DNA of 64,000 nt from Escherichia phage vB_VIPECOMC06. This document shows positions 1 through 64,000 of this stretch, piece by piece; within the stretch, counting starts at the first letter, position 1, and the number at the start of each line of letters is the position of its first letter. The stretch lies in the sequence record PQ416618.1. The stretch is one strand, 5' to 3'. The notes below the pieces were generated by a model that was given only the letters and a program-made list of their open reading frames with translations, did no database searches and was not told the origin of the DNA. Position numbers and translations under genes: made by a program.

Positions 1-1
1 C

Positions 2-1006
2 AAAGAAGCTCGTTCATTAAAAGCAGAAATCGAAGAAGCTAACGAGCGTCTACTTAATATCGTTCTTGACGAAGACCCTACTGAGGCATTCAACAAGATA
101 GGACAAGAAGCATTCTTGATTAAATCTAAAATTGACTCATATAATAAAGTTATTAAGATGTATCATGATGGTGGTACATGTCCTACTTGTGCATCACAGT
201 TGCACCAGGGTGATCCTATTGTCTCTAAGATTACCGATAAGCTTCATGAATGTAATCACTCATTCGAGCAACTTACCTGTCACAGAGATAATCTGAGTGT
301 CCTAGTGGACGAATATAGAGCTAATGTTAAGACTAAACAGGACCTTGCATCTGATATTCGTACTAAGAAACAAGCAATGATTGCCACTATTGATAAAGCT
401 AAGAAAGTTAAAGCTGCAATAGAACAAGCCTCAGCGGAATTTATCGACCATGCTGATGAGATAGCTTTGCTTCAAAAAGAACTTGATAAAATCATTAAAA
501 CAAAATCGGATATCGTTCTTGAAAAATACCATCGTGGTATTATCACAGATATGTTAAAAGATTCCGGTATTAAAGGTGCTATCATTAAAAAATATGTGCC
601 TCTGTTCAACAAGCAGATTAACTATTATCTTAAAATCATGGAAGCTGATTATGTGTTTTCTATTGACGAAGAATTCAATGAATCTATAAAATCACGTGGT
701 CGTGAAGATTTTAGTTATGCTTCATTTAGTCAAGGTGAAAAGGCACGTATCGATATCGCATTGTTGTTTACATGGCGAGATATTGCTGAAAAGGTCTCTG
801 GTGTTAAAATCAACACTCTGATTCTTGATGAGGTTTTTGATGGTGCTGTCGATTCTGAGGCTGTTAAGGCTATAGATACCATTCTTGGAAGTTTACAAAA
901 TACTAATGTGTTCATTATCTCTCATCGAGACCATGACCCTCAACGTTATGGACAACATCTTCAAATGAGCAAAGTTGGACGATTTACGGTAATGACTGTT
1001 TCATAA
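2..1006 (+). CDS. 46: Recombination endonuclease subunit gp46 (SbcC/Rad50-like ATPase), C-terminal part; 5' end lies upstream of the window
   Basis: Frame is open from the window edge with no stop (track start 116 is an internal TTG). Rad50-type zinc hook CPTC, ABC signature FSQGEKARI, Walker B/D-loop ILDEVFDGAVD, H-loop ISH. Confidence 0.85.
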   Translation, partial: KEARSLKAEIEEANERLLNIVLDEDPTEAFNKIGQEAFLIKSKIDSYNKVIKMYHDGGTCPTCASQLHQGDPIVSKITDKLHECNHSFEQLTCHRDNLSVLVDEYRANVKTKQDLASDIRTKKQAMIATIDKAKKVKAAIEQASAEFIDHADEIALLQKELDKIIKTKSDIVLEKYHRGIITDMLKDSGIKGAIIKKYVPLFNKQINYYLKIMEADYVFSIDEEFNESIKSRGREDFSYASFSQGEKARIDIALLFTWRDIAEKVSGVKINTLILDEVFDGAVDSEAVKAIDTILGSLQNTNVFIISHRDHDPQRYGQHLQMSKVGRFTVMTVS

Positions 1007-1060
1007 ACGCTTTAACACGATGTGGTTATAATGACCACATCAAATTAAATGGAGAACAAC

Positions 1061-1249
1061 ATGGAGTATTCAACCGGACAACATCTTCTCGTTGTCCCTG
1101 AAATTAAAAAATATGTTTTGACCAATACGTTTTCAGGTGAAGAACATATTGTTACTGAACAAATGCTCAAATCTGCTTTTAAAGATGAGTATAATAAAAT
1201 AATGTCTAATCGCAATTCCGCATGGACAGTTACCGACTTCTACGAATAA
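1061..1249 (+). CDS. Small hypothetical protein in the T4 gene 45.2 position
   Basis: ATG 1061 preceded by GGAG (track start 1049 is 4 codons upstream); 62 aa; synteny between 46 and 45. Confidence 0.4.
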   Translation: MEYSTGQHLLVVPEIKKYVLTNTFSGEEHIVTEQMLKSAFKDEYNKIMSNRNSAWTVTDFYE

Positions 1250-1261
1250 GAGAGAAATAAT

Positions 1262-1678
1262 ATGTTTACTACTGCTAAAGGTTTCACTGCTGCTGATCTG
1301 AAAGTTACTTCTATCCGTACTGACGCTAACCCACATAACCATAATCGTGTTCGTAAAGCATGGGTCCTGCATTGTGATGACGCAAGTGCTAAAAAACTCC
1401 AATCTTTGCCACAAGAAACTCGTTTTATGATTTATGGTTTTATTGATAACGATGTATCTGATATGTGGATTCATCTGATGCGTAAGCACTATAAAGATTC
1501 TATTGAAGCCGGCGGAAAAATCGTTCTTGATAAAGATGGTTCTGAGCGTCTGGAAGATTTCTACTGTGTTGATGCCGACGAACAACTAATTGCAGCTGGC
1601 GAAATTGTTGCTTCTAAAATTCCAGAATATATTGAATCATTGCCTGAAGCTATTAAAAAGCAGATGGTTGCTGCATAA
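1262..1678 (+). CDS. rpbA: RpbA-like RNA polymerase-binding protein (by synteny)
   Basis: 138-aa ORF between the 45.2-like ORF and gene 45, with an RBS-like agagaaataa upstream; assignment is by position and size only. Confidence 0.4.
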   Translation: MFTTAKGFTAADLKVTSIRTDANPHNHNRVRKAWVLHCDDASAKKLQSLPQETRFMIYGFIDNDVSDMWIHLMRKHYKDSIEAGGKIVLDKDGSERLEDFYCVDADEQLIAAGEIVASKIPEYIESLPEAIKKQMVAA

Positions 1679-1720
1679 TAAATTTGTTATAAACTTTGAA
1701 TTGTCTTGAAAGGAAATAAA

Positions 1721-2407
1721 ATGAAACTGTCTAAAGATACTATCGCTATTCTGAAAAACTTTGCCTCTATTAACTCTGGTATTCTGCTGAGTCAAGGTAA
1801 ATTTATTATGACTCGTGCAGTTAATGGCACCACTTATGCGGAAGCAAATATCTCTGATGAAATTGATTTTGACGTAGCACTTTATGATTTGAATAGCTTC
1901 TTAAGCATTTTGAGTCTAGTGTCTGATGACGCCGAAATTTCAATGCACACCGATGGCAATATTAAAATTGCAGATACACGTTCCACGGTTTATTGGCCTG
2001 CCGCTGACAAGAGCACCATTGTTTTTCCTAATAAGCCAATTCAATTCCCAGTGGCTTCTGTGATTACTGAAATTAAAGCTGAAGACCTTCAACAATTGCT
2101 TCGAGTTTCACGTGGTCTTCAGATTGATACAATTGCTATTACAAATAAAGATGGTAAAATTGTTATCAATGGCTATAATAAAGTTGAAGATTCTGGACTA
2201 ACTCGTCCTAAGTATTCTTTGACTCTTACCGATTATGATGGTTCTAACAATTTTAACTTCGTAATCAATATGGCTAATATGAAAATCCAGCCAGGTAACT
2301 ATAAAGTAATGTTGTGGGGAGCTGGTGATAAAGTTGCAGCCAAGTTTGAAAGCTCTCAAGTAAGTTATGTTATTGCGATGGAAGCCGATTCTACTCACGA
2401 CTTCTAA
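1721..2407 (+). CDS. 45: Sliding clamp gp45
   Basis: 228 aa from ATG 1721 (track start 1706 is an upstream in-frame TTG); RBS aggaaa; N-terminus MKLSKDTIAILKNF and length match T-even gp45; synteny 45-44-62. Confidence 0.9.
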   Translation: MKLSKDTIAILKNFASINSGILLSQGKFIMTRAVNGTTYAEANISDEIDFDVALYDLNSFLSILSLVSDDAEISMHTDGNIKIADTRSTVYWPAADKSTIVFPNKPIQFPVASVITEIKAEDLQQLLRVSRGLQIDTIAITNKDGKIVINGYNKVEDSGLTRPKYSLTLTDYDGSNNFNFVINMANMKIQPGNYKVMLWGAGDKVAAKFESSQVSYVIAMEADSTHDF

Positions 2408-2482
2408 GTCAAAGCTTTACGTTTATTGTGATACGATTATGGAGGAGAAATCCTCCAGTTTAATGATAATGAGGAAAATTAC

Positions 2483-3445
2483 ATGATTACTATCAATTCC
2501 AAAGAACACATTCTAGAACAGAAATATCGTCCTTCTTCCATTGACGAATGTATTCTGCCTGCGTATGACCATGAAACATTCAAGTCTTTAGTATCTAAAG
2601 GAAAACTTCCTCATATTATTTTGCACTCTCCTTCTCCTGGTACAGGTAAAACAACCGTAGCAAAAGCATTATGTAATGATATCAATGCCGAAATGATGTT
2701 CGTCAACGGTTCTGATTGTAAGATTGATTTTGTGCGGGGTCCGTTAACCGCATTCGCTCGTTCAGTCTCAATGGAAGGCAAGCCTAAAGTTATTGTTATT
2801 GATGAATTTGACCGTAGTGGCCTCGCCGAATCACAACGTCACCTTCGTACGTTTATGGAAGAATTCTCTAGTAACTGTTCTATTATTATTACTGCTAACA
2901 ACATCGATGGAATTATTGAACCATTACGTAGTCGTTGTCGAGTTATCGAATTCGGACGTCCAACCGAAGAAGATAAAATCTCGATGATGAAGAAAATGAT
3001 TCATCGTATGGTTGAAATCTGTAAGAACGAAAATATCGAAATCGCTGATATGAAAGTTGTTGCAGCTCTGGTTAAAAAGAACTTCCCGGACTTTCGTCGC
3101 ACAATCGGTCAATTAGACCAGTACTCGTCTAAAGGTGTTCTTGATGCGGGTATTTTGTCTATCGTAACTAATGACCGTGGCACAGTCTCTGATGTTATCG
3201 AAGCAATGAAGAACAAAGATATCAAACAGCTTCGTGCATTAGCTCCAAAATATGCCGCAGATTATTCATGGTTCATCGATAAATTAGTTTCAGAATGTTA
3301 TGACCAAGTTGCACCTGGTAAAAGTATTATTTCGCTTTATGAAATTGCAGGCGAAAACAATAAGTTTCATGGATTAGCAAGTAATATTGAATTACATGTT
3401 ATGTATATGCTTCTTCAACTGACCTGCGAACTGACTTGGAAATAA
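2483..3445 (+). CDS. 44: Clamp loader large subunit gp44 (AAA+)
   Basis: 320 aa; Walker A GTGKTT, Walker B VIVIDEFD, sensor SRCRVI; co-linear with T4 gp44. Confidence 0.9.
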
Positions 3446-3446
3446 T

Positions 3447-4010
3447 ATGAACTTATTTGATGATGACGTCCAGCTTAACGAGCACCAAATTGCATGGAAG
3501 TCTAATGACGCTGATGCGATTCAAAAATGTGCTGATATGTTTAAAGAAAAACCTGAGAATGAATTCTTTAAAATCATTAATGCTATTAATGAAAAGAAAT
3601 CTATGTCAATTGCTCAGGTCGACTACTCAAAATTTATGGTTGAGAACTCATTATCCCAGTTCCCAGAATGTATGCCAGCTGTTTACATGATGAACTTAGT
3701 CGGTTCTGAATTAAGTGATGAAGCGCACTTCAACTATATGATGGCGGCAATTCCGCGTGGTCGTCGATTCTCTAAATGGGCTAAACTAGTCGAAGACACT
3801 TCAGAGTTACTAGTTATCAAACTGTTGATGAAACATTACACAATCAACATGAATGATGCTACAGAGTATAAGCGGCTCCTTGAAAAAAATAACAAGTTGC
3901 CAATAGTCCTTAAAGAACTGAAGGCCATGGTCACTGATGAGTTTCTCAAAGAAGTTACAAAAAATGTGAAAGAACAAAAACAATTTAAAAAATTAGCATT
4001 GGAATGGTAA
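3447..4010 (+). CDS. 62: Clamp loader small subunit gp62
   Basis: 187 aa; ATG 2 nt after the gp44 stop; synteny 44-62-regA. Confidence 0.85.
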
Positions 4011-4012
4011 AA

Positions 4013-4381
4013 ATGATTGAAATTAAATTGAAGAACCCTGAAGATTTTCTGAAAGTCAAAGAGACTTTGACCCGTATGGGCATCGCTAATAACAAGGATA
4101 AAGTCCTTTACCAGTCTTGTCATATCCTCCAAAAGCAAGGTAAGTACTATATCGTCCACTTTAAAGAAATGCTGCGTATGGACGGACGTCAGGTTGATAT
4201 TGATGGTGAAGACTATCAGCGACGTGATTCGATTGCTCAGTTGCTTGAAGAATGGGGATTGATTGTTATTGAAGACTCTGCTCGTGAAGATCTGTTTGGC
4301 CTGACTAATAACTTCCGTGTTATCTCTTTTAAACAGAAAGATGACTGGACTTTGAAAGCAAAATATACAATTGGTAATTAA
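4013..4381 (+). CDS. regA: Translational repressor RegA
   Basis: 122 aa from ATG 4013 (track start 4004 is 3 codons upstream and overlaps the gp62 stop); sequence MIEIKLKNPEDFLKVKETLTRMGIANNKDKVLYQSCHILQ is T4 RegA-like. Confidence 0.85.
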   Translation: MIEIKLKNPEDFLKVKETLTRMGIANNKDKVLYQSCHILQKQGKYYIVHFKEMLRMDGRQVDIDGEDYQRRDSIAQLLEEWGLIVIEDSAREDLFGLTNNFRVISFKQKDDWTLKAKYTIGN

Positions 4382-4387
4382 AGCAAT

Positions 4388-4401
4388 GGGACTTCGGTCC
4401 C
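4388..4401 (+). terminator. CUUCGG-tetraloop hairpin (gggacTTCGgtccc) after regA; RNA stabiliser or weak terminator
   Basis: Perfect 5-bp GC stem with UUCG loop 7 nt after the regA stop; weak U tail. Confidence 0.5.
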
Positions 4402-4462
4402 ATTTGGAGTATAATAAGTTCATCAACAAACAAAAGACAATAACTCGTCTAAAGGAAATTAA

Positions 4463-7174
4463 ATGAAAGAATTTTACTTAACGGTTGAACAGATTGGTGA
4501 TTCAATTTTTGAACGTTACATCGATTCTAATGGCCGTGAACGTACTCGTGAAGTAGAATATAAACCATCACTGTTTGCTCATTGTCCAGAAAGTCAGGCT
4601 ACGAAATATTTCGATATCTACGGTAAGCCGTGTACTCGTAAGTTGTTCGCCAATATGCGTGATGCCTCCCAATGGATTAAACGCATGGAAGATATCGGAC
4701 TTGAAGCACTTGGCATGGACGATTTCAAATTGGCGTATTTGTCTGACACTTATAACTATGAAATCAAATACGACCATACAAAAATTCGTGTGGCTAACTT
4801 CGACATCGAAGTAACATCTCCAGATGGGTTCCCTGAGCCGGCACAAGCAAAACATCCTATTGATGCTATCACCCATTATGACTCAATTGACGACAGGTTC
4901 TACGTATTTGATCTATTGAATTCTCCATATGGTAATGTAGAAGAATGGTCTATCGAAATTGCGGCTAAGCTTCAAGAACAAGGTGGTGATGAAGTTCCAT
5001 CTGAAATTATCGATAAAATCATTTATATGCCGTTCGATAACGAAAAAGAATTGTTGATGGAATATCTCAACTTCTGGCAACAGAAAACTCCTGTCATTTT
5101 GACTGGATGGAACGTTGAGTCATTTGATATTCCATATGTGTATAACCGAATCAAGAATATTTTTGGCGAATCTACTGCGAAACGTTTATCACCACATCGT
5201 AAAACTCGTGTTAAAGTTATCGAAAACATGTATGGTTCTCGTGAAATCATTACATTGTTCGGTATCTCTGTTCTTGATTACATTGACCTTTACAAAAAAT
5301 TCTCTTTTACCAATCAACCGTCATATTCCCTGGATTACATTTCAGAATTTGAATTGAACGTTGGTAAACTGAAATATGACGGCCCTATTTCTAAGCTTCG
5401 TGAAAGCAATCACCAACGATATATTTCTTATAACATTATCGACGTGTATCGTGTATTGCAAATTGATGCTAAGCGTCAGTTCATCAACTTGAGTTTGGAC
5501 ATGGGTTATTATGCTAAAATTCAGATTCAATCTGTGTTTAGCCCAATTAAAACATGGGATGCTATTATTTTTAATAGCCTTAAAGAGCAGAACAAGGTGA
5601 TTCCACAAGGTCGTTCTCATCCGGTTCAACCTTATCCTGGCGCTTTTGTTAAGGAACCTATTCCAAATCGATACAAATATGTAATGAGTTTCGACCTTAC
5701 ATCTCTGTATCCAAGTATTATTCGCCAAGTGAATATTAGCCCAGAAACAATAGCAGGAACGTTTAAAGTAGCTCCATTGCATGATTATATTAACGCTGTT
5801 GCTGAACGTCCTTCTGATGTGTACAGTTGTTCTCCTAACGGCATGATGTATTATAAAGACCGTGACGGTGTTGTTCCAACTGAAATCACTAAGGTCTTTA
5901 ATCAACGTAAAGAACATAAAGGTTACATGCTTGCAGCTCAACGTAATGGTGAAATAATTAAAGAGGCATTGCATAATCCTAATCTTTCTGTTGACGAACC
6001 ATTAGATGTTGATTATCGTTTCGACTTCAGTGATGAGATTAAAGAAAAGATTAAAAAGTTGTCTGCTAAATCTCTTAATGAAATGTTGTTTAGAGCTCAA
6101 CGTACTGAAGTTGCAGGTATGACTGCCCAAATTAACCGTAAATTGCTCATCAACTCGCTTTATGGTGCGCTTGGCAACGTTTGGTTCCGTTATTACGATT
6201 TGCGTAATGCTACTGCAATCACAACATTTGGTCAAATGGCTTTACAGTGGATTGAACGTAAAGTTAATGAATATCTGAATGAAGTTTGTGGCACAGAAGG
6301 TGAAGCTTTCGTTCTTTATGGTGATACAGACTCTATTTACGTATCTGCCGATAAAATTATCGATAAGGTTGGTGAATCTAAATTCCGTGATACCAACCAT
6401 TGGGTAGACTTCTTAGATAAGTTTGCACGTGAACGTATGGAACCAGCTATTGATAGAGGTTTCCGTGAAATGTGTGAATACATGAACAATAAACAACACT
6501 TAATGTTCATGGACCGAGAAGCTATCGCTGGGCCTCCACTCGGTTCTAAAGGTATTGGCGGATTCTGGACCGGTAAGAAACGTTATGCATTAAACGTGTG
6601 GGATATGGAAGGTACTCGTTACGCTGAGCCTAAACTCAAAATCATGGGTCTAGAGACTCAGAAATCTTCGACTCCTAAAGCAGTACAGAAAGCTCTTAAA
6701 GAATGTATTCGTCGTATGCTTCAAGAAGGTGAAGAATCATTACAAGAATATTTTAAAGAGTTTGAAAAAGAATTCCGTCAATTGAATTATATTAGCATCG
6801 CGTCGGTATCTTCTGCGAATAACATTGCTAAATATGATGTAGGTGGATTCCCTGGTCCCAAATGCCCGTTCCATATTCGTGGAATTCTGACGTATAACCG
6901 GGCTATCAAAGGTAATATCGATGCACCGCAAGTTGTAGAAGGTGAAAAAGTATATGTTCTGCCTTTACGTGAAGGAAACCCATTCGGTGATAAATGTATC
7001 GCATGGCCTTCCGGTACTGAAATCACAGATTTAATTAAAGACGACGTACTTCATTGGATGGACTACACTGTTCTCCTTGAGAAGACATTTATTAAACCAC
7101 TTGAAGGATTCACATCAGCAGCGAAACTCGAGTATGAGAAGAAAGCATCTCTGTTCGATATGTTCGATTTTTGA
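4463..7174 (+). CDS. 43: DNA polymerase gp43 (family B)
   Basis: 903 aa; exonuclease motif FDIEV, polymerase motifs YGDTDS and KKRY; N-terminus MKEFYLTVEQIGDS and length match the RB69-type polymerase as I recall it; RBS aaaggaaatt. Confidence 0.95.
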   Translation: MKEFYLTVEQIGDSIFERYIDSNGRERTREVEYKPSLFAHCPESQATKYFDIYGKPCTRKLFANMRDASQWIKRMEDIGLEALGMDDFKLAYLSDTYNYEIKYDHTKIRVANFDIEVTSPDGFPEPAQAKHPIDAITHYDSIDDRFYVFDLLNSPYGNVEEWSIEIAAKLQEQGGDEVPSEIIDKIIYMPFDNEKELLMEYLNFWQQKTPVILTGWNVESFDIPYVYNRIKNIFGESTAKRLSPHRKTRVKVIENMYGSREIITLFGISVLDYIDLYKKFSFTNQPSYSLDYISEFELNVGKLKYDGPISKLRESNHQRYISYNIIDVYRVLQIDAKRQFINLSLDMGYYAKIQIQSVFSPIKTWDAIIFNSLKEQNKVIPQGRSHPVQPYPGAFVKEPIPNRYKYVMSFDLTSLYPSIIRQVNISPETIAGTFKVAPLHDYINAVAERPSDVYSCSPNGMMYYKDRDGVVPTEITKVFNQRKEHKGYMLAAQRNGEIIKEALHNPNLSVDEPLDVDYRFDFSDEIKEKIKKLSAKSLNEMLFRAQRTEVAGMTAQINRKLLINSLYGALGNVWFRYYDLRNATAITTFGQMALQWIERKVNEYLNEVCGTEGEAFVLYGDTDSIYVSADKIIDKVGESKFRDTNHWVDFLDKFARERMEPAIDRGFREMCEYMNNKQHLMFMDREAIAGPPLGSKGIGGFWTGKKRYALNVWDMEGTRYAEPKLKIMGLETQKSSTPKAVQKALKECIRRMLQEGEESLQEYFKEFEKEFRQLNYISIASVSSANNIAKYDVGGFPGPKCPFHIRGILTYNRAIKGNIDAPQVVEGEKVYVLPLREGNPFGDKCIAWPSGTEITDLIKDDVLHWMDYTVLLEKTFIKPLEGFTSAAKLEYEKKASLFDMFDF

Positions 7175-7214
7175 TATAATGTCATGGACGGTAAACTAAT
7201 TAAATGAGAGAAAT

Positions 7215-7850
7215 ATGAAAACTACTCCTATTACTATCGCTATTGACGCAATCATAAAACAAGCTTCTTCTTTGGCCGCTATGGCCAAAGTAATTAGTCA
7301 AAACCCTGCTCGTTATAATGCTATTCTAGAAACTCTTCGACGCCCAGGACTTAGTAATTATGAAAGCCGAGTAATTATTACAGGTGTTGGTAAGAATGCT
7401 AATATTGCAACTAAAGCTTCTGAGACATTTGCTTCACTCGGTATCCCGAGTATGTACTTGAACACAGGGCATTATTCTCATGGTGATGCAGGATTCATTG
7501 CGCCTAATGATGTGTTGATTCATATTAGTCGTTCTGGTAAAACTGAAGAAATGATAGGTGTGGCTAAGCATCTTAAAATGATTCGTCCGAACGTCAAACA
7601 GATTCTGTTGCATTGTAACCCTGACATTCCACAAGAATACGAAGCTCTTTTTGATTATACGTTCTGTACAGGCATCGCAGTAGAGGTTGATGAGAATTCT
7701 CTGGCTCCGACCATGTCCACTACATTGTTGTTAGCGCTTATCGATACGTTTGCTATCAACCTTTCGTCTGAACGTGGATTTACCTCTAATGACTTCCTTA
7801 AGTTCCACCCTGGCGGTGCACTAGGTGCCATGTTACGAGGCGAACAATGA
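7215..7850 (+). CDS. SIS-domain sugar-phosphate isomerase, KdsD/GutQ-like (putative arabinose-5-phosphate isomerase), no CBS domains
   Basis: 211 aa; VIITGVGKNANIATKASETFASLGIPSMY...HGDAG...HISRSGKTEE and C-terminal LAPTMSTT...FLKFHPGGALG resemble the KdsD SIS domain as I recall it. Confidence 0.75.
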   Translation: MKTTPITIAIDAIIKQASSLAAMAKVISQNPARYNAILETLRRPGLSNYESRVIITGVGKNANIATKASETFASLGIPSMYLNTGHYSHGDAGFIAPNDVLIHISRSGKTEEMIGVAKHLKMIRPNVKQILLHCNPDIPQEYEALFDYTFCTGIAVEVDENSLAPTMSTTLLLALIDTFAINLSSERGFTSNDFLKFHPGGALGAMLRGEQ

Positions 7851-7990
7851 AAGCAATAACAATAGGACTTTTACTATTGATGCTTGTCATGACTATCTAC
7901 TGGAGCTTAACGGCTCCAGTATTGATTCCAACACTTGTAATCGGATGGATTATGATTGGACTACAAGCAAAGTATGAATGCTTTAACTAG
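7847..7990 (+). CDS. Small hydrophobic membrane protein (47 aa), absent from the ORF track
   Basis: ATG overlaps the stop of the SIS gene (ATGA); sequence MKAITIGLLLLMLVMTIYWSLTAPVLIPTLVIGWIMIGLQAKYECFN predicts two TM helices. Confidence 0.35.
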   Translation: MKAITIGLLLLMLVMTIYWSLTAPVLIPTLVIGWIMIGLQAKYECFN

Positions 7991-8031
7991 AATAGTGTAC
8001 AATACACCTACTTACCAATGAGGACCACAAC

Positions 8032-9717
8032 ATGAAAAAAGCTGTTATTCTTGGTGCTGGATTGGCAACTCGTTTGTATCCAATAACGCATCATATTCCT
8101 AAGGTGCTTGTTAACTATAAACAAGACACTATTCTGAGCAATTTGTATACAATTTATTCTGACCTTGGCGCAGATGAAATTATTGTAGTAGTTCATTCAA
8201 AATTTGCTGAAACTGTTCGAGCTTATTGTGAGCAAGAAGGGTTCAATGTGACTATTCGTACAGTTGATGAAGCGTATGGTTCTGCTTATGCTCTTGCTAA
8301 ATTACACAAAGATTTAGACGGCCATAATGTAATTGTTAACTGGTGTGATATTATTCCTGATTTCGGTTCATGGTCTTGGAATGTTAACGCAATCTATGTT
8401 AAGGGTGACGAATGTCGATATAATTTCGACGGTGAAAATATCACTAACGTAGGTTCAACAGGTGGTAATGTTGTAGGAATTTATCAGTTCAAAGACTGGG
8501 AATTCTATATGGGTTCTACTGATGAGGAAATTCATGAATACTGCAAAGGACGTGATTTCGTAGAATTCCTTTACGGCAGCGCATTCAATAAATCAGAGCT
8601 TATGAATCTAATTGATTTAGGTGATATGCCTAAACTTGAAAAAGCTCATGAAGTTCGTGAACTTAATCGTAGTTTTAATGCAGTTGAAATTGGTGAAGAA
8701 ACTGTAACTAAATTCGCATTAACCGAACAGGGCCGAGCTCTTCAGAAAGATGAGATTTCATGGTATCTTAAAGTGAAATCAGATTCAGTTCCTCAGTTAG
8801 TTTCTGTTAATGAAAATAACTTTGAAATGGAACGCATTAAAGGTAAGCCGGCATTTGAATATATTAAATCCAAATCAAGTCTTGCTCGTCCACAAATTGT
8901 TGATGCAATTTTAGACGCACTGAAATTCAGCACAGACACTTATTTTGTAAGTCCTGAAACTGTTCGTCGTGATTTCACTAAAGAATTCTATACGAAAGTT
9001 ATTGATCGTTGTGAAAGTATTCAACCATTGATTGATTCATTTGGTAAAATCACACATGTAAACTACACTAAGATTGGGCGTCTGAAGCCAATGTTGAAAC
9101 AAGCTTTAGAACACCTTATTCGTTATCATAACCGTTCTCAGGGACAGTACTCTGTTATTCATGGTGACCCGAACTTCAGTAATACTATGATTACTGATAA
9201 CGGTGAAGTCAAGTTTATCGACCCTCGTGGATATTTTGGCGAAACCAAGATTTACGGGCCAAAATTGTATGATGAAGCTAAAGTGCTTTATGCTGTTTCA
9301 GGTTATGATGAATTCAACGCTAATCCGACCTGGGGGCAGTTTACTATTGATGAAACAACTTGTAATGTGACTATTAACATCAATCCATTAGTTTACAAAT
9401 ATGGAAAGATGAGTTCGTTTAACGAGTATCATCATTTGGCAGTGGCAATTATCTGGATTGCATTAGGTGGTTATTTCAAGAATAATCCACTTAAAGCGGT
9501 AGCCGCATATTATAAAGGTATGGAACTTCTGACTAAGCAATTACGTAACATGGGCCGTGTACTTCAGGACGGCTCTATTAGTTATGACGTAGCAGAACCT
9601 GTAACGGCTACTCTGATTACAAAAAATCCTGGTAAATGGGTACTAACTGATAAAGAAACTGGTGTTTCCTATCGTCCAATCGGTGGCGATATCACTCATC
9701 AATGGGAACGAATCTAA
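8032..9717 (+). CDS. Bifunctional sugar-1-phosphate nucleotidyltransferase (N-terminal) / APH-choline-kinase-fold sugar kinase (C-terminal)
   Basis: 561 aa; N-terminal KAVILGAGLATRLYP (GxGTRL nucleotidyltransferase motif); C-terminal Brenner motif HGDPNFSNTMI and DPRG of the APH/ChoK kinase fold; RBS gagga. Confidence 0.75.
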   Translation: MKKAVILGAGLATRLYPITHHIPKVLVNYKQDTILSNLYTIYSDLGADEIIVVVHSKFAETVRAYCEQEGFNVTIRTVDEAYGSAYALAKLHKDLDGHNVIVNWCDIIPDFGSWSWNVNAIYVKGDECRYNFDGENITNVGSTGGNVVGIYQFKDWEFYMGSTDEEIHEYCKGRDFVEFLYGSAFNKSELMNLIDLGDMPKLEKAHEVRELNRSFNAVEIGEETVTKFALTEQGRALQKDEISWYLKVKSDSVPQLVSVNENNFEMERIKGKPAFEYIKSKSSLARPQIVDAILDALKFSTDTYFVSPETVRRDFTKEFYTKVIDRCESIQPLIDSFGKITHVNYTKIGRLKPMLKQALEHLIRYHNRSQGQYSVIHGDPNFSNTMITDNGEVKFIDPRGYFGETKIYGPKLYDEAKVLYAVSGYDEFNANPTWGQFTIDETTCNVTININPLVYKYGKMSSFNEYHHLAVAIIWIALGGYFKNNPLKAVAAYYKGMELLTKQLRNMGRVLQDGSISYDVAEPVTATLITKNPGKWVLTDKETGVSYRPIGGDITHQWERI

Positions 9718-10103
9718 TGCACCGTGTAAAAAACATGCTTAATCTTTGTTTTGATGTCGATGATTGTATAACAGAGTGGAATAACAATCGTGATTACGTG
9801 AACTTCAAACCAGACGTCGAAATGGTATCTGCCATTAATGCTCTGTATGATGCAGGGCATACCATAACGCTTTACACTGCTCGCGGTATGAAGTCAGTCG
9901 GTCCTGGTCGTATAGCAATCGACATTCTCCCAAGTCTGATTCAGAACTTGGCAAACATTGGCTTGAAGTACCATAATTTGCTAACACATAAACCAGTATA
10001 TGATTGGATTATCGACGACAAAGCTATGCGTCCTGACGAATTCAAAGCTCTTATGAATAAAGGCGAATTCGAAACATTTAAATCATATAAACCGAATCTA
10101 TAA
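9717..10103 (+). CDS. Small HAD-superfamily phosphatase
   Basis: 128 aa from ATG 9717 (TAATG overlap with the upstream stop); HAD motif I FDVDDCIT, motif II LYTAR, motif III-IV K...DWIIDDK. Confidence 0.6.
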   Translation: MHRVKNMLNLCFDVDDCITEWNNNRDYVNFKPDVEMVSAINALYDAGHTITLYTARGMKSVGPGRIAIDILPSLIQNLANIGLKYHNLLTHKPVYDWIIDDKAMRPDEFKALMNKGEFETFKSYKPNL

Positions 10104-10157
10104 TAATTTAAGTAAGACCTGCAAAAACCATCGCAACAATTAACGCGAGATGCAAAA

Positions 10158-11318
10158 ATGAATACCTTTAAAATCGGAACGAATTTTGATTTAGCTCTTC
10201 TTGATAAAATCGTAGAGCTCAATAAAACTTATCCTAATAGCTTGATAAACGAAGTATACGGCTCTACAAGAGAAATGGCTTTTGTAGCAGCCAGACCTGA
10301 TTTTAGGCTTCCTGACGTTGACAAAAAGATGTTAGAAGATTACGTTAAACGTTGTAACGAATTAGGTATTTGCTTTAACTATACACTCAACACGATAAAT
10401 CCTGGTTCAAAAAGAGAACTAGTTGAGTGGAAGAAGAAAGCTATTCAGGATTATGTTCAGTATCTTTGGTCAATAGGCGTATGGCGTATTACTATCGCTA
10501 ACCCTGTTGTTATGGAAATTGTTCGTGAAGTCAATAAAGACATTGAGATTGAAGTTTCAACAATTCTACATGTCGATGCTGTAACTCAAATCAAATACTT
10601 GCATGACCAGTATAATATCAAAAAGGTCTGCTGTGGAATTCATAAGAACCGTTCAGTTTCTTTCCTGAAGCGTGCAGCAGAGTTTTGCAATAAGAACAAT
10701 ATAATATTTGAAGTTCTTGTAAATGAGTTCTGTTCTAATGCTGGTAAAGGGTATACAACACATTGTAGTTATCGTGACTCTTGCTATATTTTCCATAGCA
10801 CCGATGTTACAGTAGATGATGCCAAATCCTTAAATGGATATCCAATGCAACACTGCATTAAAGCTCGTGATACAGACCCATTTAACTGGTTGAGAACTCG
10901 TTTTGTTCGTCCTCAAGATTTGAAACTTTATAATGATATTGGTATCACTCAATTTAAAGTTTCTGGACGTACAGGTAGCACCGACTACATTTTGAAAGTT
11001 CTTGAAGCTTATGCTTCTGAAAAGTTTGAAGGTAATTTGTTAGAACTGTGGAAGCCTTTAGAGACTATTTTCACTCTTGAAAACGAAACTGAGTTTTCAC
11101 ATACGGTAAATATTGAAACCTCTTTGTTAGATGGCTTTTTAGAAAAAAGGTGGTTCAAACATCCAGATTTCGATTGTGCTAATGAAATCTGTGGGACGAC
11201 GTGTACATATTGTGAAAGATATTATAAACGTCAGTTATCTAAAAACGGGTTATCAGAAAATTCTATATCTATTATTGATATAACTAACTCTGATGACGCT
11301 TTGAGGTACCCAGAATGA
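10158..11318 (+). CDS. Cysteine-rich hypothetical protein (386 aa), function unknown
   Basis: ATG 10158; C-terminal Cx4Cx3Cx2C cluster (CANEICGTTCTYC) plus CCG and HCSYRDSC; embedded in the sugar locus. Confidence 0.5.
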   Translation: MNTFKIGTNFDLALLDKIVELNKTYPNSLINEVYGSTREMAFVAARPDFRLPDVDKKMLEDYVKRCNELGICFNYTLNTINPGSKRELVEWKKKAIQDYVQYLWSIGVWRITIANPVVMEIVREVNKDIEIEVSTILHVDAVTQIKYLHDQYNIKKVCCGIHKNRSVSFLKRAAEFCNKNNIIFEVLVNEFCSNAGKGYTTHCSYRDSCYIFHSTDVTVDDAKSLNGYPMQHCIKARDTDPFNWLRTRFVRPQDLKLYNDIGITQFKVSGRTGSTDYILKVLEAYASEKFEGNLLELWKPLETIFTLENETEFSHTVNIETSLLDGFLEKRWFKHPDFDCANEICGTTCTYCERYYKRQLSKNGLSENSISIIDITNSDDALRYPE

Positions 11319-11550
11319 TTTCTAGAAAAACTTTTAACCACCAACTTAATGAAGAGATTTTGACTATTAAAATTAACAGCAACGAACAAATTCTTAAACA
11401 GGCCCATAAGGGCCTGTTTGAAACTAAAGCGGCTAAAGTGATTAAAGAACCTAACTAGAATACTACGCTGATGCATTTCTTCATAGTGTTCTTGGAAGTA
11501 TCGATGCCGAAGCTTTACGTTATATCAACATCGCTAAGAAATTCAAATAA

Positions 11551-11573
11551 GCTTTATGAATTGAGTATATAAT
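11551..11573 (+). promoter_or_regulatory. Candidate MotA-dependent middle promoter for gene 42 (MotA-box-like aGCTTTA, 11-nt spacer, -10 TATAAT)
   Basis: GCTTTA at 11551-11556 and TATAAT at 11568-11573, about 20 nt upstream of the gene 42 ATG. Confidence 0.3.
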
Positions 11574-11591
11574 AACTGTATTGAGGTAAAC

Positions 11592-12308
11592 ATGGGAAAA
11601 CATAACACAATGAAATATATTAAAGCCGCAGATTTTCAATCCGCATTTAAAGCAGTCAATCGTGAAATTTTAGAAAACCCGGAATTCGTAACTGATTCTC
11701 GTATTGGACGTTGTAATGAAATTGGGTCTATGACAGTAGTTGTTGACACTCCATCTTCATTCAAAATGACCGATCCACGTATTAACCGCATCTCTTATGA
11801 ATATGCTGAAGATTTCTGGAAGTTTATGATTTCTGGTGGTACTGATGCAGAAGAAGCATTTAAGGCATATCCTAACGTTGCTAAATTTATTTCTAAACCT
11901 AAATCAGACGCTTTGCCTGCAAACTTCAACACTTTCTATGGTCCACGAATTGCGGCCCAGTTACCAGCTCTTTTAAAAGAACTTAAAGAGAAACCTAACT
12001 CCCGAAGAGTTGTGTTCCAAATTCTTGAAAGTTCAGATCAGGCTTTGCTTGATTCAGACGAAACACTTGAATATCCATGTACTGACTCAGTGACTTATTA
12101 TATTCGTGATGGTAAGCTTTATACCCACTGTCATATGCGTTCACAGAACTGTGCTGTTGTTATGCAGTTGGATTTTTATCTCCAAGGAAAATTACTTCAT
12201 TATATCGCTAAAGAATGTGGTGTAGAAGTTGGTGATTATACTCATACCATGGTAAGTGCCCATGTGTTTGAACGTGATTTTGATTATGTTAAAGGATTCC
12301 TTGACTAA
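11592..12308 (+). CDS. 42: dCMP hydroxymethylase (thymidylate-synthase fold), gp42-like
   Basis: 238 aa; TS-family features (SRR motif, catalytic Cys in EYPCTD); distinct from the canonical td at 59116; position matches T4 gene 42. Confidence 0.7.
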   Translation: MGKHNTMKYIKAADFQSAFKAVNREILENPEFVTDSRIGRCNEIGSMTVVVDTPSSFKMTDPRINRISYEYAEDFWKFMISGGTDAEEAFKAYPNVAKFISKPKSDALPANFNTFYGPRIAAQLPALLKELKEKPNSRRVVFQILESSDQALLDSDETLEYPCTDSVTYYIRDGKLYTHCHMRSQNCAVVMQLDFYLQGKLLHYIAKECGVEVGDYTHTMVSAHVFERDFDYVKGFLD

Positions 12309-13207
12309 TGGCTATTTTCCGCGTACCTATCTTGAGTATGCGGTCTTATGAAACTGGACAGTATGCTATCCTTAAGGATGGCAACTTCCAACTTCATTTG
12401 CACCGTGCTAATCCAGGTGATGTGATTACATATCCACGTAATGCATCTGATATTAAAGAATGCGAACGTCTTTTCCCAGAATTTAAGTTTGTTCCATTAT
12501 GGTATAAAGATAACGCGTATAACACTCGTAAATATTTCTGGTCTGAAAATGAATTTGTGGTTGATTCATTAATTGATTATTATGATTGTGATTTTCTAAT
12601 CACAGATATCACTGGATATGACGGCGCTTTTGATGTGGAATTCAATTTCAATATCACTGCAGACCCTAATAAACCACGTTTTTATATTGACGAATTCTTA
12701 AAAACCGACATGTTGTCTGTTAATCGTTCACTTCAAACTACTGTGTTGAATGAACGTCAAAAAGAAGTGCTGGTTAACGCAGGTGCAGATGGTAATAAGA
12801 TTATCGTAACCCAGAAAGTTATACGTCCTTCCATCATGCAGCGTCTTGTAGGTGATTTGGCTCCTATTCATCTAGATGGTATTTTTCATCCATTTCGAAT
12901 TAGTGACCCATGCTATCGTTTTGAACAAGTGGTTGAATGCGCAATTCAATTAGGCCAACCGCTTTATATAACCGATCCAAATAATAGCTTCGACAGAAAT
13001 AAGTATCCTGAAGAAGCGCTGATTCGAATTTTTAATCCAACTAAAACTGAGTACTATCAAATTCTTAAAGGACGTCCGAAGATTCAATATTTCGAAAATC
13101 CTGAAGAAGTATTCCATCCAGGTCTTGGTGAGTTCATCTACTTTAATGCTTTAATTTCTTCGCCGTATAATATACCTAAATATGAAGATGTCGTAATCGA
13201 GGAATAA
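12308..13207 (+). CDS. Hypothetical protein (299 aa) occupying the T4 beta-gt position
   Basis: TAATG-coupled to gene 42; no motif I can assign. Confidence 0.5.
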   Translation: MAIFRVPILSMRSYETGQYAILKDGNFQLHLHRANPGDVITYPRNASDIKECERLFPEFKFVPLWYKDNAYNTRKYFWSENEFVVDSLIDYYDCDFLITDITGYDGAFDVEFNFNITADPNKPRFYIDEFLKTDMLSVNRSLQTTVLNERQKEVLVNAGADGNKIIVTQKVIRPSIMQRLVGDLAPIHLDGIFHPFRISDPCYRFEQVVECAIQLGQPLYITDPNNSFDRNKYPEEALIRIFNPTKTEYYQILKGRPKIQYFENPEEVFHPGLGEFIYFNALISSPYNIPKYEDVVIEE

Positions 13208-13208
13208 A

Positions 13209-13757
13209 ATGGCTAAAATTATTTTAGTAGATGGCCCGGATAATGCCGGTAAAACAACTTTCATTAATGACATAATGGAAATTAGTGAAAGATATGTAAA
13301 GATTGATTTCCCTAAACGAACAGTTGATGGACGTTTCGATGTTAAGTCTCGAAATGAAGTTGGCTGTTTCGAAACGATGTTGAATTATTTAGACCCTACT
13401 AAGATTTATCTGTTAGACCGTGGATATATTAGTAACTGGGTTTATGGACGTATTCGACAAGATGCGGACTCGGTTCTTGACGTTTATGAACAGGATTATG
13501 TTCGTCTTTGCCAAAACCATGATGTGTTCACAATTATTTTAACACGTAACGAAATGACTGAAAGTTTTGAAGACGACCTTATTACTTTGTCTTCATTCGG
13601 TTTTAATACAGTCATTTCATATTTTGAAGAGTTTGCAATTCATAACAAAATTCAAACGTATCAATTACTTAATCATGATGGTGCTAACAAAGTTATAGGA
13701 TTTAATGCAAGCGAACGTAATAATTTGATTACAGAAATTATCAAATGGGCTCGTTAA
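13209..13757 (+). CDS. P-loop nucleotide/nucleoside-monophosphate kinase-like protein
   Basis: 182 aa; Walker A GPDNAGKTT near the N-terminus; translationally coupled to the upstream ORF. Confidence 0.5.
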   Translation: MAKIILVDGPDNAGKTTFINDIMEISERYVKIDFPKRTVDGRFDVKSRNEVGCFETMLNYLDPTKIYLLDRGYISNWVYGRIRQDADSVLDVYEQDYVRLCQNHDVFTIILTRNEMTESFEDDLITLSSFGFNTVISYFEEFAIHNKIQTYQLLNHDGANKVIGFNASERNNLITEIIKWAR

Positions 13758-13778
13758 GAGCCTGTTTAAAGTTTTAAA

Positions 13779-13803
13779 TGCTGTATAACCGTTAGTATAT
13801 AAT
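13779..13803 (+). promoter_or_regulatory. Candidate MotA-dependent middle promoter for uvsX (TGCTgtA box, 12-nt spacer, -10 TATAAT)
   Basis: MotA-box-like tgctgta at 13779-13785 and TATAAT at 13798-13803 upstream of uvsX; T4 uvsX is middle-transcribed. Confidence 0.3.
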
Positions 13804-13856
13804 CGTCTTATCTTTTAAACATGAGTAAAATATAATGATGCCTATGGAAAAATACA

Positions 13857-15029
13857 ATGTCTGATTTAAAATCTCGTCTGATTAAAGCTTCTACTTCTAA
13901 AATGACTGCAGACTTGACTAAGTCTAAGCTGTTTAATAATCGTGATGAAGTCCCTACTCGTATTCCGATGTTGAATATTGCATTAGGTGGTGCACTGAAT
14001 GCCGGGTTGCAATCAGGCTTAACTATTTTTGCTGCTCCTTCTAAACACTTTAAAACGTTGTTTGGACTGACCATGGTTGCAGCGTATATGAAGAAATATA
14101 AAGATGCAATTTGTTTGTTCTATGATTCAGAATTTGGTGCTTCAGAATCTTATTTTCGTTCAATGGGTGTTGATTTAGACCGTGTAGTTCATACCCCGAT
14201 TCAATCTGTCGAACAACTTAAAGTTGATATGACTAATCAGCTTGACGCGATTGAACGCGGTGATAAAGTTATTATCTTTATCGATTCAATCGGTAATACT
14301 GCATCTAAGAAAGAAACCGAAGATGCGTTGAACGAGAAAGTTGTAGGTGATATGTCTCGTGCTAAGGCACTTAAATCTCTGTTCCGCATTGTGACTCCTT
14401 ATCTGACTATTAAAGATATTCCATGTGTTGCAATCAACCACACAGCAATGGAAATCGGCGGACTATATCCTAAAGAGATTATGGGTGGTGGTACAGGTAT
14501 TCTTTACTCTGCTAACACTGTGTTCTTTATCTCTAAACGTCAGGTTAAAGAAGGTACAGAATTGACTGGTTATGACTTCACACTGAAAGCAGAAAAATCT
14601 CGTACAGTTAAAGAGAAATCTACTTTCCCGATCACGGTTAATTTTGATGGCGGTATTGACCCATTCAGTGGCTTGTTAGAAATGGCAACTGAAATTGGTT
14701 TTGTAGTTAAGCCTAAAGCTGGTTGGTATGCTCGCGAATTCCTTGACGAAGAAACAGGCGAAATGATTCGTGAAGAAAAATCATGGCGTGCTAAAGCTAC
14801 TGATTGTGTAGAATTCTGGGGGCCGTTGTTTAAACATAAGCCTTTCCGTGACGCAATTGAAACTAAATATAAACTAGGTGCTATCTCTTCTATTAAAGAA
14901 GTTGATGATGCTGTTAACGACCTTATTAATTGCAAAGCAACAACTAAAGTTCCGGTTAAAACTTCTGATGCTCCGTCTGCAGCAGATATAGAAAACGACC
15001 TTGACGAAATGGAAGATTTCGATGAATAA
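13857..15029 (+). CDS. uvsX: Recombinase UvsX (RecA-like)
   Basis: 390 aa; RecA core with acidic C-terminal tail; N-terminus MSDLKSRLIKASTSK matches T-even UvsX. Confidence 0.95.
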   Translation: MSDLKSRLIKASTSKMTADLTKSKLFNNRDEVPTRIPMLNIALGGALNAGLQSGLTIFAAPSKHFKTLFGLTMVAAYMKKYKDAICLFYDSEFGASESYFRSMGVDLDRVVHTPIQSVEQLKVDMTNQLDAIERGDKVIIFIDSIGNTASKKETEDALNEKVVGDMSRAKALKSLFRIVTPYLTIKDIPCVAINHTAMEIGGLYPKEIMGGGTGILYSANTVFFISKRQVKEGTELTGYDFTLKAEKSRTVKEKSTFPITVNFDGGIDPFSGLLEMATEIGFVVKPKAGWYAREFLDEETGEMIREEKSWRAKATDCVEFWGPLFKHKPFRDAIETKYKLGAISSIKEVDDAVNDLINCKATTKVPVKTSDAPSAADIENDLDEMEDFDE

Positions 15030-15363
15030 TCTCGATGATTTAAATCTAGAAATCGTTGATGAATCCCCTTCTTCGGAAGGGGAAGACATTCGCAAAGAAC
15101 GAGTGTTTAATGAATCTCTTAAAATTATCCGTTCAGCAATGGAAAATGTCATTCAAGAGATTCTGATTACACTTGAAGATGGTTCTCATCATATAGTCTA
15201 TATTACAAAACTAGACTGGGTTGATGGTAAAATCGTAATGGACTTTGCAGTTCTTGACCAGGACAGAAAAGCAGAACTTGCACCACATGTTGAAAAATGT
15301 GTTACAATGCAAGTACAACAAGCTTTTAATGAACGGGCCAAGAAAAAATTTAAATTCTTTTAA
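15022..15363 (+). CDS. 40: gp40-like head vertex assembly chaperone (by synteny)
   Basis: 113 aa from ATG 15022, overlapping the uvsX stop (track start 15001 is an upstream TTG); lies between uvsX and 41. Confidence 0.5.
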   Translation: MNNLDDLNLEIVDESPSSEGEDIRKERVFNESLKIIRSAMENVIQEILITLEDGSHHIVYITKLDWVDGKIVMDFAVLDQDRKAELAPHVEKCVTMQVQQAFNERAKKKFKFF

Positions 15364-15372
15364 GGAGTTATC

Positions 15373-16815
15373 GTGGTAGAAATTATTTTGTCTCATCTAG
15401 TATATGACCAGGCTTATTTTTCTAAGGTCTGGCCTTATATGGATTCTGAGTATTTTGAGCGTGGACCGGCAAAAAACGTCTTTAAAATTATAAAGAGCCA
15501 CGTTAACGAATATAATGCAATGCCGTCTATCAATGCATTAAAGGTGGCTTTAGATAACAGTTCTTTAACTGAAGCCGAATATAAAGGAACTTCAGACCTA
15601 ATTGAAAAATTGGCTGATACTCCTGAAGACCATGAATGGTTGGTTAAAGAAACTGAGAAATATGTCCAGCAAAAAGCGATGTATAATGCTACATCCAAAA
15701 TCATTGAGATTCAGTCTAATGCTGAACTACCTCCAGAACAACGTAACAAGAAAATGCCTGATGTAGGAGCTATTCCTGATATTATGCGTCAAGCACTTTC
15801 AATTTCGTTTGATAGTTATGTTGGACATGACTGGATGGAAGACTACGAAGCACGCTGGCTTTCTTATCTGAACAAAGCACGTAAGGTCCCGTTCAAATTA
15901 AACATTCTGAATAAAATCACTAAAGGTGGTGCTGAAACCGGTACACTGAATGTTTTAATGGCTGGTGTTAACGTTGGTAAATCTTTAGGCCTTTGTTCAC
16001 TTGCTGCAGATTATCTTCAAACAGGTCATAACGTTCTTTATATTTCCATGGAAATGGCTGAAGAAGTTTGTGCTAAGCGTATAGATGCAAACATGCTTGA
16101 CGTATCGCTCGATGATATCGATGATGGTAACGTATCTTATGCTGAATATAAAGCTAAGATGGAAAAATGGCGTTCAAAAACAACATTAGGACGTTTAGTA
16201 GTTAAACAGTATCCTACTGGCGGAGCTAATGCTAATACATTCCGTGCATTGCTTAATGAATTGAAACTCAAGAAGAACTTTGTGCCGTCTGTAATCATGG
16301 TTGATTACTTAGGTATTTGTGGGTCTTGTCGTATCAGAGTTTACACTGAAAATAGCTACACATTAGTTAAAGCTATCGCAGAAGAACTTCGGGCATTAGC
16401 AGTAGAATCTGAAACAGTTCTATGGACTGCAGCTCAAGTAGGACGTGCAGCATGGGATGCTTCGGATATGAACATGAGTGATATTGCAGAATCAGCAGGT
16501 TTACCAGCAACGGCAGATTTCATGTTGGCTGTAATTGAAACCGAAGAACTTGCACAAGCTGAACAACAACTTATCAAGCAAATCAAATCACGATATGGCG
16601 ATAAGAATAAGTGGAATAAATTCCTGATGGGTGTACGTAAAGGCAACCAGAAATGGGTTGAGATTGAGCAAGAAGGCATGAACACACCTAACACAGTAAA
16701 TGAAAACGCAGGTGCTCAGATGCGTCAGGCAGAGGTGAATCGTACGGAACGCGTAGGTAAAGCCAAAGCAACACGTGCTGACCTAGATAGCTTAGCCAAT
16801 GAGTTAAAATTTTAA
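15373..16815 (+). CDS. 41: Replicative helicase gp41 (DnaB family)
   Basis: 480 aa; Walker A GVNVGKS; N-terminus MVEIILSHLVYDQAYF; GTG start with SD aaggag 6 nt upstream. Confidence 0.95.
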   Translation: MVEIILSHLVYDQAYFSKVWPYMDSEYFERGPAKNVFKIIKSHVNEYNAMPSINALKVALDNSSLTEAEYKGTSDLIEKLADTPEDHEWLVKETEKYVQQKAMYNATSKIIEIQSNAELPPEQRNKKMPDVGAIPDIMRQALSISFDSYVGHDWMEDYEARWLSYLNKARKVPFKLNILNKITKGGAETGTLNVLMAGVNVGKSLGLCSLAADYLQTGHNVLYISMEMAEEVCAKRIDANMLDVSLDDIDDGNVSYAEYKAKMEKWRSKTTLGRLVVKQYPTGGANANTFRALLNELKLKKNFVPSVIMVDYLGICGSCRIRVYTENSYTLVKAIAEELRALAVESETVLWTAAQVGRAAWDASDMNMSDIAESAGLPATADFMLAVIETEELAQAEQQLIKQIKSRYGDKNKWNKFLMGVRKGNQKWVEIEQEGMNTPNTVNENAGAQMRQAEVNRTERVGKAKATRADLDSLANELKF

Positions 16816-16820
16816 TAAAA

Positions 16821-16838
16821 AGGAGACTTCGGTCTCCT
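16821..16838 (+). terminator. CUUCGG-tetraloop hairpin after gene 41 (aggagacTTCGgtctcct)
   Basis: 7-bp stem with UUCG loop 5 nt after the gp41 stop; short U tail; immediately followed by an early promoter. Confidence 0.55.
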
Positions 16839-16844
16839 TTCGGG

Positions 16845-16874
16845 GTTTACATCTTCCTCTAGGCATGATATGAT
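16845..16874 (+). promoter_or_regulatory. T4-type early promoter (-35 GTTTAC, extended -10 TGaTATGAT)
   Basis: GTTTAC 16845-16850, 18-nt spacer, TGn+TATGAT 16866-16874; precedes ORF 16904. Confidence 0.55.
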
Positions 16875-16903
16875 ATACTTACACTAACCAAGAGGAGAAC
16901 AAA

Positions 16904-17221
16904 ATGGAAACCATCGATTGTAAAGCAGAATTTAAGATTTTTTATCACGGTTCAAGCAGTTCAGCTAACATCGAAAACATGCTTTGTCCTCCTGAGGAAA
17001 CAGGAGTTCTGTCTGAAACTGGACGTAAGAAAAACTTGGATCGTGTATTCTTTACTGAAGATATCGGTTTAGCAAAGATTTATGCAGGACGAGCAGCACG
17101 CTCTTATGGAGGTGAACCACGTCTCTATCGAGTAATTTCTCCGGTAGACGTAGTTCAAATGAATAATACTAAAGGTGCTACAGTTTATCACGCTGAATGG
17201 GCATTTTGCGAGGAAATATGA
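16904..17221 (+). CDS. Hypothetical early protein (105 aa)
   Basis: ATG with RBS agaggag; preceded by an early promoter. Confidence 0.5.
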   Translation: METIDCKAEFKIFYHGSSSSANIENMLCPPEETGVLSETGRKKNLDRVFFTEDIGLAKIYAGRAARSYGGEPRLYRVISPVDVVQMNNTKGATVYHAEWAFCEEI

Positions 17222-17406
17222 ACAAATTAACTAAAGTTACTTTTATCGGTTGGTTTAAAAGCGGCGAGATGTTCACTAAAGATATCATGTTATCAGGTGA
17301 TCGCGAAGAAATCGAGTGGGTTGCGGTACAACTCGCTGAAGTGAACAGTGCACTTGTTAAAGCATTTGTCGATGATAAGAAAGTTTTTGAAGCAGATTTT
17401 CGATAA
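17218..17406 (+). CDS. Hypothetical protein (62 aa)
   Basis: ATG 17218 overlaps the upstream stop (ATGA) with RBS gaggaaat; track start 17197 would overlap the previous gene by 25 nt. Confidence 0.4.
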   Translation: MNKLTKVTFIGWFKSGEMFTKDIMLSGDREEIEWVAVQLAEVNSALVKAFVDDKKVFEADFR

Positions 17407-17419
17407 TTTTAAAATAACT

Positions 17420-17449
17420 GTTTACAAGCATCGCATACTGTGTTACTAT
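17420..17449 (+). promoter_or_regulatory. T4-type early promoter (-35 GTTTAC, extended -10 TGtTACTAT)
   Basis: GTTTAC 17420-17425, 18-nt spacer, TACTAT 17444-17449. Confidence 0.55.
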
Positions 17450-17477
17450 CTTTCTATCAACTACAGAGGAAATTGAA

Positions 17478-17846
17478 ATGAAAAAATTAATCGCTTTAGC
17501 AATGGTATTTGGATTAACCGGATGTGGTGCCCATGGCTTTATCCCTAATAACGTCGGCCAATTGATTTACAATCCGAATGTTAAACAGTATGACCAACCT
17601 AAAGTTGAAGTGGAAGACCCGGTTACTGTAGGTAATCGAATGATTCAAGCTGATGCCCATGCTCAACGTTATCGTGACTCTGATACTGTAGCATTGTCAA
17701 AAGAACAACGCGTTAAAGAACATTGTCTACAGGCTACTGAAATCGCATTCATTCGCTATGTTGAAACAACTGGTAAAGAGCCTACCCAGAAACAAATCGC
17801 AAATAACTACGTCCAGTGTATTGAACGTTTAAACAAATTTAACTAA
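17478..17846 (+). CDS. Putative lipoprotein (122 aa)
   Basis: Signal peptide MKKLIALAMVFGLTGC with lipobox LTGC. Confidence 0.5.
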   Translation: MKKLIALAMVFGLTGCGAHGFIPNNVGQLIYNPNVKQYDQPKVEVEDPVTVGNRMIQADAHAQRYRDSDTVALSKEQRVKEHCLQATEIAFIRYVETTGKEPTQKQIANNYVQCIERLNKFN

Positions 17847-17907
17847 TTGGTTTATACCAAAGTTAAAATAAGATATTATAAACATAACAAATCAAGAGGA
17901 AATTAAC

Positions 17908-18156
17908 ATGGAATTATTCGTAGCTAGTTCAGTAGCTGTTTTAATCGCAGGTATTGGTTCAATCATCATTTACATGTTGCCTTGGGTAATCGCACTTATT
18001 CGTGGCACAAAAAGCACAACAGCAATCTTTTTTGTATCTTTACTCTTTAACTGGACGATGATTGGTTGGATTGGAACTTTAATTTGGTCTATCGTTGCCG
18101 AAAAGAAATCTGCTCAGCAGCCTCAACAAGTAATTATTATTCGCGAAAAAGAATAA
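17908..18156 (+). CDS. Small inner-membrane protein (82 aa)
   Basis: Two predicted TM helices (VAVLIAGIGSIIIYMLPWVIALI; AIFFVSLLFNWTMIGWIGTLIWSIV); RBS agagga. Confidence 0.5.
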   Translation: MELFVASSVAVLIAGIGSIIIYMLPWVIALIRGTKSTTAIFFVSLLFNWTMIGWIGTLIWSIVAEKKSAQQPQQVIIIREKE

Positions 18157-18160
18157 ACTT

Positions 18161-18190
18161 GTTTACATTATAGATGGACTATAGTATAGT
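18161..18190 (+). promoter_or_regulatory. T4-type early promoter with palindrome straddling the -10 (ggacta / tagtcc)
   Basis: GTTTAC 18161-18166, 18-nt spacer, TATAGT 18185-18190; inverted repeat 18176-18181 / 18190-18195. Confidence 0.55.
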
Positions 18191-18219
18191 AGTCCTATCA
18201 AATCAACTAAGGAGTTAAA

Positions 18220-18513
18220 ATGAAAAAGTTATCATTGGCAGCAATCTTACTTGCAGTATCATGTGCACCGGCTCCAGTTACGGCAGGTTATGATAAAGAC
18301 CTCTGTGAGTGGTCAATGACTGCAAATCAAGAAGATGTTGAACAACAAATCTTCTCTGATATCATGAACATCACTAAACGAGACCGTCCTAATATGGTTA
18401 ATAAAGTTGTTGAACAACTTAAGTCTGGCGGTATCATGCAGTACAATTATGTTTTGTATTGTGACCCTAATTTCGATAACAAAGATATCGTAACCGAAAT
18501 CACAGGTGAATAA
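18220..18513 (+). CDS. sp: Spackle-like periplasmic protein (superinfection exclusion / lysozyme inhibitor), signal peptide
   Basis: 97 aa; signal peptide MKKLSLAAILLAVSCAP; size, position upstream of 61 and GYDKDLCEWSMTA resemble T4 Sp as I recall it. Confidence 0.5.
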   Translation: MKKLSLAAILLAVSCAPAPVTAGYDKDLCEWSMTANQEDVEQQIFSDIMNITKRDRPNMVNKVVEQLKSGGIMQYNYVLYCDPNFDNKDIVTEITGE

Positions 18514-18514
18514 T

Positions 18515-19165
18515 ATGATTTATTATATGCACAAAAATGCGCCATTTAAATATGGTAAATTTCCTAATGCACAATGTTATAATATAACGCCGAACGAAAA
18601 TAATAACGGATATCATATTGGTGTAATTTTTGTAATTGTTAAAGATAACGAAATCGTTGCCTGGGCAGATTTTAAAGGTACAACGTATGATGTTAATCCA
18701 GTGCCTTTCACATATTACAATATAATGGATTTGGCATATGATTATAATTGGTTTAATCACGACGCGTTGGCTCATATTGAAGGTGTAGGATTTGACATCT
18801 CTTATTCTAGCTATTCATTATGTCCTATGAGCCGAGCTCACGGTAAAGATGCATCATATCTTTCATTTCGGAAACGTGTAAACTTCAAACGTAGTACAGA
18901 GTATGTCGGTGGACTCTTTGTTAAAGATAATAAAATAACCCGTATTAGTTATCCTTTAAGTGTAGGTCAAAAAGATGTTGATGTTGATTTAGACTTAACC
19001 GAAAATAACATTAATCATATTGCTTCTGTATATTTTGATATCGATGAAAAAATTGTAGTGTGTGGATACGAATTACCACCTGAAGAAAAGGCCGAAACAA
19101 TTGAAGTCGAATTAGAAATTTCTGTTGATGACCAAATATTTAATGCATTTATGAATCGAGGTTAA
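18515..19165 (+). CDS. Hypothetical protein (216 aa)
   Basis: ATG 18515 with RBS aggtga, just after the sp stop (track start 18506 is an upstream GTG). Confidence 0.5.
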   Translation: MIYYMHKNAPFKYGKFPNAQCYNITPNENNNGYHIGVIFVIVKDNEIVAWADFKGTTYDVNPVPFTYYNIMDLAYDYNWFNHDALAHIEGVGFDISYSSYSLCPMSRAHGKDASYLSFRKRVNFKRSTEYVGGLFVKDNKITRISYPLSVGQKDVDVDLDLTENNINHIASVYFDIDEKIVVCGYELPPEEKAETIEVELEISVDDQIFNAFMNRG

Positions 19166-19166
19166 A

Positions 19167-19364
19167 ATGACTACTGCAATTTGCACTGGTTCTAAAATTA
19201 GTGTTTTTACAAGTTTTGAAGATTATGAAGTTGTTTCAAAACACCAATACCATATTAGCGTAAAAGCTAATGATGGTGTAATTTGGAATATTCCACAGTA
19301 TGAAGGCACCACATATGAAGTCACAGATATAAATGGTGACAAAGCAATCTTTGTAATTGATTAA
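19167..19364 (+). CDS. Hypothetical protein (65 aa)
   Basis: ATG 2 nt after the upstream stop; translational coupling. Confidence 0.45.
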   Translation: MTTAICTGSKISVFTSFEDYEVVSKHQYHISVKANDGVIWNIPQYEGTTYEVTDINGDKAIFVID

Positions 19365-19383
19365 ATATACTCAGGAGGTACCT

Positions 19384-19851
19384 ATGGGTATTATTAACAC
19401 TGCAATAGATTCTGTTTATGCATATAAGTTTATTCGACTAATGCAAAAACCTTTTATCGAATGGAAAGCATACGAAGCCAAAATCATCGATGAACGTGGA
19501 AGCGTTCTTAAACGTCCTTCTACTCCCGAAGAGAAAGCGGCGTATACACCTTTTCATGCTTCAGTTCGTTCAATGAAGCGAATGATGAGCACTGTTCCGG
19601 GTCTTAATGGAATGGCCTCAATGATGTCTGCCTGGAGTGCTGTAGCATCCCGCTATAACATTACAGAAGAACAACAGAAAGAAATATTTAAAGAACTCCC
19701 TTTATTTGAGGATATGGTTGCTGGTGATTCAGGTGGCAGCCCCCAAGCTATTGCATCAGGAACAACTACAGGTGCAGTCGTAAATAAAGGTCCAGAACAA
19801 ATTCCTTCCAAGAAAAGAAAGCGAATTAAAGTAAATATTAATAAGTTGTGA
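19384..19851 (+). CDS. Hypothetical protein (155 aa)
   Basis: ATG 19384 preceded by strong SD aggaggta (track start 19357 is an upstream TTG). Confidence 0.5.
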   Translation: MGIINTAIDSVYAYKFIRLMQKPFIEWKAYEAKIIDERGSVLKRPSTPEEKAAYTPFHASVRSMKRMMSTVPGLNGMASMMSAWSAVASRYNITEEQQKEIFKELPLFEDMVAGDSGGSPQAIASGTTTGAVVNKGPEQIPSKKRKRIKVNINKL

Positions 19852-19857
19852 TATGAT

Positions 19858-19877
19858 GGCCTTATTAATTTAAGGCC
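19858..19877 (+). other. AT-rich hairpin (ggcctta-ttaatt-taaggcc) immediately upstream of the gene 61 SD
   Basis: 7-bp inverted repeat 7 nt after the upstream stop and 4 nt before GGAG of gene 61; no U tail. Confidence 0.4.
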
Positions 19878-19890
19878 TCTGGAGAATACT

Positions 19891-20913
19891 ATGGCTGAAT
19901 GGATAGATAATGAATTTGCTTATCGTGCGTTTTCTCACCTACCTCGTTTTAGACAAATCAATAATTCAAGCACATTTAAATTAACATTTCGATGTCCAGT
20001 TTGTGGCGACTCCCAGACAGATGCAATGAAAGCTCGCGGATGGTATTATGGCGGTACTCCTGGTAATGTACATTGCTATAATTGTCAATACCACAATACA
20101 ATTTCCGGATACTTAAAAGAGTATGATGAAGAGCTTTATCGCGAATATCTAATGGAAGTTCGTAAAGAAAAAGCTAGAATGGAACCAAAGATTGAAAAGG
20201 TTCCTGAACATAAACCAGAGCCGGAGAAAAAGACTATAAATTCTTTGCCGTCTTGTTCTCGTCTGGACAAGCTGCCTGAAGAGCATCCTATTGTGAAATA
20301 TGTTAAGTCTCGATGCATTCCTAAAGAATCATGGAACAGATTATGGTTCACATTAGAATGGCCTAAATTGGTCAACAAGATTCAACCCGGCACATATAAG
20401 AAAGAGATTCCTGAACCGCGTTTGGTTATTCCTATTTTTAATAAAGACGGGAAGGCTGAGTCATTCCAAGGACGTGCACTTCGTAAAGATGCTCCTCAGA
20501 AATATATCACTATTAAAGCGTTTGAGTCTGCAACAAAAATTTATGGTGTTGAACGTGTTAAGGAAGGAGACGTCTGGGTAATGGAAGGCCCTATTGATAG
20601 TTTATTCATACCCAATGCAATAGCTATTACAGGCGGCTCGATAGATTTAGATGTGGTACCATTTAAAGAACGTCGGGTATGGGTAATGGATAATGAACCT
20701 AGGCATCCGGATACTATAGCTCGCATGAAGCGATTAGTTGATGCAGGCGAACGTGTCATGTTCTGGGACCGAGCTCCGTGGAGATCAAAGGATGTGAATG
20801 ATATGGTGATGAAAGAAAATGCAACACCACAAGAAATTTTAGAATATATGAAACAGAATATTTCAAGTGGGTTGCATGCTAAAATGAGATTATCTCGTTA
20901 TTCGAAGATTTAA
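19891..20913 (+). CDS. 61: DNA primase gp61
   Basis: 340 aa; zinc ribbon CPVCGDS...CYNC; TOPRIM-like C-terminal region; matches T4 gp61 in length. Confidence 0.9.
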   Translation: MAEWIDNEFAYRAFSHLPRFRQINNSSTFKLTFRCPVCGDSQTDAMKARGWYYGGTPGNVHCYNCQYHNTISGYLKEYDEELYREYLMEVRKEKARMEPKIEKVPEHKPEPEKKTINSLPSCSRLDKLPEEHPIVKYVKSRCIPKESWNRLWFTLEWPKLVNKIQPGTYKKEIPEPRLVIPIFNKDGKAESFQGRALRKDAPQKYITIKAFESATKIYGVERVKEGDVWVMEGPIDSLFIPNAIAITGGSIDLDVVPFKERRVWVMDNEPRHPDTIARMKRLVDAGERVMFWDRAPWRSKDVNDMVMKENATPQEILEYMKQNISSGLHAKMRLSRYSKI

Positions 20914-21107
20914 ACAAGCCCTATAATAGCAAAGGCCAAATCAACTACAGTATCCAATGGAACAGAAGGAACTATAATACCATGGGCAACTAACAATGGT
21001 GCAATCCCGAAGTTCCACGAAATAATGCCACCTACAACTATTGCAGCGATAGCAGTTTTCTTTTTATTGCCTTTAATAGCGTTGATTAACGATGGAAGTT
21101 TAAACAT
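20910..21107 (-). CDS. Small membrane protein (65 aa) on the opposite strand, convergent with gene 61
   Basis: Strong SD (revcomp ctaaGGAGat) 5 nt upstream of the ATG at 21107; two hydrophobic segments; its stop overlaps the gp61 stop. Confidence 0.4.
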   Translation of the reverse strand: MFKLPSLINAIKGNKKKTAIAAIVVGGIISWNFGIAPLLVAHGIIVPSVPLDTVVDLAFAIIGLV

Positions 21108-21196
21108 AATATCTCCTTAGTTACCTTATTATTTATTACGCTTTATAAAATTAATGTTAGAATTAACTCTCTTATACTGAATTGAAAGGAAAAATA

Positions 21197-21718
21197 ATGG
21201 CGCACTTTAACGAATGTTCACAACTTATTTCTGGTGTTGATAAAGCAGAAGAAGCTTATTTTAATGCTCTGATTCACGAAGATAAAGACCCACTGCAGGT
21301 AATGCTTGATATGCAGAAATCTTTACAAGTTCGTCTGGCAAATGACAAGCCTGAACATAACAAACATCCTGATGAATTGGCCACTGCTGGTGATGTTGTT
21401 GATTGGCTGCGTAATCAGAAAGATTATATTGATGATGAATTCCGTGAACTGTTGACTTCACTTGGCGGTATGAGCAATGGTGAAAAAGCCGCTAGCTCTG
21501 TATGGAAACCGTGGAAGGCACAACATGCTGAATATCGAAATCGTCGTATCGATGAACTGTCTCCTGAAGACCAGCTTGAAATTAAATTCGAGATGATTGA
21601 TATCCTCCACTTTGTCCTGAACATGTTCCAAGGTCTGGGTCTTTCTGCTGAAGAAATCTTTAAACTGTATTACTTGAAAAACCAACACAACTTTGAACGT
21701 CAGGATAATGGTTACTAA
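21197..21718 (+). CDS. 56: dCTP pyrophosphatase gp56-like (MazG-like all-alpha NTP-PPase)
   Basis: 173 aa from ATG 21197 (track start 21182 is an upstream TTG); acidic EExxE-type motifs DDEFRELL and EMIDILHF; adjacent to soc and 61. Confidence 0.6.
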   Translation: MAHFNECSQLISGVDKAEEAYFNALIHEDKDPLQVMLDMQKSLQVRLANDKPEHNKHPDELATAGDVVDWLRNQKDYIDDEFRELLTSLGGMSNGEKAASSVWKPWKAQHAEYRNRRIDELSPEDQLEIKFEMIDILHFVLNMFQGLGLSAEEIFKLYYLKNQHNFERQDNGY

Positions 21719-21724
21719 TTAAGT

Positions 21725-21732
21725 TATAAATA
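21725..21732 (+). promoter_or_regulatory. T4 late promoter TATAAATA upstream of soc
   Basis: Exact TATAAATA 32 nt upstream of the soc ATG. Confidence 0.7.
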
Positions 21733-21763
21733 CACCTGTAATTAAACAACAAAGGAGTTAATT

Positions 21764-22000
21764 ATGGGTGGTTATGTAAACATCAAAACCTTTACGCATC
21801 CTGCCGGTGAAGGCAAAGAAGTTAAAGGTATGGAAGTTTCTGTACCGTTTGAGATTTATTCAAACGAACATCGGATTGCAGATTCTCATTACCAAATCTT
21901 TCCGTCAGAAAAGGCAGCATATTCTACTGTAGTTTCTGATGCAGCTGATTGGAAAACTAAGAATGCTGCAATGTTTACCCCTACACCGGTAAGCGGTTAA
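21764..22000 (+). CDS. soc: Small outer capsid protein Soc
   Basis: 78 aa; GYVNIKTF and HYQIFPSEKAAYSTV match T4 Soc as I recall it; late promoter upstream, strong terminator downstream. Confidence 0.8.
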   Translation: MGGYVNIKTFTHPAGEGKEVKGMEVSVPFEIYSNEHRIADSHYQIFPSEKAAYSTVVSDAADWKTKNAAMFTPTPVSG

Positions 22001-22006
22001 TAATTT

Positions 22007-22040
22007 AAGGAATCCTTCGGGATTCCTTTTTTTTTTTTTT
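22007..22040 (+). terminator. Rho-independent terminator after soc (UUCG-loop hairpin plus 14-T tract)
   Basis: aaggaatccTTCGggattcctt followed by a 14-T run. Confidence 0.85.
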
Positions 22041-22049
22041 GTTTCTACA

Positions 22050-22079
22050 GTTTACAACCACTAAAAACTGTGTTAAGAT
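22050..22079 (+). promoter_or_regulatory. T4-type early promoter (-35 GTTTAC, extended -10 TGtTAAGAT)
   Basis: GTTTAC 22050-22055, 18-nt spacer, TAAGAT 22074-22079. Confidence 0.5.
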
Positions 22080-22108
22080 AATTCTTACTTACTCAAGAGG
22101 AGAACAAT

Positions 22109-22336
22109 ATGTTAAATCGTTGGATTAAACCTAATAACACATTAGGTGCTTTGATTGCTCAAGAAGTTTCGTTGAAATACGGTCTTGGATATTACGATGA
22201 TGTAGTCGTACACTCATTCATGATGGATGGTGAAGACGTCAAATTTAATGCCGAAATCCGTTGGGATGATGGTGGTGTTCGTTTTGTTCGAGGAACAATT
22301 AATGCTTACGATGCTGAAGAAGTTGTTTGCTGTTAA
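22109..22336 (+). CDS. Hypothetical early protein (75 aa)
   Basis: ATG with RBS agaggag. Confidence 0.45.
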   Translation: MLNRWIKPNNTLGALIAQEVSLKYGLGYYDDVVVHSFMMDGEDVKFNAEIRWDDGGVRFVRGTINAYDAEEVVCC

Positions 22337-22349
22337 ACCAGGCGAAGGT

Positions 22350-22550
22350 ATGATGCCTATTCCCGATGCACACGAAAAAAGTTGGGAATATATCGGTGAC
22401 GGAATGGTGGAAGAAGTTGTTCGTCCAAAAACAAAACAGGTTAATGTTTCAAGCTCTTCAAGTTATAATCATTCATACGTATCGTCTTGGCCCGGTGATT
22501 CTGGGTCAAGTTATTCTGATTGTGGTTCAAGCTCAGGGAGCTGCGAATGA
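22350..22550 (+). CDS. Hypothetical Ser-rich protein (66 aa)
   Basis: ATG 22350 after the upstream stop with an SD-like gaagg; the longer track version 22227..22550 overlaps the preceding ORF. Confidence 0.35.
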   Translation: MMPIPDAHEKSWEYIGDGMVEEVVRPKTKQVNVSSSSSYNHSYVSSWPGDSGSSYSDCGSSSGSCE

Positions 22551-22726
22551 ACAGAGTGATAAGATGGTTTAAAAGCTGGGACGATGGTGTCGGTCCGGAA
22601 GATTGGCTGGATGTTCTTGAAGAGAATATGGCTAAAGAATTCCAGAAACACGAAGAGAAGCTCATCGAAGATGAAGGCGAACGTATTGTAAAACTTTATA
22701 TGGGTGAACCATTGAGGAAATTATAA
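22547..22726 (+). CDS. Hypothetical protein (59 aa)
   Basis: ATGA overlap with the upstream stop; the longer track version starts at 22520. Confidence 0.35.
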   Translation: MNRVIRWFKSWDDGVGPEDWLDVLEENMAKEFQKHEEKLIEDEGERIVKLYMGEPLRKL

Positions 22727-23190
22727 TGGATGCTATGTTATTTAAAATGTATTTGCTTGAAGCCAAGTCGTTTAAACATATACCAGTAGAAGATAAGACT
22801 CCACTAGAAATAGCTATTCTCATTAACAAAAGTCTAAATAATCCGCAATATATCGTAGAAGAATTCTGTAAATTGCAGATTCCTAAAGGTTACAAAATTC
22901 GTGTAGAGCGAGTTGGAGCTATTACTCATTCTAAAAATTCTCCGTTTAGTCTTGAAGAAGGCATAAAGGACTTAGGTTATGAATCTACGGAAAATGCCGT
23001 TTATGTTAATCCTGAAAAGCGTTTAGATTTGTTTGAAAAGCGAGACCATAAGTATTTTGCTAAAAAATACTTTATTACATCATTAGCAGATTTAACCCAT
23101 TTGCAACGAGCTATTTGGAAATTTTTTAAGACAAAAGGTGTATCGCTAGAAACATTCTCTGAACCTGCTAGTTTTTATCTCGGTGAATAA
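22726..23190 (+). CDS. Hypothetical protein (154 aa)
   Basis: TAATG coupling with the upstream ORF. Confidence 0.5.
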   Translation: MDAMLFKMYLLEAKSFKHIPVEDKTPLEIAILINKSLNNPQYIVEEFCKLQIPKGYKIRVERVGAITHSKNSPFSLEEGIKDLGYESTENAVYVNPEKRLDLFEKRDHKYFAKKYFITSLADLTHLQRAIWKFFKTKGVSLETFSEPASFYLGE

Positions 23191-23371
23191 TATGGACTTG
23201 ATGAGTATGTTTGATGAGCCTGAAGTTGAGGCTCCTAAAGTGCATCGTAGTGAACTTGTTGATGAACTAGATAGTATTATACAACGTCACGGCTTTAGTT
23301 TACCTGTTGAAGCCCTGAAAGACCTTGCCTCTTATTATGATGACCCTCCACCATGGAGTCCTTGGAAATGA
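23183..23371 (+). CDS. Hypothetical acidic protein (62 aa)
   Basis: Overlaps the upstream ORF by 8 nt. Confidence 0.4.
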   Translation: MNNMDLMSMFDEPEVEAPKVHRSELVDELDSIIQRHGFSLPVEALKDLASYYDDPPPWSPWK

Positions 23372-23531
23372 AAGAGAAATTTAAAGAGAAATTCTTACTA
23401 GAAATCAAGGAAAAAGACTTTGAGACATGGTATCGAATGGTGAAAGGGTTGACATTGCTTTTTAAAGCATCGTTATTCATGTTAGAACAACCTGGACCTG
23501 ATGGACCTTTAGTAGGAAAGCTTAAAAAGTA

Positions 23532-23560
23532 GTTTACATTCCCTCCTCTCGTGTTATGAT
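23532..23560 (+). promoter_or_regulatory. T4-type early promoter (-35 GTTTAC, extended -10 TGtTATGAT)
   Basis: GTTTAC 23532-23537, 17-nt spacer, TATGAT 23555-23560. Confidence 0.5.
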
Positions 23561-23662
23561 AGGCTTATCTTTAAATGGAGGTCTATCATGACATGTCAAT
23601 CTGAACTTCAAGAACGCGAATACCTAACAAAATCATTCATTTAAAAATATTGAATTTTTAGT

Positions 23663-23690
23663 GTACAATCTCTTCCGATGATGATACTAT
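23663..23690 (+). promoter_or_regulatory. Early promoter variant (-35 TGTACA, extended -10 TGaTACTAT)
   Basis: TGTACA 23663-23668, 16-nt spacer, TACTAT 23685-23690; precedes the ADP-ribosyltransferase gene. Confidence 0.45.
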
Positions 23691-23718
23691 ACCTTTATCA
23701 ACCATAGGAGAAACCTAA

Positions 23719-24327
23719 ATGTTTATGCCGTATAATGAATGTGAAATTGAAGAAATGGTTCGTCGTGCTCAATGCCCGGACTATCAGGATGAACTTCAGT
23801 ACAAAATAGATGAGCAATTCAGTGACATTGAACAAAGTGTACTGTGGCAATGTATGGAAAACAAGCCAGACAGCATCCAACAAGATTTAAGTGCAATTGT
23901 TCGTAGAAATTGGTCTTCTTCTGTTCCTGAGACAATGTATCGTGGAATCTCTAAGAAAACTATGGCCACACTCGATGATAAAGGCATTGGTAGTATTATT
24001 AAATTTGACAGAGTAATGAGCTTCAGCCCAGTGTTCAGTGTAGCACGTAACTTCGCTTCATATAATTTTTATGGAACATTTAATATGTTCTGCATCAAAG
24101 ATGCACCATTTGCTTTCAACTTCCGTGAACATATGCTTAACATGATTCTGGCTGCACCATCTTGCGAGTTCAATGGAGCTTTCCCTGAAGCTACAAGACG
24201 GTCTAATGCTAGACTTATATCTGACGAATGTGAATTTATGCTCCCTATAGGGACTACACTGCGTGTAGATTCTATTATTCAAGATGGACGTTATACAATC
24301 TGGAATCTGTCTATTGTAGGTTACTGA
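23719..24327 (+). CDS. ADP-ribosyltransferase, ModA/ModB-like (R-S-E class)
   Basis: 202 aa; catalytic triad elements in order: Arg (YRG), S-x-S (SFSPVFS), E-x-E (SDECEF); position matches T4 modA/modB. Confidence 0.55.
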   Translation: MFMPYNECEIEEMVRRAQCPDYQDELQYKIDEQFSDIEQSVLWQCMENKPDSIQQDLSAIVRRNWSSSVPETMYRGISKKTMATLDDKGIGSIIKFDRVMSFSPVFSVARNFASYNFYGTFNMFCIKDAPFAFNFREHMLNMILAAPSCEFNGAFPEATRRSNARLISDECEFMLPIGTTLRVDSIIQDGRYTIWNLSIVGY

Positions 24328-24402
24328 CTGGATTGGAATAACCAGATGGAACTCAGAACCATTATAACACATAAAAAATTAAAGCATTTTACGAAAAAAG
24401 AG

Positions 24403-24430
24403 TGTACACTACCTGAGGGCATGATATTAT
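24403..24430 (+). promoter_or_regulatory. Early promoter variant (-35 TGTACA, extended -10 TGaTATTAT)
   Basis: TGTACA 24403-24408, 16-nt spacer, TATTAT 24425-24430. Confidence 0.45.
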
Positions 24431-24479
24431 AAGCTTATCAGCTAAACGACCTAACGTCCGTAAGACAGAGGAAAATATT

Positions 24480-25226
24480 ATGTTATCAAATAATAAAATT
24501 AACAAAATCAATCGTCGTCTTGACCACACCAGAGCTTCTGCGAAGAGACGCTCTAAGGATTTTAACTTAGACTTTAATTACCTTAAAAACATTCTTGATC
24601 AAAAGGTCTGCGCTTACTCAGGTGAATCTTTCAATAACTCTGTTGAAGGTGAGAAATTATCCTTAGAACGTTTTAATAATGATATAGGCTACATTAAAGG
24701 TAATGTTATCCCAGTTAAGAAAAAATATAACACGGCTCGTTCTGATTTAACATTAGAAGAGCTTATTGAGAAACGTGATGCCATTGCAAGACGTATCGCT
24801 AATCCTTCTGCCCGTAAAGTAGAGAAACTTAACCTCGACGAGAAGAAATGGGCCCAAATTAAAAAGGTTTATGGTACTATTTTAAAAATCCGAGCAAAAC
24901 GTGAAAATCGTGTTAAGCATATGGCGAACATGATGAAAAATCAACCTTTATCTAACGAATCTAAACTTAGAATTGTTGCTTTGAAAGCACGCATTAATGG
25001 CTCACATCAAGCAGAAGGCCATGAACTTACTAAACTCAACGTTCTTCTTAAAGGCTCTGACTGGAAAACTAAAACTAAATTAACTGACGCTGAATCGCTT
25101 TTCGATACATATGATAAAGTTATCCAAGGTCTGCAACGTTTTGAAAAGATCGGTTTCATTGGTAAATTAAAATTGAAACGTGGCTTACCACTTAGCGCAT
25201 CATTATTCCAACTGATTAAAGGTTAA
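24480..25226 (+). CDS. Hypothetical basic protein (248 aa) in the T4 srd position
   Basis: Lys/Arg-rich; Srd-like assignment is by position and size only. Confidence 0.45.
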   Translation: MLSNNKINKINRRLDHTRASAKRRSKDFNLDFNYLKNILDQKVCAYSGESFNNSVEGEKLSLERFNNDIGYIKGNVIPVKKKYNTARSDLTLEELIEKRDAIARRIANPSARKVEKLNLDEKKWAQIKKVYGTILKIRAKRENRVKHMANMMKNQPLSNESKLRIVALKARINGSHQAEGHELTKLNVLLKGSDWKTKTKLTDAESLFDTYDKVIQGLQRFEKIGFIGKLKLKRGLPLSASLFQLIKG

Positions 25227-25228
25227 TT

Positions 25229-25540
25229 ATGGTTTATGTATATGCAATAGTTTATCGAGATATGGAAGGATTTACTGTCCCGGTTCCACTTGATGAGCAT
25301 CGTCCTGCAGTATTTTTTAGAAAGGATATTGCAGATAAAGTTTTCGATACTTTGAAAACACAGTATAAAACAGATTTAAAAATGGGAGTTCTAAGAATGG
25401 TCGAAACTCCGCGTAAGTTCTGGTTTAATAAGCTTGAAATGAAACACGTTAAACTGGATGCGGAGACGCAAAAATTGTATCAACGAATCCTGGACACAGG
25501 CCGTATTGTTAGTATTCCAATTGCAGGGACTTTACGATGA
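25229..25540 (+). CDS. Hypothetical protein (103 aa) in the dda.1 position
   Basis: ATG 3 nt after the upstream stop; its stop overlaps the dda ATG (ATGA). Confidence 0.45.
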   Translation: MVYVYAIVYRDMEGFTVPVPLDEHRPAVFFRKDIADKVFDTLKTQYKTDLKMGVLRMVETPRKFWFNKLEMKHVKLDAETQKLYQRILDTGRIVSIPIAGTLR

Positions 25541-26850
25541 CATTTGATGATTTGACTGAAGGCCAGAAAAACGCCTTCAACGTTGTTATGAACGCTATTA
25601 AAGAAAAGAAACATCACGTAACTATTAATGGGCCTGCTGGTACAGGTAAAACAACCCTTACTAGATTCATCGTTGAAGCCCTTATTTCTTCTGGAGAATC
25701 AGGTATTATTTTAGCAGCCCCTACACATGCCGCTAAAAAGGTTCTAAGCAAACTTGCTGGACAAGAAGCATCGACTATTCATAGCATTCTTAAAATCAAC
25801 CCAACTACATACGAAGAAAACGTATTGTTTGAACAGAAAAAGGTTCCCGACTTAGCCTTGTGCCGTGTACTGTTATTTGATGAAGCATCAATGTGCGACC
25901 GTTCTCTGTTTAAAATAATGTTAGCTAGTATCCCTAAATGGTGTACAGTAATTGGAATCGGCGACCGATGCCAGATTCGTCCAGTAGACCCAGGCGAATC
26001 AACTGCGTATCTAAGTCCTTTCTTCACTCACAAAGACTTCGTGCAATGCAACCTTACAGAAGTTAAACGTAGCAATGCGCCAATTATTGATGTTGCGACT
26101 GATATTCGTAATGGCAAATGGATTTATGATAAAGTAGTTGATGGACATGGTGTTCATGGATATACAGACCTTAAATCGTATATGATGAACTATTTTAATG
26201 TCGTTAAAACTCCTGAAGACCTTTTCGAAAATCGAATGATGGCATTCACAAATAAGTCGGTGGACAAGTTAAATTCAATTATTCGCCGAAAACTTCTTGA
26301 AACAGAAAAACCATTTATTAAAGACGAAGTCATTGTTCTACAAGAGCCATTTACTAAGACATATAAGCTAGATGGTAAAAATATGACCGAAATGCTTTTC
26401 AATAACGGTCAATTCGTTCGTATTCGAGATGCTGTAGAAACGTCTACATTCGTTAAAGCACGTGGTGTTTCGGGCGAATATATGATACGATACTGGAATC
26501 TTACAGTAGAAACATATGGGGATGATGAAGAATACATCCGTGAAGATATAAAGGTTATTTCTTCTGAAGAAGAGCTTTATAAATTCAATTTGTTTTTGGC
26601 TAAGACAGCAGAAACATACAAATTCTGGAATAAAGGTGGTAAAGCTCCATGGAGCGAATTCTGGGATGCTAAACGTATGTTCACTAAGGTGAAGGCACTA
26701 CCAGTATCAACCTTCCATAAGGCTCAGGGTATGTCTGTTGACACGGCCTTTGTTTATACACCGTGTATCCATTATGCCGATTCAGAATTAGCTAAACAGT
26801 TATTGTATGTCGGCACAACTCGTGGCCGGTTTGACGTCCATTTTATTTGA
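25537..26850 (+). CDS. dda: Dda DNA helicase (SF1B)
   Basis: 437 aa; Walker A GPAGTGKTT; N-terminus MTFDDLTEGQKNAFN matches T4 Dda. Confidence 0.9.
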   Translation: MTFDDLTEGQKNAFNVVMNAIKEKKHHVTINGPAGTGKTTLTRFIVEALISSGESGIILAAPTHAAKKVLSKLAGQEASTIHSILKINPTTYEENVLFEQKKVPDLALCRVLLFDEASMCDRSLFKIMLASIPKWCTVIGIGDRCQIRPVDPGESTAYLSPFFTHKDFVQCNLTEVKRSNAPIIDVATDIRNGKWIYDKVVDGHGVHGYTDLKSYMMNYFNVVKTPEDLFENRMMAFTNKSVDKLNSIIRRKLLETEKPFIKDEVIVLQEPFTKTYKLDGKNMTEMLFNNGQFVRIRDAVETSTFVKARGVSGEYMIRYWNLTVETYGDDEEYIREDIKVISSEEELYKFNLFLAKTAETYKFWNKGGKAPWSEFWDAKRMFTKVKALPVSTFHKAQGMSVDTAFVYTPCIHYADSELAKQLLYVGTTRGRFDVHFI

Positions 26851-26859
26851 GAGAAAATT

Positions 26860-27537
26860 ATGAGCACTGATGTTATTATAGATTTTGAAACATTCGGCAA
26901 TACATCAAAAGCGGCTGTTATTGACCTTGCGGTTATTGCATATAATTCCGGCCCTGAAGTTGTTGAATCATTTGAAGAACTTGTTCAACGAGGTAAGCGA
27001 ATTAAATTTAATTTAGCTTCTCAGAAAGGGAAGCGAGTTTTCGCTAAATCCACTATGAAATGGTGGAAAGAACAATCGGCTGAAGCACGTAAAAACTTGG
27101 CTCCGTCTGAAGACGATGTCACTACGCTTGAAGGCATTAAAATCTTTTTAGATTATTGTCGAGCTAATAAAGTTGACCAATGGAAATCACAGATGTGGTG
27201 CCGTGGTATGAGCTTTGACTTCCCGATCTTGGTCGATTTGATTCGTGACCTCTATCGTGATGAAGGTGTTCTTGAACCAGATATTGATACTGATAAATTA
27301 GAACCGGTTAAATTCTGGGCTCAACGTGATATTCGTACGGCAATCGAAGCTTACTCGTTGACACGAGGATTAAGTATGTGTCCATTACCGATGGGTACGC
27401 TAAAAGGATTCATTGCCCATGATAGTATTCATGATTGTGCTAAAGATATTTTGATGTTAAAATATGCTCAGCGTTATGCGCTTGGCCTTGAAGATGTCCC
27501 TGAGAATCCTGACCCGTTAAGTGTAAAACAGCGATAA
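26860..27537 (+). CDS. dexA: Exonuclease A (DexA), DnaQ-like 3'-5' exonuclease
   Basis: 225 aa; DEDD exo motif I IIDFETFG; directly downstream of dda as in T4. Confidence 0.8.
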   Translation: MSTDVIIDFETFGNTSKAAVIDLAVIAYNSGPEVVESFEELVQRGKRIKFNLASQKGKRVFAKSTMKWWKEQSAEARKNLAPSEDDVTTLEGIKIFLDYCRANKVDQWKSQMWCRGMSFDFPILVDLIRDLYRDEGVLEPDIDTDKLEPVKFWAQRDIRTAIEAYSLTRGLSMCPLPMGTLKGFIAHDSIHDCAKDILMLKYAQRYALGLEDVPENPDPLSVKQR

Positions 27538-27542
27538 AACCA

Positions 27543-27572
27543 GTTTACAACCAAGGATGGTTGGAGTATAAT
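27543..27572 (+). promoter_or_regulatory. T4-type early promoter (-35 GTTTAC, -10 TATAAT)
   Basis: GTTTAC 27543-27548, 18-nt spacer, TATAAT 27567-27572. Confidence 0.55.
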
Positions 27573-27601
27573 GAATTCAATTAAACAAAGAGAGAGAAAT
27601 T

Positions 27602-28057
27602 ATGATTACTATTGGTGAAATTAAGTATGTATCGCCTGTATCTCGTTCTAAAGCTGCAGGACGATTGGTTGAAGTGGTGGGACTTCGCACAAATGGCATG
27701 GGACGCATTAAAGAAGTTAAAGTTCGAATCATTCATAACTCCGGGCAAAAAGATGTTCAGTTCGCTTATGTAAGTCCTAAATTCTTGGAAACTCCTGCGA
27801 GCGCTCATTCTGCTTCTACCGAACCTAATGTACAGTTCAAATGGGCCCTTTGCAAAGGCGTTGAATTTATAACCGATAAAGAATTTGATTACATCGACGA
27901 ATACGGTTATCCAAGCAAAACTGATACTATGTGTGGCTTCATTAGTGACCAATGGGTTGAAGATGGTGAAAAGCTATACAATATCGTATTCTTAGGTGAC
28001 TTCCGAGTTGTTAAAGAATCTGAAATCACTCGCTATGTGTCTCCTCGTAAAGCTTAA
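27602..28057 (+). CDS. Hypothetical protein, paralog 1 of a tandem pair (151 aa)
   Basis: Shares motifs with the next ORF (KAAGRLVEV / KVAGKLVEV; KLYNIVF; WVEDG). Confidence 0.5.
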   Translation: MITIGEIKYVSPVSRSKAAGRLVEVVGLRTNGMGRIKEVKVRIIHNSGQKDVQFAYVSPKFLETPASAHSASTEPNVQFKWALCKGVEFITDKEFDYIDEYGYPSKTDTMCGFISDQWVEDGEKLYNIVFLGDFRVVKESEITRYVSPRKA

Positions 28058-28066
28058 GGAATTATT

Positions 28067-28486
28067 ATGAATATTGTAAATCTCTCTACAGGTGATTACG
28101 TATATGTATCTGTTGCTTCTCACTCTAAAGTTGCCGGGAAGTTGGTTGAAGTTCTTTCTGTGAGTGATCCGGTTTTTGGACGTAACCAAGTTAAAGTTCG
28201 TGATGCTAATGGTAATATTGGTTACGTTAAAAGCCAATTCATTGAACCAGAAGAAAAAGCGTTCAAATGGGGACTATGCAGATCAGTTTCTGTTGAAAAA
28301 GACCATGAATTCACTATTGCTGCGGCAACTGATGGAACACCGTGGAAAACTAAGCAAATCGCCGGATTTATTAGCGACCGTTGGGTAGAAGATGGTGTTA
28401 AGCTTTATAACATCGTTTTCGCTGGACAGTTCATGGTAGTTCCTGAATTCCAAATTAAAAAATATAGCCCAGCTGCTTTCGCATAA
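28067..28486 (+). CDS. Hypothetical protein, paralog 2 of a tandem pair (139 aa)
   Basis: Clear sequence similarity to ORF 27602..28057. Confidence 0.5.
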   Translation: MNIVNLSTGDYVYVSVASHSKVAGKLVEVLSVSDPVFGRNQVKVRDANGNIGYVKSQFIEPEEKAFKWGLCRSVSVEKDHEFTIAAATDGTPWKTKQIAGFISDRWVEDGVKLYNIVFAGQFMVVPEFQIKKYSPAAFA

Positions 28487-28490
28487 AGTT

Positions 28491-28519
28491 GTTTACTTCT
28501 CCTCCGGTTTTGATATTAT
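28491..28519 (+). promoter_or_regulatory. T4-type early promoter (-35 GTTTAC, extended -10 TGaTATTAT)
   Basis: GTTTAC 28491-28496, 17-nt spacer, TATTAT 28514-28519. Confidence 0.55.
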
Positions 28520-28545
28520 AACCATATCAACCAGAGGAGAATAAT

Positions 28546-29070
28546 ATGTTAGTTTACCGCGTAGAACGTAGTTTTTGTACTCAACGTGAATCATTACCAG
28601 GAATTGCTATCGAAGATGGTAAAGCCGTCAGAATTTGGGAAACCTCTTGGAATAAAGAACCTCGCTCGCCATACGGTTGGTCGGGCACCGACAACTCTGA
28701 AGAAACATGGGAGTTCCTTGATAAGCATGGAATAATCTCAGGTAACTTCTACCATCACGGCGACAACTATAATGTCCCTAATCGTCCTACAGTAAATGAA
28801 GACAAACTCCTTGAACAAAATATCTTAAGATACCATAGAATTGAGCACACATTTGAATTGAGTGAAGATTGGGCTCAAGGGTTCTATTTTGGATTTGAAA
28901 GTGTTGACGCGGTTTATGCATGGTTTGATGACCAGATGGATGTTGAACTCTTGAAAGCTAAAGGATACTACATCGCGATCTATGAAGCACCTGATTTCAT
29001 CCTCGGAAGTTGTCAATTAATGTTTAGACGTTCATTGGCAGAACAAGTTGATTTTATTTTGCTAAAATGA
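28546..29070 (+). CDS. Hypothetical protein (174 aa)
   Basis: RBS agaggag; early promoter upstream. Confidence 0.5.
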   Translation: MLVYRVERSFCTQRESLPGIAIEDGKAVRIWETSWNKEPRSPYGWSGTDNSEETWEFLDKHGIISGNFYHHGDNYNVPNRPTVNEDKLLEQNILRYHRIEHTFELSEDWAQGFYFGFESVDAVYAWFDDQMDVELLKAKGYYIAIYEAPDFILGSCQLMFRRSLAEQVDFILLK

Positions 29071-29099
29071 TGTACAACAACTACGGTCTATGATACTAT
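29071..29099 (+). promoter_or_regulatory. Early promoter variant (-35 TGTACA, extended -10 TGaTACTAT) with palindrome ggtcta / tagacc around the -10
   Basis: TGTACA 29071-29076; TACTAT 29094-29099; inverted repeat 29085-29090 / 29099-29104. Confidence 0.5.
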
Positions 29100-29127
29100 A
29101 GACCTATCAAAACAAGAGGAGAATATT

Positions 29128-29355
29128 ATGAAACGTCAAATCATTAAAAACGTGACTACTGATTCAAACATCGATGAGTTTGAAGATGTTCTGTTTAATC
29201 CTGATTTAGTTGTTGTACAGAAAAACTGGACCGAATTTTTATGCTACACTGAAGTGGTTTACGTTTATGAAAAACTCGGTGATGAAATGCCTATCTATGG
29301 TATCTTCCGTGAAATCACTGAAAACGGTACAACTTATTGGAAGGAAACTTACTAA
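29128..29355 (+). CDS. Hypothetical protein (75 aa)
   Basis: RBS agaggag upstream. Confidence 0.45.
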
Positions 29356-29765
29356 TGGCTAATAAATTCCGCGTTAACTCATGGTACCAATTTATAGATA
29401 AACGTGCCCAAGAAGAGTTTATTAAAGACCACACTGATAACGGGATTTATGCACGACGTCTTGGCATGGAACCATTTAAAGTATTAGATGTTGACCATCT
29501 TGGTCGTCCTACTAAAATTGTGACATCTACTGGCACGGTTGGATACGCAACAGGCGGTGATATTCTTGATGAAAACTTTATCTGGCTCTCTACTAGTGAA
29601 GCAGAGTTTTTTGACGAAGTGGGAAATCCATATCAAGCGTCTGAAGAGCAAGATTCTGGTGAACTTGACGAATTGACTGAATTTCCTGTGATGACGATTA
29701 CTATCGAAAATAACGACCAGGCATGGTCTTTGTATCAAATGTTGAAAGCACATTTTAAGGAATAA
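29355..29765 (+). CDS. Hypothetical acidic protein (136 aa)
   Basis: ATG 29355 in a TAATG overlap with the upstream stop (track start 29337 is an upstream TTG). Confidence 0.45.
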
Positions 29766-29767
29766 TA

Positions 29768-29947
29768 ATGCCGTTATACGACTATAAATGTCAATCTGAA
29801 GATTGTGGTCATGAATATGAAAAAATTAAAAGGATCTCTGAACGAGAAAACGATGTTTGCCCTGAATGTCATCGTCTGTCTACTCGTCGGGTTTCTGCTC
29901 CTAAACATGTAAATGGTGGTTTTTACGACTTACTTAAGAAGGGTTAA
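29768..29947 (+). CDS. FmdB-like zinc-ribbon protein (59 aa), absent from the ORF track
   Basis: MPLYDYKCQSEDCGHEYEKI...CPECH: Cx4C ... CxxC zinc ribbon; starts 2 nt after the upstream stop and ends 2 nt before the next ATG. Confidence 0.45.
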   Translation: MPLYDYKCQSEDCGHEYEKIKRISERENDVCPECHRLSTRRVSAPKHVNGGFYDLLKKG

Positions 29948-29949
29948 TT

Positions 29950-30375
29950 ATGGCTTTTAAAGGTTTTGAAGTTGGTAAGAAATATCGTATTATCAAAGGA
30001 CAGGAAGATAATTTCTTGAGAATGCTTAATACGACTGGTAAACGTCTTAATACTAATCTGCATACTACTTTATTGTCCAAAGATTTTATTGTAGAAGAGA
30101 TGATTGGTTACGGCGTTTCGATTATTGCTGTAGAAGCCGTAGGCGATTATGGCCGAACTATTCATAGTATGCAAGGTGATATTCTGCTTTATGGTGCAGA
30201 ATTTAAATTCTTTGAAGAAGTTCCGGAACCAGATACAGCTGTCGATTTCAAAAAAGGCTCTGTAGAATTTGTTGATGGTTCGGTGATCGTATCAGGTGAT
30301 GTGGTCATTACAGTTAAAAGTGAACAAGGGCGTTTGGCTGCAATTGATGCACTTCAGAAAATTAAATTTAAATAA
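29950..30375 (+). CDS. Hypothetical protein (141 aa), upstream of gene 39
   Basis: Followed by a clean intrinsic terminator. Confidence 0.5.
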   Translation: MAFKGFEVGKKYRIIKGQEDNFLRMLNTTGKRLNTNLHTTLLSKDFIVEEMIGYGVSIIAVEAVGDYGRTIHSMQGDILLYGAEFKFFEEVPEPDTAVDFKKGSVEFVDGSVIVSGDVVITVKSEQGRLAAIDALQKIKFK

Positions 30376-30392
30376 GGGCTTCGGCCCTTTTT
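30376..30392 (+). terminator. Rho-independent terminator (gggcTTCGgccc plus TTTTT)
   Basis: GC stem with UUCG loop directly after the stop, followed by a 5-T run. Confidence 0.8.
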
Positions 30393-30438
30393 GCTTTAGA
30401 TTTCGGATGATAGAATACCTTCATAACGAGGAGACAAC

Positions 30439-32256
30439 ATGATTAAAAATGAAATTAAGGTATTGTCAGATGTAGAACATATTAAGAAACGCAGTGGCAT
30501 GTATATTGGTTCTTCGGCCAAAGAAGCCCACGAGCGTTTTTTGTTTGGTAAATATCAACAAGTTGAATATGTTCCTGGTCTGGTTAAATTAATCGATGAG
30601 ATTATTGACAACTCGGTTGATGAAGCTATTCGTACATCATTTAAGTTTGCAAATAAAATCGATGTGCAAATTAAAAATAATCAAGTTTCGGTGGAAGATA
30701 ACGGACGTGGTATTCCTCAAGGTTTAGTTACTGACCAAACAGGTGAACAAATTCCTGGGCCTGTAGCAGCCTGGACTATTCCAAAGGCTGGCGGCAACTT
30801 TGGCGATGACTCTGAACGCAAGACTGGTGGTATGAACGGCGTCGGGAGTAGTTTAACTAATATCTTCTCTACGTTGTTTACAGGCATCACGTCAGATGGC
30901 GAAAATGAAATCACCGTTAACTGTTCAAACGGAATGGAAAACAAATCATGGTCTTCTAAGAAATCTAAAGGTAAAGGCACTAAAGTAATCTTCACTCCTG
31001 ATTTCTCTTCATTTGAAGAACATAATTTATCTCAAATTTATTTAGATATTACTTTAGACCGACTTCAAACGTTGGCAGTCGTTTATCCTGATATCAAGTT
31101 CACATTTAATGGTAAAAAGGTTGATGGTAATTTTAAACGATTTGCTAAACAATTTGGCGAAGATAACATCATTCAAGAAAATGATAAAGTCTCTATAGCA
31201 TTCACAACATCACCAGACGGCTTCCGTCATTTAACTTATGTGAATAACATCCATACTAAAAATGGCGGTCATCATGTTGAATGTGTAATGGATGATATCT
31301 GCGAACATCTTTTGCCGGGTATTAAAAAGAAATATAAGGGTATTGAAGTCACTAAAGCTCGTGTTAAAGAATGCCTCACAATGTTGATGTTTATTAGAGA
31401 CATGAGCAACATGCGTTTTGATTCTCAGACTAAAGAACGTTTAACGTCAACGTATGGTGATATTCGTAATCATATCCAATTAGATGCTAAGAAAATTGCT
31501 CAGGCACTTCTTAAAAACGAAGCCTTGATTATGCCTATTGTTGAAGCAGCATTAGCTCGTAAATTGGCAGCAGAAAAGGCTGCAGAAACTAAAGCAGCTA
31601 AAAAGGCAACTAAAGCTAAGGTTCATAAGCATATTAAAGCTAACCAATGCGGTAAAGATGCAGATACGACATTGTTCTTAACAGAAGGTGATTCAGCAAT
31701 TGGTTATCTCATTGATGTTCGTGACCGTGAACTACACGGCGGATTCCCATTACGTGGTAAGGTGATGAATAGCTGGGGTATGTCATATGCTGATATGATG
31801 AAGAACAAAGAGCTCTTTGATATCTGTGCTATCACAGGTCTTATTCTTGGTGAAAAGGCAGAGAATACAAACTATCGTAATATTGCAATTATGACCGATG
31901 CCGATCATGACGGTCTTGGAAGTATTTATCCGGCTTTGCTTGCTTTCTTTAGTAATTGGCCTGAATTGTTTGAACAAGGACGTATTCGCTTTGTTAAAAC
32001 TCCTGTAATTATTGCACAAATTGGCAAAACTCAAAAATGGTTTTATACTGTAGCTGAGTATGAAGAAGCTAAAGATACACTGCCTAAGCATAGTATTCGA
32101 TACATCAAGGGATTGGGCTCCCTTGAAAAGTCAGAATATCGTGAAATGATTCAGAACCCTGTGTACGACGTAGTTAAACTTCCTGAAAATTGGAAAGAAC
32201 TCTTTGAAATGTTGTTGGGTGATGATTCAGAACTTCGTAAAGAATGGATGTCCTAA
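30439..32256 (+). CDS. 39: Topoisomerase II large subunit gp39, unsplit form (GyrB-like GHKL ATPase plus TOPRIM)
   Basis: 605 aa; GHKL motif EDNGRGIP, TOPRIM LTEGDSAIG; continuous through the region that is a separate gene 60 in T4. Confidence 0.9.
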   Translation: MIKNEIKVLSDVEHIKKRSGMYIGSSAKEAHERFLFGKYQQVEYVPGLVKLIDEIIDNSVDEAIRTSFKFANKIDVQIKNNQVSVEDNGRGIPQGLVTDQTGEQIPGPVAAWTIPKAGGNFGDDSERKTGGMNGVGSSLTNIFSTLFTGITSDGENEITVNCSNGMENKSWSSKKSKGKGTKVIFTPDFSSFEEHNLSQIYLDITLDRLQTLAVVYPDIKFTFNGKKVDGNFKRFAKQFGEDNIIQENDKVSIAFTTSPDGFRHLTYVNNIHTKNGGHHVECVMDDICEHLLPGIKKKYKGIEVTKARVKECLTMLMFIRDMSNMRFDSQTKERLTSTYGDIRNHIQLDAKKIAQALLKNEALIMPIVEAALARKLAAEKAAETKAAKKATKAKVHKHIKANQCGKDADTTLFLTEGDSAIGYLIDVRDRELHGGFPLRGKVMNSWGMSYADMMKNKELFDICAITGLILGEKAENTNYRNIAIMTDADHDGLGSIYPALLAFFSNWPELFEQGRIRFVKTPVIIAQIGKTQKWFYTVAEYEEAKDTLPKHSIRYIKGLGSLEKSEYREMIQNPVYDVVKLPENWKELFEMLLGDDSELRKEWMS

Positions 32257-32278
32257 GCTCCTTCTGGAGCTTCATTTT
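32257..32278 (+). terminator. Hairpin plus U-rich tail after gene 39 (gctccTTCTggagc, ttcatttt)
   Basis: 5-bp stem directly after the gp39 stop with a T-rich tail. Confidence 0.5.
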
Positions 32279-32298
32279 AATTTTAATAAGGCTTAATT

Positions 32299-33399
32299 AT
32301 GAAAGTTATGTTTATCCCATCTCGTGCAGTCCCATTTAATCCTGACCGTGTACAAGGTGGTCTTGAAGCAGTACATTTAAATGTGTTGAAATATCTTGTG
32401 TCCATCGGTGCTGATATTGATTATATCGGCTTTGATAATGACACGTTTGGTGACTGGAAAGTTACACACCATCCTGTTGGTCATCTGACTAAATTTAGCC
32501 TAGGTATGAGTTATACTATGGCTCGTAAGATTGTTGAACTAGCCGGCATTCATGAATACGATTTTGTTGTTACTATGGAACCGACTAAACTAACCGTTCA
32601 GGCAATTAAAGACGCAGGTCTCTCTAAAGTTCATAAGAATTTTATGGCAACACCATTTGAACCGGTATCTCGTGGCATTGTTCAAATTTGGGACCAGACT
32701 ATTCAAATTCATAAGAATGGCGGCAAGAGTTATGCTCCTACTAAAGCCTTCCGTGAATTTGAACGTAAATATTGTTATATGACTTCAGGTCTGACTGACA
32801 AAATTGATTATGATTATTGGCGAGCAAATCCGTTGTTTGAAGCCGAAGATTATCCGGTTATTTGTTTGAATGAGAAACCTGAAGTTCTTCCGGCGACTGA
32901 TCTGATTATTAGTGCACAACGTTATGACACTAAAATGCGTCGTACTGATGTTGCTCTTGAAGCGATTAAAGCACTAGGCGAAAATGGTGTAGGATACTGT
33001 CCTAGTAAATGGGCACCACCAGCTAAATATCCTGTTATTATTGATGCTCCACACAGTGAAATCATGGAACGTCTTAAAACAGCTAAAGCGCTTATTAATA
33101 CATGTCCTGACACAGGTACGGTAGAGAATAGTTCTATTGAAGCCATCTCTAAAGGTGTCCCTGTAATCCAGTTAGTTTTTAAGGATTATCCTCATGCGAC
33201 ATTCGAATACGACCCAGATACTGTGCGTGTAGAAATTGATTCCTCTACTCCTAAGAAAGAAGTAGTTGCGCTTTACACAAAAGCTGTATTAGAATTCACT
33301 GACACATACGAAGCTCGAGTTAAACGTGCTGAAGCAGTATGGAAGAAGTATAACCGAGATGCAGTTGTTGCGATGTGGGATAAAATCTTCACAGCGTAA
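32299..33399 (+). CDS. GT-B fold glycosyltransferase (GT4-like); candidate DNA hydroxymethylcytosine glycosyl/arabinosyltransferase
   Basis: 366 aa; C-terminal GT4-like E-x7-E motif with G-x-P-V-I (VENSSIEAISKGVPVIQ); N-terminal MKVMFIP...GG.E typical of a GT-B N-domain; not recognisably T4 alpha-gt or beta-gt. Confidence 0.65.
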   Translation: MKVMFIPSRAVPFNPDRVQGGLEAVHLNVLKYLVSIGADIDYIGFDNDTFGDWKVTHHPVGHLTKFSLGMSYTMARKIVELAGIHEYDFVVTMEPTKLTVQAIKDAGLSKVHKNFMATPFEPVSRGIVQIWDQTIQIHKNGGKSYAPTKAFREFERKYCYMTSGLTDKIDYDYWRANPLFEAEDYPVICLNEKPEVLPATDLIISAQRYDTKMRRTDVALEAIKALGENGVGYCPSKWAPPAKYPVIIDAPHSEIMERLKTAKALINTCPDTGTVENSSIEAISKGVPVIQLVFKDYPHATFEYDPDTVRVEIDSSTPKKEVVALYTKAVLEFTDTYEARVKRAEAVWKKYNRDAVVAMWDKIFTA

Positions 33400-33491
33400 A
33401 TCCTGAATTGCCTGGGGCACTATTACACATAAGATGATAGATTATATGGTCTTTAGTAATAGTGCCCTAGGAATCTACTGAAGAGAATATT

Positions 33492-33692
33492 ATGAGAACA
33501 TATAACGTGGACTTGGAACTTTTTGATAAAGCAGTGCTCCGGGAATTCCGGCTTATCCAAAGATTTTTTGATATCGAGTCAGCAGAGTTCTTTAAAGAAC
33601 GCTTTAAAGAAATTCGATATAAAATACAAACCGATACAGCTACTAAAGAAGAACTTCTTGAAGTAGCAGAAATTTTTAAACGTAACTTGTGA
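33492..33692 (+). CDS. Small protein in the rIIA.1 position (66 aa)
   Basis: ATG with RBS gaagaga; immediately upstream of rIIA. Confidence 0.4.
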   Translation: MRTYNVDLELFDKAVLREFRLIQRFFDIESAEFFKERFKEIRYKIQTDTATKEELLEVAEIFKRNL

Positions 33693-33704
33693 TGAGAGAA
33701 AAAT

Positions 33705-35918
33705 ATGATTATTGAAACGGCTAAAGAAACGATTATTGGTTCAGGTGGTAAGAGCACAGCATTTACTATTCAAGGCAATAGCAAAGTTTATAAGATTTTG
33801 TCTAATGACCTTTATACAAACAAAGAATTGGCTTGTGTACGTGAATTAATCACAAACTGTATCGATGGTCAAATTCTTAATGGTTGCACTGATAAGTTTA
33901 TTGTTCAGGCTCCAGGTCGTTTAGACCCACGTTTTGTAGTTCGAGACTTTGGTCCTGGTATGAGTGATTTCACCATTCGAGGTAATGACGAAGAGCCAGG
34001 AATCTATAACTCATATTTTGCTTCAACTAAAACATCGAGTAACGATTTCATTGGTGGATTCGGACTCGGCTCTAAAGCTCCACTAGCATATACCGATACG
34101 TTTAACCTTACGTCTTATCACAATGGTGAAGTTCGTGGTTATGTAATTTATCAAGATGACACAGGTCCACAGATTAAGCCAACCTTCGTAGATAAGATGG
34201 GTCCTGATGATCGGACCGGCGTTGAAGTAGTTGTGCCTGTTAACCCAGAAGATTTTGAAAAGTTCGCATCTGAAATTGCATATGTTATGCGTCCTCTCGG
34301 TGATATTGCAGAAGTTCGTGGTGTTAAAGATATCAAATACTTCCCGGAATTCGATGATGTTTATTTAGCCAAGGAAGCTCCATGGGGTGAACGTGGTAAT
34401 ATCATGGCTGTTTATGGTGGTATTGTATATCCAATCGGAAGTGTTATTAAAGAACAAACATGGATGATGACGCGATGCACTACAGCTTATATTAAATTCC
34501 CTATGGGTGAACTAGATGTAGCCCCGTCTCGTGAAGCATTGTCATTTGATAAACGTACAGTAGCAAATATCCATAAACGCGTTGCAGAAATCGATGCTAA
34601 ATTGTTCGCTGAAGATTCTAAGAAATGGATTGATTGTAAATACCCACGTCATGTGTTCCGTGAAATTGATTCTCTTGGCTATACCGCTCGCAAATACATG
34701 GAAAAGGCTGGGTCTAATATTGAATCACTGAAATACTCTAAAGAACAACTAACTTATTCCGAGTTGTACAAACGTTTTAAAATGGGACCTGAGTGGTGTA
34801 ATCTTGGCGTCGTATACGATATCGTTGAATCCCCTCGTCTTCGTCGTATTCGTGAAAGCGGTAGCTCAACGGCAACCATTTCAATTAACAGTCTGATTGG
34901 CATTAACATTAAAAATGTTGAAATTGTTATTGACGACGTTAAGGGACGCGTTCCATTAATGCGAGCTCTTAATTCAATTGAAATGTCTAAAGACGAGGTT
35001 AAATTAACCGGTAAAGTTCCACGCGGTTTTGGTAAAAGCGTACTATTCGTTGACCCTACAGACGAAGATGCAATGAAACTTCTGGAACGCCTTAAAGTTA
35101 TCTTTGATGGCGACAACATTAACATGTACAAGACTTCAGAGCTTTTACAAATCGTTAAGCCATGGATTGAAGTCAAGAAACGGACTAATGAGCCTCGTCC
35201 TAAATCCCCGAGTGCTCATCGATTCTTTAAGAATGAAAACGATGTTTGGGTATCAGAAGACCTCTTTATTCCGGCAAGTGAAGCAGATGAAATCCAAGGT
35301 TATGCTATAGTTCGTAATCGTTCTAATGCTGAATGTCTTGACGCAGATAAAGGTTGGTTGAACTATGACTCCAATTTCTTGACTCGTATTGCTGATTTGT
35401 CAGGTATTAAAGAGTTCACTGTAGTCCGTCCACAGATTGCTAAGAAAGTTCGTAAACTTGGTGAAGTAGAATGCTTGTTCGAAAAATCAATTAATGACTA
35501 TATTACGCTAATTGATAAAGTGGATTATGATGAGTATGTATCACCAAGTCGTAGAGCACAGCCTTATTTGAATCATATTACTCGTAATGAAGAGCTTAAC
35601 TTCCTTAGTAAATATTTTAGCTCTAAGAACAAAGAAATCAGTAAAGATTTTGCAAAACTTTCAACAGTAAATAATCGTTGGGGTTGGAATCGATTCTCAG
35701 GTGCTACTAACAGAGATCTGAATAAGAAGTTAGAATTGTGTGCTAAAATTTTCGATAAGCTTAAAGATAATGCTTACGATAATGATGATAAAATGGTTAT
35801 TGAATTTGAAACCAATTATCATATTGTGTCAGAATACATGGGACGACGTGGTACTCTTTCTAAAGAACAGGTCGCTCAAATCGTTAAATTCATGAAGGCC
35901 GTGGAAGCGGCCAAATAA
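33705..35918 (+). CDS. rIIA: rIIA protein
   Basis: 737 aa; N-terminus MIIETAKETIIGSGGKS...RELITNCID...RDFGPGMS (GHKL-like) matches T4 rIIA; followed by rIIB. Confidence 0.9.
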   Translation: MIIETAKETIIGSGGKSTAFTIQGNSKVYKILSNDLYTNKELACVRELITNCIDGQILNGCTDKFIVQAPGRLDPRFVVRDFGPGMSDFTIRGNDEEPGIYNSYFASTKTSSNDFIGGFGLGSKAPLAYTDTFNLTSYHNGEVRGYVIYQDDTGPQIKPTFVDKMGPDDRTGVEVVVPVNPEDFEKFASEIAYVMRPLGDIAEVRGVKDIKYFPEFDDVYLAKEAPWGERGNIMAVYGGIVYPIGSVIKEQTWMMTRCTTAYIKFPMGELDVAPSREALSFDKRTVANIHKRVAEIDAKLFAEDSKKWIDCKYPRHVFREIDSLGYTARKYMEKAGSNIESLKYSKEQLTYSELYKRFKMGPEWCNLGVVYDIVESPRLRRIRESGSSTATISINSLIGINIKNVEIVIDDVKGRVPLMRALNSIEMSKDEVKLTGKVPRGFGKSVLFVDPTDEDAMKLLERLKVIFDGDNINMYKTSELLQIVKPWIEVKKRTNEPRPKSPSAHRFFKNENDVWVSEDLFIPASEADEIQGYAIVRNRSNAECLDADKGWLNYDSNFLTRIADLSGIKEFTVVRPQIAKKVRKLGEVECLFEKSINDYITLIDKVDYDEYVSPSRRAQPYLNHITRNEELNFLSKYFSSKNKEISKDFAKLSTVNNRWGWNRFSGATNRDLNKKLELCAKIFDKLKDNAYDNDDKMVIEFETNYHIVSEYMGRRGTLSKEQVAQIVKFMKAVEAAK

Positions 35919-35927
35919 GGAAACATT

Positions 35928-36863
35928 ATGTACAATATCAAATGCTTGTCCCAAGAAGAACAGTTAGAAGCTTACGACCTGGTCAAATCAGGCAAATGGA
36001 CCCGTAAAGAAATTGCCGATTACTTCGACATTTCAACAGATACTCTTCGTAAGATTGTTAAGAATTTTAAAGCTGAAGAGAAAGCAGCTGAATTTGAAGA
36101 CGAAGAACAGGTCCCAGAAAATAATGAACCTATTATTACAGGTCATCGTCCAGAAATCGTATGGAACGCGTCATCTAAATTTATTTCAATCATTGAAGGA
36201 CGCGTAGCATACAATGCGACCCCATCAAGTCATGCAAATTTTGAAGAAATTAAAGCTAATTTGGTCGCAGGAAACCTTAGTAAAGCTGTCGAACTTATTA
36301 ACATCAAGAAAGCTATTAGTAAGTTTGTTGACGGTAATGTTGTTATTGAAGGTGGTAGTTTATTTTATCAAGGTATAGAGATTCGTTCTGGCCTGGTTAA
36401 TCGTATTATTGATTCTATGGAAAAAGGCGAAGACTTTAAATTCTATCTGCCATTCCTTGAAAACCTGTTAGAAAACCCAAGCGAAAAAGCTGTACAACGT
36501 TTATTCGACTTCTTGGTTGCAAATGATATTGAAATCACTGAAGATGGGCATTTCTATGCATGGAAAGTAGTTCGTAAAGACTATTTAGATTGCTATAGCG
36601 GCACATTTGATAACTCGCCTGGTAAAATTGTTTCAATGCCTCGTACTCGTGTTAACGATGATGATACACAAACTTGTTCCCGTGGTCTACATGTTTGTGC
36701 TAAATCATATATTCGTTACTTTGGTTCTAGCTCAGATAAAGTTGTTAAGGTTAAAGTTCATCCACGTGATGTTGTATCTATCCCAGTTGACTATGGTGAT
36801 GCTAAGATGCGTACTTGTCGTTATGAAGTAATTTCAGACGTTACTGAATTATTTGCAGAATAA
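35928..36863 (+). CDS. rIIB: rIIB protein
   Basis: 311 aa; MYNIKCLSQEEQ... and the conserved C-terminal half (PRTRVNDDDTQTCSRGLHVC) match T4 rIIB. Confidence 0.9.
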   Translation: MYNIKCLSQEEQLEAYDLVKSGKWTRKEIADYFDISTDTLRKIVKNFKAEEKAAEFEDEEQVPENNEPIITGHRPEIVWNASSKFISIIEGRVAYNATPSSHANFEEIKANLVAGNLSKAVELINIKKAISKFVDGNVVIEGGSLFYQGIEIRSGLVNRIIDSMEKGEDFKFYLPFLENLLENPSEKAVQRLFDFLVANDIEITEDGHFYAWKVVRKDYLDCYSGTFDNSPGKIVSMPRTRVNDDDTQTCSRGLHVCAKSYIRYFGSSSDKVVKVKVHPRDVVSIPVDYGDAKMRTCRYEVISDVTELFAE

Positions 36864-36868
36864 TAATT

Positions 36869-36890
36869 GGGGACTTCGGTCCCCTTTTTT
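36869..36890 (+). terminator. Rho-independent terminator after rIIB (ggggacTTCGgtcccc plus T6)
   Basis: 6-bp GC stem with UUCG loop, then TTTTTT. Confidence 0.85.
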
Positions 36891-36904
36891 CTTTAGGGGT
36901 AATT

Positions 36905-37192
36905 ATGATTCATCCATTTGACGTATCAGAATCCAAAATTGCTAATCTTCGTGGTCATCATAAGTGTAAATCAGTTTATTGTGCTAAATTGGTAAAACAT
37001 CCTGGTGATGCACACTACGGCTGGTTAGAATGCGACGAAGTTGTTATTGAAATTCCGCCTGTAGATGCAGAATATCTTGAAGAAGGTGACCGCATTTATT
37101 TTGGCGAACTACACATTAGAGGTATCTATGGTAAAGACGAACTTGGGACTGTTGAGACTGAAGAATCTTCCGACATTTATCCTGTCGAATGA
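36905..37192 (+). CDS. Hypothetical acidic protein (95 aa)
   Basis: ATG after the terminator; overlaps in another frame with the long track ORF 37065..37685. Confidence 0.45.
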   Translation: MIHPFDVSESKIANLRGHHKCKSVYCAKLVKHPGDAHYGWLECDEVVIEIPPVDAEYLEEGDRIYFGELHIRGIYGKDELGTVETEESSDIYPVE

Positions 37193-37208
37193 GTTTTTGA
37201 CTAGTGAA

Positions 37209-37685
37209 ATGAAGGTGAAGATTGCTGACACTGCTCGGTATTCCCTGAGCCAAAATCCTGGCCAAAACAAAGAAGATGTAGTTCGACGTTGTAAGGTTGC
37301 GGTCTTTGCAGAGTATGTAGTAGCAAATTGGCTAGACGGGTATGTTAATAAAGGTATTGAAGACGTAGAAGACCCGTACACGTATGCATGGGACGTGTTA
37401 GCCCATCCCAAGTATTGTGGAATTCGTGTAGAAGTCAAGACGCACCAGATAGATTCTAAATGGATTTCGGTTACCACAGGATACAGTGGTGATTATCCGG
37501 GTGGTAATGGAATCAATATAGGGCCCTTCTTGAACCATCGAGTCGCAGATTGCATTATTATATTAGATGTCAAAGAAACCTCACCTGACGTCTTCTCTTA
37601 TTCTATAAAGTTCGTGGGAGACCATGAAGACCTAAAGAAAATCGTCCGCAAGAGCAACTACAACGGGTGGTATCTTCAACTTTAA
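37209..37685 (+). CDS. Hypothetical protein (158 aa); possible PD-(D/E)xK-like motif; start uncertain
   Basis: First ATG after the upstream stop in this frame; D...EVK pattern (AWDVLAHPKYCGIRVEVKT); the track extends to 37065, overlapping the previous ORF. Confidence 0.35.
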   Translation: MKVKIADTARYSLSQNPGQNKEDVVRRCKVAVFAEYVVANWLDGYVNKGIEDVEDPYTYAWDVLAHPKYCGIRVEVKTHQIDSKWISVTTGYSGDYPGGNGINIGPFLNHRVADCIIILDVKETSPDVFSYSIKFVGDHEDLKKIVRKSNYNGWYLQL

Positions 37686-37696
37686 TTTCATAAAGT

Positions 37697-37726
37697 GTTT
37701 ACAACTAAGTAGGACTATGATATAGT
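37697..37726 (+). promoter_or_regulatory. T4-type early promoter with palindrome aggacta / tagtcct straddling the -10
   Basis: GTTTAC 37697-37702, 18-nt spacer, TGaTATAGT 37718-37726; inverted repeat 37711-37717 / 37726-37732. Confidence 0.55.
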
Positions 37727-37752
37727 AGTCCTATCTAAAAGAGGATAACATC

Positions 37753-38016
37753 ATGAAATTTAAATTTTTCTACGCAAAACATAAAGTAACAGGCGAATTT
37801 GTTTCAATGTACAACACTGCAGATGACGAAGGGATGATTTATACCCATTTGGGACTATCTCATTGGGACTCGGACGTGCCTTATATGTCATCTGAAGCCG
37901 AAATAACTCGTCTGGTTAATGGACATATGAACGACCATTTTGGTGTTATTCTTTCTAAAGACCTTAAAGAGGTTATCAACAAAGGATATATGGAACTCGC
38001 GGAAGTTGAGATATGA
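37753..38016 (+). CDS. Hypothetical protein (87 aa)
   Basis: RBS agaggat; early promoter upstream. Confidence 0.45.
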   Translation: MKFKFFYAKHKVTGEFVSMYNTADDEGMIYTHLGLSHWDSDVPYMSSEAEITRLVNGHMNDHFGVILSKDLKEVINKGYMELAEVEI

Positions 38017-38205
38017 GCTCTAAAACGTGGATCGGAATATGGCTGCTTAGTATCCCTATGATTTGTATAATATTTTCAATTGCATTGAGGTACTTATGAA
38101 AAATGCACTTATTGTACTAAGAACAATTTGCGATACAGGTTTTTACATCGCATGTTCGTTCACTGGAACATGGTTGGCTTTAACATATTTTAATGTAATT
38201 TAATT

Positions 38206-38235
38206 GTTTACAACAAGGTAGGATTATGGTATAGT
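38206..38235 (+). promoter_or_regulatory. T4-type early promoter with imperfect palindrome aggatta / tagtcct around the -10
   Basis: GTTTAC 38206-38211, 18-nt spacer, TGgTATAGT 38227-38235. Confidence 0.55.
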
Positions 38236-38263
38236 AGTCCTACTGGAACATGAGGAACACAAA

Positions 38264-38464
38264 ATGGCTAAGCTTTTTAAAGATGTTGAAATTGGTGAAA
38301 AATTTGTTCTGAATAATGGTCAGCAGCTTATTCGTGTAGCTTCTATCGCCGGACAAACTCATAACTGTATCGCCCCAACGTGTTGGACTCGATTCTTTAT
38401 TGAAGATGACACTGAATGTTTAACTGTTGAAGAGCTTTTTGAACGTTCTGATATAGCCGAATAA
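38264..38464 (+). CDS. Hypothetical protein (66 aa)
   Basis: RBS gaggaac; early promoter upstream. Confidence 0.4.
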   Translation: MAKLFKDVEIGEKFVLNNGQQLIRVASIAGQTHNCIAPTCWTRFFIEDDTECLTVEELFERSDIAE

Positions 38465-38540
38465 AATTGTACAAACTCTCGAGAGCAGAGTATAATGCTC
38501 TCATGGATTACAAAAACATTAATCAATTGAGGAAATTAGC

Positions 38541-38987
38541 ATGTCCAAATATTTAACTCGTAAAGACCTTCTGGCAGTTGGCGGTGAAGTTGTTGCAGTA
38601 GTTCGTAATGGCGAATACGGTTCTGAAGTTTCTAAAGAGTTTCGTTCTCGTGAAGGTTTTTACTTCTTTGTTAAAGGTTCATCTGATTGGCGTCAAGTAG
38701 CAGCACGATTCTTTGTAGGACGTCAACGTTCTAAACAAGGGTTGGATGCAATTCTTTCTCACATTCGTCAAGGCCGTTCGCAACTAGCCCGTACTATGGG
38801 CACTAACAATATTGAATATGATGTAATCTTTGTTGCAGCTAAGAACATGAAACCCCTGACTACTGGTTACGGTAAAGGACAATTGGCTCTGGCATTCACT
38901 CGCAATCATACATCAGAATATCAAACACTCACTGAAATGAACCGTCTTCTGGCAGATAATTTCAAATTCATTCTGCAGAGTTACTAA
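38541..38987 (+). CDS. ndd: Ndd-like (nucleoid disruption) protein, by position and size
   Basis: 148 aa between rIIB and 52; RBS gaggaaat; motif region [11 protein letters not shown]...[18 protein letters not shown] resembles T4 Ndd as I recall it. Confidence 0.45.
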
Positions 38988-38994
38988 TTTATAC

Positions 38995-39027
38995 AGGCCT
39001 ATTAAGCTAGGCCTTTAATTTATTTTT
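38995..39027 (+). terminator. Rho-independent terminator after the ndd-like gene
   Basis: aggccta-ttaagc-taggcct hairpin followed by ttaatttattttt. Confidence 0.6.
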
Positions 39028-39039
39028 GAGGTAATTAAA

Positions 39040-39189
39040 ATGGTAGCATGGATTATTGCATTGCTGTGTTGGTCGTTTTTATTCGTTAACACTTTAGTTA
39101 CAGGCGAAACAACAGTATTTCAACAGGCTGTGTCACAAGGTACCTTAGCGGTCTTAGCTCTTCTTAACGTATTAAAAGGCGAGCAATGA
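39040..39189 (+). CDS. Small hydrophobic peptide (49 aa), not in the ORF track
   Basis: MVAWIIALLCWSFLFVNTLV...; ATG 12 nt after the terminator; ATGA-coupled to the next small ORF. Confidence 0.3.
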   Translation: MVAWIIALLCWSFLFVNTLVTGETTVFQQAVSQGTLAVLALLNVLKGEQ

Positions 39190-39326
39190 TTAAGAAAATC
39201 TTAGCAGGAGCCTTCGGGCTCTTGTTGTTGCTTACTGTTCTGTACTACGGTGTGATGTTTGGGCTAATCCAAGTAGTGCTTTTCATTTCGGATGTTATAA
39301 TGGTTATTCGTTCATTAGTATGGTGA
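39186..39326 (+). CDS. Small hydrophobic peptide (46 aa), not in the ORF track
   Basis: MIKKILAGAFGLLLLLTVLYYGVMFGLIQVVLFI...; ends 4 nt before the gene 52 ATG. Confidence 0.3.
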   Translation: MIKKILAGAFGLLLLLTVLYYGVMFGLIQVVLFISDVIMVIRSLVW

Positions 39327-39330
39327 AAAT

Positions 39331-40656
39331 ATGCAATTGAATTCTCGTAATCTAAAAAGTATTATTGATAACGAAGCCTTAGCATATGCGATGTACACCG
39401 TTGAAAACCGTGCAATCCCAAACATGATTGATGGATTTAAGCCGGTTCAACGTTTTGTGGTTCATCGTGCGTTAGATTTGGCTCGTGGTAATAAAGAAAA
39501 ATTTCATAAACTTGCGTCAATTGCAGGCGGTGTTGCAGATTTAGGTTATCATCATGGCGAATCTTCTGCACAAGATGCAGGTGCATTGATGGCTAACACA
39601 TGGAACAACAACTATCCACTGTTAGATGGCCAAGGCAACTTTGGTTCTCGAACAGTCCAAAAAGCTGCAGCATCTCGTTATATTTTTGCTCGTGTAAGTA
39701 AAAATTTCTATAACGTATATAAAGATACTGAATATGCTCCAGCTCATGAAGATAAAGAACACATTCCACCAAAATTCTATCTTCCTATTATTCCGACAGT
39801 TCTTTTGAATGGTGTCTCTGGTATTGCAACCGGTTACGCAACAAATATTCTGCCTCATAGTTTTAAAACAGTCAAAAAGGCTGTATTACAAGCTCTTCAA
39901 GGTAAAAATGTCACTAAGCCAAAAGTTGAATTCCCGGAATTCCGTGGTGAAGTACATGAAGTTGATGGGCGTTATGAGATTCACGGAACATATAAGTTCA
40001 CATCTCGCACTCAAATGCAGATAACTGAAATCCCATATAAATTCGACCGTGAAACGTATGTGAGTAAGGTTCTTGACCCGTTGGAAGACAAAGGTCTAAT
40101 CTCATGGGAAGATGATTGCGGTGAACACGGCTTTGGGTTTAAGGTGAAGTTCCGTAAAGAGTACTCGCTTCCTGATGATGAAGAGCTACGTCATGAAAAA
40201 ATCATGAAAGATTTTAGTCTCATCGAACGTCGTTCACAAAACATCACAGTGATTAATGAAAAGGGTAAATTAGCGGTCTATGATAACGTAGTGGACTTAA
40301 TCAAAGATTTTGTTGAAGTCCGTAAGACTTACGTTCAAAAACGTATTGACAACAAAATCCTTGAATCTGAAAAAGCATTTAAACTGGCTTTTGCTAAGGC
40401 ACACTTCATCAAAAAAGTTATTACAGGTGAAATTGTGATTCAGGGCAAGACTCGTAAAGCTTTGACTGAAGAGCTAGCACAAATCGAAATGTACAAAGAA
40501 CATGTCGATAAACTGGTAGGCCTTAACATCTTCCATATCACTTCCGACGAAGCACGTAAACTGGCAGAAGAAGCTAAAGCTAAGAAAGAAGAAAATGAGT
40601 ATTGGAAGTCTACCGATGTTGTGACAGAGTACACTAAAGACTTGGAGGCACTTTGA
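39331..40656 (+). CDS. 52: Topoisomerase II medium subunit gp52 (GyrA-like)
   Basis: 441 aa; GyrA N-terminal-like region with ...AASRYIFARVS; T4 gp52 length. Confidence 0.9.
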   Translation: MQLNSRNLKSIIDNEALAYAMYTVENRAIPNMIDGFKPVQRFVVHRALDLARGNKEKFHKLASIAGGVADLGYHHGESSAQDAGALMANTWNNNYPLLDGQGNFGSRTVQKAAASRYIFARVSKNFYNVYKDTEYAPAHEDKEHIPPKFYLPIIPTVLLNGVSGIATGYATNILPHSFKTVKKAVLQALQGKNVTKPKVEFPEFRGEVHEVDGRYEIHGTYKFTSRTQMQITEIPYKFDRETYVSKVLDPLEDKGLISWEDDCGEHGFGFKVKFRKEYSLPDDEELRHEKIMKDFSLIERRSQNITVINEKGKLAVYDNVVDLIKDFVEVRKTYVQKRIDNKILESEKAFKLAFAKAHFIKKVITGEIVIQGKTRKALTEELAQIEMYKEHVDKLVGLNIFHITSDEARKLAEEAKAKKEENEYWKSTDVVTEYTKDLEAL

Positions 40657-40732
40657 GTGCCCTAGCCTTAGGATTTCTCGGTGCAATAGCTGCACTAGTG
40701 ATTTGGCTGTATCGGTTGGACAAACATGATTA

Positions 40733-40752
40733 GGGAGCTTCGGCTCCCTTTT
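40733..40752 (+). terminator. Rho-independent terminator after gene 52 (gggagcTTCGgctccc plus TTTT)
   Basis: 6-bp GC stem with UUCG loop followed by ttttg. Confidence 0.7.
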
Positions 40753-40773
40753 GTGCATTTTTCTCACAAAACA

Positions 40774-40802
40774 GTTTACATGTGCTTCAAACATGATATT
40801 AT
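40774..40802 (+). promoter_or_regulatory. T4-type early promoter (-35 GTTTAC, extended -10 TGaTATTAT) for motA
   Basis: GTTTAC 40774-40779, 17-nt spacer, TATTAT 40797-40802. Confidence 0.55.
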
Positions 40803-40841
40803 AGACCTATCAAAACAAAACAACCAAATTGGAGAAATAAA

Positions 40842-41474
40842 ATGTCTAAAGTTACTTACATCATCAAAGCTTCTGAAAACGCTCTGAATGAAAAAACTGC
40901 TGCAATAATGGTTTATATCATTAAGAACAACTTCACCACTGCTGCCAATGTCCGTGAAGCTCTGGAAGCGGAATACAATGCATCAGTTGTTAACTCTAAC
41001 ATTGGTGTATTGATTAAGAAAGGTTTAGTCGAAAAATCCGGTGATGGACTTATAGCAACAGGCGAAGCAATGGATATTATCCAAAAAGCTGCAGACCTCT
41101 TTGCCCAAGAAAATGCTCCAGAACTTCTTCAGAAACGTAACACTAGAAAAGCACGTGGAGTTACTCCTGAAATGCATGAATTAGCAAACTTTGTTTTTGA
41201 AAATATTAAAGATAAAGTTGAAGTTAAAGAAATTGGTGAAAACCGTAGTAACTTGGAAGTTCGATTTGCAAAACGAGTTCTAGGTATTCGTCAGATCGAA
41301 ATTCGTCGAGATGGTTGTCTTAGAATATTTGCATACAACATGTCAGAAACTGAATCAAAACTGTTTACTTCTCTTGAAAATGATGTTAAAATTAAGATCG
41401 GTGGTAAATATACTTACATTGACTTCCCTAATGTATCCAAAGAAATCATTACCCTTGTAACTAACGTACTGTGA
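40842..41474 (+). CDS. motA: MotA middle-transcription activator
   Basis: 210 aa; MSKVTYIIKASENALNEKTAAI...NSNIGVLIKKGLVEKSGDGLI matches T4 MotA as I recall it. Confidence 0.85.
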   Translation: MSKVTYIIKASENALNEKTAAIMVYIIKNNFTTAANVREALEAEYNASVVNSNIGVLIKKGLVEKSGDGLIATGEAMDIIQKAADLFAQENAPELLQKRNTRKARGVTPEMHELANFVFENIKDKVEVKEIGENRSNLEVRFAKRVLGIRQIEIRRDGCLRIFAYNMSETESKLFTSLENDVKIKIGGKYTYIDFPNVSKEIITLVTNVL

Positions 41475-41484
41475 GGAATACATA

Positions 41485-41829
41485 ATGAATAAGCTGAATA
41501 TTATTAACGAACTTCGTAAATGTGCAGAACCTACTCAGGAAGGATGGGATATTTGGTACCACGGGGCTTATTTAGGGACAATTGTAAAGATTAAAGCTGG
41601 GTTATATTTAATTATTCGCGAAAATTCTGAATTCCCTAATGGAGTAGCTCCTGGCGGTATACGTAAAAACTACATGGCAGCGATCAGTTCATTTGTTGAT
41701 GCAGCTTACGAAATCTATAAAGAAGATTATAAAGAATATCAGCAGTCACAACCGGTTATTCGTTCGATTGGTGTAAATAAACAAGCACAAAAATCTATTT
41801 GGCAACGTATTAAGGAATGGTTTAAATGA
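41485..41829 (+). CDS. Hypothetical protein (114 aa)
   Basis: RBS gaggaata; translationally coupled to the next ORF. Confidence 0.45.
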
Positions 41830-42287
41830 AATCATTTAAAGAACGTTTAGAGCTATTAGATTTGGCCTTGTCTCGTGAGACTCCTGAAAGTCTAGCAGAA
41901 AAATTCCAGTCCTATGGTTATAATTATTCTGCTGATGATATAATGAATGAAGTTCCTGAAATCTGTTGGCAAACGTGTTATTGGAATAATGACCAAAAAG
42001 TTCAACGTGTTATAGTATGTGCAGCTAATAGGTTTAAATTGAAGAGTGGTGGAACTCTGGTTATTCCTGGAGTTCGTCATTACTCTAAAGATATGGCTGA
42101 AGTACTTGATATAGTTGGTCCTCAATTAGTCTCTCAACAAGTTTGTGGTGACGATCAAGGCTTTATCGACCAATACTCTAATTATTGGACTCGTGAAGAA
42201 GCAATGATTATTGCAACGTATGCTGGACAGGTACGTATTGAACGTGGCGGAAGCGAGAAAGAACTTTATTCAGAGGACCTTTATTAA
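41826..42287 (+). CDS. Hypothetical protein (153 aa)
   Basis: ATGA overlap with the upstream ORF. Confidence 0.45.
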
Positions 42288-42568
42288 TGAATATTAAACA
42301 ACTCCAGAAAGATGCTATTGAATCACGTATCCAAGATATCAAACGTCTTAATCATATGATGGAAGAAAACTATGGTATGTATGCTAATCAGCCTGGTTGG
42401 GACGCTTTAGACCATCCTTATTTGGTCAATTTATGTAAAGGTGATACGTTAGCAATTATTCGTGATGGGCTAAAACCTTTCTTGCGTGATATGTATATTA
42501 AAATGAACGAAGAAATTATTAGCTCGTTGCAATATCAATTAAGGAAATTAGATGATGAGAATAATTGA
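42287..42568 (+). CDS. Hypothetical protein (93 aa)
   Basis: TAATG overlap with the upstream ORF. Confidence 0.45.
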   Translation: MNIKQLQKDAIESRIQDIKRLNHMMEENYGMYANQPGWDALDHPYLVNLCKGDTLAIIRDGLKPFLRDMYIKMNEEIISSLQYQLRKLDDENN

Positions 42569-42779
42569 TTCTAAAGCAGATTATTTTAATTCTGTTAATG
42601 ATAAGAATAAAGCTTTAATTCGCCACTTTATTACTGAGATGGGATACACTGACTCTAAAGATTTGAAAGAGCACATTATCGAATGTTCTGTGGCTAAAAA
42701 GTTTTCTTTTACCGATAAATGTTTAAACGAGGTTATAAAGCATTATGAACAATCTTGTAGCAAAACACGATTTCAATAA
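42552..42779 (+). CDS. Hypothetical protein (75 aa)
   Basis: Overlaps the upstream ORF by 17 nt. Confidence 0.4.
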   Translation: MMRIIDSKADYFNSVNDKNKALIRHFITEMGYTDSKDLKEHIIECSVAKKFSFTDKCLNEVIKHYEQSCSKTRFQ

Positions 42780-42853
42780 GGCTTCTGTTCATAAGGACAA
42801 GAAGAAATCAGAACTTCAATCTAAACGCAAACAAAAACATAAGGGTAAAGACT

Positions 42854-43153
42854 ATGCTTACTAAAATCAAAGAAAATCCTGCCACTGAACTTGTTATTCG
42901 TTGTGAAGAACTTGCAGAGCTTTATCAGGTTAACCGAGAAGTGTATCGTAGTGTTATCATAGATATGGAAGATGAAGTCTGCTCTCGACTTGAGTTTAGT
43001 GTTGATTTCAGTCATTTTAAACCTGGTGAAATCACTATTGTATTTGGTTCTGACTACACCGAAGAACAGGCTCTTAATGCCCTAGAATATGAAATATCAT
43101 TCTTCGACATACAGGACTACATTGATAGTTATAAGGAACAATATGAGTCATAA
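42854..43153 (+). CDS. Hypothetical acidic protein (99 aa)
   Basis: ATG with upstream aagggtaaag. Confidence 0.45.
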   Translation: MLTKIKENPATELVIRCEELAELYQVNREVYRSVIIDMEDEVCSRLEFSVDFSHFKPGEITIVFGSDYTEEQALNALEYEISFFDIQDYIDSYKEQYES

Positions 43154-43304
43154 TCTTCAGAACGTAGTAGAGGCCGAACGTGAGCGTGAGGCTTTAGTCT
43201 ATAATGAACTATTAGCTCAGTTCTTAGCCTTACACTCGTATGAACAGGAAGACTATACCAATTACGTTAAAAGCGTAGAAAAAGCCGTTTACAATCAACA
43301 CTGA
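43143..43304 (+). CDS. Hypothetical protein (53 aa)
   Basis: Internal ATG of track ORF 43089..43304, overlapping the upstream stop region. Confidence 0.3.
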   Translation: MSHNLQNVVEAEREREALVYNELLAQFLALHSYEQEDYTNYVKSVEKAVYNQH

Positions 43305-43350
43305 TAATGGTACTATATCCATATCAACTAAGTGGAATGAATAAAACGTT

Positions 43351-43623
43351 ATGAATAAAGACATTGAAATCGTACGTGAAATTATTACTATTGCTTCTAT
43401 TTTGATTAAATTCTCTAGGGAAGATATTGTTGAAGACCGAGCAAGTTTCATCGGATTCTTGAATGAGATTGGAATTAAAAAAGATGGTCGGCAGCTAAAT
43501 CAGAATTCGTTCAGAAAACTAATTACAAATTTAACTGCCGAAGAAAAGAAAACACTGATTAGTGAATTCAACGAAGGTTTTGAAAATATTTATCGTCATT
43601 TAGCGATGTATTCTAACAACTAA
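43351..43623 (+). CDS. asiA: Anti-sigma-70 factor AsiA
   Basis: 90 aa; MNKDIEIVREIITIASILIKFSREDIVE... closely matches T4 AsiA as I recall it. Confidence 0.85.
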   Translation: MNKDIEIVREIITIASILIKFSREDIVEDRASFIGFLNEIGIKKDGRQLNQNSFRKLITNLTAEEKKTLISEFNEGFENIYRHLAMYSNN

Positions 43624-44283
43624 TTATTTGGCCCTTCCTAGTATTCGGATCGCTTGGTTGCATATAGCCGCTAAGCGATCTTCCTCAAGTATATTACTCC
43701 CCTTATACCAATACATCGTCACAGTTCCGGCATAGATGTTATCCAAATTAAAGTATGGACAACTATACATATAAGAAAGTTCAGCAGTCTTAGATTTTGT
43801 AGGCAAAAATGCAAATTCTGATTTAGATGAGAAATGACGGCCACTTAAATGAATTATATATTCATTGGCCGTTTTATCCACCGGGAATCCGCCAAGGGAC
43901 TTTTCAGAAATTGTGCTAGGTAGTTTGCCTTCATAAGCTATAAGGTCGACGAAATAATTTAAGTTTTTAGGTCTGAAAGAATACACAGCACTAAAATCTG
44001 CACCAGATGAGATATGAACTATTTGCAGTTGTTCTAGAGCCGCAGATTCAAAACGTAAAGCTCGTTCTTTTTGGATTATTTCAGTATAAGTATCATACTT
44101 AGCTCTTACGTAATAATCCAGCAAAATACTTCCTTTGTACCATATTAGTGCCATTAGGAACAAAAGAATAATTACCGCTACTCGTGACATTAAAACCTTT
44201 CCAGTAGCGTTATCTTTGAAAATACGATCTAGCAACCCAAATAGAATATCACTAGGCGAAGATGATACTTTTGGTGTTGCCAT
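43624..44283 (-). CDS. t: Holin T
   Basis: 219 aa; single N-terminal TM segment and large periplasmic domain; matches T4 holin T; convergent with asiA with no intergenic gap. Confidence 0.9.
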   Translation of the reverse strand: MATPKVSSSPSDILFGLLDRIFKDNATGKVLMSRVAVIILLFLMALIWYKGSILLDYYVRAKYDTYTEIIQKERALRFESAALEQLQIVHISSGADFSAVYSFRPKNLNYFVDLIAYEGKLPSTISEKSLGGFPVDKTANEYIIHLSGRHFSSKSEFAFLPTKSKTAELSYMYSCPYFNLDNIYAGTVTMYWYKGSNILEEDRLAAICNQAIRILGRAK

Positions 44284-44292
44284 AATACCTCC

Positions 44293-44844
44293 TTACTTAA
44301 AGATATTTATAATCGCTTTGACAATAGATTTGTTTTCAAGGTCAGGGAATTTGGGGAATTCACCGCCAAGATGTTCATGTTTTTCTAAAAGGGCAAAGAA
44401 TTTTTTGAGCTCTTTAAATTTTCGTTTTTCTTCTCTATTAGCAACCTCTGCGTCAATAAGAGAACTTAAAACACTGAATAATTTATAGAGTTCATGAATT
44501 TTCTTATCACGTTGAACTACGCGTTTATATGCTTCATCTTCCTTCCACCCGTCGTCGGTCCAAATGTCAAATTCGCCAGGTTCTTCTGTAGTAACATTTT
44601 GAAGAGCCCCTGGAGTGTCAATAACAATTTTTTGCTTATCATAAGTCCATACTGTTTTTCCGCGATGGTCTTCAACATAAACCCATTCTTGCTCGCGTTC
44701 GTCAAATATAACAGCATAGCCTTCTTTATGGTCTAAAGGTTTTTTTGGTGTCGAATGAGCCGGAAATCCTACGCCTTTTAATGGTTTATAATTTTCTTCT
44801 TTGTAAAATTCTTTAGTGTCAAAATAATAGTGATAGAGTTTCAT
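44293..44844 (-). CDS. 38: gp38 tail-fibre assembly chaperone (T4 type)
   Basis: 183 aa; MKLYHYYFDTKEFYKEENYKP... T4-type gp38. Confidence 0.85.
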   Translation of the reverse strand: MKLYHYYFDTKEFYKEENYKPLKGVGFPAHSTPKKPLDHKEGYAVIFDEREQEWVYVEDHRGKTVWTYDKQKIVIDTPGALQNVTTEEPGEFDIWTDDGWKEDEAYKRVVQRDKKIHELYKLFSVLSSLIDAEVANREEKRKFKELKKFFALLEKHEHLGGEFPKFPDLENKSIVKAIINIFK

Positions 44845-44853
44845 ATTATAAAA

Positions 44854-44867
44854 GGGACCGAAGTCCC
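44854..44867 (-). promoter_or_regulatory. Hairpin (gggacuUCGGuccc on the - strand) between the SD and AUG of gene 38: structured, split ribosome-binding site
   Basis: GGAG (revcomp of 44870-44873) lies about 25 nt from the gene 38 AUG with the 14-nt hairpin in between. Confidence 0.55.
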
Positions 44868-44873
44868 TTCTCC

Positions 44874-47800
44874 TTATGCTAAACGAACGATATAGTTAAA
44901 AGCAACGTTTTTAACTGTGTTTTCTGTATTTCCTGTGGCATTTACAGTTATTGTATGTCCATGGGAACCAATTGCAACAGTATGAGAATGAGCACCAATA
45001 CCTACCGTATGGGTATGAGCACCAATACCAACAGTGTGGGCATGGTTACCCGTAGCGCTAGTAGTACCAGACCAACTATGGGTGTGGGCACCGTCTGAAG
45101 AAGTTTTGGCCATATTCGACGATGCAGTAGCACCGCTCACGGATCCAGTGATTTTAGCGTTACCGTTTGGACCAGCACTATTGTATCCATCATAGAATAT
45201 GCTAGCGGGTACGCCGCCTTGTATCTGAGGGCCTGAACGCGCGTGTTGGTGAGCACCGGCGGAACTAGTATTACCACTCACTGTATGGTTATGGTTGCCA
45301 GTGGTATTACTGGTCTTAGTACCATAATCAAAGCTTGAAGTCGTTTTGCTACCGTAATCAAAACTAGAAGTGGTCTTAGTACCCAAATCTGTGTTTGATG
45401 CACTTGCACTATGGCTATGTGACTTAACACCGTCTGCTTCTGTACTTAATACAGCACGCCCAGATGGTTTACCCTTGATAGTTTGACCACGCATATCAGG
45501 CAGAGAACCGGAAGGATACACAGCGGCTAACTTAGGATACAAGCCAGCATCAAATGTTTGACCTTCCATTATGGCATAACCTTCAGGAGGTGTATCAGTA
45601 GGCCAAGGAATCGGAGCACCAATTGGATAACTTGAGACAATATCCGTCTTAAGGTTATTTATTGTGGTATTCAAGTTAGCAAAGTTACCAGAACCACCAG
45701 TAATATTACCATCAGTTCCTAGTTGGGCATTTCCGACTTTAAAGGGTTTAGTGATTGACACGAAATTATCACTTATAACAAGACCGTGTCCATACGATTG
45801 GCTATAAAGTGATAAATCATTTCCAGAACCACCAAGACCAACATACCAAGATCTAGTTCCAGCTTTAGAACCCTGCAAATAATTAGCAGAAGAAGATGAA
45901 GGAGAATCTAGAGTAAGCGCTGCATTACGTTCATTAATAGTTACTGGACATATCATTTTAATAGTTTTAAGACTATTACTTACTTGTAATAATCCTGTAC
46001 CAGATCCAGAATCTCCTAAATGAACATCGTGCGACATTTTAACTGTGCCAGTGTTCAGTTCTATTGTCAATGGTCTAAGATTACTTATACCGCCTGATTC
46101 TCCAGCATCTTTAGGAGTCGGGATAATATATAATGATGCTTCTGAACGACGGAAAATTGCCCCGTATTCAGCATTCCAAATTCTTAATGCATCAGCTGTT
46201 CCGCCGATTTTAACTTGACCAGTAATAGAAGAACCACCAGTTAAATTAAGCCCATTATTCATGGTCACAGCACCTTCATGTGTACTCAATCCTCCCACAT
46301 AAAGGTTGCCAGTGGCGGTCAATGTTCCTTTTGCATTTAAAGAACCTGAAACTTGCATTAATACAGGGCCTATAGTTTCGTCACCTGTAGGCGCACCACG
46401 TTGAGAATAAAAATGGTATCCTTGTCCGTCACTAACTTCAAATACAGTTTCACGATATTTATCACCAGTGGTGTTAAATGCATTACCCCATGCTTTAACA
46501 GTTACATAACTCTTATTCTGACCTGCTCGAGTACCACCTTCCCACATGATTTGCTTAGTGCCATCAATACCTGAAGCTGCTTTAAAAACTAGAGAAGCAT
46601 TAGTTCCATCACCATTAAAATATAATCCATTATTAAGTTTTAATGTTTGAACAGAAGCGATGGTACCATCAGCACGTAAATTTAATGAATTTGAACCAGT
46701 TTTAAGATCTAAAATTCCTGGTTCAACAAGAAGTCCATCGCCCATGCTAACAGACATACGACCCGTGCCGCGGAAATAGTGATACATTTTAGAATTACTG
46801 CTATAACCAATATGAGTCTGCCCATCGCCGTTATTATTACCATCAACATCGGTGCGTGCGGTAAACATTGCTTGGTTGTTATTTGGAAAATCCCAAGTAG
46901 AACCGGAATCTCGACTATAACCAACCGTCAATTTTTTAGTACTATTAATACCATTATTCAAAATGGTAGCGGTTGAAATACTGTTAGCCATTAAGTCAAT
47001 AACGCCATCACGGACCCATTTAATACCAGTATCGTTATCGCCAATTGCAATACCAATGGAAATGGCAGACTCTAAAGGATAACGCCCATTTGTACCATTA
47101 TCAGGAAGACCTACTGAAATAGATTTACCTGCGGTAATACGCCCGGAAGTATCAAACGCCCATTGGAAATATTGAGCACCAGTCCCTGTCCACCAAGAAA
47201 TTTCGTGTGGTTTACCTGAACGAGCATCAGCAATTTCATGGAAAATAGCAGAAGAAACATGTCCGCGGAATTTACGAAGGTAGTTTATACCATTAGTATC
47301 CAAATCCGTTTCGGTTGGAGTATAGCGCCAAGTCGGTAATGAAACTAAATCATATGCAGTATCAATATTAGTGTCCCAAGATTTAGTGCTCACATTGATA
47401 TTTTTGGTAATAACTTTAGGACCAATTAAAGAACCAGCTTTAGTTTCAATATTACTTTGAGTAACTAAATATCCATTAGCTACTAATAAATTTCCGGAAT
47501 CAACTTGAAAATTACCATTACGGTTAAAGGTCCAATATTTCGAAGTGCCTGTTTCATCAATATAATGCATCTTCATTGAGCCTTCATTAACTAAGGTCCC
47601 TAATGAGAAAGTACCATCTTTATAACGTTGCTTAATTAACGGGTTATATTCTGAAGTAGCGGTTGATGCGGAAATATCCATGAAAATAGGGGCTTTTGCC
47701 GTGTGTTGACCAGCCCAAGAACCAACTCCGGTGGCCTTATAAGCAAATTCGATATATCCACCAGATGCAACATTTTGTGAGCCTATTAAATTAAATGTAC

Positions 47801-48014
47801 CTGTCTGAGTATAGTTACCTACATGAGTTACATTACCGTTAATATCCCCGCCTTTAGCAAAACCCAGATCAATGATATTTCCTAAATCATCTTTAGTAAA
47901 AATTGTTCTATCTTTTAAGTTTATAGCCAATTCACCTTCGGCTAATACTGAAGCAGCAGGGCGTGCACCTGCGGTTTTGCTTCTTTTAAATTGTATTTGT
48001 TTTAAAGTAGCCAT
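44874..48014 (-). CDS. 37: Long tail fibre distal subunit gp37
   Basis: 1046 aa; N-terminus [43 protein letters not shown]; C-terminal HxH repeats and ...[17 protein letters not shown] end as in T4 gp37. Confidence 0.95.
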
Positions 48015-48022
48015 AAGTCCTC

Positions 48023-48688
48023 TTAATAATAGCCGAAATCTTGAACAGAATCCTTAATTACGATTTGGTCGAAACGAGGAACATGATTAGCCTCAGACGC
48101 CGGATTCTGTGAGAAAAAGTTTGGTGCTGTTAAAGTACCAGTCATGGTGTCGCCTTTACGCAATACACGGGAATTTGCGTTATCCGTAACAATATTTATT
48201 CGTCCATCAACATAGTCCTTTCTAGTAAGGTCATTCGCTGCTACAGGAGCAGTAGCGTTAGAACGGACAGGACCAGTTGCATAAATACCACCTTTAGTGC
48301 TGATATCACCAGTACGAGTGTTAACAACAACAGTTCTACCTGCAGATCCTTGTGATGATTTAAAACCAATGCCATACCATGAAACAATATCAATATTTGC
48401 TGTATCAAAAGTAGCAGCATCGCCATTGCCAGGATAAATACCACTTTGATTTGTGTTATTTACGGCATAAGGTACTTGCACACCATTATTAAATGTTACT
48501 CGAGCGGCATACGTACCACCATTAGCTTTAGAAACAAAATCGTTATCAGCCGCTTGTGGTTTATTATATTCTGAATAGAGTTTAAACGTTTTATACAGGA
48601 CGTCATCACCTGCTGGCATTAAAGGGAAATTACCTTGATGCCATATAACGGCACCGCCAGTTGTACTACCAGCTTTTAAATCGGCCAT
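48023..48688 (-). CDS. 36: Long tail fibre distal connector gp36
   Basis: 221 aa; RBS AAGGAG; late promoter upstream; synteny 34-35-36-37. Confidence 0.85.
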
Positions 48689-48712
48689 AGTTGTCTCCTT
48701 ATATGTATACCA

Positions 48713-48720
48713 TATTTATA
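48713..48720 (-). promoter_or_regulatory. T4 late promoter TATAAATA (- strand) for gene 36
   Basis: Plus-strand tatttata, about 25 nt upstream of the gene 36 ATG. Confidence 0.7.
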
Positions 48721-48745
48721 CAAAAATGGGAGACCGAAGTCTCCC
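48721..48745 (-). terminator. UUCG-loop hairpin plus U tail after gene 35 (- strand)
   Basis: gggagacCGAAgtctccc (plus-strand representation) directly after the gp35 stop, followed on the - strand by auuuuug. Confidence 0.6.
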
Positions 48746-48750
48746 TAAAT

Positions 48751-49878
48751 TTATTCTGATGCTTCTTTAAATTCTTGTCCAAATACCTTACCAGTATCAG
48801 TTGAAGATTGAGTAGGTAATGTCATTATGTCTGTGGCACTTAAAGATTCTGAAACATAATTTACACGAATACCATTTATACCAAACTCAGCAGGTTTTGA
48901 AACGCTTCCATTATATGATACTTCAGTGAATATAACGTTTCTTAATCCACCTTGCCCGACTGGAGCTGTACGATAACAATAAATCGTGAACCCGTCAGCA
49001 CCAGCAGGAATTTCTATGTAGTCTTCATATATCTTCCATTCACCTGCAGCCCCATCAAAGTTTATATCCTTAAATGAAATAGGTGAAGTAGAAGGAGATT
49101 TAAAGAAACGAATAGAAAGTCGTGTCGTCCCTTGTGCTAACAAATCAGCATCGGCCATTAGTTGGAATTTCATATAAAGGAAATCTCCAGGCTTCAATTT
49201 ATACCCAGCGAGAGGTGTAATAAGGGACGTTGTAGGCATCCTTTTAATTTCATTATTAGTACCTCCAACAGCAGATAAAAATGTGTCTGTCGATTCGTAC
49301 GTACGACTAGGGAAGCCGGTAGCACCAATATCATCGATCGTGTCGTACACAACATCAAGTGGTGTACTATAGTCGGTTGAAGTTTTCTTATTACTATACT
49401 TAATATGTTCTAGTGCTATAGCATTCTTACCAGAAATATAAAATGCAGAATAAGAAATGTCCACTATATTTAAAACTTGTTGAGCTAATGGAATAACAGA
49501 ACTCCCAGCTTTAGTAAACCATGCAAGAACTTCAGGTGGAAAGTTCGTTTTAGCGTTAGTAACAAGAGCAAATATAAAATTTGAAGCATATGTGTCCATG
49601 AAAGTAACAAATGCACTTGACGTGGCGTCGTTTTCAGTAGAGAAATTATATGACTTAGATTCAACTACTGCACCTGTTGTAGGATTTATTACACGAACGT
49701 TTAATCCAACGGAAAAAACCTGGGACCCAAGTGGATTATCTTGGAACTTAATATAAGCAGGAGATGTTGATAGCGGACAAGAGCCCGCTATACTTAATTT
49801 AAATCGTACTGAATTGCTTTCCGATAAAAATGGCGTTTGGACATATCCTTGTCCAAACTTAGCCATAAATTTTTCCAT
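48751..49878 (-). CDS. 35: Long tail fibre hinge connector gp35
   Basis: 375 aa; between 34 and 36. Confidence 0.85.
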   Translation of the reverse strand: MEKFMAKFGQGYVQTPFLSESNSVRFKLSIAGSCPLSTSPAYIKFQDNPLGSQVFSVGLNVRVINPTTGAVVESKSYNFSTENDATSSAFVTFMDTYASNFIFALVTNAKTNFPPEVLAWFTKAGSSVIPLAQQVLNIVDISYSAFYISGKNAIALEHIKYSNKKTSTDYSTPLDVVYDTIDDIGATGFPSRTYESTDTFLSAVGGTNNEIKRMPTTSLITPLAGYKLKPGDFLYMKFQLMADADLLAQGTTRLSIRFFKSPSTSPISFKDINFDGAAGEWKIYEDYIEIPAGADGFTIYCYRTAPVGQGGLRNVIFTEVSYNGSVSKPAEFGINGIRVNYVSESLSATDIMTLPTQSSTDTGKVFGQEFKEASE

Positions 49879-49886
49879 AATACCTC

Positions 49887-52800
49887 TTATTCAACCCATT
49901 CAAATTTAACAGATTTATTCACAGGGTCTGGAATAATGCGGACATTACCAATCCTTAAGAAATCACGAATAGTAAGATTCCCCATTGTAGCATTATCAGA
50001 TGGTAAAGCGCCAATATCAGAAGGTTGAGGAGGGTTTCCACCATCAAATACCTGAACAAAACTCGACCAAGAATTTTTAGTTTTCTGCCATGTACGTGTC
50101 CAACGGGTTGTACGTGCTTCTGGAGTTGTTGGATAAGTAATCCAATCTTGGTAAAGCGAATCAAGTGTGTTACCAAACTGAGTCAATGTACCAGGAGATT
50201 TAACTTCTTCGCCACGTTCTAAGTATGGAAGTCCAGTCACTTCATTAGTTTTTTCAACCATTTTAAAATAACCTGGGAACTGGTTATAAGTGGCTGAATC
50301 GTTAATATCGATTGACCAGAATCCTACAGTATCAGATGTTGGTGCACGTGTATATAAATCAGATGTTTTAGTACCTTGAGAACGAATTCTCGAGTTAACC
50401 GTTAAACCACCTGAATTTATAGTAGCACCTTTAGCAATGATTAAGCTTTCACCAATCGTTACTTGACCAGATGTATTGTTAATAGCTAAAGGACGTAATC
50501 CATTAAATCCACCAGTCTGATCACCTGATGCAGTAAGCATAAAATAGGTATTAACAGCATCATTACGAATAAAGAATCCGTAATTACCACTAATAGCTCT
50601 AAAAGCATTCGATGATTTGCTGATGAATTCACCATTAGCAGTAACTGAACTACCAAATGTTGCAACGCCGTTCGCGTTCAAAGAACCTGAAGCGTTGACA
50701 TTTATCGGCATCACAGTACCATTGATACTAAACGTTATATTCCCAGCTTTATTGCGTTGAGAATAAAAGTGATTAGACGTTTCATCACCAACTTCAAATA
50801 CAGTAGAACGTGTTGTATCTGAACCGCCACCAAACTGATTTCCCCATACACGGATGCTCATTGACTGTGCTGGGTTAGTTCCAGTTTGAGGTCCTTTTTC
50901 AAAAATCAGACGAGTTGCTGTTCCAGCGTTAGAAATAGTTAATGTACTATTTGCCGAAACTGAACCACCAAACGTAGCAGTACTAGATGATACAAGAGGG
51001 GCACTCAGATTCGTTTGTTGGGTTAATGTTAGTGAACCATTAACCGTCTGTGCAATGTCCCTACGAATGAACTGAGATGAATCTAGGCCATCCAATAAAT
51101 TCGTGTCAGCAGCTTTTGCTTTTAATGGCAAGTAATTTGCTAATACACGGTTTAATTCATATGGTGATACTGCATAGCTATTTTTCTCATATAGCTCTAA
51201 GTTCTGTGTAGAACCGACTGTATCATTACCAACGAATGTAATTGAACCGGATGAAGTTTTAACGAATCCACGAATTGCTGTAGTAGCAGCCCATGTTGGT
51301 TCGTTCTGGACAATCCATTTTAAATTCTTAGGAGATACAGCAGTGTTCGCTGACGTTCCAGTCACAGTTTCAGTCTGGGTTGCAACCTTGATTACACCTT
51401 CAGACGTTTCAGTGGACTTAGTCCCTAAAAGCTTTTTAGGAGTAATAAGAACATCATCTAAAGTTCCTGCATTAGATTCTGCCTGGGTCGCTACGCGAAG
51501 TGTACCACGTTGTGTTTCATTTGCTTTAGAAATATCAAGAGTATAATGGTTCCACAAGGTTCCTTCTTCAATAAGTCCGGAATCAGAATTAACACTGGTA
51601 CGGTCAGAAGAATCAAAATGAGTTTTAATTTTCAGTGGAGTCGAGATACGAGTATCATCAGTTCCAGTATCAAATTCAACTTGCGTAGCAATTTCGGCTA
51701 TGCCGGATAATCCTTCCGTCGCTCTCCTATCATTTAACGTCTTAGGCGTTACTGCACGTGTATAATCAGTCCCAGCATTAGTTTCTGCTTGCGTAGCAAT
51801 TTCAATTAAACCAATACGTCCATCAGTAGAAGTTTTCTTATGTAGTGTTTCAGGAGTTACTACAGCATGAGAGTATCCAGACTGAGATTGTCCAGCAATT
51901 ACTTCACTATCAATAGCTAAAATTACTGCACCTTGTTGAGCATACGTTGCTTTATATTGGTCAAGGGCTTTAGGAGAAATAGTTAAATTATTTACGGTTT
52001 TATTATAAACGTTAGTGCCTGCGGCCCCACGAGTTTCGGCAGGAGTAGCAGAAGTAGTCGATACATATTTAACTATACCAGACAGCGTTTCAGAGCCCTG
52101 ACGTGCCTGTAATTTCTTAGGCGTAATAATCGTTGTGTCATCAAGACCAGCATCGGTTTCAGTCTGAGTAGCAATTTCAGCAAGACCGCGACGAGTTTCA
52201 GTTGCTGTACGCTCATTTAGTTTTTTAGGCGTAACAATAGTATCGTCCACAAATGATGCTGTGGAGTTCTGGTTAACTTGTGCTGTTGTAGCAATTTTAG
52301 CGATACCACGTCGAGCTTCAGTTGCTGTACGATTTGCCAACGTTTCAGGAGTAATAGCAACTTCTTTAGCCGGAGTATTCTCTAAATCAACATTTGCTTG
52401 CGCTTGAGTAGCAAGAGCAATAACACCTAAACGAGCTCGTGTAGCATCAGATCCAGCATCAACACGTTCTACCGTAGGGACATTCTGTTGCACAACCCAA
52501 TAATGAGTGTCAGAATCAGTGTCTTCGATATACGCTAATTCTAATACAGGAACATATGAAGTAGTGCCATTGAATTCTAGTTCAGTAACAGAGACCCATT
52601 GAGCATCAGGTGGATATTCAGAACGTTTAGGGAACTGAAGTAATGCGACAGAAGAAGCAATTGTATCACCTTCGGCAGCTTTAATTTTTACTGTTTGGCC
52701 TTTACGCATGTAGTTCATTGAAATTTTAACAGTGTCACCACTCAAAATTCCAGTAGGCAGCGTAAGATTAATAGTTCCGGTTGTAGCGTTATTTGTGCCA

Positions 52801-53762
52801 AAAATAAGAACTTCTTCGTTTGGACGAATATTTGAATCTGCACGGATAATACGAAGACGCGATTTCTGGTCGCCTTCCCATATACGCCATAAACTATTTG
52901 CAGCATCAAAAACAAAAAACGCGTCAGAGTCATTTCTGCCTTCGGCAATATGAGTCCCTACTTCACCAATAGACGTTGTATCATCAAATGTTTTAACAAT
53001 TGTATGATACAGTGGGTTTAATCTATCTAAATCGACTAGGCTGATTATATCACCATTGTTAGCATTACGTGGAAGTGTAATGTTGATTGGTGCTGCACTA
53101 GTAAAACGACGAACTATAAAATCATTTGCTTGTGCTTGATATGGTGTCGCAGGTGTAACAGTGATTGATTCTTTACCGTAATCAATGATATACATCTGCC
53201 ACAAACGATTACTAAACACAAACACTAGTTGTGAACGTGGTCGCGTCATTAAAACTGAACGAACTTGTTCGCCTCTAAAGTTTAAAATACTCTGCACAGA
53301 CGCGTTAATCTGTACTTTAACTGTCCCGGTTCTTCCACCAATATCAGCCAAAACAACAGTATCACCATCAACCGGCGCATTTGGCAATGTGAAAACCATA
53401 TCATTGCCGGCACCGGTGTTAACCGAAATCGAATCACCTGAAGAAAGTTGATAAGTCCCAGAAGCGACAGTTATCCATTGTGCATCTGTACGAACTGCAC
53501 GCCATTGTAAAAGGTTAAATGTCCCGGAAGGAGACACGATATCATTTATTGCTTGATATAAACGGTTGTCATAAAGAACAACAAATCCTTTGTTATATCC
53601 ACGCGTAGAATCATATACTTGAACGGTGTTTTCTTGTACCAGGAAGTCAACGTTTACGCCATCAGTACCTACTGTACGGTCGGCTAATGCTACGTTAACA
53701 ATCTTGTCGCCACCGGCGTCCAGACCGTCTTCGGCTCTGAACTTACGTTTGATGTCGGCCAT
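49887..53762 (-). CDS. 34: Long tail fibre proximal subunit gp34
   Basis: 1291 aa; internal ~30-aa repeats (TPKKLNERTATETRRGLAEIATQ...); late promoter upstream. Confidence 0.9.
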   Translation of the reverse strand: MADIKRKFRAEDGLDAGGDKIVNVALADRTVGTDGVNVDFLVQENTVQVYDSTRGYNKGFVVLYDNRLYQAINDIVSPSGTFNLLQWRAVRTDAQWITVASGTYQLSSGDSISVNTGAGNDMVFTLPNAPVDGDTVVLADIGGRTGTVKVQINASVQSILNFRGEQVRSVLMTRPRSQLVFVFSNRLWQMYIIDYGKESITVTPATPYQAQANDFIVRRFTSAAPINITLPRNANNGDIISLVDLDRLNPLYHTIVKTFDDTTSIGEVGTHIAEGRNDSDAFFVFDAANSLWRIWEGDQKSRLRIIRADSNIRPNEEVLIFGTNNATTGTINLTLPTGILSGDTVKISMNYMRKGQTVKIKAAEGDTIASSVALLQFPKRSEYPPDAQWVSVTELEFNGTTSYVPVLELAYIEDTDSDTHYWVVQQNVPTVERVDAGSDATRARLGVIALATQAQANVDLENTPAKEVAITPETLANRTATEARRGIAKIATTAQVNQNSTASFVDDTIVTPKKLNERTATETRRGLAEIATQTETDAGLDDTTIITPKKLQARQGSETLSGIVKYVSTTSATPAETRGAAGTNVYNKTVNNLTISPKALDQYKATYAQQGAVILAIDSEVIAGQSQSGYSHAVVTPETLHKKTSTDGRIGLIEIATQAETNAGTDYTRAVTPKTLNDRRATEGLSGIAEIATQVEFDTGTDDTRISTPLKIKTHFDSSDRTSVNSDSGLIEEGTLWNHYTLDISKANETQRGTLRVATQAESNAGTLDDVLITPKKLLGTKSTETSEGVIKVATQTETVTGTSANTAVSPKNLKWIVQNEPTWAATTAIRGFVKTSSGSITFVGNDTVGSTQNLELYEKNSYAVSPYELNRVLANYLPLKAKAADTNLLDGLDSSQFIRRDIAQTVNGSLTLTQQTNLSAPLVSSSTATFGGSVSANSTLTISNAGTATRLIFEKGPQTGTNPAQSMSIRVWGNQFGGGSDTTRSTVFEVGDETSNHFYSQRNKAGNITFSINGTVMPINVNASGSLNANGVATFGSSVTANGEFISKSSNAFRAISGNYGFFIRNDAVNTYFMLTASGDQTGGFNGLRPLAINNTSGQVTIGESLIIAKGATINSGGLTVNSRIRSQGTKTSDLYTRAPTSDTVGFWSIDINDSATYNQFPGYFKMVEKTNEVTGLPYLERGEEVKSPGTLTQFGNTLDSLYQDWITYPTTPEARTTRWTRTWQKTKNSWSSFVQVFDGGNPPQPSDIGALPSDNATMGNLTIRDFLRIGNVRIIPDPVNKSVKFEWVE

Positions 53763-53792
53763 TCGTTTTTCCTTTATTGTTTCAATAATACT

Positions 53793-53800
53793 TATTTATA
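53793..53800 (-). promoter_or_regulatory. T4 late promoter TATAAATA (- strand) for gene 34
   Basis: Plus-strand tatttata, about 31 nt upstream of the gene 34 ATG. Confidence 0.7.
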
Positions 53801-53803
53801 CCA

Positions 53804-53833
53804 GTTTACGCTTTCAAATGAGTATGTTACTAT
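53804..53833 (+). promoter_or_regulatory. T4-type early promoter for rnh (-35 GTTTAC, extended -10 TGtTACTAT)
   Basis: GTTTAC 53804-53809, 18-nt spacer, TACTAT 53828-53833; divergent from the gene 34 late promoter. Confidence 0.55.
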
Positions 53834-53865
53834 AGACAAGTTGACTAACTGAACAAGAGGTTCAT

Positions 53866-54783
53866 ATGGATTTAGAAATGATGTTGGATGAAGATTACAA
53901 AGAAGGTATTGCACTTGCCGACTTTAGTAACATTGCATTGGCAGCTGCATTAAACAACTTTGAAGACGGCGATAAAATTACTGTTCCGATGGTTCGCCAT
54001 GTAATCTTGAATTCAATTCGTAAAAACGTAGTGATGTTCCGTAAGCAAGGCTATACAAAATTTGTATTGTGTATGGATAATGCTACTTCAGGTTATTGGC
54101 GTCGTGACTTTGCTTACTATTACAAGAAAAATCGTAAAACCGATCGTGAAGCTTCAAAGTGGGATTGGGAAGGATATTTTACTGCACTCCGTCAAGTTGT
54201 TGATGAGATTAAGAAATACATGCCATACGTTGTAATGGATATTGACAAGTATGAAGCGGATGACCATATCGGTGTATTAACTAAATATTTGTCATTAGCT
54301 GGACATAAGGTATGTATTGTTGCATCAGATGGTGACTTTACACAATTACACAAATATCCTAACGTTAAACAGTGGTCGCCACCACAGAAAAAATGGGTTA
54401 AAATTAAGAACGGTTCTGCTGAAATTGATTGCATGACTAAAATTCTTAAAGGTGACCGTAAAGACGGCGTTGCATCTGTTCGAGTTCGTGGCGACTTCTG
54501 GTTTACCAGAGTTGATGGTGAACGAACTCCGAGCATGAAAACAACGATTATTGAAGCAATTGCCAATGACCGTTCTCAAGCTGAAGTATTATTAAGTGCG
54601 GAAGAATATAAACGGTATCAAGAAAATTTGGTTCTCATTGATTTTGATTATATCCCTGATAATATTGCTTCAACCATTATAGAGTATTATAACTCATATA
54701 AACCACAACCTAAAGGCAAGATTTATTCATACTTTGTAAAATCTGGTCTTTCTAAATTAACAAGTGTAATTAATGAATTCTGA
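53866..54783 (+). CDS. rnh: RNase H (5'-3' exonuclease, FEN family)
   Basis: 305 aa; T4 RNase H length and position; acidic catalytic clusters (MDIDKYEADD, ASDGDF). Confidence 0.85.
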   Translation: MDLEMMLDEDYKEGIALADFSNIALAAALNNFEDGDKITVPMVRHVILNSIRKNVVMFRKQGYTKFVLCMDNATSGYWRRDFAYYYKKNRKTDREASKWDWEGYFTALRQVVDEIKKYMPYVVMDIDKYEADDHIGVLTKYLSLAGHKVCIVASDGDFTQLHKYPNVKQWSPPQKKWVKIKNGSAEIDCMTKILKGDRKDGVASVRVRGDFWFTRVDGERTPSMKTTIIEAIANDRSQAEVLLSAEEYKRYQENLVLIDFDYIPDNIASTIIEYYNSYKPQPKGKIYSYFVKSGLSKLTSVINEF

Positions 54784-54790
54784 GGTAAAC

Positions 54791-55060
54791 ATGGCTAAGA
54801 AAGAAGCAGTTGAATTTAATCAAGATGTGCATGGTGAAGAACTGGCTAAACTAGTCAAGGAAGCTTCCGATAACAAACTTAAAATTTCTGGTTATAATGA
54901 ACTGATTAAAGACATTCGTACTCGTGCTAAAGAAGAGCTTGGCGTCGATGGAAAAATGTTTAATCGTTTGTTAGCTCTTTATCATAAAGATGCTCGTGAT
55001 CAATTTGAAGCTGAAAACGAAGAGGTAGTCGAGCTTTATGACACAGTTTTCACTAAGTGA
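54791..55060 (+). CDS. dsbA: DsbA-like dsDNA-binding protein (late transcription accessory)
   Basis: 89 aa from ATG 54791 with RBS tgaggtaaac (track start 54773 lies inside rnh); between rnh and 33 as in T4. Confidence 0.6.
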   Translation: MAKKEAVEFNQDVHGEELAKLVKEASDNKLKISGYNELIKDIRTRAKEELGVDGKMFNRLLALYHKDARDQFEAENEEVVELYDTVFTK

Positions 55061-55376
55061 TATTAAACCGGTTGATGAGGCCGGTTTATCTGAACAAGAA
55101 TTAGCGGTAAAACACGATAAAGATGATATCGCTAAATTGCTTGACCGACAAGAAAACGGATTCATTATCGAATCCATGGTTGAACAATTTGGTATGTCTT
55201 ATTTAGAAGCAACAACTGCTTTCTTGGAAGAAAATTCTATTCCAGAAACACAATTTGCTAAATTTATTCCTACAGGAATTGTTGAAAAAATTACAAGCGA
55301 AGCAATTGATGAAAACATGCTTCGCCCATCAGTTGCTCGTGGTGAAAAAACTAATACGTTAGATTTCTTATTATGA
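55038..55376 (+). CDS. 33: Late transcription co-activator gp33
   Basis: 112 aa (T4 gp33 length); overlaps the dsbA 3' end; upstream of 59. Confidence 0.7.
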   Translation: MTQFSLSDIKPVDEAGLSEQELAVKHDKDDIAKLLDRQENGFIIESMVEQFGMSYLEATTAFLEENSIPETQFAKFIPTGIVEKITSEAIDENMLRPSVARGEKTNTLDFLL

Positions 55377-56056
55377 AATACGTTGTGTATAAAACTACCA
55401 ATAAAATAAATGGTAAAATTTATATAGGCGTACACAAAAAACATAAAGAGAAAGATTGGTATATTGGGTCTGGCCGCGCTATATTAGCGGCCAAAGCTAA
55501 ATACGGACTAAAAAATTTTTATACTGAAGTTCTTTATGAATATGATAATGACAAGGACGCCTATAAAAAAGAAGCAGAATTGGTTAATGAAGATTTTGTT
55601 TTGCGAACTGATACTTATAACCTGGTTCCAGGTGGTAAAGGTGGCCCTGGTAAAAAACAAAGTGATGAAGCTAAAAGGGCTATTTCACTTTCTAAAATAG
55701 GGAAACCTAGATCTGAAGAGACTAAGGCTAAAGTATCTAAAACCAGATTAGAAAGAAAAATACCATCACCTAATAAGGGTAAGAAACTATCTGAAGCTCA
55801 TAAATTAGCTTTGAGTAAAGTCCGAAAAGGGCGAAAAACGAATAAGCCGATGCCTGATTCAACCAAAGAAGCTCTTAGAATAGCAAATTCAAAGCCGCAT
55901 TCTAAAGAAAGAACTATTAAAAAACAAAAACCTATAATTATTGATGGTATAAAATACTCATCATGTACAGAAGTTTCGGATGTTTTTAATATTTCTGCAT
56001 CTCTAGTTACGTATAGACTTAAATCTTCAAAATGGCCTGGATGGAACTATGATTAA
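55373..56056 (+). CDS. GIY-YIG homing endonuclease (Seg-like) with NUMOD3-type DNA-binding repeats
   Basis: 227 aa; GIY-YIG core YVVYKTTNKINGKIYIGVH; four K-x-x-x-S-x-x-K-like repeats; overlaps the gp33 stop (ATGA) and the gp59 start. Confidence 0.7.
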   Translation: MKYVVYKTTNKINGKIYIGVHKKHKEKDWYIGSGRAILAAKAKYGLKNFYTEVLYEYDNDKDAYKKEAELVNEDFVLRTDTYNLVPGGKGGPGKKQSDEAKRAISLSKIGKPRSEETKAKVSKTRLERKIPSPNKGKKLSEAHKLALSKVRKGRKTNKPMPDSTKEALRIANSKPHSKERTIKKQKPIIIDGIKYSSCTEVSDVFNISASLVTYRLKSSKWPGWNYD

Positions 56057-56702
56057 AATACGCATGCCTCCTGACGGAGAACGTTATATTAATGGTAAAT
56101 CAGTATATAAACTATACTTGATGTGCAAAAACCACTTTGGTGGTCGGTATGACGTAATCAAATATAACTGGTGCATGCGTGTTTCGGATAATGCGTATCA
56201 AAAACGCCGAGATAAATATTTCTTTGAAAAACTAGCAGAGAAATATAAATTGAAGGAACTCACCTTGATATTTATAAGCAACTTAGTTGCTAACCAAGAC
56301 GCATGGATTGGTGAGATATCAGACGCTGATGCATTAGTTTTCTATAGGGAATATATTGGACGTCTCAAACAAGCCAAGGAGACGTTTGCTGAAGATGTAC
56401 GTAACATCTACTATTTCAGTAAGAAAGTGGAAGTTAGTGCGCTTCAAGAGATATTTGATTATAATAACAACGTTCAGTCGAGCTACATATTCAAATTGCT
56501 ACAAAGCAATATAATTTCATTTGAGACTTTCTTATTGTTGGACTCATTTTTGAATATTATAGATAAGCACGACGAACTTACTGACAATTTGGTCTGGCAA
56601 AATTATTCTACCAAATTAAAGGCATATCGAAAAATACTTCAAATCGATGGAAATGCTGCTAAGAAATTGTTCATAGAAACAATCAAATCATGTAGGTATT
56701 AA
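56049..56702 (+). CDS. 59: Helicase loader gp59
   Basis: 217 aa; MIKIRMPPDGERYINGKSVYKLY... matches T4 gp59. Confidence 0.9.
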   Translation: MIKIRMPPDGERYINGKSVYKLYLMCKNHFGGRYDVIKYNWCMRVSDNAYQKRRDKYFFEKLAEKYKLKELTLIFISNLVANQDAWIGEISDADALVFYREYIGRLKQAKETFAEDVRNIYYFSKKVEVSALQEIFDYNNNVQSSYIFKLLQSNIISFETFLLLDSFLNIIDKHDELTDNLVWQNYSTKLKAYRKILQIDGNAAKKLFIETIKSCRY

Positions 56703-56731
56703 GCTTTATTTCTTGTGTGTTAAAATTACTT

Positions 56732-56739
56732 TATAAATA
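56732..56739 (+). promoter_or_regulatory. T4 late promoter TATAAATA upstream of gene 32
   Basis: Exact TATAAATA about 80 nt upstream of the gene 32 ATG. Confidence 0.6.
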
Positions 56740-56749
56740 AATCATACCA

Positions 56750-56819
56750 GCTACGAGGTATAAGTGTCGTAGCAACCAACTGTAAATAAATTAAATAATC
56801 TAAATAAAGGTAATAATCC
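56750..56819 (+). promoter_or_regulatory. Gene 32 autoregulatory leader: hairpin/pseudoknot followed by an unstructured (U)UAAA-repeat tract
   Basis: Stem gctacga / tcgtagc (56750-56773), then tgtaaataaattaaataatctaaataaaggtaataatcc up to the ATG. Confidence 0.6.
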
Positions 56820-57719
56820 ATGTTTAAACGTAAATCTACTGCTGACCTCGCTGCTCAAATGGCTAAACTGAATGGTAACAAAGGTTTCTCTTCAGAAGAT
56901 AAAGGCGAATGGAAGCTGAAACTCGATGCATCTGGTAATGGTCAAGCGGTAATTCGTTTCTTGCCAGCAAAAACTGATGATGCACTACCATTTGCAATTC
57001 TTGTTAACCACGGTTTCAAGAAAAACGGTAAATGGTATATTGAAAATTGCTCTTCTACACATGGTGATTATGACTCTTGTCCTGTATGTCAGTACATTAG
57101 TAAAAATGACCTGTACAATACTAACAAAACTGAATATTCTCAACTGAAACGTAAAACTTCTTATTGGGCTAATATTCTGGTTGTTAAAGACCCTCAAGCT
57201 CCAGATAACGAAGGTAAAGTATTTAAATATCGTTTCGGTAAAAAGATTTGGGACAAAATTAATGCAATGATTGCAGTTGATACTGAAATGGGTGAAACTC
57301 CAGTTGATGTTACTTGCCCGTTTGAAGGTGCTAACTTCGTTCTTAAAGCTAAGCAGGTTTCTGGTTTTAGCAACTATGACGAATCTAAATTCTTGGGTCA
57401 ATCTGAAATTCCTCGTATTAATGACGAAGCATTCCAGAAAGAACTATATGACCAGATGGTAGACCTTACTACTTTGACGGCTAAAGACCAGTTCAAATCC
57501 TTTGAAAAATTAAATGAATCTTTCGCTAAGGTTCTTGGTACTGCCGCTCTTGGTGGTGCAGCAGCCGCAGCAGCTTCTGTTGCTGATAAAGTTGCTTCTG
57601 ACCTTGACGATTTTGATAAAGACATGGAAGCCTTTAGTTCTGCAAAAACTGAAGATGACTTCATGAGTTCCTCGTCTTCTGACGATGGCGACCTCGATGA
57701 CCTGTTAGCTGGTCTATAA
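56820..57719 (+). CDS. 32: Single-stranded DNA-binding protein gp32
   Basis: 299 aa; [19 protein letters not shown]...; zinc site ([10 protein letters not shown]); acidic C-terminus. Confidence 0.95.
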
Positions 57720-57725
57720 TAAATT

Positions 57726-57747
57726 GGGAGACTTCGGTCTCCCTTTT
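57726..57747 (+). terminator. Rho-independent terminator after gene 32 (gggagacTTCGgtctccc plus TTTT)
   Basis: 7-bp stem with UUCG loop, 6 nt after the stop, followed by ttttg. Confidence 0.75.
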
Positions 57748-57774
57748 GAGTATCTGTAAATTGCCGAAAAAGTT

Positions 57775-57803
57775 GTTTACTTTTCCTTTAAACATGATAC
57801 TAT
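57775..57803 (+). promoter_or_regulatory. T4-type early promoter (-35 GTTTAC, extended -10 TGaTACTAT)
   Basis: GTTTAC 57775-57780, 17-nt spacer, TACTAT 57798-57803. Confidence 0.55.
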
Positions 57804-57832
57804 AGACTTATCAACAACATGAGGAAATCAAA

Positions 57833-58219
57833 ATGGAAATCGGAAAATCTTATATCATTAACCCTTTATTTAAAGACGACTTTGCTAACGAGTGCCGTTG
57901 CAATGCAATGATGCTAAATTTAATAGAGAAGCACGGACCTAGTTTTGTTGTAGATGAAATGGAAAGTGATGATTGTGCTGGTGACTGTGTGGTACGTGTA
58001 ACTATGGAAGACGGCACTGAATACATGGCCGGTGGCCCACTTGAGACGTATTTTGAGATTTACTCTGAAGAATTCAAATACTTTACTGAGGTAACTTTAG
58101 AAAAGCCTCAACCTACTAACGAAGGTATAACTTTAGGTGTAACAAAAATCCATTGTATCGTAGATGAAACCAACGTCGACGAAATCATCAAACTTTTGCA
58201 AAAAACTTTTAAAAAGTAG
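57833..58219 (+). CDS. Hypothetical protein (128 aa)
   Basis: RBS gaggaaat; early promoter upstream. Confidence 0.45.
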   Translation: MEIGKSYIINPLFKDDFANECRCNAMMLNLIEKHGPSFVVDEMESDDCAGDCVVRVTMEDGTEYMAGGPLETYFEIYSEEFKYFTEVTLEKPQPTNEGITLGVTKIHCIVDETNVDEIIKLLQKTFKK

Positions 58220-58248
58220 TTTACAACAAGATAGGGCTATGTTATAGT
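58219..58248 (+). promoter_or_regulatory. T4-type early promoter with covarying palindrome agggcta / tagccct around the -10
   Basis: GTTTAC 58219-58224, 18-nt spacer, TGtTATAGT 58240-58248; inverted repeat 58232-58238 / 58248-58254. Confidence 0.55.
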
Positions 58249-58280
58249 AGCCCTATCAAATAAAAGTGAAGGAGAATAAA

Positions 58281-59976
<1,696 letters not shown>

Positions 59977-59977
59977 A

Positions 59978-60232
59978 ATGATTTTACGTTTTATTAATTC
60001 ATATGGCACCACAATTTTTGAAATGAAAAATCCTACCGAACTGGATATCCCTTCACCGAATAGTGAAATCACAGTTAAAGGTGAACGATTCATTTGTTAT
60101 TCACATGAACGAATTTATGAATATCGTGAATTTTGTGGTGGCTACGGCATGGAAAAAGAACCGTTGGTTTATTTCGATATCACGGTCTTGACACCTAAAG
60201 AATACGAAGAAATTATTGCTGAGGATAATTAA
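59978..60232 (+). CDS. Hypothetical protein (84 aa)
   Basis: ATG 2 nt after the td stop. Confidence 0.4.
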   Translation: MILRFINSYGTTIFEMKNPTELDIPSPNSEITVKGERFICYSHERIYEYREFCGGYGMEKEPLVYFDITVLTPKEYEEIIAEDN

Positions 60233-60319
60233 CGCTTCAGTTTAAAAGTGTATAATAAATTAACGGGATAAATACTATCCCGTTTGGAGTAATGTCTATC
60301 AACCTATACTGAGGAATAT

Positions 60320-62575
60320 ATGCAAGTAATTAAGAGCAGTGGGGTATCCCAAAATTTTGATGCACAGAAAATTATTCAAGTCTTAACTTGGCAGTGTGAA
60401 GGAACACAAATCGACCCGTATGAATTGTATGAAGAAATTAAGACCCATCTGGTTGATGGGATGAGCACCAAAGATATCCAGAAGATTTGTATTAAAGTTG
60501 CAGCTAACTCGATTTCTGTCGAAGAACCTGATTATCAGTATGTCGCCGCCAAAGGGCTAATGTTTGCACTCCGTAAAGATGTATACGGACAGTTTGAACC
60601 GCCTGCTTTTATCGACCATATTTCTCACTGTGTTAATGAAGGCAAATACGACCCTGAGTTGTTGTCTCAATATTCAGCAGAAGAAATCATTTATCTCGAT
60701 TCACAGATTAAACATGAACGAGACTTTGACCTGACTTATGCTGGTGCTATGCAGCTTAAAGAAAAATATCTAGTTAAAGATAAAACAACTGGGAAGATTT
60801 ATGAAACTCCACAGTTTGCTATCATGGCTATTGGCATGGCCTTACACCAAGACGAAACTCATGACCGTTTGAAACATATTATTCGTTTTTATGATGCCGT
60901 TTCTACTCATCAAGTTTCATTGCCAACCCCAATTATGGCAGGTGCTCGTACTCCGACTCGCCAGTTCTCTAGTTGTGTAGTTATTGAAGCCGGTGATTCG
61001 TTAAAATCTATTAACAAAACTTCAGCATCAATTATTGAATATATTTCTAAACGAGCTGGTATCGGTATCAACGTTGGTATGCTTCGTGCAGAAGGTTCTA
61101 AGATCGGTACGGGTGAAGTTCGACATACAGGTGTTATTCCATTCTGGAAACATTTCCAAACTGCAGTAAAATCTTGTTCTCAAGGTGGTATTCGTGGTGG
61201 TGCTGCTACAGCGTATTATCCGATGTGGCACTTAGAAGTAGAGAACCTATTAGTTCTGAAAAATAACAAAGGGGTGGATGAAAACCGTATTCGACATATG
61301 GACTACGGAATTCAGATTAATGACCTTATGATGGAACGCCTTGGTAAAAATGATTATATTACTTTATTTAGCCCTCACGAAATGTCAGGCGAACTATACT
61401 ACTCGTTCTTTGAAGATCAAGATAAATTCCGTGAGCTTTATGAGAAAGCTGAAAAAGACCCGACAATCAGAAAGAAAAGAATCAAAGCACTAGAACTCTT
61501 TGAATTGTTCATGACTGAACGTTCTGGCACTGCTCGAATTTATCCACAATTCGTTGATAACACGAATAACTACACTCCGTTTATTCGCGAAAAAGCTCCA
61601 ATTCGTCAGAGTAACTTATGTTGTGAAATCGCTATTCCGACTAATGACGTGAATGGTCCTGATGCTGAAATTGGTTTATGCACATTATCTGCTTTTGTAT
61701 TAGATAAATTTGATTGGCAAGACCAAGATAAAATTAATGAACTTGCTGAAGTACAAGTACGTGCACTCGATAACCTGTTAGACTATCAAGATTATCCGGT
61801 TCCAGAAGCTTTAAAAGCTAAAAAGCGTCGTAACTTGGGTATTGGTGTGACGAACTATGCTGCATGGTTAGCTTCTAACTTTGCTTCATATGAAGACGCT
61901 AACGATTTGACTCATGAATTGTTTGAGAGATTGCAATATGGCCTTATCAAAGCTTCAATCAAACTCGCCAAAGAAAAAGGATGTTGCGAGTATTATTCAG
62001 ACACTAAATGGTCTAGAGGCGAATTACCTATCGACTGGTACAATAAAAAGATTGACCAAATCGCAGCCCCGAACTACGTCTGTGACTGGGAAGAACTTCG
62101 AGCTGAACTCAAAGAACATGGAATTCGTAACTCAACGTTGTCTGCACTCATGCCTTGTGAGTCAAGCAGTCAAGTATCGAACTCTACAAACGGGATTGAG
62201 CCCCCACGCGGTCCAGTAAGTATTAAAGAATCTAAAGAAGGCAACTTCCGACAGGTTGTTCCTAATATAGAACATAACATGAGTCTTTACGACTACGCGT
62301 GGAAACTTGCTAAGAAAGGTAATAAACCTTATTTGACCCAAGTTGCTATCATGTTGAAATGGGTGTGCCAATCTGCTTCTGCTAATACTTACTATGACCC
62401 TGCAGTATTTGAGAAAGGTAAAGTGCCAATGTCAGTAATGCTTGACGATCTACTTTACTTCTGGTACTTTGGTGGAAAAAACCTCTACTATCATAACACT
62501 CGTGATGGGTCAGGTACAGATGACTATGAATTAGAAACACCTAAAGCTGAAGATTGTTCTGCTTGTAAGCTTTAA
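60320..62575 (+). CDS. nrdA: Ribonucleotide reductase large subunit NrdA (class Ia)
   Basis: 751 aa; N-terminal ATP-cone-like region, active-site region NLCCEIAIP, C-terminal redox cysteines ...CSACKL. Confidence 0.95.
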   Translation: MQVIKSSGVSQNFDAQKIIQVLTWQCEGTQIDPYELYEEIKTHLVDGMSTKDIQKICIKVAANSISVEEPDYQYVAAKGLMFALRKDVYGQFEPPAFIDHISHCVNEGKYDPELLSQYSAEEIIYLDSQIKHERDFDLTYAGAMQLKEKYLVKDKTTGKIYETPQFAIMAIGMALHQDETHDRLKHIIRFYDAVSTHQVSLPTPIMAGARTPTRQFSSCVVIEAGDSLKSINKTSASIIEYISKRAGIGINVGMLRAEGSKIGTGEVRHTGVIPFWKHFQTAVKSCSQGGIRGGAATAYYPMWHLEVENLLVLKNNKGVDENRIRHMDYGIQINDLMMERLGKNDYITLFSPHEMSGELYYSFFEDQDKFRELYEKAEKDPTIRKKRIKALELFELFMTERSGTARIYPQFVDNTNNYTPFIREKAPIRQSNLCCEIAIPTNDVNGPDAEIGLCTLSAFVLDKFDWQDQDKINELAEVQVRALDNLLDYQDYPVPEALKAKKRRNLGIGVTNYAAWLASNFASYEDANDLTHELFERLQYGLIKASIKLAKEKGCCEYYSDTKWSRGELPIDWYNKKIDQIAAPNYVCDWEELRAELKEHGIRNSTLSALMPCESSSQVSNSTNGIEPPRGPVSIKESKEGNFRQVVPNIEHNMSLYDYAWKLAKKGNKPYLTQVAIMLKWVCQSASANTYYDPAVFEKGKVPMSVMLDDLLYFWYFGGKNLYYHNTRDGSGTDDYELETPKAEDCSACKL

Positions 62576-62627
62576 GTCTTTTGATTATAATTTACTCATG
62601 GATGAGTTAAACTAAGTGAGAAATATA

Positions 62628-63806
62628 ATGAGTACAGTTTTTAACACACAACAAGTCGATGTTTTGAATGAGCCGATGTTCTTTGGTTCTGGTCTTGGTA
62701 TTGCGCGTTATGATATTCAACGCCATAAAGTTTTTGAAGATTTGACCGAAAAACAATTGTCATTTTTCTGGCGCCCCGAAGAGGTAAACTTGATGTTGGA
62801 CTCTGCGCAGTTCAATAAGCTTCCTCAGTTCCAACAGGACATCTTTACAAACAACCTTAAGTATCAATCATTATTAGATTCTATCCAAGGCAGAGCCCCA
62901 TCTGCGGTACTTATGGCACTGATTTCTGACCCTTCATTAGATACATGGGTTGCAACATGGACATTCAGTGAAACTATTCACTCTCGTTCGTATACTCATA
63001 TTATGCGAAATCTTTATACAGACCCATCTAAGGTATTTGATGAAATTGTATTAGACGAAGCAATCATGAAACGAGCTGAATCAATAGGTAAATATTACGA
63101 TGATGTTCTAGTTAAAACACGTGAATGGGAAAATGCTAAAGAAATTTTTAAATGTTTTTCCGAAAATGAATATGATTTGGATGCATATTCAAATAGTCTT
63201 ATGCATGTGGAAGAATGTAAACGTGCATTAATGAAGTCTCTTTATCTCTGCTTACACGTTATTAACGCCTTAGAAGCTATTCGTTTTTATGTATCTTTTG
63301 CATGTACTTTCAACTTCCATAAGAACATGGAAATCATGGAAGGTAATGCAAAGATTATGAAGTTCATCGCTCGTGACGAACAACTCCACCTTAAAGGCAC
63401 TCAGTACATTATCCGTCAACTTCAATCTGGTACTGATGGTGATGAGTGGGTTCAAATTGCTAAAGAATGTGAACAAGACGCAGTTGACATTTTTATGGAA
63501 GTAAATAGACAAGAGAAGGAATGGGCTGCACACCTCTTTAAAGACGGTACATGCCCGGGTATCAATACGCAGAGTATGTGTGCTTTTGTTGATTACTTGA
63601 CTGTGTCTCGTATGAAACAGTGCGGTTTGCCATGCCCAATAACTGATGCTCCGACCAAGCATCCGTATCCTTGGATTCGTGAATATCTGAACTCTGATTT
63701 AGTTCAATCAGCTCCTCAGGAAGTTGAAATCAGTTCTTATCTTGTCGCACAAATTGATAATGATGTAGACCAAAATGTAATCAATTCATACAAAAAATAT
63801 TTCTAA
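62628..63806 (+). CDS. nrdB: Ribonucleotide reductase small subunit NrdB, uninterrupted
   Basis: 392 aa from ATG 62628 (MSTVFNTQQ...; track start 62616 is an upstream GTG); di-iron/tyrosyl radical protein; continuous ORF. Confidence 0.9.
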   Translation: MSTVFNTQQVDVLNEPMFFGSGLGIARYDIQRHKVFEDLTEKQLSFFWRPEEVNLMLDSAQFNKLPQFQQDIFTNNLKYQSLLDSIQGRAPSAVLMALISDPSLDTWVATWTFSETIHSRSYTHIMRNLYTDPSKVFDEIVLDEAIMKRAESIGKYYDDVLVKTREWENAKEIFKCFSENEYDLDAYSNSLMHVEECKRALMKSLYLCLHVINALEAIRFYVSFACTFNFHKNMEIMEGNAKIMKFIARDEQLHLKGTQYIIRQLQSGTDGDEWVQIAKECEQDAVDIFMEVNRQEKEWAAHLFKDGTCPGINTQSMCAFVDYLTVSRMKQCGLPCPITDAPTKHPYPWIREYLNSDLVQSAPQEVEISSYLVAQIDNDVDQNVINSYKKYF

Positions 63807-63810
63807 GGAC

Positions 63811-63824
63811 GGGACTTCGGTCCC
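63811..63824 (+). terminator. CUUCGG-tetraloop hairpin after nrdB (gggacTTCGgtccc)
   Basis: 5-bp GC stem with UUCG loop 4 nt after the nrdB stop; weak U tail. Confidence 0.5.
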
Positions 63825-63832
63825 ACTTTATT

Positions 63833-64000
63833 ATGAAAGATATTGCCGCCGAATATTCCTTTATTAAATATACAGAATTGGAGCTATTAGAAGATGCAAC
63901 AATTAAAACAGTTGATGTCCCTAATAAGAAAAATGTCATATACGCTATTGCTATAGATGACGAACTTGTGTATATTGGTAAAACCAAGAATTTAAAGAAA
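63833..64000 (+). CDS. denA: Endonuclease II (DenA, GIY-YIG family), N-terminal part; 3' end beyond the window
   Basis: ATG 63833; MKDIAAEYSFIKYTELE...VIYAIAIDDELVYIGKTKNLKK (GIY-YIG-like); follows nrdB as in T4. Confidence 0.6.
   Translation, partial: MKDIAAEYSFIKYTELELLEDATIKTVDVPNKKNVIYAIAIDDELVYIGKTKNLKK

Follow-up and report, generated by a model that had tools for sequence, protein, structure and literature searches.

Two MotB-type genes in the early dexA–cef segment

We analysed a 64,000-nt stretch of the genome of Escherichia phage vB_VIPECOMC06 (PQ416618.1), hereafter the window, in which two short open reading frames lie head to tail on the plus strand. ORF A (27602–28057) begins with ATG and encodes 151 aa; ORF B (28067–28486) also begins with ATG and encodes 139 aa. 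The initial annotation had placed both frames at exactly these coordinates, downstream of dexA, and the identity of that neighbour is borne out. The upstream gene (26860–27537, plus strand) matches phrog_255, an exonuclease family (E = 1e-80), and Pfam PF16473, the Rv2179c-like exonucleases (E = 7e-20), and its counterparts in phages PTK and O157tp3 are annotated as dexA (exonuclease A) or exonuclease. Downstream of B follows a homologue of T4 motB.2 (28546–29070, plus strand, 174 aa; 34% identity, E = 4e-15; phrog_1106), the counterparts of which in relatives are annotated as similar to RB69 motB.2. We note that this gene is unrelated to MotB, its name notwithstanding.

Across the wider segment the genes run srd, dda.1, dda, dexA, A, B, the motB.2 homologue, cef, goF, 39.2, a goF-like ORF and gene 39, and the early-region order srd–dda.1–dda–dexA–...–cef–goF–39.2–39 is common to the window, T4 and RB69. 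The motB.2 homologue lies 3' of the motB pair in the window; in T4 and RB6 it directly follows dexA, upstream of motB.1. The order of genes inside the early block has been rearranged between genera. Further along, goF (29355–29765) encodes a protein 74% identical to T4 GoF and matches phrog_622, as does a 141-aa ORF of the RB69ORF005c type two genes past it (29950–30375); these form a second, far more diverged pair of paralogues, belonging to the LSm-like GoF/MotB.1/Frd.2 group. Gene 39, encoding the large subunit of topoisomerase II (30439–32256), is a single ORF of 605 aa, the '60plus39' form that RB69 also has; in T4 it is split.

The spacer between A and B measures 9 nt, and a Shine–Dalgarno sequence for B (AAGGA) overlaps the stop codon of A. 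Judged by consensus match only, the best promoter-like site within 26800–29200 is of the sigma-70/T4-early type and sits in the dexA–A intergenic region (27538–27601) at 27544–27572 on the plus strand (TTTACA, 17 nt, TATAAT; 11 of 12 consensus positions). A second promoter-like site, on the same strand at 28492–28519 (TTTACT, 16 nt, TATTAT, with TG; 9 of 12), would mark where the A–B unit stops and a new one begins. The consensus scan found no excess of promoter-like sites in the region over shuffled sequence, and an Rfam scan of 26800–29400 at E <= 1 returned zero matches, giving no sign of structured RNA in or between the genes. With one promoter-like site upstream, a 9-nt spacer and a Shine–Dalgarno sequence between them, A and B probably form a single early transcription unit and are made together from one transcript.

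The two proteins are clear paralogues, as the initial annotation had proposed. BLASTP aligned them with 61 identities over 145 aa (42%; 94.7 bits, E = 1e-30), far above chance, and the motifs K[AV]AG[RK]LVEV, FKW[AG]LC and GFISD[QR]WVEDG[EV]KLYNIVF are all present in the same order in both. That annotation had not recognised the family, but its assignment to host-takeover genes fits, as both ORFs belong to the early gene family MotB. On the Pfam motB model (PF17613, 'modifier of transcription'; gathering cut-off, 25 bits), A scored 124.2 bits (E = 5.8e-36, residues 1–146) and B 73.6 bits (E = 2.1e-20); both also matched phrog_1671, 'MotB-like transcriptional regulator' (E = 5e-62 for A and 4.5e-50 for B). 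In a 24-sequence alignment, all 12 family-invariant residues (S.S...G in the N-domain; D.W...G..L.N.V..G...V in the C-domain) were found in A and again in B, together with the C-barrel family signature G[FWY][IV][ST]D.W[IV]E[DEG]G..L.N[IVA]V. The location is that of the family too: the early dexA–cef segment of a Tevenvirinae genome, with the promoter identified by consensus match only.

Compared with T4 MotB, A and B have the same KOW-like N-domain and a C-barrel with the DQWVEDG..LYN.VF core. The T4 gene finds its counterpart, by position and by best score, in A (47% identity, E = 6e-41), although A has 151 rather than 162 aa and a different linker; B is only 36% identical and shorter still, and T4 itself carries a single motB. 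The closer parallel is RB69. A corresponds in position and length to RB69 motB (RB69p011) and B to RB69p010 (RB69ORF010c), with identical protein lengths and gene order and with the motB.2 homologue, cef and goF as neighbours in both phages. Unlike the window, RB69 carries a motB.1 gene, frameshifted, between dexA and motB. Over a 2.2-kb segment the window shares 97.8% identity with Escherichia phage PTK and 95–96% with many Mosigvirus genomes; the phage is an RB69-like T-even phage of the genus Mosigvirus. One residue sets this B apart: codon 19 (28121–28123) encodes His within the SRSK motif of the KOW-like domain (giving SHSK), at a position where the usual residue, in all 10 other B-type genes examined, is Arg.

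The pair itself is already known. RB69ORF010c was described as a paralogous duplication of motB (Nolan 2006, PMC1524935), RB69 was later reported to have two motB copies, one motB.1 and one 29-aa peptide (Patterson-West 2021, Viruses 13:84, PMC7827196), and two neighbouring genes carry the label 'MotB-like transcriptional regulator' in the RefSeq entries of close relatives. The locus is therefore a real but ordinary finding and no new kind of system. We regard it as nearly certain that A is motB and that B is a separately conserved motB paralogue. The family to which they belong is small: a HMMER scan of 1.84 billion representatives yielded merely 30 clusters at E <= 0.001, none of them cellular, and a search of IMG/VR turned up only 13 loci. 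A word-indexed homologue search with B retrieved close relatives and A/B hybrids and no others, and a sequence search of the PDB with A gave no relevant match (best E = 0.92).

Deletion, truncation and fusion at the locus

In most Mosigvirus relatives, a 165-aa motB.1-like gene with an LSm-like N-domain and a MotB-type C-domain lies between dexA and A. The MotB.1 family has this combination of domains (Kim et al. 2025). T4 MotB.1 shares with A and B a C-terminal core, GW[VI]TDQWIEDGVELLNVV (E = 1e-9 to 1e-12 over about 40–77 aa); its N-domain is LSm/SH3-like, unrelated to the KOW-like N-domain of A and B, and the protein as a whole is acidic. The motB.1-like gene is missing from the window and from phages PTK, RPN187, AV116, AV114 and JM17, a deletion common to 5 of the 40 closest phage records. 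What remains in the window is the junction at 27538–27601 on the plus strand, which reads as a hybrid of the two flanking regions in O157tp3 (compare L001:3179–3798). Its 5' part equals the O157tp3 region upstream of motB.1 through TATAAT, bar one base outside the hexamers, and its 3' part equals the region upstream of motB. Both O157tp3 flanks contain a repeat of about 30 bp, GTT(T/G)TACA(A/T)CCAAGGATGG(T/A)TGGAGTATA(A/G)T. As the two flanks are joined inside this repeat, the motB.1-like gene has, on the sequence, been deleted precisely by recombination between early-promoter repeats.

Independent 1-nt insertions, placed just 5' of the conserved MotB-type C-domain, truncate motB.1 in both reference phages: T4 motB.1 (119 aa) has an extra G in ATTGGAAGATGG (L003, about 4222–4310, minus strand), and RB69 motB.1 (132 aa, followed by a 29-aa ORF) has an extra T (L027, 4877–5373, minus strand). 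In the truncated genes the last 29 codons are readable in another frame; motB.1 is intact in RB6, slur07 and O157tp3. Because the T4 gene carries the insertion, the protein in published studies of T4 MotB.1 was a form truncated at its C-terminus.

The pair itself has also been resolved into single genes. Three metagenomic proteins are A/B fusions that join an A-type or T4-type N-domain to a B-type C-domain (the fusion genes lie at L023:1373–1894, L024:4001–4492, L025:2199–2690 and L026:37–528). The version with a T4-type N-domain was found on five contigs from at least three samples. Between motB.1 and cef no other motB-like gene accompanies the fusion, and the crossover falls inside the FKWKL codons (TTTAA(G/A)TGGAAACT), with about 8–14 nt of microhomology. 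We considered whether these hybrids were assembly chimeras and rejected this, given the recurrence of one hybrid across contigs and samples, its consistent gene context and a crossover within so little microhomology. The fusions look like natural collapses of the tandem pair by unequal crossover.

Selection, distribution and age of the split

A search of phage records with B returned 777 matches: 207 at 80% identity or more, 570 below 60% only, and none at 60–80%. The 570 are carriers of an A/T4-type gene only. Across the roughly 207 records the B protein is 86–99% identical, even though dS reaches 0.65, and it is intact at 139 aa in 11 of 11 loci examined. Median pairwise dN/dS was 0.24 over 45 pairs of A genes, with a mean dS of 0.46, and 0.13 over 55 pairs of B genes, with a mean dS of 0.42; both genes are under purifying selection, B more strongly. 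All Mosigvirus loci examined have exactly two copies, and none of the 11 loci contained a variable motB array.

T4 and most Tequatrovirus have one motB. Beyond Mosigvirus, a B-type gene occurs in Tequatrovirus RB6, behind a Mosigvirus-type motB, and in A6-6 (Tequatrovirus-like; a record without genus), behind a T4-type motB 96% identical to that of T4. A phage whose single motB is of the B type turned up neither in the phage collection nor in the homologue searches. As B recurs behind different motB types, it is the more constant partner of the pair, and A the variable one. Among relatives A is 72–98% identical, ranges from 151 to 176 aa and carries linker indels, and it can be mosaic: in Shf125875 and L008 a segment of the N-domain is nearly identical to T4 MotB (KLVEVVSIQLKEGVKDEDSEVKVRIIP). 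B is free of the variation seen when A of the window (27602–28057) is set against L008, L019, L020, L022 and L004.

Within the window, A and B differ by a dN of 0.51 and a saturated dS of 1.78; their DNA is 56% identical, and the longest exact run that they share is 13 nt. Long identical tracts are absent, and on that ground we rejected recent gene conversion between the two. We aligned a set of 47 MotB-type proteins, drawn from the window and 22 further loci (23 sources) and from distant database representatives, and built a neighbour-joining rather than a maximum-likelihood tree (200 bootstraps, 159 columns). Bootstrap support was 100% for the B clade and likewise for the clade of Mosigvirus A, and the 'long' MotBs, orthologues from four genera (the T4 type, Mosigvirus A and the group of loci L009–L017), excluded B at 94%. 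A and B were sisters in 6% of bootstraps on the full alignment and in 38% on the C-terminal domain, which does not resolve the branching order. B is roughly equidistant from all MotB groups (41–46% identity). Because B falls outside the long-MotB clade and is so rarely the sister of A, the split appears to predate the divergence of the motB orthologues of these genera, or else B came from a lineage that has not been sampled.

This second origin would make B a xenologue: a motB orthologue from an unsampled T4-like lineage that recombined in beside the resident motB, the cassette later passing between Mosigvirus and Tequatrovirus. The even distance of B from every MotB group and its place outside the long-MotB clade are what such a history predicts, as is an N-domain that, like those of distant homologues, lacks a 6-aa insertion. 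B sits behind two very different motB types, in RB6 and A6-6, and the locus is a mosaic, with a gene order unlike that of T4 and a T4-like N-domain segment in some A genes. Against this, the searches brought up neither a phage that relies on a B-type gene alone nor relatives of 60–80% identity that could mark a donor, and the C-terminal domain of B is slightly nearer to Mosigvirus A (51% identity) than to the others (44%). We consider a foreign origin rather unlikely.

Far less probable is a B without any function of its own, redundant or in decay. T4 and most Tequatrovirus do manage with one motB, the natural fusions reduce the pair to a single gene, and the motB.1 gene beside it has often been lost or frameshifted; yet B itself is intact in every locus examined, has a lower dN/dS than A, holds its protein sequence while synonymous sites diverge, and keeps every family-invariant residue. 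Least credible of all is a recent local tandem duplication, kept for dosage or as an anti-defence arms-race 'accordion': the head-to-tail layout with its 9-nt spacer, the shared motif order and the 42% identity accord with one, but low dS, long identical tracts and variable copy number are all missing, the B orthologues from two genera cluster tightly, and Pfam and PHROG searches returned only MotB for A and B, in a gene context without a hint of anti-defence. The initial annotation had called the pair a 'recent or maintained' duplication; the dN/dS values of both genes uphold its maintenance, and the saturated dS and the tree speak against its being recent. Our preferred reading remains an ancient paralogue of motB, kept beside it at a copy number of two.

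Predicted architecture and a possible division of labour

MotB has been predicted to consist of a KOW-like N-domain and an OB-fold C-domain (Patterson-West 2021, PMC7827196). Structure prediction with AlphaFold2, using the 24-sequence alignment, gave the same two-barrel fold for A and B, each model comprising two confident all-beta domains. In the model of B (pLDDT 89.4, pTM 0.78) a short helical connector links two beta-barrels. That of A (pLDDT 86.3, pTM 0.49) has two confident barrels and a disordered linker, with residues 67–75 below 50. Two elements of A and T4 MotB are absent from B: a 6-aa hairpin insertion in the N-domain (RIIxxxG) and the linker of 16–22 aa; the insertion is also missing from the distant homologues L018, P0037 and P0043–P0051.

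Fold searches of the PDB gave the same weak best matches for both models (E about 1e-3, TM 0.3–0.44, 13–16% identity): the tandem Tudor modules of 53BP1, UHRF1 and SGF29, SAWADEE, and KOW6-7 of Spt5. In BFVD, the model of B matched MotB-like and KOW-domain proteins of T4-like phages. The tandem Tudor and KOW modules resemble A and B in having two consecutive SH3-like barrels of similar size, a likeness of architecture without any relationship in sequence, and A and B show no sign of a Tudor aromatic cage or of histone-mark reading. We take the models to predict two tandem SH3-like barrels, the second of which may instead be an OB-fold, and not as evidence of Tudor function. The barrels differ in charge: the N-domain and C-domain carry +7 and -4 in A (a basic and an acidic barrel), +2 and +1 in B, and +5 and +2 in T4 MotB. 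With net charges of about +1 for A and B and +6 for T4 MotB, the affinity of A and B for non-specific DNA may differ from that of the T4 protein.

Son et al. 2021 (NAR) is reportedly, beside Patterson-West 2018 and 2021, an experimental source for T4 MotB. T4 MotB is an early protein with no sequence specificity in its binding of DNA, whether modified or not; H-NS and StpA co-purify with it, it is toxic to E. coli, it doubles burst size, and it alters the footprint of H-NS on DNA (PMC6070864, PMC7827196). Extrapolating from T4 MotB, to which A and B are 36–47% identical, we propose that both proteins of this host-takeover region, probably made from one early transcript, would bind DNA tightly without sequence specificity, coating and compacting it, and would displace or remodel H-NS and StpA on DNA. 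Such a disturbance of H-NS and StpA would favour phage growth and a larger burst. Because B retains all family-invariant residues, it would keep the core biochemistry.

On the predicted structures, B would nevertheless be specialised, with neither the flexible linker nor the basic hairpin insertion, and so rigid, compact and less polarised in charge. A, with its basic N-domain, acidic C-domain and floppy linker, and B would then split an ancestral job between them, for example as different modes of DNA binding or bridging or through different partners. That the two divide this job rather than doubling its dose is probable; whether B has a specialised role of its own is close to an even call. 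Taken jointly, the identity of the pair as motB and an ancient paralogue, a mechanism like that of T4 MotB, and a specialised B make a reading that we hold to be likely.

A more particular version, which we put forward tentatively as possible, is that B is a distinct functional partner, a compact, linker-less tandem barrel acting with or against MotB on DNA or H-NS. It might, for instance, cap or modulate MotB filaments, or prefer phage-modified to host DNA. If so, the fusions of an A N-domain to a B C-domain would mean that the domains are exchangeable modules, and the pair would amount to a two-component phage 'chromatin' system.

Few phage proteins have been shown to behave like nucleoid-associated proteins and to disturb H-NS silencing; MotB is among them. 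To what was known of the pair, our analysis adds how old the split is, that B is more tightly constrained than A, that the two barrels are predicted to be joined flexibly in A and rigidly in B, and that natural fusion genes exist. A second, more conserved and more compact MotB is kept by a whole genus and by some relatives of T4, and because of this, our findings suggest that the single-gene T4 model falls short of everything that the MotB family does.

Follow-up and report, generated by a model that had tools for sequence, protein, structure and literature searches.

We found that Escherichia phage vB_VIPECOMC06 carries the Mosigvirus copy of gene 39.2 (NwgI), the product of which is, by orthology with phage T4, very probably a modulator of the host chaperonin GroEL. 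The gene is located at 29768..29947 on the plus strand of the window, which is the whole 64,000-nucleotide stretch of record PQ416618.1 that was analyzed. Its coding sequence starts with an ATG at 29768, ends with a TAA at 29945-29947, and encodes a protein of 59 aa (MPLYDYKCQSEDCGHEYEKIKRISERENDVCPECHRLSTRRVSAPKHVNGGFYDLLKKG). This feature was defined by the open reading frame (ORF), the matches to hidden Markov models (HMMs) above their curated cut-offs, the identity to proteins of phages RB69 and ST0, and the dN/dS values. Gene 39.2 is already known, as it is annotated in many related phages and the function of its T4 ortholog has been published. The reality of the gene, the purifying selection, the family assignment, the identity to RB69, and the synteny with T4 come from the present analysis, and the GroEL activity and the deletion phenotype come from the T4 literature.

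Orthology with T4 gene 39.2 and local gene order

The 1.6 kb surrounding the ORF has 97-98% identity to the Mosigvirus genomes PHB12, ST0, APCEc01, and phiC120, and the window belongs to a Mosigvirus, an RB69-like relative of T4. The encoded protein is 100% identical to RB69 ORF006c (NP_861696.1; RB69 positions 5972..6151) and to ST0 gp107 (YP_009608396.1), and has 82.5% identity over 57 residues to the 39.2 protein of T4 strain GT7. T4 39.2/NwgI and RB69 ORF006c belong to the same length class (58-59 aa), occupy the same slot between goF and gene 39, and have the layout MPLYDYKC...CPxC...SAPKHVNGGFYDLL in common with the protein in the window. Differences from the T4 protein are insubstantial, with the window protein being one residue longer (KKG rather than KG at the end).

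The surrounding genes, all on the plus strand, have a similarly conserved arrangement. Upstream of 39.2 are cef (29128..29355) and a goF-like gene (29355..29765), which was assigned based on matches to phrog_622 and to the goF phrogs and on the T4 order of cef-goF-39.2. Downstream is a gene for a 141-aa protein (29950..30375) that corresponds to RB69 ORF005c and, by its order and its match to phrog_622, to the slot of T4 39.1. This is followed by gene 39 (30439..32256), which encodes the 605-aa DNA topoisomerase II large subunit in the unsplit 39+60 form and served as the synteny anchor. The order cef-goF-39.2-X-39 is common to the window, T4, T2, RB69, ST0, and VR26, with X being 39.1 in T4. 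The records of T2, RB69, ST0, and VR26 carry the remark "similar to T4 gp39.2," and the same remark is present in Bp7, for which a shorter stretch was compared and the order is cef-39.2-39.1. Among the phages compared from more distant genera, the homologs in Moon, ECD7, and Miller (Moonvirus, Krischvirus, and Pseudotevenvirus) are located upstream of the topoisomerase gene, and adjoin it in ECD7 and Miller. In Muldoon, for which the 3.2 kb compared stops short of the topoisomerase gene, the homolog is located between exonuclease/MazG-like genes and motB/cef. Based on the sequence identity and the kept gene order, the ORF in the window represents the ortholog of T4 gene 39.2.

Two differences from T4 were observed in this region. 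First, the downstream neighbor of 39.2 is a 141-aa phrog_622 protein in the window, whereas T4 has the 65-aa 39.1. Second, the topoisomerase II large subunit is encoded by one 605-aa gene in the window, RB69, and T2, whereas T4 divides this subunit between genes 39 and 60 and has a mobA insertion and translational bypass.

Both genes that flank 39.2 match phrog_622 (29355..29765, E = 2.8e-39; 29950..30375, E = 1.3e-21), and both also match goF profiles weakly. Judging from these profile matches, a distant paralog of the goF-like type apparently occupies the slot of T4 39.1 in Mosigvirus; a direct BLASTP comparison between the two flanking genes was marginal (E = 0.018 over 17 residues). A GC-rich hairpin AAGGGCTTCGGCCCTT followed by a T-run, located at 30374..30389 in the interval that separates gene 39 from the 141-aa gene, is terminator-like on both strands. 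This arrangement suggests that cef, goF, 39.2, and the following ORF may form a single transcription unit that ends at this hairpin. A scan for sigma-70 promoters found 18 sites, compared with 17.8 in shuffled sequence, and thus no excess, and we therefore assigned no promoter.

Zinc-ribbon core and the phage-type tail

The 39.2 protein belongs to the FmdB zinc-ribbon family. Residues 1-42 match Pfam PF09723 (Zn_ribbon_8) with E = 5e-13 and 49.3 bits (gathering cut-off 34.4), and the extent of this match defines the zinc-ribbon core (29768..29893, plus strand). The protein also matches NCBIfam TIGR02605 (FmdB family zinc ribbon protein) with 48.0 bits (cut-off 31.3) and, among the PHROGs, phrog_1076 ("FmdB-like transcriptional regulator"). 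The N-terminus, MPLYDYKC, fits the FmdB motif MPxYxYxC from residue 1. Two knuckles follow, C8-x4-C13 and C31-P-E-C34, which provide four candidate zinc ligands on the plus strand: C8 (29789-29791), C13 (29804-29806), C31 (29858-29860), and C34 (29867-29869). The Ser/Gly-rich C-terminal tail that gave the TIGRFAM its "SSSS" name is absent, as the protein stops at residue 59; such a tail is a trait of many cellular FmdB members and is demanded by neither HMM.

The original prediction, which was made from the sequence before these searches, had called this an FmdB-like gene and proposed an HMM search, and the two matches above the curated thresholds bear out that call. Its description of the layout as CxxxxC near the N-terminus followed by CPxC about 20 residues later is also correct in outline, with the actual distance from C13 to C31 being 17 residues. 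The layout was said to be typical of the family, which holds for the family assignment but less so for the first knuckle, as the usual FmdB form is CxxC and Cx4C represents a two-residue insertion relative to the Pfam profile. The orthology with T4 39.2/NwgI had gone unrecognized.

Compared with cellular FmdB proteins (PF09723; TIGR02605 CxxC_CxxC_SSSS), the window protein has the same MPxYxYxC start, the same pair of cysteine knuckles with a spacing of about 20 residues, and the same SAP followed by a Gly-Gly-aromatic-Tyr motif. The two differ in the first knuckle (Cx4C in the window protein, CxxC in cellular FmdB), in the tail (SAPKHVNGGFYD in the window protein, SAPxFxLKGxGWYxTD(Y/F) in cellular FmdB), and in the long Ser/Gly/Ala-rich C-terminal extension that many cellular members have and the window protein lacks.

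For comparison within the family, an exhaustive phmmer search, which covered 1.84 billion representative sequences, detected 252 relatives with E <= 1e-3. Conservation of the motifs was read from an alignment of 20 sequences, and 156 retrieved relatives were inspected further. A phage-type subfamily, whose members are 53-75 aa long and have (S/T)APxx(V/I)(N/H)GG(F/Y)YD as their tail, separates from the cellular FmdB type, and GG[FYW][YF]D is carried by 19 of the 156 retrieved relatives. In the alignment, M1, C8, C34, and P45 are invariant within the phage subfamily, and conservation reaches at least 90% at P2, Y4, Y6, R26, C31, A44, G50, G51, and D54. The window protein has the C-terminal motif SAPxxV(N/H)GG(F/Y)YD of the T4 Gp39.2/NwgI orthologs; this signature of the phage 39.2 subfamily is S43-A-P-K-H-V-N-G-G-F-Y-D54 in the window (29894..29929, plus strand). 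Of the parts of the protein, this tail would be the likeliest to carry its specific function.

Within this phage subfamily, the first knuckle (residues 8-15, 29789..29812) shows unusual plasticity, occurring as CxC, CxxC, CxxH, or Cx4C. In contrast, the second knuckle and the SAP...GGFYD tail hardly vary. Two of the relatives, from Shigella phage vB_SsoM_113 and Salmonella phage Manna (P0007 and P0008), are 47-aa versions that move into the +1 frame after "CP" or "CL" (...NVIVCLLVGLLLLSM). Their shifted ends match a 35-aa ORF that overlaps 39.2 in the window (29805..29912, +1 frame). The probable explanation for these frameshifts is either a one-base error in sequencing or a genuine frameshift mutation.

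The AlphaFold2 model, for which the 20-sequence alignment was the input, has four beta strands (residues 3-8, 16-20, 28-30, and 37-40) with pLDDT of approximately 82-84 over residues 1-40. The overall pLDDT is 74.8 (moderate), and the C-terminal helix is of low confidence (tail, 54-60). A Foldseek search of this model against the PDB found no significant match (best E = 0.47), with the N-terminal domains of MCM, RbpA, and S27e being among the weak, non-significant top matches. A sequence search of the PDB for a solved relative found bL31 only, with an insignificant E > 0.3.

Proposed action on GroEL and alternative functions

In T4, 39.2 is a 58-aa peptide that modulates GroES/GroEL (PMC5153855). 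Genetic and biochemical data suggest that it pushes GroEL toward an "open" conformation that is able to bind host and phage cochaperonins, and phages with a deletion of 39.2 are completely blocked on specific groEL mutants (PMC5153855); the same account of T4 39.2 and GroEL is given in PMC4396842. Suppression of groEL/groES alleles is likewise known for the T4 protein from the literature. The primary reference for T4 39.2 (NwgI), as cited in both of these articles, is Ang and Georgopoulos (Genetics 190:989, 2012). Our literature search found no paper that links RB69, 39.2, and GroEL/GroES. The gene was reportedly first picked up from RB69, and the homologs from T4, RB43, and RB49 are said to have acted alike. 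If the first selection was indeed from RB69, the protein encoded in the window is exactly the one that was originally isolated.

We infer that the copy in the window would have the same GroEL activity as that of T4. In this proposed mechanism, an early-expressed 59-aa protein with an N-terminal FmdB-type zinc ribbon and the conserved tail would act on the host GroEL and shift it toward an open conformation that is able to bind either GroES or the phage cochaperonin Gp31. GroEL-dependent folding would thus be kept going on hosts with suboptimal GroEL or GroES, and in T4 the folding client would be, above all, the major capsid protein. The cochaperonin gene of this phage is located outside of the window.

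Gp31 of T4 and CocO of RB49 are encoded by the phages themselves and tailor the host GroEL machine to the folding of phage proteins. The window protein may be likened to them as a phage factor proposed to adapt the same host machine. However, Gp31 and CocO are GroES-like heptameric lids, whereas the window protein, a zinc ribbon of 59 aa, is unrelated to them and would modulate GroEL without capping it.

Two other functions were considered. The protein may be a small zinc-ribbon adaptor that has another host target, either in place of GroEL or in addition to it, such that the GroEL effects of overproduction would be indirect. Cellular FmdB proteins have the same zinc ribbon together with GxG(W/F)Y, a related motif, and no groESL was found in the two neighborhoods of cellular FmdB genes that were examined (one with DUF502 and aspS, the other with assorted unrelated genes). 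The T4 protein is also said to be lethal on overproduction, which would fit such a target. However, the T4 deletion phenotype is allele-specific on groEL mutants and the biochemical data are reported to agree (PMC5153855; PMC4396842). These findings favor a direct link to GroEL, and we consider an indirect effect unlikely.

The label "FmdB-like transcriptional regulator" in RefSeq and PHROGs implies instead that 39.2 acts on DNA or RNA polymerase, and the weak Foldseek matches do include small zinc-containing factors that bind RNA polymerase, such as RbpA. These matches are not significant (E > 0.4), and the label itself was inherited from the legacy name "putative regulatory protein." Moreover, no DNA-binding domain was detected, as the Pfam and NCBIfam searches show the zinc-ribbon family only, and the sole experimental work on an ortholog points to GroEL (PMC5153855; PMC4396842). 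With no experimental support for the label found in the literature searched, a role in transcriptional regulation appears very unlikely. Compared with this label, which is misleading for 39.2, "GroEL modulator NwgI/Gp39.2" is a better name.

Coding evidence, annotation, and the wider family

The conservation pattern indicates that the 39.2 frame is a genuine and strongly conserved gene. Homologs of the protein were found by tblastn in 955 phage records, including 134 at identities of at least 99%. Substitutions were counted by the Nei-Gojobori method between the window and six relatives (RB69, ST0, T2, T4, Bp7, and VR26). Compared with RB69 and ST0, there are 5-6 DNA differences and every one of them is synonymous. 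The dN/dS values are 0.03-0.08 against T2, T4, and Bp7, are not computable against VR26 due to saturation of synonymous sites, and range from 0.01 to 0.11 over all pairs of relatives. The differences are concentrated at third codon positions (e.g., 7/5/25 against T4). This pattern and the low dN/dS values argue that the frame is translated and under strong purifying selection. An ORF of 44 aa on the minus strand (29774..29908) that overlaps 39.2 was dropped, as the third-position substitutions fit the plus-strand frame.

The ORF is separated by 2 nt from each of its neighbors, with the upstream stop at 29765 and the downstream start at 29950. A Shine-Dalgarno sequence, AAGGA (29757..29761, plus strand), is located inside the final codons of the upstream goF-like gene with a spacing of 6 nt to the ATG, and the same Shine-Dalgarno sequence is found in T4. 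The ORF is short (59 codons) and lies within AT-rich DNA that is rich in short ORFs, yet the chance that it is a fortuitous frame is negligible, and this reading is already refuted by the conservation pattern (955 records with homologs, low dN/dS with mostly third-position differences, and a conserved ribosome-binding site), the scores above the PF09723 and TIGR02605 cut-offs, and the genetic phenotype of T4 39.2 (PMC5153855; PMC4396842).

These results agree with the original prediction in the coordinates, the translation, and the 2-nt distances to both neighbors, and its view that a real small gene had been lost to an ORF-length cut-off is borne out by the HMM scores and the conservation. 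A lack of conservation in related phages had been named beforehand as a result that would refute the gene, and the number of records and the dN/dS range given above speak overwhelmingly for conservation. The description of the gene as unannotated is accurate for the length cut-off of that first stage only, as the gene is annotated in public records (NP_861696.1, YP_009608396.1, and NP_049623.1). An ORF cut-off of 60 aa thus conceals functional phage genes.

Several records of 39.2 homologs contain apparent errors. In the T4 reference NC_000866.4 (5702..5839; 3703..3840 of the compared stretch), an extra T is present after codon 44 of 39.2 relative to T4 GT7 (601..777 of its stretch), and several other base differences from GT7 result in E25G and D29G. 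Consequently, the annotated protein is a truncated version of 45 aa (UniProt Q01434) rather than 58 aa. The record of phage T2 (AP018813.1; 1501..1677 of the compared stretch) names the homolog "kilA: anti-repressor protein," which is evidently an annotation transfer error, and many other records name it "transcriptional regulator" without experimental basis.

An omics study of T4 classified the 39.2 transcript as early and did not detect the protein; the reference on which its proteome analysis relied was the truncated 45-aa version. The frameshift in the reference may explain why the protein was missed, and the non-detection is weak evidence because the reference used was truncated and error-bearing. 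More generally, a reference frameshift that truncates 39.2 can defeat proteomic detection.

For the wider family, phage 39.2 keeps the core of FmdB (the zinc ribbon and SAP...GxG(W/F)Y), and the sole tested member acts on GroEL. On this basis, there is a small chance that the cellular FmdB proteins, a large family labeled "putative regulatory protein," are chaperonin modulators too, in which case the GGFYD-type tail could be the element that contacts GroEL.

Follow-up and report, generated by a model that had tools for sequence, protein, structure and literature searches.

A probable second-sugar DNA arabinosyltransferase of the RB69 type next to rIIA.1 in Escherichia phage vB_VIPECOMC06

Sugar hypermodification of cytosine is one of the main routes by which T-even-like phages withstand restriction enzymes, CRISPR-Cas and DNA glycosylases. 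How many sugars are attached alters which defences still act, and this bears on the choice of therapeutic phages. In the closest described system, phage RB69, Thomas et al. read the modification in 2018 as ara-hmC and nominated ORF003c (PMC6024577). Using MS/MS and NMR, Lee et al. (2026) instead found RB69 DNA to carry beta-D-Araf-(1-3)-alpha-D-Araf, attached to 5-hydroxycytosine (5hoC) through an ether at C5, together with a mono-arabinosyl form and with no methylene bridge; they also demonstrated experimentally that gp48, a thymidylate-synthase (TS) homolog, makes 5-hydroxy-dCMP (5hodCMP), and they designated gp3 'beta-arabinosyltransferase 2' and gp46:47 'arabinosyltransferase 1' (PMC13326640). 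An independent study of the Mosigvirus NP reported 5-ara-dC and 5-ara-ara-dC at about 1:4 (PMC13390438), and phage LC53 carries a single arabinose per cytosine (bioRxiv 10.64898/2025.12.19.695335). In vitro, gp76 plus gp77 of the Acinetobacter phage DLP3, supplied with UDP-Araf, lengthen the arabinose chain of RB69 virion DNA to three sugars, and gp79, gp77 and gp76 are each inactive alone on 5hoC DNA (PMC13326640).

Here we describe a 366-aa protein (GT366) encoded in a 64,000-nucleotide stretch of Escherichia phage vB_VIPECOMC06 (PQ416618.1), which we refer to as the window. The protein is already known: it was predicted in 2018 as RB69 ORF003c (PMC6024577), crystallised in 2025 and named 'arabinosyltransferase 2' in 2025-2026. 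For the window the outcome is a corrected annotation, none of which is new to the field, in which the base is 5hoC, the 299-aa protein GT299 is the likely initiating transferase and GT366 is the probable chain-extending one. Coordinates of all features are collected in Table 1.

Table 1. Features of the GT366 locus and of the sugar-nucleotide cassette in the window
Feature	Coordinates	Strand	Description
SIS-domain arabinose-5-phosphate isomerase (RB69 gp55 ortholog)	7215..7850	+	Pfam SIS E 1.7e-10; 99.1% identical to RB69 gp55
Bifunctional sugar kinase/UDP-arabinose pyrophosphorylase (RB69 gp52:53, AfhE-like)	8032..9717	+	Intact, 561 aa; Pfam NTP_transferase E 8.5e-10, weak kinase-family matches; function from PMC13326640
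HAD-like arabinose-1,5-bisphosphate 5-phosphatase (RB69 gp51, AfhF-like)	9702..10103	+	98.4% identical to RB69 gp51; no Pfam match; function from PMC13326640
U32-family protein (RB69 gp50 ortholog)	10158..11318	+	Pfam Peptidase_U32 E 6e-11; 99.2% identical to RB69 gp50
TS238, TS-family 5-hydroxy-dCMP synthase (RB69 gp48 ortholog)	11592..12308	+	Makes acceptor hydroxyl; Pfam Thymidylat_synt E 1.8e-15; 99.2% identical to RB69 gp48
GT299, compact GT-B protein (RB69 gp46:47 ortholog)	12308..13207	+	Intact here, 299 aa; proposed first, base-proximal (alpha) arabinosyltransferase
Thymidylate-kinase-like nucleotide kinase (RB69 gp45 ortholog)	13209..13757	+	98.4% identical to RB69 gp45; no Pfam match; function from PMC13326640
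Gene 39, fused topoisomerase II large subunit	30439..32256	+	605 aa; left flank of GT366 insertion slot
GT366, probable UDP-arabinofuranose-dependent GT-B DNA arabinosyltransferase (RB69 ORF003c/gp3 ortholog)	32299..33399	+	ATG start, 366 aa; proposed second-sugar transferase (beta-1,3 Araf-on-Araf)
Very stable hairpin	33411..33471	+	Spacer between GT366 and rIIA.1; 16-bp perfect stem, -35.1 kcal/mol, z -5.8
rIIA.1 homolog	33492..33692	+	66 aa; right flank of GT366 insertion slot
rIIA	33705..35918	+	Follows rIIA.1; rIIB comes next

Locus, family and fold of GT366

The ORF had first been picked out in a sequence-only reading of the window, and it is a genuine gene, with a full-length match to PHROG 8302, homologs in 211 phage records and a solved structure 99% identical to its product. 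Megablast of positions 30439-35918 returned 141 near-full-length matches (90-98% identity), every one from RB69-like Escherichia or Shigella Mosigvirus phages, and the window phage is itself an RB69-like Mosigvirus. The gene does lie between gene 39 and rIIA, as that reading had placed it. The slot had also been equated with the 39/60 junction of T4, a loose description: the equivalent place in T4 is the 54 bp that separate gene 60 from rIIA.1, and the T4 39/60 split with 60.1/mobA maps to the interior of the window's single fused gene 39. An Rfam search of the hairpin between GT366 and rIIA.1 gave no match, and promoter and terminator scans of the GT366 surroundings performed no better than chance.

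PHROG 8302 ('unknown function') was the only family-library match of GT366 (E 1.2e-222; positions 1-366 of 366). Searches against Pfam, with the GT4 families Glycos_transf_1 and Glyco_trans_4 included, returned zero matches at E ≤ 10, and searches against NCBIfam returned zero matches at E ≤ 1. The family is tiny, comprising 5 clusters (90%) in 5.8 billion proteins and 11 representatives (50%) in 1.84 billion. In one GenBank record the protein is annotated as a phosphatidylinositol mannosyltransferase.

A GT366-family profile searched against the PDB (E ≤ 10) gave a single sequence match (E 9e-197), to the 'phage HY126 glycosyltransferase' of entries 9IQZ (apo) and 9IR0 (with UDP), released 2025-07-16. 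The HY126 protein is 99% identical to GT366 over its full length and differs by few substitutions (e.g., Y160H, G164A and S315F, taken from the alignment). A near-identical protein thus has an experimental GT-B fold and binds UDP, the latter as given by the 9IR0 entry title ('with UDP'). Two Rossmann-like beta/alpha/beta domains with an inter-domain cleft are present, and the GT-B glycosyltransferase call of the sequence-only reading was right; its accompanying assignment to GT4 found no HMM counterpart, with Pfam and NCBIfam both empty. An AF2 model of GT366 was of low confidence (pLDDT: 58.7) because, the family being tiny, its alignment held only six sequences; the non-self Foldseek matches of this low-confidence model were BshA, PimA and MshA at E~1e-8, plus some GT1 members.

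The N-terminus reads MKVMFIP...GGLEAV exactly as had been quoted, with GGLEAV at residues 20-25. At the other end, the peptide VENSSIEAISKGVPVIQ (residues 275-291) had been offered as a hallmark E-x7-E motif, which is absent from the C-terminal domain: the peptide reads E276-x4-E281, and the sole literal E-x7-E of the protein spans residues 86-94, in the N-terminal half. Residues invariant across 17 family members include R208, R214, E281, G286 and E303, and G20, D88, E94, E276 and H299 are near-invariant; the position eight residues before E281 is occupied by Gly. Thomas et al. (2018) had aligned Glu-281 and Arg-207 of ORF003c to Glu-311 and Arg-204 of T4 alpha-GT (PMC6024577).

The modified base and the sugar-nucleotide cassette

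The rest of the pathway, at 7.2-13.8 kb, is complete and intact in the window, with parts 98-99% identical to their RB69 counterparts; the 561-aa kinase/pyrophosphorylase has 72% identity to its LC53 homolog and 59% to that of DLP3. TS238 is nearly identical to the HY126 structures 9IQC/9IR2/9IQU and merely 25-28% identical to T4 gp42. Aligned without gaps from DGKL with a segment of E. coli ThyA, its RSQN...D motif places an Asn at ThyA-D169 and an Asp at N177 (D169N and N177D equivalents). According to Lee et al. (2026), Asn at the D169 position is the signature of a 5hodCMP synthase (PMC13326640). TS238 is the sole TS-family gene near the cassette and is of this type, and a search of the window for a gp42-type hydroxymethylase found none above 25-28% identity to T4 gp42. 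Given that TS238 shares 99.2% identity with the validated RB69 gp48, and given the modification found in RB69 DNA, the acceptor base in Mosigvirus is 5hoC and not hmC. The sequence-only reading had named hmC, which the Asn signature and the published RB69 and NP chemistry overturn, and it had coupled GT366 to the pentose-nucleotide cassette and to phage DNA, which we judge correct.

The U32-family protein of the cassette keeps ≥82% identity throughout 221 records of enterobacterial and Shewanella phages. Acinetobacter phages, whose hosts are strict aerobes, lack it. Its gene adjoins a chorismate mutase gene in LC53 and in at least one Klebsiella phage. The U32 proteins TrhP, RlhA and UbiU/V are prephenate-dependent, O2-independent hydroxylases leading to 5-hydroxyuridine, 5-hydroxycytidine and ubiquinone (PMC6599085, PMC10990095); the TS-homolog route requires O2. 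A 2026 NAR paper labels the phage protein just 'sugar or heterocycle reductase', with no mention of U32 or prephenate.

Distribution, sugar number and order of transfer

Across 50,697 phage records, GT366 homologs were present in 211, comprising 155 Mosigvirus (≥95% identity), 55 Acinetobacter phages (~42%, two copies each) plus a single Tegunavirus-labelled record; divergent metagenomic members used as queries recovered the same record set. The location of the gene varies, being next to rIIA.1 in Mosigvirus, inside the ara-5hoC cassette and duplicated in Acinetobacter phages, and, in an unrelated metagenomic phage, within a block of structural genes. All isolated phages with a family member also carry that cassette. 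GT299 homologs were more widespread (348 of the 50,697 records), always with a TS homolog adjacent, and their hosts were Escherichia, Shigella, Klebsiella, Enterobacter, Serratia, Yersinia, Proteus, Pectobacterium, Edwardsiella, Shewanella and Acinetobacter. GT299 itself has a confident GT-B fold, and no homolog of it was found in the PDB.

Sugar numbers taken from the literature were set beside these gene counts. LC53, with one arabinose, has every cassette gene (GT299: 60% identical) and no GT366 match, and its topoisomerase/rIIA.1 interval holds just two tiny ORFs; Thanatos likewise has one arabinose and zero GT366-family copies. RB69 has two arabinoses and one copy, which was directly checked, and Bas46, Bas47 and NP have two arabinoses and one copy assumed from genus membership, Bas46 and Bas47 (BASEL collection) being presumably Mosigvirus. 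DLP3 has three arabinoses and two copies (gp76 and gp77). Copy numbers of 0, 1 and 2 thus track 1, 2 and 3 arabinoses per cytosine, and with these literature counts GT366 was confined to phages bearing two or more arabinoses, each time with the cassette present.

The two DLP3 paralogs are closer to each other (57% identity) than to the Mosigvirus protein (41-45%), and a neighbour-joining tree groups them. This clustering points to a duplication within the Acinetobacter-phage lineage, with GT366 co-orthologous to both copies, and therefore argues against any one-to-one transfer of function to GT366. A one-to-one orthology between GT366 and DLP3 gp77, as implied in the literature, was rejected on the same clustering.

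Because phages with GT299 but without GT366 still carry one arabinose, and because GT366 copies track sugar number, GT366 is likely the second transferase. Our preferred reading, in which we have good confidence, is that GT366 is the accessory DNA arabinosyltransferase of Mosigvirus (RB69 gp3, HY126 9IQZ) and places a second arabinose onto the first on 5hoC DNA. Chain extension by DLP3 gp76 plus gp77 is the only biochemical result for the family. Counting against this reading, the fold neighbours of GT366 are mostly retaining GT4 enzymes, yet the proposed product linkage is beta. GT299 is the better candidate for the base-proximal sugar, a putative role given that its homolog DLP3 gp79 was inactive alone on 5hoC DNA. 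The sequence-only reading had GT366 transferring the sugar to the modified cytosine, with the 299-aa ORF as a possible second transferase. A DNA arabinosyltransferase it would be, and the 299-aa protein does have a GT-B fold, but the phyletic pattern points to the reverse order, GT299 fitting the first sugar and GT366 a later one.

The pathway may be pictured as follows. The SIS isomerase, the bifunctional kinase/pyrophosphorylase and the HAD phosphatase of the cassette would convert ribulose-5-P to UDP-D-arabinofuranose, and the TS homolog (flavin- and O2-dependent), followed by kinases, would turn dCMP into 5-hydroxy-dCMP, such that 5hoC would replace cytosine. GT299 would then put the first alpha-D-Araf on O5 of the base. 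The C-terminal Rossmann domain of GT366, where the family-invariant R208, R214, E281, G286 and E303 lie, is predicted to bind UDP-Araf, with E281 and R208/R214 presumably holding the UDP moiety as in other GT-B enzymes. GT366 would add the second D-Araf in beta-(1-3) linkage to the first sugar on polymeric DNA, and the product would be the di-arabinosyl-5-hydroxycytosine that accounts for most modified cytosines in Mosigvirus. The extra sugar probably also guards against defences to which mono-arabinosylated DNA is still recognisable. For GT366 itself, the mono-to-di step, the beta-(1-3) linkage and the counter-defence role are inferred.

GT366 is probably the arabinosyltransferase Aat of phage Bas46, which we take to be the same gene from genus membership and from the definition of Aat reportedly given by Mahler et al., an enzyme adding further arabinoses. 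Bas46 with Aat deleted is viable but becomes sensitive to a plasmid-borne defence system, as described in a passage of PMC13216743 that cites Mahler 2025.

One alternative is that GT366 is the initiating transferase, placing the first arabinose directly on 5hoC, with GT299 performing another task or extending the chain. GT366 is after all a UDP-binding GT-B enzyme, it is the protein that the HY126 group crystallised while the PDB is without a GT299 homolog, and initiating activity was not reconstituted with DLP3 gp79 (PMC13326640). Against these points stand the phages that do without it: LC53, Thanatos and many more of the 348 cassette-bearing records have no GT366, yet their cytosines are arabinosylated. 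The stepwise match of copy number and sugar number, the action of gp76 and gp77 on DNA that is already arabinosylated, and the constant place of GT299, with its confident fold, beside the 5hodCMP synthase all speak for the opposite order, and we regard an initiating role for GT366 as unlikely. The older proposal of 2018, repeated in the sequence-only reading, makes GT366 an arabinosyl-hmC transferase acting on hmC-DNA and goes back to the original RB69 study, which read ara-hmC and nominated ORF003c (PMC6024577). It is refuted by published chemistry, in which the ether link to 5hoC leaves no methylene bridge and the NP study independently agrees (PMC13390438); with TS238 carrying the Asn signature at 99.2% identity to a validated 5hodCMP synthase, and no gp42-type hydroxymethylase in the window closer than 25% identity, we give it practically no credence.

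The target might also lie outside DNA, GT366 glycosylating a host lipid, LPS, a cell-wall precursor or a protein and merely co-occurring with the DNA pathway. Its closest folds (PimA, BshA, MshA and LPS transferases), the mannosyltransferase annotation in GenBank and the metagenomic member within a structural-gene block are all in keeping with such a role. Every isolated phage with GT366 nevertheless has the ara-5hoC cassette, the Acinetobacter copies lie inside it, and the paralogs modify DNA in vitro, which makes a non-DNA target very improbable.

We retain GT366 as the probable second-sugar transferase. Going further, and only tentatively, it could be an inverting beta-(1-3)-D-arabinofuranosyltransferase on a GT4-like scaffold that has lost E-x7-E, with a sugar on DNA as its acceptor, and such an enzyme would open a new CAZy family; GT366 might also be a portable 'glycan-extension' module, perhaps acquired against defences that recognise mono-arabinosylated DNA.

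Comparison with known systems

The nearest relative is RB69 ORF003c/gp3 (RB69p003, NP_861693.1), which shares 363 of 366 residues with GT366 (99.2%), sits in the same gene 39/rIIA.1 interval and is accompanied by the same cassette; only three substitutions set the two apart. DLP3 gp76 and gp77 belong to the same family over their full length (41% and 45% identity, respectively) but are two paralogs that lie inside the cassette and not beside rIIA, and both together are needed for the third sugar, whereas Mosigvirus has one copy and ends at two sugars.

The T4 alpha-GT (GT72) and beta-GT (GT63) are likewise post-replicative, UDP-sugar-dependent GT-B enzymes acting on the modified cytosine of T-even DNA, and the secondary glucosyltransferase of T2/T6, which forms gentiobiosyl-hmC, is a functional analogue in adding a second sugar to a first. 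These T-even glucosyltransferases differ from GT366 in sugar (glucose versus D-arabinofuranose), in base (hmC versus 5hoC) and in locus, and they have no detectable sequence similarity to it. Compared with T4 alpha-GT and beta-GT (NC_000866), GT366 gave BLASTP E > 7 and hhalign probabilities of 0.3% and 0.15%, in agreement with the sequence-only reading, which had recognised no similarity to either; a search of the window for other homologs of the two T4 enzymes found none.

The best non-self fold matches, PimA, BshA and MshA, are retaining GT-B enzymes of the GT4 type. They have in common with GT366 the C-terminal nucleotide-binding turn E-A-[IM]-S-x-G-x-P-V-[IL] and the N-terminal Gly-Gly loop. 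GT366 differs from them in its low identity (~12%), in having no Pfam GT4 match and in carrying E-x4-E and not E-x7-E, as well as in its probable acceptor, a DNA-borne sugar, and in the beta anomer proposed for its product.

GT366 relatives and the downstream hairpin

Relatives of GT366, the 366-aa GT-B DNA arabinosyltransferase encoded between gene 39 and rIIA.1, were compared across phage genomes and metagenomic contigs. In Shigella phage JK45 (MK962757.1 / NC_054940.1; 2523-4123), the GT366 match falls into two pieces that are spread over 1.6 kb, compared with 1.1 kb for the gene itself, and are annotated as two "hypothetical protein" features; this arrangement suggests that the JK45 gene was interrupted by an insertion or partly duplicated internally. 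The metagenomic family member P0009 is encoded in a structural/packaging block with gp13-like, DUF4815 and terminase genes, on a phage whose gene order differs, and the GT366 module is therefore not bound to a single genomic neighborhood. One record labelled "Tegunavirus" in the phages collection carries a GT366 homolog with <60% identity; Yersinia phage TG1 has no GT366 homolog.

The spacer downstream of GT366 contains a perfect 16-bp inverted repeat that encloses an inner mini-hairpin. Its predicted RNA fold has a free energy of -35.1 kcal/mol (z = -5.8 against shuffled sequences), no U-tract follows it, and an Rfam search with the hairpin returned no match. The hairpin could be a transcript-stabilizing or processing element, or a scar from insertion of the GT366 gene.

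Coordinates of the features described in this part
Feature	Location	Strand	Remarks
Peptidase_U32-family protein, RB69 gp50 ortholog	window 10158-11318	+	within ara-5hoC cassette
LC53 counterpart region of the U32-family protein	L003 (LC53 locus) 7182-8692
Homolog of RB69 ORF049c	window 11315-11547	+	disrupted
Inverted repeat / hairpin	window 33411-33471	+	in 92-nt spacer, GT366 stop codon to rIIA.1
P0009, GT366-family member	L006 (contig SRR34261890_53613) 10001-11140		39% identity

Reading frames split or disrupted relative to RB69

ORF046c/047c and ORF052c/053c of the RB69 reference are split forms of window genes 12308-13207 and 8032-9717, each of which is a single intact ORF here (299 and 561 aa, respectively). 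Because the same genes are single and intact in the window, their sequences support the published attribution of the RB69 splits to sequencing errors. ORF049c encodes 79 aa in RB69; the window copy is disrupted by a 4-bp deletion that leaves a 47-aa ORF with the rest out of frame. The chorismate mutase found at the equivalent position in LC53 is not related to it.

The U32-family protein of the cassette

Based on its distribution, its chorismate mutase neighbor and the chemistry of known U32 hydroxylases, the U32-family protein may complement the TS homolog, which requires O2 and flavin, by providing an anaerobic path to 5-hydroxycytosine, a route not discussed in the NAR 2026 paper. Across 221 enterobacterial and Shewanella phage records, the protein is conserved at ≥82% identity. 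Phages of Acinetobacter, whose members are strict aerobes, lack it, as do approximately 40 Escherichia phages having GT299, the proposed first arabinosyltransferase. Both LC53 and Klebsiella phage KLB31 carry, next to the U32-family gene, a gene for chorismate mutase, the enzyme that forms prephenate. The known U32 hydroxylases TrhP, RlhA and UbiU/V are prephenate-dependent and O2-independent, with ho5U, ho5C and ubiquinone as their products (PMC6599085, PMC10990095).

Follow-up and report, generated by a model that had tools for sequence, protein, structure and literature searches.

A very stable conserved hairpin between a glycosyltransferase gene and rIIA.1 in RB69-type phages, tentatively read as an RNA element on a decayed promoter/stem-loop cassette

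Hairpins lying between the cistrons of a phage or bacterial message can serve as barriers to 3'-exonucleases or as RNase III sites, E. coli REP elements and certain sites of phage T7 being examples. Within the T-even phages, PeSL (promoter-early stem-loop) cassettes have been described for RB49 and phi1 (Arbiol et al. 2010, PMC2839356). The one stem-loop of this kind that has been reporter-tested, PeSL211/210, cut expression of a downstream lacZ about as strongly as the rrnB T1 terminator, and the same paper recalls the finding of Mosig et al. 1998 that GGGC/GCCC motifs lie at T4 deletion end-points. A review of post-transcriptional control in T4 does not mention RNase III, and no role of this enzyme in processing the mRNAs of T-even phages is established.

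For RB69 itself, 58 early promoters, 32 middle promoters and 31 terminators have been predicted (Nolan et al. 2006), with an HMM search that reported promoters scoring down to 4.9. None of these predicted promoters and terminators lies in RB69 2428-2519, the equivalent of the spacer described here, the nearest features being a middle promoter and a terminator that lie, respectively, upstream of gene 39 and after it. The gene that precedes this spacer in RB69, ORF003c, is a published candidate arabinosyl-hmC transferase (PMC6024577), and that paper is silent on the spacer between ORF003c and rIIA.1.

The window, which is the whole 64,000-nucleotide stretch of Escherichia phage vB_VIPECOMC06 (PQ416618.1) that was analysed, comes from an RB69-type T-even phage of the genus Mosigvirus. 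Positions 32200-33800 match 163 phage records, nearly all of them Mosigvirus, at 95-99% identity, and the features of the locus are collected in Table 1. An earlier note on this DNA had described a perfect 12-bp inverted repeat with a 29-nt gap at 33415-33467, between the glycosyltransferase gene and rIIA.1. Its sequence and coordinates proved exact, as did its placement, the upstream reading frame ending at 33399, the 12-bp 5' arm starting 16 nt after the stop codon and position 33467 lying 24-25 nt 5' of the ATG at 33492; the stem is actually larger than described, with 16 bp and an additional inner helix.

Table 1. Features of the gene 39-rIIA region in the window, with the hairpin and the promoter-like block of the ORF003c/rIIA.1 spacer.
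Feature	Coordinates	Strand	Basis or remark
Gene 39 (fused 60plus39)	30439-32256	+	
Terminator-like hairpin 3' of gene 39	32255-32272	+	Terminator scan; annotated in relatives; RB69 TransTerm prediction 3649-3662
Glycosyltransferase, 366 aa, homologue of RB69 ORF003c	32299-33399	+	
Intergenic spacer ORF003c/rIIA.1, 92 nt	33400-33491		
5' arm CCTGGGGCACTATTAC	33411-33426	+	Pairs over 16 positions with 33456-33471
"Spacer" between the arms: internal loop, upper helix and apical loop GAUUA	33427-33455	+	Predicted fold
-10/start-like block CTTTAGTAATAGTGCCCTA, no usable -35	33451-33469	+	RB69 early-promoter matrix
3' arm GTAATAGTGCCCTAGG	33456-33471	+	Repeat finder and fold
Shine-Dalgarno GAAGAG and rIIA.1 ATG	33480-33485 and 33492-33494	+	ORF list and sequence
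rIIA.1	33492-33692	+	ORF list
rIIA, then rIIB	33705-35918 (rIIA)	+	

The core of the repeat consists of GGGCACTATTAC (33415-33426) and GTAATAGTGCCC (33456-33467), which are exact reverse complements. With a repeat finder the arms grow to 16 nt (33411-33426 and 33456-33471) and are 94% complementary; G33414/T33468, the sole non-Watson-Crick position, forms G.U in RNA of the + strand. Above this 16-bp stem, with its GGGGC...GCCC core, the predicted fold continues through a 4x2 internal loop, a 5-bp helix (33431-33435 with 33449-33453), a G/G mismatch and a 3-bp helix (33437-33439 with 33445-33447) to the apical GAUUA, giving a hairpin of 61 nt and 24 pairs (16 + 8). RNA folding, one of the checks proposed with the earlier note, gave an energy of -35.1 kcal/mol, with z = -5.8 in a 96-nt context and z = -7.8 in a 74-nt context, and none of 200 shuffles folded as well in either context. 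The base of the hairpin lies 8 nt 5' of the rIIA.1 Shine-Dalgarno sequence, and the stem is followed by AATCTACTGAAGAG, without a U-tract.

The length of the perfect repeat is in itself not exceptional. First-order Markov simulations of the 64-kb window yield an expectation of 0.37 per 64 kb for perfect inverted repeats that reach 12 bp or more and have a spacer of 3-60 nt; one or more such repeats turn up in 30% of the simulated sequences, so the earlier claim that a 12-bp perfect palindrome is unlikely by chance does not hold by itself. The repeat at 33415-33467 is the window's only such repeat of at least 11 bp. The hairpin, at -33.8 kcal/mol, also exceeds every other hairpin domain on the window's + strand in stability. 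Of the top 18 on that strand, 17 lie in coding sequence and this hairpin alone is fully intergenic, and the best-ranked 100-nt fold window on either strand includes it. The hairpin is more than a chance structure because of its stability, its rank in the window and its conservation in about 154 genomes, not because of its 12-bp length. A search for a second copy in the window with at most two mismatches found none, a tRNA/tmRNA scan found neither, and an Rfam scan of 32000-35000 at E <= 10 returned nothing, its match elsewhere to a lncRNA being irrelevant.

Conservation in related phages, which had likewise been proposed as a check, was found in about 154 Mosigvirus records. The 92-nt spacer is present in 154 phage records, all Mosigvirus-type, at 93-99% identity and in one copy per genome except in Shigella phage JK45. 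Each record carries it at this single place, with no copies elsewhere in phage genomes, and it occurs in Mosigvirus alone. Scans of IMG/VR and of metagenomes added just 3 and 4 more copies, respectively, without a new lineage of intermediate divergence. A host-derived repeat or MITE was considered as a source and rejected, there being no match in 5,426 E. coli genomes. Inheritance of the hairpin together with the glycosyltransferase gene was rejected as well: the homologues in Acinetobacter phages (about 42% identity) have different surroundings, and what follows them is a short terminator-like hairpin of the ordinary kind. In the Acinetobacter T4-like phages, Lazarus (locus L018, 1501-3796) among them, two such homologues of the ORF003c-type transferase, of about 42% identity, stand in tandem beside thymidylate kinase, and a short GC hairpin, GGAGCCTTCGGGCTCC, separates the two.

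The exception, JK45 (locus L002, 1306-2311), carries a perfect 503-bp tandem duplication corresponding to about 33005-33507 of the window, which takes in the 3' part of ORF003c, the entire spacer and the first 16 nt of rIIA.1. A chimeric ORF of 136 aa, which the annotation lists as a hypothetical protein, results from the duplication; the duplication could be real or an assembly artefact. Cassette shuffling, with this ORF as an extra gene between two repeat copies, was rejected as an explanation, the arrangement being a plain tandem duplication whose junctions lie outside the repeat.

An alignment of 22 copies of the spacer, 18 of them distinct, shows that the perfect 12-bp form is the minority state. 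G33415 is found in this phage and in Shf125875 alone among the 22 copies, and the majority A opposite C33467 forms an A x C mismatch, leaving 11 perfect bp in the majority form. In AV115, AV109 and AV118 the 3' arm carries CCTCAGG, and these two changes mend both the A x C mismatch and the adjacent G.U pair, yielding 16 perfect Watson-Crick pairs; the pair 33415/33467 is seen in the states G-C, A-U and A x C. Further changes give G.U pairs on the + strand only, namely 33418 C>T and 33439 A>G in SQ17 and 33465 C>T in ESCO47 and EP32B, the change at 33439 lying in the inner helix, where the pair is retained as G.U. One pair each is broken in RB69 (33463 T>C), in GADS24 (33456 G>A) and in the OCHD metagenome contig (33471 G>C). 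The loop polymorphisms, at 33428, 33430, 33440 and 33455, all fall at predicted unpaired positions. All five variants that were folded have the same architecture, and in all five the sense fold is better than the antisense fold (-24.6 to -35.3 versus -17.6 to -30.1). None of the 22 copies has an indel or has lost the fold, and positions 33472-33491 are invariant across all aligned copies.

The AV phages show some further peculiarities of this region. In AV115 and AV109 (loci L010 and L011, at the equivalent of 33462-33491 of the window), CAG replaces the TAG of the 3' arm, and rIIA.1 is annotated from a GTG inside the hairpin, with 231 instead of 201 nt; the 231-nt coding sequence is probably an annotation artefact. 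In AV109 (L011, 1-458), a homing-endonuclease gene lies directly 5' of the glycosyltransferase gene, a place taken in other Mosigviruses by the end of gene 39, and the AV109 glycosyltransferase is the most divergent (95.4%).

The spacer is less variable than its surroundings. In a comparison of 15 genomes, nucleotide diversity is 0.029 over the whole 92-nt spacer (10 of 92 positions variable), 0.012 in the inner 11 bp of the stem (2 of 22), 0.027 in the loop (3 of 29) and 0 in the 20 nt 5' of the ATG (0 of 20). At third codon positions it is 0.117 in ORF003c (138 of 366), 0.061 in rIIA.1 (13 of 66) and 0.063 at the 5' end of rIIA (13 of 65). The spacer is thus 2-4 times less variable than neighbouring synonymous sites and more constrained than these, a conservation that could partly reflect short divergence time, because all copies come from one genus and are about 2-6% divergent. 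Covariation, counted over the 22 copies with their low within-genus diversity, is not significant, 408-498 of 500 shuffles reaching the observed values. A single pair is changed on both sides, and substitutions at paired positions keep pairing in three cases and break it in three, which is no better than chance.

Invariance is also seen at the end of the upstream gene. No third position varies in the last 9 codons of the ORF003c-type gene, nor does any of the 9 nt with which the spacer opens (33370-33408 altogether). This run is long for the gene and not extreme, the longest being 16 codons and 38% of all third positions being variable. The same end of ORF003c contains UCUUCA (33386-33391), which can pair with the rIIA.1 Shine-Dalgarno region.

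The spacer retains the register of an early-promoter cassette and lacks a promoter score. A simple sigma-70 scan found no promoter in it. A two-block matrix (UP/-35 and -10/start) was built from 23 RB69 early promoters of Nolan et al. 2006, which in leave-one-out scoring reach 22.6 in the median and 3.4 at the lowest. In the window the matrix picks out about 19 clear early promoters. The best spacer site totals 0.3, under all 23 reference promoters. The -10/start block of this site, CTTTAGTAATAGTGCCCTA, scores +6.4, which places it in the top 0.09% of positions and makes it comparable with the corresponding T4 and IME08 blocks; the -35/UP block scores -6.1, and the -10 of the 3' arm (TAATAG) has G for the near-invariant T at -7. 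The start-like A33469 (in GCCCTA) lies exactly 22 nt from the rIIA.1 ATG, and the leaders of the window's 19 cassettes, counted from start site to ATG, have a median of 22 nt and mostly measure 19-22. A collinear 50-nt alignment of the spacer with the imm promoter cassette can be drawn (TAGATTAT..ATGGTCTTTAGTAATAGT.GCCCTA..AATCTACTGAAGAG versus TACATTATAGATGGACTATAGT.ATAGTAGTCCTATCAAATCAACTAAGGAG), which taken alone is not significant (P about 0.12). The -10-like TGaTAGATT of the loop, to which the earlier note had drawn attention, does not withstand scoring: its -10 block is -5.8 and its total -13 or lower against the median of 22.6, with no -35 at 16-18 nt.

Three other promoter candidates were rejected. 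A MotA-box middle promoter would depend on a sole TGC-like match that needs T33409, which is A or C in other copies, and its spacing is wrong. An antisense promoter on the perfect - strand TATAAT of the loop (33446-33441) is without a -35, the best - strand score in the spacer being 1.4 and lying elsewhere. Homology of the loop to the IME08 promoter, suggestive on inspection, reached only P = 0.04 in local alignment, in a different register. Further downstream, within rIIA.1 and upstream of rIIA, lies a T4-type middle-promoter-like site (cGCTTTA-N13-TAAAAT, 33601-33625), which is a middle promoter in the SA35RD annotation and is missing from the RB69 list of Nolan et al. 2006, and which could allow expression of rIIA independently of read-through.

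The strong early-promoter cassettes of the window, about 19 in number, start on the + strand at 16881, 17456, 17886, 18197, 22086, 23567, 23697, 24437, 27579, 28526, 29106, 37733, 38242, 38503, 40809, 43323, 53840, 57810 and 58255. Many of them have inverted repeats of 7-8 bp flanking or overlapping the -10 box, such as TAGGGCTA...TAGCCCTA, GGTCTAT..ATAGACC and AACCAAGGATGGTT, and their leader to the ATG is very regular at about 22 nt. PeSL-like architecture is widespread in Mosigvirus.

These results suggest, tentatively, that the hairpin functions as RNA in a read-through transcript of ORF003c and rIIA.1, on a decayed promoter/stem-loop cassette, and serves there as an attenuator, a 3'-end protector or a processing site. 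The spacer would retain the skeleton of a T-even early-promoter/stem-loop cassette, with a -10/start block, a 22-nt leader and a Shine-Dalgarno sequence in register with the rIIA.1 ATG. Loss of the -35/UP half and of the critical T at -7 would have left no autonomous early promoter, and a 16-bp inverted copy of the -10/start block, lying upstream, would give rise to a much larger hairpin. Because rIIA.1 appears to have no promoter of its own, it would have to be read from upstream, by read-through of gene 39 and ORF003c, and because it would be read from upstream, each read-through transcript would carry the hairpin just 5' of the rIIA.1 ribosome-binding site. A role at the RNA level is favoured because the read-through RNA would contain the hairpin, with its base 8 nt before the Shine-Dalgarno sequence. 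We infer that RNA rather than DNA is most likely the active form, and likewise which of the RNA-level effects applies. The hairpin may act co- or post-transcriptionally by dampening read-through, as PeSL211/210 does; alternatively, it may stop 3'-exonucleases or be a site of double-strand-specific processing, so that the ORF003c and rIIA.1-rIIA messages would have separate fates. A literature search for transcript ends, transcript maps or RNA-seq in any Mosigvirus found nothing usable.

A more elaborate role, as an RNA switch for translation of rIIA.1 and perhaps of rIIA, follows from modelling of alternative folds and is improbable. In RNA without the 5' arm, 33450-33458 is predicted to pair with 33476-33484, a fold of about -10 kcal/mol that would bury the Shine-Dalgarno sequence and whose stability does not exceed that of shuffled sequence. 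In a 150-nt read-through RNA the hairpin blocks this pairing, and a 6-bp helix of 33386-33391 with 33479-33484 is predicted instead. If such a switch were true, rII expression would hinge on whether the arabinosyl-transferase gene is transcribed through or translated.

Of the other explanations, a neutral relic is the serious one; less probability attaches to a weak promoter, to a DNA operator or to a canonical terminator. The hairpin could be without present function, the cassette having been inactivated when ORF003c was inserted upstream and the repeat simply persisting through the recent divergence of Mosigvirus. Such persistence agrees with a cassette whose register is kept and whose -35 is dead, with the lack of significant covariation, with the tolerance of pair-breaking substitutions in RB69, GADS24 and OCHD, and with the A x C mismatch of the majority form. 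A decaying sequence would nevertheless not be expected to form the most stable + strand hairpin in 64 kb. The spacer is also 2-4 times less variable than adjacent synonymous sites, and none of the 22 copies shows an indel or loss of the fold; the relic, while it deserves serious weight, is on balance unlikely. A live but unconventional promoter for rIIA.1-rIIA within the hairpin, using either the loop TGaTAGATT or the 3'-arm TAATAG/GCCCTA and modulated by the repeat, is doubtful. T4 and IME08 do have an early promoter at the same position, no other early promoter is predicted from gene 39 to rIIA, the 3'-arm -10/start block is in the range of real promoters, and within TAGATT the position that matters least, 33440, is the one with the common G/A polymorphism. 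Against this stand a total score below all 23 reference promoters, the missing near-invariant T at -7 of TAATAG, the -5.8 block of TGaTAGATT with no -35 at 16-18 nt, and the HMM search of Nolan et al. 2006, which reported scores as low as 4.9 and has nothing here.

The repeat could also act at the DNA level, as an operator for a dimeric phage or host protein, as a cruciform or as a recombination signal. The GGGC...GCCC stem is of the motif type found at T4 deletion end-points (Mosig et al. 1998, via PMC2839356), and the loop is as conserved as the stem. The operator reading, which the earlier note had put forward, finds no support in the geometry, 16-bp half-sites 29 bp apart not being the arrangement of a dimeric operator, or in the relatives, most copies having G.T and A.C positions that break the DNA palindrome and are tolerated in RNA. 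The element is moreover single-copy, with no relative elsewhere in the window or genome, and the junctions of the JK45 duplication do not use the repeat; a DNA element is very unlikely. A stable RNA stem-loop serving as a processing or termination signal had been the earlier note's other proposal, and it stands in part: the stem-loop is supported by the fold, by the advantage of sense over antisense, by G.U pairs on the + strand and by loop polymorphisms at unpaired positions, and the canonical terminator is not, there being no U-run. A rho-independent terminator of the ORF003c transcript would suit a strong GC-containing stem directly after a stop codon, but the next bases are AATCTACTGAAGAG, with no T-run, the 29-nt loop far exceeds the loops of terminators, and the hairpin is called neither by the scan used here nor by TransTerm in RB69. 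In annotated relatives, ARNold, WebGeSTer and TransTermHP skip this hairpin yet call the gene-39 terminator, and a canonical terminator is accordingly the least probable of the explanations.

If the hairpin is indeed an RNA element on a decayed cassette, the spacer would be a case of a T-even cassette that lost its promoter and kept or enlarged its stem-loop beside a horizontally acquired gene, and transcription of the classic rII region would be altered relative to T4. ORF003c, the gene concerned, distinguishes RB69-type phages and is their candidate arabinosyl-hmC transferase. The hairpin, a very stable RNA structure, has gone unannotated in about 150 phage genomes, phage-therapy isolates among them, and it bears on no major open question.

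In comparison with intercistronic REP and RNase III hairpins, the predicted structure is similar in being long and irregular (about 24 bp), with an internal loop and without a U-tract, on what would be a polycistronic message; it has no sequence similarity to E. coli repeats. An RNase III substrate has about two turns of double-stranded RNA, with which the predicted fold, a 24-bp helix with a 4x2 loop and a 1x1 mismatch, would be compatible.

In T4, the junction of gene 60 and rIIA.1 has an intact early promoter (GTTTAC-17-TATAAT, score 10.1), and in Dhakavirus IME08 a terminator-promoter cassette with GTTTAC-17-TAGGAT (score 18.4) lies between gene 39 and rIIA.1, whereas the Mosigvirus spacer has no such promoter. 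The IME08 interval (locus L020, 921-1500) is 580 nt long, is annotated as empty and holds two small ORFs; a hairpin lies right after gene 39, and a textbook terminator, AAGGGCCGCAAGGCCCTTTT, is followed by an early promoter with TG. The T4 and IME08 promoters occupy the same syntenic place as the Mosigvirus spacer, upstream of rIIA.1 or of a preceding small ORF, at a similar distance from the start codon.

The comparison with PeSL cassettes brings out differences as well as likenesses. A PeSL unit includes a strong early promoter of sigma-70-like type (-35 GTTTAC and a -10). In the Mosigvirus spacer no functional -35/-10 is predicted (0.3 versus at least 3.4), the stem has 16 + 8 bp instead of 7-9 bp, and the hairpin encloses the promoter-like region rather than lying within it. 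PeSL copies are repeated and recombining and flank variable ORFs, whereas the element described here is single-copy and unlike the other cassettes in sequence. Shared with PeSL are the stable stem-loop (here -35 kcal/mol), its G-run/C-run core and its G.T pairs (here G.U), and also a start-site block followed by a 22-nt leader that includes a Shine-Dalgarno sequence, both in the register of the window's own early-promoter cassettes. The hairpin is an unannotated variant of this known T-even intergenic element.

Follow-up and report, generated by a model that had tools for sequence, protein, structure and literature searches.

Early promoters with an embedded stem-loop, which recur many times between small early ORFs, have been described in T4-type phages as promoter-early stem-loops (PeSLs), and both attenuation of upstream transcription and service as a recombination site have been proposed as their roles (Arbiol 2010, PMC2839356; Comeau 2014, PMC4122927). 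In phages phi1 and RB49 the stem-loop most often takes one of two positions, of which 'overlapping the -10 box' is one; a PeSL stem-loop reduced downstream lacZ as rrnB T1 did, and the stem-loops blocked single-strand sequencing (Arbiol 2010, PMC2839356). The stem-loops of the T-even phages (T4/PST) are placed just 5' of the promoter (Comeau 2014, PMC4122927), and PmSLs have been described for phage nt-1 (PMC4122927). The sole stem-loop with an experimental test, RB49 PeSL211/210, is a spacer-class stem and not one that straddles the -10, and the T4 transcription reviews leave palindromes in early promoters unmentioned. The published PeSL architecture (PMC2839356, PMC4122927) had gone unrecognised in a preliminary description of the DNA analysed here.

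The inverted repeats that straddle the -10 in a subset of early promoters of Escherichia phage vB_VIPECOMC06 (sequence record PQ416618.1) are members of the PeSL class already described in T4-type phages. The window, by which we mean the whole stretch of 64,000 nucleotides that was analysed and to which all positions refer, is on the evidence of its sequence an RB69-like Mosigvirus: a 3-kb piece around the promoter at 37697, on which rIIB, denB, ndd and gp52 are encoded, showed 97–98% identity to about 150 RB69-like coliphages (Mosigvirus, T4-type), and the window is colinear with RB69 at 94–98% identity, a handful of indels excepted. Query fragments from the window matched as many as 5 places in a single relative's genome, and a search of Rfam returned zero family matches across the whole window.

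Six promoters of the window carry such a stem-loop. All lie on the + strand and follow the pattern GTTTACA or TGTACA, an N17 spacer that usually includes TGn, and TATAGT, TACTAT or TATAAT, with an SD and ATG 3' of each promoter and the start codon 18–45 nt after -7. The promoter at 37697..37734, between denB and an 87-aa ORF, has its -35 (GTTTACA) at 37697–37703, its -10 (TATAGT) at 37721–37726 and its stem at 37709–37718 / 37725–37734; the RNA hairpin was calculated at -13.2 kcal/mol (z -3.6), 12 nt separate the upstream stop codon from the -35, and the counterpart in RB69 is Pe:165795, the best-scoring of the predicted RB69 early promoters. The promoter at 18161..18199 (RB69 Pe:19020; -35 at 18161–18167, TATAGT at 18185–18190) has a stem at 18173–18182 / 18189–18199 (RNA -11.1 kcal/mol, z -3.5) and a gap of 5 nt between stop codon and -35, and that at 38206..38244 (RB69 Pe:165283; TATAGT at 38230–38235) has a stem at 38217–38227 / 38234–38244 which includes one U.G pair (RNA -13.6 kcal/mol; stop-codon gap 3 nt). 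At 58219..58257, TATAGT occupies 58243–58248 and the stem 58230–58240 / 58247–58257, with an RNA hairpin of -18.7 kcal/mol (z -6.8) and Pe:145300 as the RB69 orthologue. The promoter at 29070..29104 consists of TGTACA (29071–29076) and TACTAT (29094–29099) with a stem at 29085–29092 / 29097–29104 (RNA -9.7 kcal/mol, z -5.3), its stop-codon gap being 0 nt. The sixth is the ndd promoter at 38467..38502 (RB69 Pe:165022; TGTACA at 38468–38473, TATAAT at 38491–38496), in which the stem GAGAGCA/TGCTCTC (38481–38487 / 38496–38502) encloses the loop gagTATAA (RNA -12 kcal/mol; stop-codon gap 3 nt).

Five of these -10-flanking repeats had been listed in the preliminary description, and all five are present where it placed them, bar two small corrections: the arms of the repeat given as 58232–58254 are agggcta at 58233–58239 and tagccct at 58248–58254, with one more pair on each side, and the repeat at 38220–38241 contains one T.G mismatch (aggaTta / taGtcct). 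The ndd site (38481–38502), the arms of which are unrelated to those of the other five while its register is identical, was absent from that list. The five listed sites correspond to the RB69 early promoters Pe:165795, 165283, 145300, 19020 and 6863, which are independent predictions (Nolan et al. 2006), and the two highest-scoring RB69 early promoters of that study, Pe:165795 and Pe:165283, are among the counterparts of the six sites.

In all six sites of the window the spacer segment -22..-16 pairs with the discriminator segment -7..-1 about a centre at -11.5, and the loop is made up of TGn and the first five bases of the -10. Pairing often extends beyond these core arms, up to 10–12 bp. RNA folding of the six sites gave stems of 8–11 bp, longer than those first reported, with energies of -9.7 to -18.7 kcal/mol and z scores of -2.6 to -6.8.

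The arrangement exceeds chance expectation by a wide margin: 6/17 promoters in the window have at least 5/6 Watson-Crick pairs between the arms, which was matched with P=0.0002 on permuting right arms among promoters and in 0/20000 within-arm shuffles. A larger sample was drawn from 4 Mb of DNA by four arm-agnostic pattern scans of IMG/VR and yielded 733 unique promoter-like sites in T4-like phage DNA, which reduced to 622 clusters. At least 6/8 Watson-Crick pairs at centre -11.5 were found in 64/622 promoter clusters, against 2–14 at shifts of -6..+8, and the Watson-Crick excess of column pairs in the 622 clusters reached its maxima at (-19,-4) (z 5.3) and (-17,-6) (z 5.0).

Among the 68 helix-bearing clusters, pair -18:-5 was A:T in 10, T:A in 14, G:C in 11 and C:G in 14; pair -17:-6 was T:A in 29, C:G in 25, A:T in 3 and G:C in 1; and pair -19:-4 was A:T in 33, G:C in 20 and T:A in 5. 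The outer pairs of these clusters are mainly purine:pyrimidine, mostly AGG/CCT, and the stems reach 12–14 bp across +1, frequently to +5. At least 35 distinct arm pairs (GAGAGCA, GGGACCA, AAGACTA and GAGATGA are examples) occur in one register across genera. Since all four Watson-Crick types appear in paired columns and double compensatory changes are seen in orthologues, the comparison supports selection for pairing as the probable constraint on the early-promoter helix. The original argument from covariation, that selection acts on the pairing and not on the primary sequence, was made from a few copies and is sustained by the 68 clusters with differing arms and by the compensated orthologues.

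Orthologous promoters were paired via their downstream proteins, and the changes seen in their arms are compensated, save for wobble pairs and complete loss of the helix. The ndd promoter reads GAGGACA/TGTCCTC in phages with 64% protein identity, against GAGAGCA/TGCTCTC here, and the orthologues of the 29070 promoter in other genera have AGGGCTA/TAGCCCT, AGGAACA/TGTTCCT and others. In Pe:145300, the RB69 orthologue of the 58219 promoter, the -35 is weakened and the TG lost while the arms are intact and perfect; in the WFL6982 orthologue of the same promoter, a C-to-T change gives a T.G pair. RB69 Pe:69254 holds a G.T pair intermediate between the A:T and G:C versions. Some helices among the orthologous promoters are register-shifted yet kept, and some are lost.

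At least 11/48 published RB69 early promoters have a -10-straddling stem, and one promoter repeat family, TAGGACTATGnTATAGTAGTCCTATC, is present in at least 8 copies in RB69. Promoters of T4 were predicted by pattern, because the RefSeq and GenBank T4 records are without promoter features, and the 59 kb scanned contained two clear -10-straddling cases, namely the promoter after gene 41, with a 10-bp stem, and the motB promoter, with a 7-bp stem (the dmd promoter sequence is GACAAGACTAtggtatagTAGTCTTGTC and that of motB GGGACCAgagTATAATGGTCCC). For the 37697 promoter, the T4 orthologue is chimeric: the left arm is kept and the right half comes from another promoter family. Several RB49 early promoters have -10-straddling stems centred at -9.5 to -12, for example ATGCGGTTAT-catata-ATGACCGCAT.

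Like the described PeSLs, the window sites consist of a sigma70-like early promoter that is preceded by AT-rich DNA, contains a stem-loop and is followed by an SD and a start codon, many copies being dispersed between small early ORFs. They fall with the -10-overlapping subclass, of which the RB49 members centred at -9.5 to -12 are part. All six predicted promoters are of sigma70 type with a spacer of 16–18 nt and A/T-rich upstream DNA; the stem-loop in each is stable by RNA MFE, with the same geometry in RB49; and copies followed by SD and start codon recur at gene junctions in 6/17 promoters of the window. Also shared are the tolerance of G-T pairs and the breakage of indels of close relatives inside the elements. 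Between the window and RB69, three indels have junctions within elements, at spacer-hairpin or anti-SD promoters: one breakpoint is at 27546–27572, where RB69 has a 534-bp motB.1 cassette between two promoter copies, and others are at 16894–16901 and 57810–57835, inside promoters or 5'UTRs. The six inverted-repeat promoters themselves showed zero indels against RB69 and WFL6982. The promoter-internal breaks between window and RB69 are, as predicted, what PeSL-mediated shuffling would be expected to leave.

The position of the elements relative to the upstream gene is equally regular, the six inverted-repeat promoters of the window lying 0–12 nt past the upstream stop codon. Across 330 promoter clusters, a gap of at most 15 nt was found for 89% of inverted-repeat promoters vs 54% of the others (p=2.5e-5). 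Four promoters of the window that have no inverted repeat, and longer gaps, are preceded by ordinary UUCG terminators instead, and upstream canonical terminators occur at 0/6 inverted-repeat promoters vs 4/11 others in the window, which is suggestive; the corresponding figures in the large set are 2/37 vs 32/293 (p=0.40), where the complementary distribution is not significant. The hairpins themselves were rejected as canonical intrinsic terminators: 0/68 tails reach 5 T within 8 nt, the mean being 1.4 T, and the tails are 51% A, while true UUCG terminators with T-runs are present elsewhere in the window. A terminator consensus scan at the sites flagged two, on the minus strand only and with weak tails. 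The 'terminator' label given to PeSLs is thus unsupported for the -10-straddling class, which is without a U-tract. Searching the literature for maps of T4 transcript ends at hairpins of this sort gave nothing usable.

The reading to which we incline, with moderate confidence, is that the repeat acts as a sense-RNA hairpin on read-through RNA, where it would mark the gene junction and either attenuate or pause transcription, hold back 3'-exonucleases, or do both. The site would be a composite element of PeSL type, a strong sigma70 early promoter with a built-in stem-loop, in which the sequence-free segments (the spacer, -28..-16, and the discriminator with the initial transcribed bases, -7..+5) are kept mutually complementary and the fixed TGn/-10 block between them becomes the loop; the centre would be fixed at -11.5 because that block is the loop between the only two unconstrained segments. 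The promoter's own transcript would begin 3' of the helix, so that the full hairpin would exist only where transcription has run on from the upstream gene; with the promoters set directly against the stop codon of that gene, such read-through RNA would always be made. By attenuating or pausing transcription and/or by blocking 3'-exonucleases, the hairpin on this RNA could define and protect the upstream cistron. The repeat of about 45 nt would at the same time offer a homology patch for the exchange of promoter cassettes, recombination being on this model a consequence of the repeated sequence. What the sequences show is the structure with its register, the covariation, the setting at gene junctions and the indel breakpoints within promoters; that the active form is RNA, not DNA, is something we infer, as is the choice among the RNA-level effects.

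Several other explanations were weighed against this read-through hairpin. One, which we regard as unlikely, places the structure in DNA, as a cruciform or as a fold in single-stranded replication or recombination intermediates that would tune promoter melting or supercoil sensitivity or be a target of T4-type structure-specific nucleases, with endonuclease VII and gp46/47 starting recombination between promoter cassettes in the nuclease variant. It would account for a helix centred exactly on the -10, for the PeSL mini-circle crossovers of RB49/phi1 that map in or beside the stem-loop or the -10, for the indels between window and RB69 that break within promoters and for the stem-loops that form in single-stranded DNA sequencing templates, and the perfect palindrome at 58230–58257 is equal on both DNA strands (-9.1 kcal/mol, significant). 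However, the hairpins are weak as DNA (7–12 bp arms, 6–8-nt loops, -3 to -9 kcal/mol vs -9.7 to -18.7 kcal/mol as RNA), and the site at 38217–38244 cannot be told apart from shuffled sequence, whichever DNA strand is folded; the cruciform put forward in the preliminary description is unlikely with such marginal DNA hairpins and loops of 8 nt. The fixed register is explicable without promoter mechanics, given that only two unconstrained segments pair, orthologues tolerate register shifts, and a DNA-level role leaves the tight association with stop-codon junctions unexplained. A cruciform also needs both strands, whereas the interior mismatches on the sense strand favour G.T (13) over A.C (4; other 2; p=0.049), although this excess is weak as evidence of strand asymmetry. 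The sense-strand energy advantage was considered as evidence as well and discarded, the same bias being present in stems in which G.T and A.C are equally frequent.

Nor does it seem at all probable that the repeats have no selected function and that complementarity is maintained by quasi-palindrome template switching or gene conversion among dispersed, recombining promoter repeats. Both processes are well documented in T4, many of the copies belong to the one family TAGGACTATGnTATAGTAGTCCTATC with its 8 or more RB69 members, the promoters recombine among themselves, and the inverted repeat is gained and lost among orthologues; yet this explanation has to contend with unrelated sequences in the 35 or more distinct arm pairs that keep one register across genera and with helices kept after register shifts and promoter decay, and it does not predict the strong association with tight junctions. 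The least credible of the alternatives, to which we give hardly any weight, is an operator at which a dimeric phage or host protein, possibly a T4-type early shut-off factor, represses some early promoters. The palindrome does overlap the -10 of those early promoters that are predicted to be strongest, its outer pairs are mostly AGG/CCT, and the mechanism of early-promoter shut-off is stated as unknown (PMC2988021). Protein sites show conservation, though, and not covariation, and the dimeric protein site suggested earlier found no support in arms that are unconserved even inside one genome (AGGACTA, GAGAGCA, GGTCTA) and differ between orthologues in a compensated way. DNA symmetry is broken at the G.T positions, stem length and register are variable, and the operator was rejected on finding no conserved half-site and inner pairs with all four Watson-Crick types. 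Closer to the read-through hairpin is a translational or processing switch, in which the hairpin would alter expression of the downstream gene between read-through RNA and RNA from the proximal promoter, either through loss of a single-stranded ribosome standby/S1 region 5' of the SD or through a positioned RNase E/RegB cut. The helix ends at -1..+5, right where the ribosome-binding region begins, with the start codon 18–45 nt after -7, and the switch would parallel an anti-SD class in the same promoters: in this sister class the spacer is complementary to the SD of the gene itself (24/339 promoters with 7 or more contiguous pairs vs 2–3 in controls), which shows spacer-derived 5' arms in use to distinguish read-through RNA. 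At the six window sites, by contrast, SD and AUG are outside the predicted helix, and as an explanation in its own right the switch appears unlikely. Taken as a variant of the model we favour, an effect of the hairpin on translation or processing of read-through RNA is still in contention.

The two classes together raise the tentative idea, on the doubtful side in our estimation, that the spacer provides the 5' arm of read-through-only RNA structures generally, as a 'which promoter made this RNA' code of T4-type early promoters. If so, the spacer would pair with the discriminator and +1..+5 in one class and with the gene's SD in the other, the stability, processing or translation of early genes would depend on whether the RNA started at the proximal or an upstream promoter, and this would amount to a systematic layer of immediate-early vs delayed-early control that is undescribed as such.

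Two further repeats had been noted as related arrangements, at 1019–1041 and 33415–33467; both are real, but each is of another class. The first lies on the + strand after gene 46 and before the 45.2 homologue, in a middle-promoter-like, 'PmSL'-like site at 1009..1041 with a MotA box (GCTTTA, 1009–1014), N12 and TATAAT (1027–1032); an 8-bp inverted repeat (1019–1026 / 1034–1041) encloses the -10 and folds as a 10-bp stem (1019–1028 / 1032–1041) of -13.9 kcal/mol (z -4.7) centred at about -9.5. It forms a related yet separate class, analogous to the PmSLs of nt-1. The 33415–33467 repeat is contained in a large hairpin of -35 kcal/mol with a 16-bp stem (33411–33426 / 33456–33471) upstream of rIIA.1, has no promoter in register and is a different class.

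As a whole the feature is real but largely known, and its novelty is low. What our analysis contributes is covariation in a large sample, which confirms selection for pairing on stem-loops in T4-type early promoters, and the addition of RB69-like phages, and of T4 itself, to those with PeSLs that straddle the -10. In practice the gain is modest and lies in better annotation of promoter and junction elements, together with a warning about -10-straddling hairpins without terminator tails. The natural compensatory variants form a concrete set for probing the effects of PeSL stem-loops on read-through RNA.

Among other known systems, the N4 virion RNA polymerase uses promoters that are DNA hairpins (stem 5–7 bp, loop 3 nt), which this phage-encoded enzyme recognises with the aid of SSB. 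These too are early promoters of a phage in which a short inverted repeat is centred about 11–12 nt 5' of the start site; the promoters here are instead ordinary sigma70 promoters with the -10 inside the loop, and we know of no N4-like hairpin-reading polymerase in T4-type phages. In bacterial operons, intercistronic stabiliser hairpins and REP elements can stop 3'-5' exonucleases and give the RNA differential stability; they resemble the present elements in being without a U-tract, right after a stop codon and on polycistronic RNA; they differ in not being promoter-embedded. In T4 genes e, soc, 49 and I-TevI, hairpins sequester ribosome-binding sites on upstream-started transcripts. That topic is reviewed in PMC3014915. 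As at the window sites, the promoter is in or beside an inverted repeat, only upstream-started RNA carries both arms and the RNA of the proximal promoter is without the 5' arm. However, the hairpins of those T4 genes use the SD or start codon as their 3' arm and have a late or middle proximal promoter, whereas the window sites use the discriminator and +1..+5 and leave the SD outside the helix; the anti-SD promoters are the closer analogue of the T4 hairpins. The described PeSLs stand nearest. The window sites depart from them in host phage and composition, being GTTTACA/TATAGT promoters of an RB69-like Mosigvirus with A/T-richer AGGnCTA-type arms and not polyG/polyC, and from the T-even PeSLs of 2014 in that the stem is around the -10 and not just upstream of the promoter. 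Since the 2014 paper puts T-even stem-loops directly 5' of the promoter, their presence astride the -10 in RB69-like phages and in T4 extends the PeSLs and does not make a new kind of element.

Besides the early promoters in which an inverted repeat straddles the -10 (IR promoters), a second class was found whose spacer is pyrimidine-rich and complementary to the Shine-Dalgarno (SD) region of the gene that the promoter itself drives, as in the pair ttctcctccggtt / aaccagaggagaa. Members of this class lie at 16846-16915, 23533-23590, 23662-23725, 28492-28550 and 57776-57840 of the window, and another at about 20489-20537 in phage RB69 (locus L460; TCTCCAGTAG...CTACTGGAGA). At least seven contiguous spacer-SD pairs were present in 24 of 339 promoter clusters versus 2-3 in controls, and at least eight in 18 of 339 versus none. 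From the sequences, masking of the SD by such a spacer would be confined to read-through RNA, the transcript from an upstream gene that crosses the promoter.

The -10 variants TATAGT and TACTAT were enriched among clusters of promoter-like sites from T4-like phage DNA that bear a -10-straddling helix (39/68, against 174/622 overall; loci L003-L459), the first scan having been seeded on TATAGT. Both variants permit T(-15) and G(-14) to pair into the hexamer, giving a shorter loop, and their enrichment could be due either to co-adaptation or to a family effect. In three T4 early promoters (L001/L002; T4 about 27079, 163673 and 167086) the right half is the same, tgg TACTAT ACAACT atcaactactgatac, while the left halves differ, and this combination suggests, at the level of sequence, that promoter copies in T4 have recombined with each other inside the -10 region.

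Promoter 27544 (27543-27572) carries its hairpin within the spacer (AACCAaggaTGGTT) and belongs to the other common class of the promoter-early stem-loop (PeSL) cassettes of T4-type phages. Two such spacer-hairpin promoters in RB69 bracket a 534-bp motB.1/ORF012 cassette that is missing from the window, the second copy (ATCCAaggacGGAT) being a compensated variant, and the deletion junction falls inside the promoter. Also missing relative to RB69 are ORF041c (422 bp), gp61.4 (204 bp), a soc-56 intergenic piece (192 bp), ORF245c (238 bp) and most of modB (504 bp), whereas 672 bp are additional at 55376-56048; the indels other than this insertion lie at 16894-16901, 17398, 21722-21725, 23627-23631 and 57810-57835. 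Several of the indel junctions fall within promoter or 5'UTR repeats. The short ORF downstream of promoter 23533 looks like a modB remnant; at 23556-23600, 3' of this promoter, the start-codon region of the ORF (CTATCATGACA) and the -10 region (TGTTATGATAG) are complementary.

Outside the IR promoters, the interval that separates the RB69ORF003c homologue from rIIA.1 contains a large hairpin (33411-33471), built of a 16-bp stem and an inner helix and folding at -35.1 kcal/mol (z -6.9). It lacks a U-tract, matches no Rfam family and might serve as a processing site. Four non-IR early promoters each have a canonical intrinsic terminator, with a UUCG tetraloop and a T-run, immediately 5' of their -35 (16815-16840, 22010-22045, 40700-40750 and 57725-57765); this is the PeSL arrangement described as a 'stem-loop just upstream of the promoter'.
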